From contig JAPZAR010000026.1 of assembly GCA_027460535.1 (NCBI GenBank), forward strand, positions 1-9,404: a stretch of DNA of 9,404 nt, in the 5' to 3' direction. Each line of letters starts with the position of its first letter. Within the stretch, counting starts at the first letter, position 1. This document shows, in pieces, positions 1 to 9,404 of this stretch. Below the pieces are notes generated by a model that made no database searches, had not been told where the DNA came from, and saw nothing but the letters and a program-made list of their open reading frames with translations. The translations under genes and the position numbers were made by a program. The stretch is from Candidatus Methanoperedens sp. GTDB taxonomy: Archaea > Halobacteriota > Methanosarcinia > Methanosarcinales > Methanoperedenaceae.

Positions 1-1361
1 TCAATCCTGTCAGGGCGTTCATATCGAATTTCCCGGGTAATCCCATGCTGGTTCATCGATAAATTATCTTTCTTTGCAGCATCGGAACTTTCCATCGCCG
101 AATATACTTTCGATTGTCCCCGCAATGATCCTGAAACATTGAATTTATTATTTAGTTTTTTAAATACCGCAGGCGATGTGGCATTATAGCGCATCGATCC
201 TGTTTTTTCAAACCACCTGTCCTTCTGCAAATATACCGAATCTGCAGGGCTAAGGATGATTTTTGCACGTCCTGCCGTAAGATATGAGAAATAATAGGAA
301 CTGATATGCCAGTCAGGAGCATGCTTATATCGAACATTCCGGGCAATAACGTCCTGATTCATCGATACATTATCCATTCTTGCCTCGGAACTTTCCATCG
401 CCAAATATACTTTTGAAGATCCTCCCATTGATCCTGAAATATCAAGGTCTTTTATTTTTCGAAATACCTCAGGTGAAGTGACATTATAGCGCATCGATCC
501 TGCTTTTTCTGGGTACCTGGCCCTCTGCAAATATCCCGAAGCGGCTGGGCTCAGGGCGATTTTGGCAGGTCCTGCCATAAGGTATGAGATATGATAAGAA
601 TTGTCCCGCCGTTTGGAAGTCTGGGCATAAGAATAATTTATCTCTCTGGTTCCTTTGTTCCTTATAGGCAATAATTTACCATAATTTTTTCCCAGTTCAT
701 GATGCATTTGCAGCATCATCTGGTGAAACACATTGAGATAAATAAATTCAGGAAAGATATTGGAATTCAATTGTTTCCATTGACTGATTGTTTGAACATA
801 TTGAGATCGAATCGAGTTTCCAGACTGTCCTGAAATCTTAAATGAATCACTCTTTGAACCATATGGTTGGACAATCTCCGGCATTGAAATAAAATTATAT
901 CCAGTATTTGCGCTTTTCCCCCGGATATTAAGAAAAACAAGGATTTTGTCCTGTTCAAATGAACCGGTATGATATTTTTTGGAAACGATCTGTTTAACCG
1001 AATTTGAAATCCGTTTCAATCCTTTTTCACTCGATTGCAGATGGGGTTCTATGAACTCTATTATAAAAGACACATGTTCCATCGGACTGGTGCCGGATAC
1101 ACTCATGGACTTTCTGACCATCCCGAAATAAAGACTGAAGTGGAACCTGTAATAATTGATGATTGATTTGCTTTTGGGATACGGTCTCAGTTTCCCGCTC
1201 TCAATTTTATTACTGAACAATTTGAGGAAGATCAAGGATGGAAGCATTCCTGATTTCCTGATAAAAGCGTATTTATTTAATATCCGCCTGGAAAATTCAA
1301 GACCTGTAAAGCCTATCCTGATGTTCTTTGCTGCATTCTTGTTTTTTCTTCTTTCCTGCAT
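1..1361 (-). CDS. Hypothetical CIS-associated protein. The 5' end is complete and the 3' end is cut by the window edge (at least 453 codons). The C-terminal part consists of tandem ~100-aa repeats.
   Basis: Hand translation of the minus strand shows that the frame with codons at 3k..3k+2 has no TTA/CTA/TCA (no stop) from 1361 down to 3. That is 453 sense codons, improbable by chance in AT-rich DNA. The ATG at 1361-1359 is preceded by AAGGAG with a 6-nt spacer. The protein begins MQERRKNKNAAKNIRIGFTGLEFS and reads ...SMNQHGITREIRYERPDRI at the edge. It is missing from the ORF track only because no stop lies inside the window. It sits 63 nt downstream of tube gene 2 on the same strand. I recognised no family by eye. 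Confidence 0.8.
   Translation of the reverse strand, partial: MQERRKNKNAAKNIRIGFTGLEFSRRILNKYAFIRKSGMLPSLIFLKLFSNKIESGKLRPYPKSKSIINYYRFHFSLYFGMVRKSMSVSGTSPMEHVSFIIEFIEPHLQSSEKGLKRISNSVKQIVSKKYHTGSFEQDKILVFLNIRGKSANTGYNFISMPEIVQPYGSKSDSFKISGQSGNSIRSQYVQTISQWKQLNSNIFPEFIYLNVFHQMMLQMHHELGKNYGKLLPIRNKGTREINYSYAQTSKRRDNSYHISYLMAGPAKIALSPAASGYLQRARYPEKAGSMRYNVTSPEVFRKIKDLDISGSMGGSSKVYLAMESSEARMDNVSMNQDVIARNVRYKHAPDWHISSYYFSYLTAGRAKIILSPADSVYLQKDRWFEKTGSMRYNATSPAVFKKLNNKFNVSGSLRGQSKVYSAMESSDAAKKDNLSMNQHGITREIRYERPDRI
3..611 (-). repeat. Tandem in-frame coding repeat, period ~300-303 bp (~100-101 aa). Two full copies are in the window, and a repeat-end motif precedes the first copy.
   Basis: At the DNA level, 'gcattatagcgcatcgatcctg' at 181-202 matches 'acattatagcgcatcgatcctg' at 481-502 (offset 300). 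'tccatcgcc' at 91 matches the copy at 394 (offset 303, a one-codon indel). At the protein level, SYHISYLMAGPAKIALSPAASGYLQRARYPEKAGSMRYNVTSPEVFRK...AMESSEARMDNVSMNQDVIARNVRYKHAPDW aligns with SYYFSYLTAGRAKIILSPADSVYLQKDRWFEKTGSMRYNATSPAVFKK...AMESSDAAKKDNLSMNQHGITREIRYERPDR. The end motif TREI(N/R)Y also occurs just before the first copy (GTREINYSY). Confidence 0.9.
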
Positions 1362-1424
1362 TCAATTCTCCTTGTTCATTAGCTTTATATCCTGGGTAAC
1401 AGTCCTGCCGAAAAATGCCAGAAG

Positions 1425-1853
1425 CTACAGCAAGCCATGATGGGTAAGAACAAGCGACTCACTTGCAACAGTATTACTTGACGCATTAAGAGTCGGTCCA
1501 TCCCACTTAATGGGATATGCCTCAAAAAATGCCCACCACATTACAGTATTTCCAGAGGGATCTTGAAGGTAGATAGTGCCATTTTTCCTTTGTATATCTC
1601 CATGTATGCCGCTATAGAACCATTCCCATAGCTCAAGATCGGCAAGTCCTGTTTTTAATGTAATGTCCGAATATTTGACGCCTTTTGGGAGCTTATGTTC
1701 AAAATCATTAACTCCTCCTTCCTTAATGGTATCAACTTCTATCTGAATGCCCAGACCTGAGACCTCTGTGAAACCGCCTCGAATAATTCCATCTATTTCC
1801 ACTTTGAATTTAAAAGCCCCGAAGGGCTCATTTCGTGGTGTACCATCCGGCAT
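1425..1853 (-). CDS. Contractile-tail tube protein, paralogue 2 (T4 gp19-like / eCIS tube family, in an Afp5/Pvc5-like position)
   Basis: 142-aa ORF. The N-terminus MPDGTPRNEPFGAFKFKVEIDGIIRGGFTEVSGL and the C-terminal segment WWAFFEAYPIKWDGPTLNASSNTVASESLVLTHHGL match the hallmark pattern of the gp19-like tube family. It is clearly paralogous to the 149-aa ORF at 2428-2877. GGAGGT lies immediately upstream of the ATG. Confidence 0.92.
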   Translation of the reverse strand: MPDGTPRNEPFGAFKFKVEIDGIIRGGFTEVSGLGIQIEVDTIKEGGVNDFEHKLPKGVKYSDITLKTGLADLELWEWFYSGIHGDIQRKNGTIYLQDPSGNTVMWWAFFEAYPIKWDGPTLNASSNTVASESLVLTHHGLL

Positions 1854-1861
1854 TATACCTC

Positions 1862-2074
1862 CTATATGTTCAATATGTTCTTCGATCCTTCAGAATTGAT
1901 CTTTTTATTTATTTTGCTGACCTCATCGCACCATAGCTTACGCTCTCTATGCTCCATGTTCAAAATCGTATCATAATCCCAGTGGAAATGATATGCCAGA
2001 AAGGCTACCTCCTCATACAGTCTGTCGAGGGGGTAGCCAGTTATTCCCCCTGCGACTGCATATCGATATCGAAC
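1862..2074 (-). CDS. Start-less ORF in the -1 frame relative to the 122-aa gene (70 sense codons plus stop). Candidate frameshift extension of the chaperone-like protein, or a small protein with non-canonical initiation.
   Basis: Minus-strand codons with low coordinate = 2 mod 3 are open from 2074 to the TAG at 1864-1862. They read VRYRYAVAGGITGYPLDRLYEEVAFLAYHFHWDYDTILNMEHRERKLWCDEVSKINKKINSEGSKNILNI. The peptide looks protein-like (amphipathic, aromatic HFHW core). The only ATG is 40 codons in (1957-1955). The frame overlaps the last 11 codons of the 122-aa ORF and fills what is otherwise a 187-nt gap in a tightly packed operon. Confidence 0.45.
   Translation of the reverse strand, partial: VRYRYAVAGGITGYPLDRLYEEVAFLAYHFHWDYDTILNMEHRERKLWCDEVSKINKKINSEGSKNILNI
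2003..2038 (-). other. GC-rich RNA hairpin (11 of 12 bp paired, 12-nt loop). It starts 5 nt downstream of the G5 run and stop codon of the 122-aa gene and is a candidate frameshift-stimulating structure.
   Basis: On the minus-strand RNA the arms are GGCUACCCCCUC (2038-2027) and GAGGAGGUAGCC (2014-2003), with one C/A mismatch. The 3' arm contains a GAGGAGG Shine-Dalgarno-like string. Confidence 0.4.
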
Positions 2075-2409
2075 TTATGTTCGCACTTCGGGCATTTGGT
2101 CTTGATCACATTTGACCCGTTCTGGTTGATCCTGGTATACATCTCCTGGAGATACGCAAAGTCTCCTGCAAAGAGCCCTTCTATCACCATTGGAGTTACC
2201 ATCTTCATGCTTCCCAGTTGTGTAATCACCCTTGAGAGAAGTATGACGGTCAAGTACGCAGGATTTGTCTGAACTCTTGGATCTTTCATGGGCAGTATTT
2301 CATCTGCTGCTGTTGCAAGTTTCATCTTGCCCTGTTTGTGAAGAGTTCCGGTCTCGTCAACATATCCCATGGGCAGGGTAAAATCGTGCTCAGTCTGTAA
2401 GACTCCCAT
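2041..2409 (-). CDS. Small conserved CIS protein between the two tube genes, a putative tail assembly chaperone-like protein
   Basis: 122-aa ORF with AAGGTGGT upstream of the ATG. It lies directly after tube gene 1, the position of gpG/gpE-type chaperones in long-tailed phages. The segment HKQGKMKLATAADEILPMKDPRV resembles the 'one-strand, R/K-x-x-T/A-x-x-D-E/L' core of phage tail assembly proteins. This is my recollection, not a search result. There is a single C-terminal CPKCEH knuckle. Confidence 0.7.
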   Translation of the reverse strand: MGVLQTEHDFTLPMGYVDETGTLHKQGKMKLATAADEILPMKDPRVQTNPAYLTVILLSRVITQLGSMKMVTPMVIEGLFAGDFAYLQEMYTRINQNGSNVIKTKCPKCEHKFDIDMQSQGE

Positions 2410-2427
2410 TTTACCACCTTAAGTTCA

Positions 2428-2877
2428 TTACTTAACTCTCTTTATTCCTTCATGTACAATCTCGATCGATTCTATCAGGACTTCGCTTCCTTTCGCGCTG
2501 AAATCCGATGGATCATACTTTGTGGGCCATGCCTCAAAAATTTCCCAGCGTGCTTTATCATTTCCCTCGTCATCAATTGCTATCAGAGATATGCTTTTTC
2601 TTGCATCCTGGGAATTTGCTCCTTTATCTTCGATCAGCTGTCTCCAGTTATAAAGATCCAATGAATCAGTAATACCTTTTTTGAGAGTTACATTCCCGTA
2701 CTTGGTGAGACCGGAAAGCTGTTTCTGATGTGGGGCGTCTATACCCTCTCTGTACTCAATAGGTGTACCGGAATTATCCGGGATTGTTGCTTCTGAAAAA
2801 CCAGCTATCGTGATTCCTTTGATCTCAACCCTGAATCTGAAATTCCTGTACGGATCATCTCTTGCTCCAGTTGGCAT
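2428..2877 (-). CDS. Contractile-tail tube protein, paralogue 1 (T4 gp19-like / eCIS tube family, Afp1/Pvc1-like)
   Basis: 149-aa ORF. The segments MPTGARDDPYRNFRFRVEIKGITIAGFSEA, PIEYREG, LTKYGNVTLKKGITDS, WEIFEAWPTKYDPSDFSAKGSEVLIESIEIVHEGI form the classic tube-family signature. AGGAGG lies upstream. The gene starts 23 nt after the sheath stop. Confidence 0.95.
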   Translation of the reverse strand: MPTGARDDPYRNFRFRVEIKGITIAGFSEATIPDNSGTPIEYREGIDAPHQKQLSGLTKYGNVTLKKGITDSLDLYNWRQLIEDKGANSQDARKSISLIAIDDEGNDKARWEIFEAWPTKYDPSDFSAKGSEVLIESIEIVHEGIKRVK

Positions 2878-2900
2878 ATGCTTTTCCTCCTTTAATTATT

Positions 2901-4754
2901 TTATTTCGTCAATGTTTTTTGCATTATTCTTATAATTACGAATTCGGCTGGCTTCACAGGCGCCACACCAATATCGATGATTAACTGTCCTGCATCTCTT
3001 ACCTCGGGCGGATTGTTCTCTGCATCCACCTTGACGAAAAATGCCTCATCAGGTGTACTTCCGAATAAAGCACCACTTCTCCAGACCCTCAACAGGAAGG
3101 CGGTTACGTTCCTGATAACAGAACCCCAAAGTTTGGGATCGTTCGGCTCAAAGACAACCCACTGTGTTGCTTCATCAAGGGATTCTTCGAGATAAAGGAA
3201 GAGCCGCCTTATGTTTATATATTTCCATTCTGCATCTGAACTGAGCGTATAAGCGCCCCAGATGCAGATTCCAGAGGTCGGGAACTTTCGGATGACATTT
3301 ATTTGCCGCTGATGCAGTCCATCATGTTCGCCTTTTGATACGAGTTTTTCAACATCGAGCGCTTTATCAAGAAAACCATCTGGAGTCCCGGCCGGTGCTT
3401 TGTGCACTCCTCGTGTGGCATCGACATATGCATAAGTTCCCATAGCCGCACCAGACGGCGGCACAGGTATTGTCGATCCGGTTATAGGGTCATAGATGAT
3501 AATCCAGGGATAGTACATCGCTCCATATTTATTATCAAAGCTGTTTCTCATTGTCTTTATCCCATCGATATCTTTGTTCTTGGCAGGATCGATGATAAAG
3601 AAGCAGTCTTTTCTCGTCATACAGTAAGTAAGTCCCGCCTGCATTGCTGCGATCTTACCAGCCATATCAGGCATTGCAACGATATTTATATCATCGATCA
3701 TGTCGAATGCATGAAGACCGTTCTGCGCCTTTTCATCGCCTTCAAAGTCAGAAGGCGAAAGTGCAGACGCATCGTCTAAACCACCTGTAAGTGGAGTTTC
3801 TGCGATTAACGCGGGGATATTTCCTGACCCTGTTATGTTAGCGGCACCCTCAACCCAGGAATCTTTTTCAACCACGATGAGTGCAGATTTATTGTTTATA
3901 AGGGCTTCAATCGTGTCCATTATGAGGTCATTATGGGTTTCCGTTGTAGTAGTACCATATTTCACGATCAGATTGAACTTTGTTGGTGGGTCAGCATCAT
4001 GCTTCACTTCGATAGTCACATCGTTTCCTCTTGAGCCGGTAAAATATGACGAGACTCTCAACGACTTTTTGTCCGCTCTGTCCTTCAGAGTAATGCCTGC
4101 TGTGGGCGATATACCATCGTCACCTCCAGCCAGGGGTAAAGGAGAAGCGGATTTGTTGGGGATTTTTCCCAAACCGGTCTTCGGAGTACCGAATTCATCC
4201 CAGTTATCCTTTTCAACTCTGATATACTTTGAATTGCTTTTTATTGTTTCTTCTACAATTTCCATCGTGAGGTTTTCATGCGTCTCCACAGCGTCATTAT
4301 TGTATTTTACGATCAGATTGAAACCATCTTTTAATGTTTTCTCCGTAGAATCATTCACGTCGATGGTAATATTGTCCCCCCACCTACCTTCTGATGTCGC
4401 AGAAACTCTCATTGAGTCACCGCCATCAGCATCCTTTAAAGTAGCTGCCGAAATCTTGGCAGTCTTTGTCGCAGGATTTTGATAATTTGTATAATGGCAT
4501 GTCCTGACAACAAAGCATTTTGTTCCGCCTTCATCGAAAAACAGTTTCACGGCGTATGCGAGATACCCGTTAGGGATAAAGCCTCCGAATATATCCACAA
4601 ACCGTGCCCAGTTTGGTATTTCCTTTGCCTCGCCTATTGGCCCCTTTTCGGCTATCCCAACAAATGCGCCGTTCGAAGTGCCAACACCCGTAATTGGTTT
4701 TACTCCTGAGGACAATTCCTCAACATAAACTCCTGGTGATAGATAACTAGCCAT
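2901..4754 (-). CDS. Contractile tail sheath protein (phage sheath / eCIS sheath family), enlarged by an internal domain duplication
   Basis: 617-aa ORF. The N-terminus MASYLSPGVYVEELSSGVKPITGVGTSNGAFVGIAEKGP is the canonical sheath start. The C-terminal half (YGAMYYPWIIIYDP, VPPSGAAMGTYAYVDATRGVHKAPAG, INVIRKFPTSGICIWGAYTL, WKYINIRRLFLYLEESL, FEPNDPKLW, FFVKVDAENNPPEVRDAGQLIIDIGVAPVKPAEFVIIRI) matches the conserved sheath C-terminal domain. GGAGGT lies upstream of the ATG. Confidence 0.96.
   Translation of the reverse strand: MASYLSPGVYVEELSSGVKPITGVGTSNGAFVGIAEKGPIGEAKEIPNWARFVDIFGGFIPNGYLAYAVKLFFDEGGTKCFVVRTCHYTNYQNPATKTAKISAATLKDADGGDSMRVSATSEGRWGDNITIDVNDSTEKTLKDGFNLIVKYNNDAVETHENLTMEIVEETIKSNSKYIRVEKDNWDEFGTPKTGLGKIPNKSASPLPLAGGDDGISPTAGITLKDRADKKSLRVSSYFTGSRGNDVTIEVKHDADPPTKFNLIVKYGTTTTETHNDLIMDTIEALINNKSALIVVEKDSWVEGAANITGSGNIPALIAETPLTGGLDDASALSPSDFEGDEKAQNGLHAFDMIDDINIVAMPDMAGKIAAMQAGLTYCMTRKDCFFIIDPAKNKDIDGIKTMRNSFDNKYGAMYYPWIIIYDPITGSTIPVPPSGAAMGTYAYVDATRGVHKAPAGTPDGFLDKALDVEKLVSKGEHDGLHQRQINVIRKFPTSGICIWGAYTLSSDAEWKYINIRRLFLYLEESLDEATQWVVFEPNDPKLWGSVIRNVTAFLLRVWRSGALFGSTPDEAFFVKVDAENNPPEVRDAGQLIIDIGVAPVKPAEFVIIRIMQKTLTK
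3753..4445 (-). repeat. Tandem duplication of a ~115-aa domain inside the sheath CDS (residues ~104-216 and ~220-334)
   Basis: Copy 1 reads ATLKDADGGDSMRVSATSEGRWGDNITIDVNDSTEKTLKDGFNLIVKYNNDAVETHENLTMEIVEETIKSNSKYIRVEKDNWDEFG...PLAGGDDGISP. Copy 2 reads ITLKDRADKKSLRVSSYFTGSRGNDVTIEVKHDADPPTKFNLIVKYGTTTTETHNDLIMDTIEALINNKSALIVVEKDSWVEGA...PLTGGLDDASALSP. A DNA trace remains: 'ttcacgatcagattgaa' near 3960 and 'tttacgatcagattgaa' near 4305, offset 345 bp. Confidence 0.9.
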
Positions 4755-4785
4755 ACATACCTCCTATTTCGATTTCTGAAATTCA

Positions 4786-5034
4786 TTACCTTCCTTTTCT
4801 TCCATAGCTGCTTCTCTTTGCTGAAGTTACTTCACTTTTTTCTTCAGCTTTTTCTCCACCCTCTTCAGTTCGAATCAAGATGATATCGCCTTTTTGAAGA
4901 AGATTTTTCAGATGTTTTGACCTAAGGTCGTCATCAGAAATTTTGGATGAACCTTTTGCCAAAAGATCAATATCTTTACCGCCCTCCAGGTTAATCAATA
5001 ACCTCTGGTTCAATTTGTTGCGAACAACAAGCAT
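4786..5034 (-). CDS. Small hypothetical protein, first gene of the structural operon. N-terminal ~55-aa module followed by a charged tail.
   Basis: 82-aa ORF with a strong AAGGAGGA site upstream of the ATG. Its stop is 31 nt before the sheath start. It shares the pattern N-x-R-x-LL ... GGK-x-I-x-L ... IIL with two upstream segments (5229-5426 and 5480-5785). Confidence 0.75.
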   Translation of the reverse strand: MLVVRNKLNQRLLINLEGGKDIDLLAKGSSKISDDDLRSKHLKNLLQKGDIILIRTEEGGEKAEEKSEVTSAKRSSYGRKGR

Positions 5035-5051
5035 ATATCCTCCTTATGAGC

Positions 5052-5060
5052 TTTTATATA
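5052..5060 (-). promoter_or_regulatory. TATA-like / -10-like element (TATATAAAA on the minus strand) about 20 nt upstream of the 82-aa gene start
   Basis: The minus strand reads ...aatcaacTATATAAAAgctcataAGGAGGatatATG. This could be a bacterial -10 (TATAAA) or an archaeal TATA box. No convincing -35 or BRE is visible. Confidence 0.25.
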
Positions 5061-5108
5061 GTTGATTATTTTATTATTCATGTTTCCTTTATCACTTCAA
5101 TATGTTTT

Positions 5109-5184
5109 TTGAATTGAAAATCATCTTCTGCAACAGGTTGCAGAAATAAATTCCAAATCACATTTTAAATGTGCCTCAATTCAA
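5109..5184. promoter_or_regulatory. Cluster of inverted repeats upstream of the structural operon: a 9-bp outer inverted repeat enclosing two near-perfect palindromes
   Basis: Outer arms are 'ttgaattga' at 5109-5117 and 'tcaattcaa' at 5176-5184. Palindrome 1 is 'ttctgcaac ag gttgcagaa' at 5126-5145 (9+9). Palindrome 2 is 'cacattt t aaatgtg' at 5159-5173 (7+1+7, perfect). The cluster lies 75-150 nt upstream of the first structural gene. Confidence 0.4.
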
Positions 5185-5228
5185 TCATTTCTATGGTAGT
5201 ATCAAATTTTAGATATAACACCTCCAAT

Positions 5229-5426
5229 TTATAGTCTAGTTAATATTATAGTTTCGATATACGTGGGCGTATCCTTTTTAAAAAAAAACGCCTTTTTAAA
5301 AGTCTTGTATCCATCCTTCATAATGTCAAGGGTTATGTTTTTACCACCATCGGCTGAACTAAACCGGATAAAGAATCCATCCTTCCTCTTCAGAAGTCGC
5401 TGATTTTGAAGGGATCTCCGTGACTC
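5229..5426 (-). pseudogene. Start-less degenerate paralogue of the 82-aa small protein (65 sense codons plus stop), located inside the spacer
   Basis: The minus frame with codons at 3k is open from 5426 to the TAA at 5231-5229. It reads ESRRSLQNQRLLKRKDGFFIRFSSADGGKNITLDIMKDGYKTFKKAFFFKKDTPTYIETIILTRL. It shares NQRLL, GGK(N/D)I(T/D)L and IIL with the 82-aa protein, with the same 26-residue spacing between the last two motifs. No ATG/GTG/TTG precedes the conserved part. A TAA sits where the start would be expected, and there is no Shine-Dalgarno site. Confidence 0.45.
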
Positions 5427-5479
5427 TTATTGATTCACCTAGAATTAATCCGCCTCGACAATTCTGCCGATTATAACGG

Positions 5480-5785
5480 TTATCCCCTCAGGAAAGGGAT
5501 AATTGACATTTGATTTAATATTATACTGGTAACAGGATTTTTGGCATCAACAAGAACAGAATCAACATAGACCTTTCCCATTTTCAGTTTGATGTTTCGA
5601 CTTCCTTGCTGTAATAATATCCTCCTCCTGTTATGCTTTGTTTCCCTTCCGGAATCCATTAGAAGAAAATGACCCGTAGTGTTCCTTATGATGTCTCTCC
5701 TTTTTTTTTCAGCTTCAAGGTATAAATTCCTGAATGCGCTTTTATCCTTGTTAGGGGAAAGATCATCCATTAGCAATACAGCCAT
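5480..5785 (-). CDS. Small hypothetical protein downstream of the cap gene. Its C-terminal half is related to the 82-aa protein.
   Basis: 101-aa ORF starting 37 nt after the DUF4255 stop, with no Shine-Dalgarno site. Residues 52-90 (NRRRILLQQGSRNIKLKMGKVYVDSVLVDAKNPVTSIIL) carry the same N-x-R-x-LL / G-x-(K/R)-N-I-x-L / IIL pattern. An internal ATG at 5659-5657 (M43) would match the N-terminal length of the 82-aa paralogue. Confidence 0.45.
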   Translation of the reverse strand: MAVLLMDDLSPNKDKSAFRNLYLEAEKKRRDIIRNTTGHFLLMDSGRETKHNRRRILLQQGSRNIKLKMGKVYVDSVLVDAKNPVTSIILNQMSIIPFLRG

Positions 5786-5822
5786 TTAGTTTTGATGTAA
5801 GCCTTTCAAGAAATACCATCAT

Positions 5823-9404: not shown

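Follow-up and report, generated by a model that had tools for sequence, protein, structure and literature searches.

The window analysed here, namely the whole 9,404-nt stretch of Candidatus Methanoperedens sp. contig JAPZAR010000026.1, carries a contractile injection system (CIS) locus of the ATPase- and Pvc16-containing type, with all genes of the locus on the minus strand. Gene order runs directly from tube gene 1 to a probable chaperone pair and tube gene 2, followed by an ORF from 1361 to 1 that continues beyond the window edge and has no Pfam match. Tape-measure-related genes have been reported in related CIS clusters (PMC11126660). A 187-nt gap separates the called chaperone-like gene from tube gene 2. 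Into it extends a second frame, in the −1 phase, whose 70 open codons are bounded by TAA 2077-2075 and TAG 1864-1862 and which ends 8 nt ahead of the tube-2 ATG, itself preceded by GGAGGT. In the window, this −1 frame contains no ATG, GTG or TTG ahead of its conserved part. The positions given in the initial annotation for the ORF, the G5 run, the gap, the 70-codon frame and the hairpin all check on the minus strand (Table 1).

Table 1. Positions of the genes and candidate recoding elements around the 3' end of the chaperone-like gene.
Feature	Position	Strand	Remarks
Tube gene 1 (upstream neighbour)	2428..2877	−	Pfam Phage_T4_gp19, E 1.9e-39
Zero-frame gene, short product	2409-2041, including TAA stop	−	122 aa, tail-assembly-chaperone-like (TAC); called ORF
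−1 frame coding part, E'-like extension	GGG 2050-2048 to TAG 1864-1862	−	Pfam DUF6760
Candidate slippery heptamer G_GGG_GAA	2050-2044	−	Zero-frame codons caG GGG GAA
Zero-frame stop TAA	2043-2041	−	Abuts heptamer, falls within spacer
Candidate stimulatory hairpin	2038-2003	−	11/12 paired; begins 5 nt past heptamer
Hairpin 5' arm	2038-2027	−	GGCTACCCCCTC / GGCUACCCCCUC; codes GYPL
Hairpin loop	2026-2015	−	Between both arms
Hairpin 3' arm	2014-2003	−	GAGGAGGTAGCC / GAGGAGGUAGCC; codes EEVA
Tube gene 2 (downstream neighbour)	1425..1853, ATG at 1853	−	Pfam Phage_T4_gp19, E 7.6e-40

The chaperone-like gene and its −1 frame extension

The 122-aa protein has a C-terminal zinc-ribbon-like CPxCxH motif and was assigned to no family in NCBIfam and Pfam searches. 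In particular, Pfam Phage_TAC_7 (PF10109, gpE) did not match it, and matched 1 of 37 relatives at E 0.028. The protein matches phrog_508, 'tail assembly chaperone', at E 5.6e-7, as do all 18 of the 18 N-domain-containing members of set A3 (best E 1.5e-9), and a database protein identical to it carries the name 'phage tail assembly protein [Ca. Methanoperedens sp.]' (P0002). Foldseek against the viral structures of BFVD returned weak matches, the best to an uncharacterised Bacillus phage protein (7e-5), with a T4-like baseplate hub assembly protein (5e-3) and a 'tape measure chaperone' (1.4e-2) further down, which we take as soft support for a chaperone identity. Searches of the PDB by sequence and by Foldseek with an AlphaFold model gave nothing meaningful, and tblastn against 50,697 phage records gave no match. 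Taken together, phrog_508 and the weak Foldseek matches point to a probable relative of the tail assembly chaperones.

The peptide encoded in the −1 frame belongs to Pfam DUF6760 (PF20546), with a score of 61.2 bits (E 1e-16) against a gathering cut-off of 27 bits. Conceptual translation agrees with the two products first predicted, a short form of 122 aa and a long form of 182 aa; the latter joins residues 1-121 to the −1 part and reads ...MQSQGG|ITGYPLDRLYEEVAF... at the junction. In an AlphaFold model of this fusion, the junction (residues 116-124) is predicted to be disordered and the C-terminal domain helical, with pLDDT about 90. A natural in-frame fusion of chaperone and DUF6760 without the GG junction is found in P0355, and the predicted QGG-ITGYPL junction is colinear with in-frame forms, indicating that such a fusion is viable. 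Other in-frame entries in the databases (L081-L084, L012, L090, P0312, P0327, P0391, P0419 and P0435) were downgraded as proof of fusion, because their DNA keeps the G-run, and several are garbled or stem from error-prone assemblies, so that they may be homopolymer errors; P0355 alone is relied on.

In current annotation, PGAP calls the chaperone and DUF6760 as two genes, the latter starting at ATA in Nostoc, at GTG in Streptomyces and at an internal TTG in Rhodococcus. The protein database holds the window's chaperone and lacks its DUF6760 copy.

Recurrence of the frame relation

Genome hits number roughly 600 or more, and two sets of loci were analysed. The first comprises 80 related loci selected by protein, from archaea and many bacterial phyla, and the second 80 further loci picked by the nucleotide cassette alone. 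That the −1 peptide might be conserved was borne out by the first set, where DUF6760 lies in the −1 frame in 76/80 loci and in the +1 frame in none; the conserved GYPL motif begins 2-5 nt past the chaperone stop. In the second set, a CPxC C-terminus in the zero frame is accompanied by DUF6760 in the −1 frame in every locus (80/80). The cassette pattern had no match among IMG/VR contigs.

Some 150 independent bacterial and archaeal loci share the whole arrangement, far beyond chance. Errors are frequent in homopolymers, and in-frame entries do exist in the databases, which would suit an assembly error or a decaying pseudogene whose true gene is a single in-frame ORF. Such an artefact is nevertheless extremely improbable: the same −1 relation is present in about 150 assemblies of independent origin, among them plasmids and finished genomes of isolates (Paenibacillus, Methanosarcina sp. 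DH2, Nostoc, Rhodococcus and Streptomyces), +1 cases number zero, and the zero-frame stop is kept right past the heptamer.

Slip site, hairpin and the question of a separate start

The zero frame of the gene ends CAG GGG GAA TAA, with a G5 run at 2050-2046, on which tRNA-Gly could re-pair perfectly from GGG 2049-2047 onto GGG 2050-2048. A heptamer of the form G_GGG_G(AA/GA/GG/AG) is present in 73 of the 76 −1 frame loci, with a spacer of 5 nt in 71 and of 8 nt in two. The codon supplying its first G encodes 11 different amino acids across loci and is always NNG. The zero-frame stop follows the heptamer directly in 44/76 relatives and one codon later in 31/76. In three loci (L003, L025 and L045) the window for a shift is only 7-10 nt; the −1 frame of the latter two opens just 10 nt before the zero-frame stop, so that the shift would be pinned to the G-run. 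The initial annotation cautioned that the site is not a canonical X_XXY_YYZ heptamer, and this caveat holds for the window, where tRNA-Gly alone would re-pair perfectly. G_GGG_GAA is also the commonest heptamer and is non-canonical in that the A-site tRNA-Glu would need to tolerate a move from GAA to GGA, while in 25/76 relatives this position is occupied by the canonical G_GGG_GGA or G_GGG_GGG.

The window hairpin folded alone reaches −21.6 kcal/mol (z = −4.4), and none of 200 shuffles was equally stable. Over the 76 loci, 95.3% of cells in the stem are paired, against 31-62% when the alignment is slid by 1-3 columns, and four pairs show compensatory changes; in four loci a C-G to U-A exchange couples Tyr TAC to TAT with Val GTA to Ile ATA. 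RNAalifold recovers the same helix, and diverse loci retain stabilities of −17 to −24 kcal/mol, including those of Streptomyces with a different sequence. Synonymous sites are frozen inside the stem only: its wobble positions are nearly fixed (0.0-0.7 bit), whereas elsewhere the same amino acids show 0.95-1.9 bit. The downstream structure is stable, supported by covariation and within 5-9 nt of the slip site; Rfam reports no family in the window. Slip site and hairpin are under selection at the nucleotide level.

These constraints also bear on a change of frame at the level of nucleic acid, by RNA polymerase slippage on the G-run or by variation in homopolymer length (phase variation). The run varies from G5 to G9 between loci, and in a few in-frame assemblies the run differs by one extra G or by two fewer (L081/L082 G8, L084 G5), as this explanation would expect. 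On the other hand, only the 3' five G's of the run are fixed, and the runs known to support transcriptional slippage or phase variation are much longer than G5. The register of the G-run and its 5-nt distance to the conserved hairpin are fixed as well, features that matter to a ribosome and not to a polymerase and thus argue against polymerase slippage. We consider this explanation very unlikely.

A somewhat less remote alternative, though still an unlikely one, is that DUF6760 forms a small gene of its own, for which ribosomes would reinitiate after termination or use a non-canonical start (ATA, ATC, GTT and others) beside the chaperone stop, with the G-run acting in a Shine-Dalgarno-like manner. 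This is in effect the PGAP annotation, and a genuine separate gene exists in some lineages, DUF6760 having its own ATG in L002, L010, L037 and L087; therefore, not every system needs the two parts to be covalently fused. ATG or GTG at −6 or −3 is also seen in a minority of the frameshift-type loci. In about 10% of loci such a codon lies 1-2 codons ahead of GYPL, where it arises incidentally from a TGA stop or a Val codon, and here reinitiation could add to frameshifting. Across loci, however, 12 different codons are seen at −6 and 22 at −3, so that there is no conserved start for DUF6760, and the annotated starts disagree among themselves. No ATG, GTG or TTG occurs anywhere in the open −1 frame in 36/80 loci of the second set and in about the same share of the first, to which the window belongs in this respect. 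The G-run stops 0-1 nt ahead of the candidate codon, too near for a Shine-Dalgarno sequence; initiation would have no use for the strict NNG rule or for a run kept in one codon register; and a stable hairpin within 5 nt would impede it.

The four lineages with their own ATG serve as natural controls, since it is precisely there that the hairpin is missing (z +0.2 to +1.2), along with the G-run. The checks proposed at the outset, whether the peptide is a separate gene elsewhere and whether G-run and hairpin go together, thus came out on the side of frameshifting: most loci have no usable start, the few ATG-bearing lineages lack both elements, and both accompany the start-less arrangement. A tandem-chaperone locus (L215) provides a further contrast, in which the PGES of the internal copy is spelled CCC GGC GAA, while CCG GGG GAA and the hairpin are confined to the distal copy. 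The frame relation, slip site, hairpin and start-less frame support the −1 frameshift first suggested for this gene, and we regard it as highly probable that the 3' end of the chaperone gene in this CIS locus directs a programmed −1 frameshift yielding 122-aa and 182-aa products.

Relation to phage systems and proposed mechanism

The initial annotation likened the arrangement to E/E', and DUF6760 does align to the E' segment of phage P2. hhalign placed it on residues 90-133 of P2 gpE+E' with a probability of 80% (E 1.4e-5), and three runs kept the same register (E 1.4e-5, 1.1e-4 and 2.7e-4, with probabilities of 80%, 57% and 41%). The match is C-terminal alone, the N-domain having no reported alignment to gpE. 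Pfam Phage_P2_GpE (PF06528), which spans the E' part of P2 gpE+E', weakly matches 3/24 DUF6760 members. A larger P2-like E' profile made the match no stronger, as both alignments are low in diversity. While the resemblance is observed directly, homology of DUF6760 to E' is suggestive and below a firm threshold.

Like P2 gpE/gpE+E', which belongs to a contractile-tail system, the locus has a short chaperone gene followed by a start-less −1 ORF, with two (here predicted) products sharing an N-terminus. In both, the shift is placed a few codons ahead of the zero-frame stop (according to the P2 annotation), E' and DUF6760 both bear an FHW(P)..E...W motif, and PGAP divides each into two genes. The two differ in the slip site, which is T_TTT_TTG in P2 and G_GGG_GAA here, in the strongly conserved 12-bp hairpin located 5 nt downstream here, and in the longer N-domain with its CPxCxH ribbon. 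Moreover, the present locus is a CIS and not a phage, its hosts include archaea, and the next gene is a tube gene instead of a tape-measure gene.

Xu, Hendrix and Duda are said to have described, in 2004, a conserved tail-chaperone frameshift in long-tailed phages, including lambda gpG/gpGT. In lambda, the −1 shift occurs at low frequency, and the long form, through its extra domain, presumably connects the complex of tape measure and chaperone with the tube protein. The present gene likewise adjoins a tube gene and would follow the same two-form logic, its function being assigned by analogy; the lambda tail, however, is non-contractile, and no sequence relation to G or T was detected. Bacterial −1 signals of the dnaX type combine a slippery heptamer with a downstream stem-loop. 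The signal described here resembles them in its heptamer, spacer of about 5-6 nt, stable hairpin and zero-frame stop soon after, and differs in its G-rich heptamer, in a hairpin whose arms also encode conserved protein motifs, and in being common to bacteria and archaea; no Shine-Dalgarno stimulator was recognised upstream of it. Judged by these sequence features, the arrangement very probably joins the G/GT and E/E+E' frameshifts of phages as a new member.

An identity with Cis6/Afp6/Pvc6, the small CIS spike-plug protein encoded near tube genes (PMC8894136, PMC12210884), had also been raised for the −1 peptide and found no support. A profile of the fusion searched by sequence against PDB chains, deposited CIS structures included, gave nothing below E 0.35, with no CIS component among the matches listed; in view of this null, the identity is rejected at the sequence level. 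DUF6760 also comes before tube gene 2 and not after it, and resembles P2 E' instead.

Slippage itself, its efficiency and the chaperone role are what we infer, as follows. Most ribosomes would decode ...CAG GGG GAA UAA and terminate there, setting free the 122-aa chaperone. Some would stall with GGG and GAA in the P and A sites, when about 11 nt would separate the P-site codon from the base of the downstream hairpin (2038-2003), which would then lie at the entrance for the mRNA. Peptidyl-tRNA-Gly would move from GGG 2049-2047 back to GGG 2050-2048, and decoding would resume with GGA AUA ACU GGC UAC..., giving a 182-aa protein whose C-terminal 61 residues form the DUF6760 domain. The predicted junction peptide is FDIDMQSQGGITGYPLDR for a P-site slip and FDIDMQSQGEITGYPLDR for a tandem slip; the conceptual fusion of L086 reads ...LGGIVTYALPR at its junction. 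On the model of P2 gpE/gpE+E' and lambda gpG/gpGT, the short form may coat a tape-measure-like protein, the extra domain of the long form may bring the tape-measure complex to the tube or baseplate, and the finished particle would retain neither form.

A broader proposal, in which we have appreciably less confidence but which we still favour on balance, is that a single near-invariant −1 cassette, in which 5 nt separate the G-run heptamer from a hairpin formed by the GYPL and EEVA codons, works on both bacterial and archaeal ribosomes and has travelled with a large CIS clade that includes Streptomyces, cyanobacterial, Paenibacillus and methanogen/ANME systems. It would yield an unrecognised gpE/E+E'-like two-form core assembly factor, missed by CIS parts lists and by annotation. 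In the full-text CIS literature covered, mostly outside subscription journals, there is no mention of a chaperone or of a frameshift, and the papers either leave these genes out or label them 'unknown function'.

If true, this would add a conserved two-form assembly component to the parts list of a widespread CIS clade that takes in experimentally used Streptomyces systems and archaeal relatives. Recoding the region, or cloning the 'two genes' apart, would destroy the signal in heterologous expression or refactoring, and annotation either misses DUF6760 or gives it starts that vary and are sometimes non-canonical. As a compact 48-nt cassette with natural on/off variants, the element may be useful for recoding research. 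Candidate −1 frameshift signals are very few in archaea, and this one is present in Methanosarcina sp. DH2 (L045), an isolate that can be cultured and whose genus is open to genetic work.

Two reading frames and their proteins

Every gene of the window is encoded on the minus strand, and the coordinates given in the initial annotation all proved correct on re-checking (see the table below). In its zero frame the 122-aa gene ends with the codons CAG GGG GAA TAA, while its -1 frame, 70 open codons long, closes with a TAG 8 nt upstream of the tube gene 2 ATG and has no ATG, GTG or TTG ahead of its conserved part. The -1 peptide belongs to the Pfam family DUF6760 (61 bits, E 1e-16; cut-off 27 bits). 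The 122-aa protein, for which Pfam and NCBIfam give no match, scores against PHROG 508 'tail assembly chaperone' (E 5.6e-7), as do 18/18 N-domain-containing relatives tested (best E 1.5e-9). An identical public protein bears the name 'phage tail assembly protein [Candidatus Methanoperedens sp.]', which places the window in an ANME-2d-type archaeon. Modelled with AlphaFold, the conceptual fusion of 182 aa (mean pLDDT 77) comprises an alpha/beta N-domain and a confident helical C-domain, with disordered junction residues 116-124 (pLDDT <50). PDB structural neighbours of this model are absent, and its weak viral neighbours include 'tape measure chaperone' and T4-like hub-assembly proteins. From P2, lambda and synteny, we infer a chaperone function.

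Features of the junction and of the surrounding window
Feature	Position	Strand	Remark
103-aa Cys-rich ORF	8589-8900	minus	
204-nt tandem duplication	8779-9186		8779-8982 + 8983-9186, 97% identity
AAA ATPase	8611-6389	minus	
Pvc16_N protein	6389-5823	minus	
Sheath gene	4754-2901	minus	
Tube gene 1	2877-2428	minus	
122-aa gene (chaperone)	2409-2041	minus	
-1 frame (DUF6760)	TAA 2077-2075 to TAG 1864-1862	minus	
Heptamer G_GGG_GAA	2050-2044	minus	
G5 run	2050-2046	minus	
Hairpin	2038-2027 paired with 2014-2003	minus	11/12 pairs, 12-nt loop
'Gap' between 122-aa gene and tube gene 2		minus	187 nt
Tube gene 2	1853-1425	minus	
Terminal ORF	1-1361	minus	at least 453 codons, extends past window start
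Tandem repeats, ~300 nt	21-603		75-84% identical

Several features of the surroundings deserve mention. The listed ATPase start is a TTG overlapping the upstream gene, and a likelier-looking ATG (MTMYQNN...) follows after about 24 codons. The 204-nt duplication reaches from upstream of the Cys-rich ORF into its 5' end, and the second copy repeats the N-terminus of this ORF with a disrupted frame. The terminal ORF has no Pfam match, and its tandem repeats encode protein repeats of about 100 aa; because DNA similarity to Methanoperedens relatives stops precisely where tube gene 2 ends, we regard it as a variable gene. No tape-measure-related protein was identified in the window; such proteins have been reported in related CIS clusters (PMC11126660).

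A conserved frame relation, putative slip site and hairpin

With one genome scanned per species, 591 loci were confirmed. The best 80 were kept, from archaea (Methanoperedens, Methanosarcina, Methanothrix, ANME-2, Hydrothermarchaeota) and bacteria (Paenibacillus, other Bacillota, Acidobacteriota, Nitrospirota, cyanobacteria, Chloroflexota, Myxococcota, Proteobacteria and other taxa), and chaperone and DUF6760 were mapped separately in each. Among these best 80, DUF6760 lies in the -1 frame in 76, as in the window itself, in the +1 frame in none, and in the chaperone's frame in four, two of which have a stop and an own ATG; L012 is a single uninterrupted ORF, and L011 has a stop within the aligned region. 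DUF6760 is missing from one mapped locus. The GYPL motif, coded by the 5' hairpin arm, always starts 2-5 nt beyond the chaperone stop. The conservation expected of the -1 peptide is borne out. A second sample was chosen by nucleotides, using a 48-nt cassette pattern that matches metagenome contigs at least 120 times but none of the 2.9 million viral contigs of IMG/VR. All 80 loci fetched pair a zero-frame CPxC chaperone C-terminus with a -1 frame DUF6760; 36/80 hold no canonical start in the open -1 frame, and only 7/80 have one within 4 codons of GYPL.

A gap-free alignment of 76 junctions, anchored on GYPL, shows at the window's position G_GGG_GAA (45 loci), G_GGG_GGG (15), G_GGG_GGA (10) and G_GGG_GAG (1), so that one third of relatives carry the fully canonical G_GGG_GGA/G; L076 and L080 have G_GGG_GAA one codon farther upstream. 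The codon giving the first G specifies 11 amino acids (L, P, A, S, V, Q, E, G, M, T, R) and its 3' base is always G; it is therefore the nucleotide that is under selection, and its codon register is fixed. In L003 a stop immediately ahead of the heptamer closes the -1 frame, and in L025 and L045 this frame opens just 10 nt before the zero-frame stop and has no start codon at all; given these limits, a frame change must occur on the G-run. Two loci deviate: L070 (Myxococcaceae) has C_CCT_TGA in place of the G-run and keeps the hairpin, including the compensatory U-A pair, and in L057 (Nitrospirota) the site (C_GGG_GCA) and the hairpin are both degenerate and a start codon is lacking.

The window's hairpin begins 5 nt past the heptamer and, folded alone, has a stability of -21.6 kcal/mol (z = -4.4); in diverse loci the range is -17 to -24 kcal/mol, and Streptomyces retains a hairpin of different sequence. 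The hairpin and the G-run, whose joint behaviour was a check proposed earlier, go with the start-less arrangement. Across the 76 loci the helix (columns 13-24 and 37-48) is 95.3% paired, against 31-62% when the 3' partner is shifted by 1-3 columns; double changes occur in 4 pairs, 0/500 shuffles equalled the observed pairing or covariation score, and RNAalifold independently predicts the same helix. In the clearest covariation, C-G to U-A in 4 loci, the Tyr change TAC to TAT accompanies Val GTA to Ile ATA, so that an amino-acid change was accepted and the pair kept. Synonymous sites within the stem are nearly frozen, both in the 5' arm (GGC 0.00 bit, TAC 0.35, CCC 0.68) and in the 3' arm, which codes for EEVA (GAG 0.19 and 0.10 bit, GTA 0.22, GCC 0.34), whereas outside it the same amino acids vary freely (Ala three codons later 1.91 bit; Tyr in the loop and downstream 0.95-0.97). 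Within window 2003-2050 (minus), the 3' arm GAGGAGGU also reads as a perfect Shine-Dalgarno-like sequence, and the G-run has an alternative pairing partner in the CCCCC of the 5' arm. That pairing is the minimum-free-energy fold of a longer fragment, and in such a fold the slip site would be sequestered until ribosome arrival.

With GGG in the ribosomal P site, the base of the hairpin sits at the mRNA entrance, some 11 nt downstream, a geometry typical of -1 frameshift stimulators. Re-pairing one base back would be perfect for tRNA-Gly. A tRNA-Glu reading GAA in the A site would be set against GGA after the shift; the caveat that the heptamer is non-canonical stands for this window. Either a P-site-only shift would yield ...QGG/ITGYPL, or both tRNAs would shift in tandem, with a central G:U tolerated, and yield ...QGE/ITGYPL.

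Independent genes, fusions and annotation

Whether DUF6760 is an independent gene elsewhere had been raised as a check. Such lineages do exist and serve as natural controls, with an own ATG in Halococcaceae (L002), Oscillospiraceae (L010), Nitrospiraceae (L037) and Halogeometricum borinquense pHBOR03 (L087), and in 4/4 both G-run and hairpin are gone (z = +0.2 to +1.2). L087 is a published archaeal T6SS-like CIS locus (PMC11566945), in which a longer, 178-aa chaperone homologue and a separate 89-aa DUF6760 gene meet in an ATGA overlap (1486-2288); that paper names neither as a CIS component. In some relatives two copies of the chaperone form a single in-frame fusion of about 250 aa (L215 1501-2417; P0001, P0005, P0009, P0015, P0056). 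In L215 the internal copy encodes PGES as CCC GGC GAA TCC, with no G-run, and only the distal copy adjoining DUF6760 keeps both signals (CCG GGG GAA TCG TAG plus hairpin).

PGAP calls two genes, 'phage tail assembly protein' and 'DUF6760 family protein', the latter with discordant starts: ATA (Nostoc), GTG (Streptomyces) and an internal TTG (Rhodococcus). P2-type E' is split likewise ('GpE family phage tail protein', 39-52 aa). In a collection of 5.8 billion proteins, the chaperone search gave at least 8000 candidates versus 112 for DUF6760, counts that are not strictly comparable because both searches rely on shared words; the window's chaperone is present at 100% identity and its DUF6760 is absent among the 112. 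Called DUF6760 proteins start either at an ATG arising from the TGA stop (MTGYPL..., 60 aa) or at upstream codons, which adds chaperone C-terminus read out of frame. Most database 'in-frame fusions' still contain the G-run, 1 base longer or 2 shorter, or are visibly garbled, and these were left out of the fusion evidence. P0355 (150 aa, complete) is a clean in-frame fusion of a PHROG 508 N-part and a DUF6760 C-part (1.3e-11), whose junction, SESDIIYPLDW, makes a G-run origin impossible. An exhaustive HMMER search gave 1926 cluster representatives of the family, and among the best 150 the match almost always stops at the putative frameshift position.

Relation to phage P2 and to injection systems

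For P2 gpE+E', database annotation states a -1 frameshift, and Pfam places Phage_TAC_7 at residues 7-85 and Phage_P2_GpE, the E' part, at residues 104-139. DUF6760 aligns with P2 residues 90-133, immediately past the P2 shift site, in an identical register, G..(Y/F)P...D.L...VA...FHW(P)..E...M...E...W, in three profile comparisons (E 1.4e-5, 80%; 1.1e-4, 57%; 2.7e-4, 41%). Phage_P2_GpE matches among DUF6760 members are few and weak. Homology of DUF6760 and E' is probable, not proven. The other identity considered in the initial annotation, that of an Afp6-position protein, found no support, and the Cis6/Afp6 spike plug is ruled out at the sequence level (PMC8894136). Neither a chaperone nor a frameshift in these systems is mentioned in the open-access full-text literature searched, including the CIS papers PMC10066040, PMC11566945, PMC8894136, PMC12210884, PMC11126660 and PMC13277306 and the PROCIS preprint, which treats these genes as unknown.

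Taken as a candidate tail-chaperone -1 frameshift, the initial interpretation is supported. The candidate is located in bacterial and archaeal injection systems that are not phages, its predicted signal is unusually well constrained, and the putative frameshift goes unrecognised by genome annotation.
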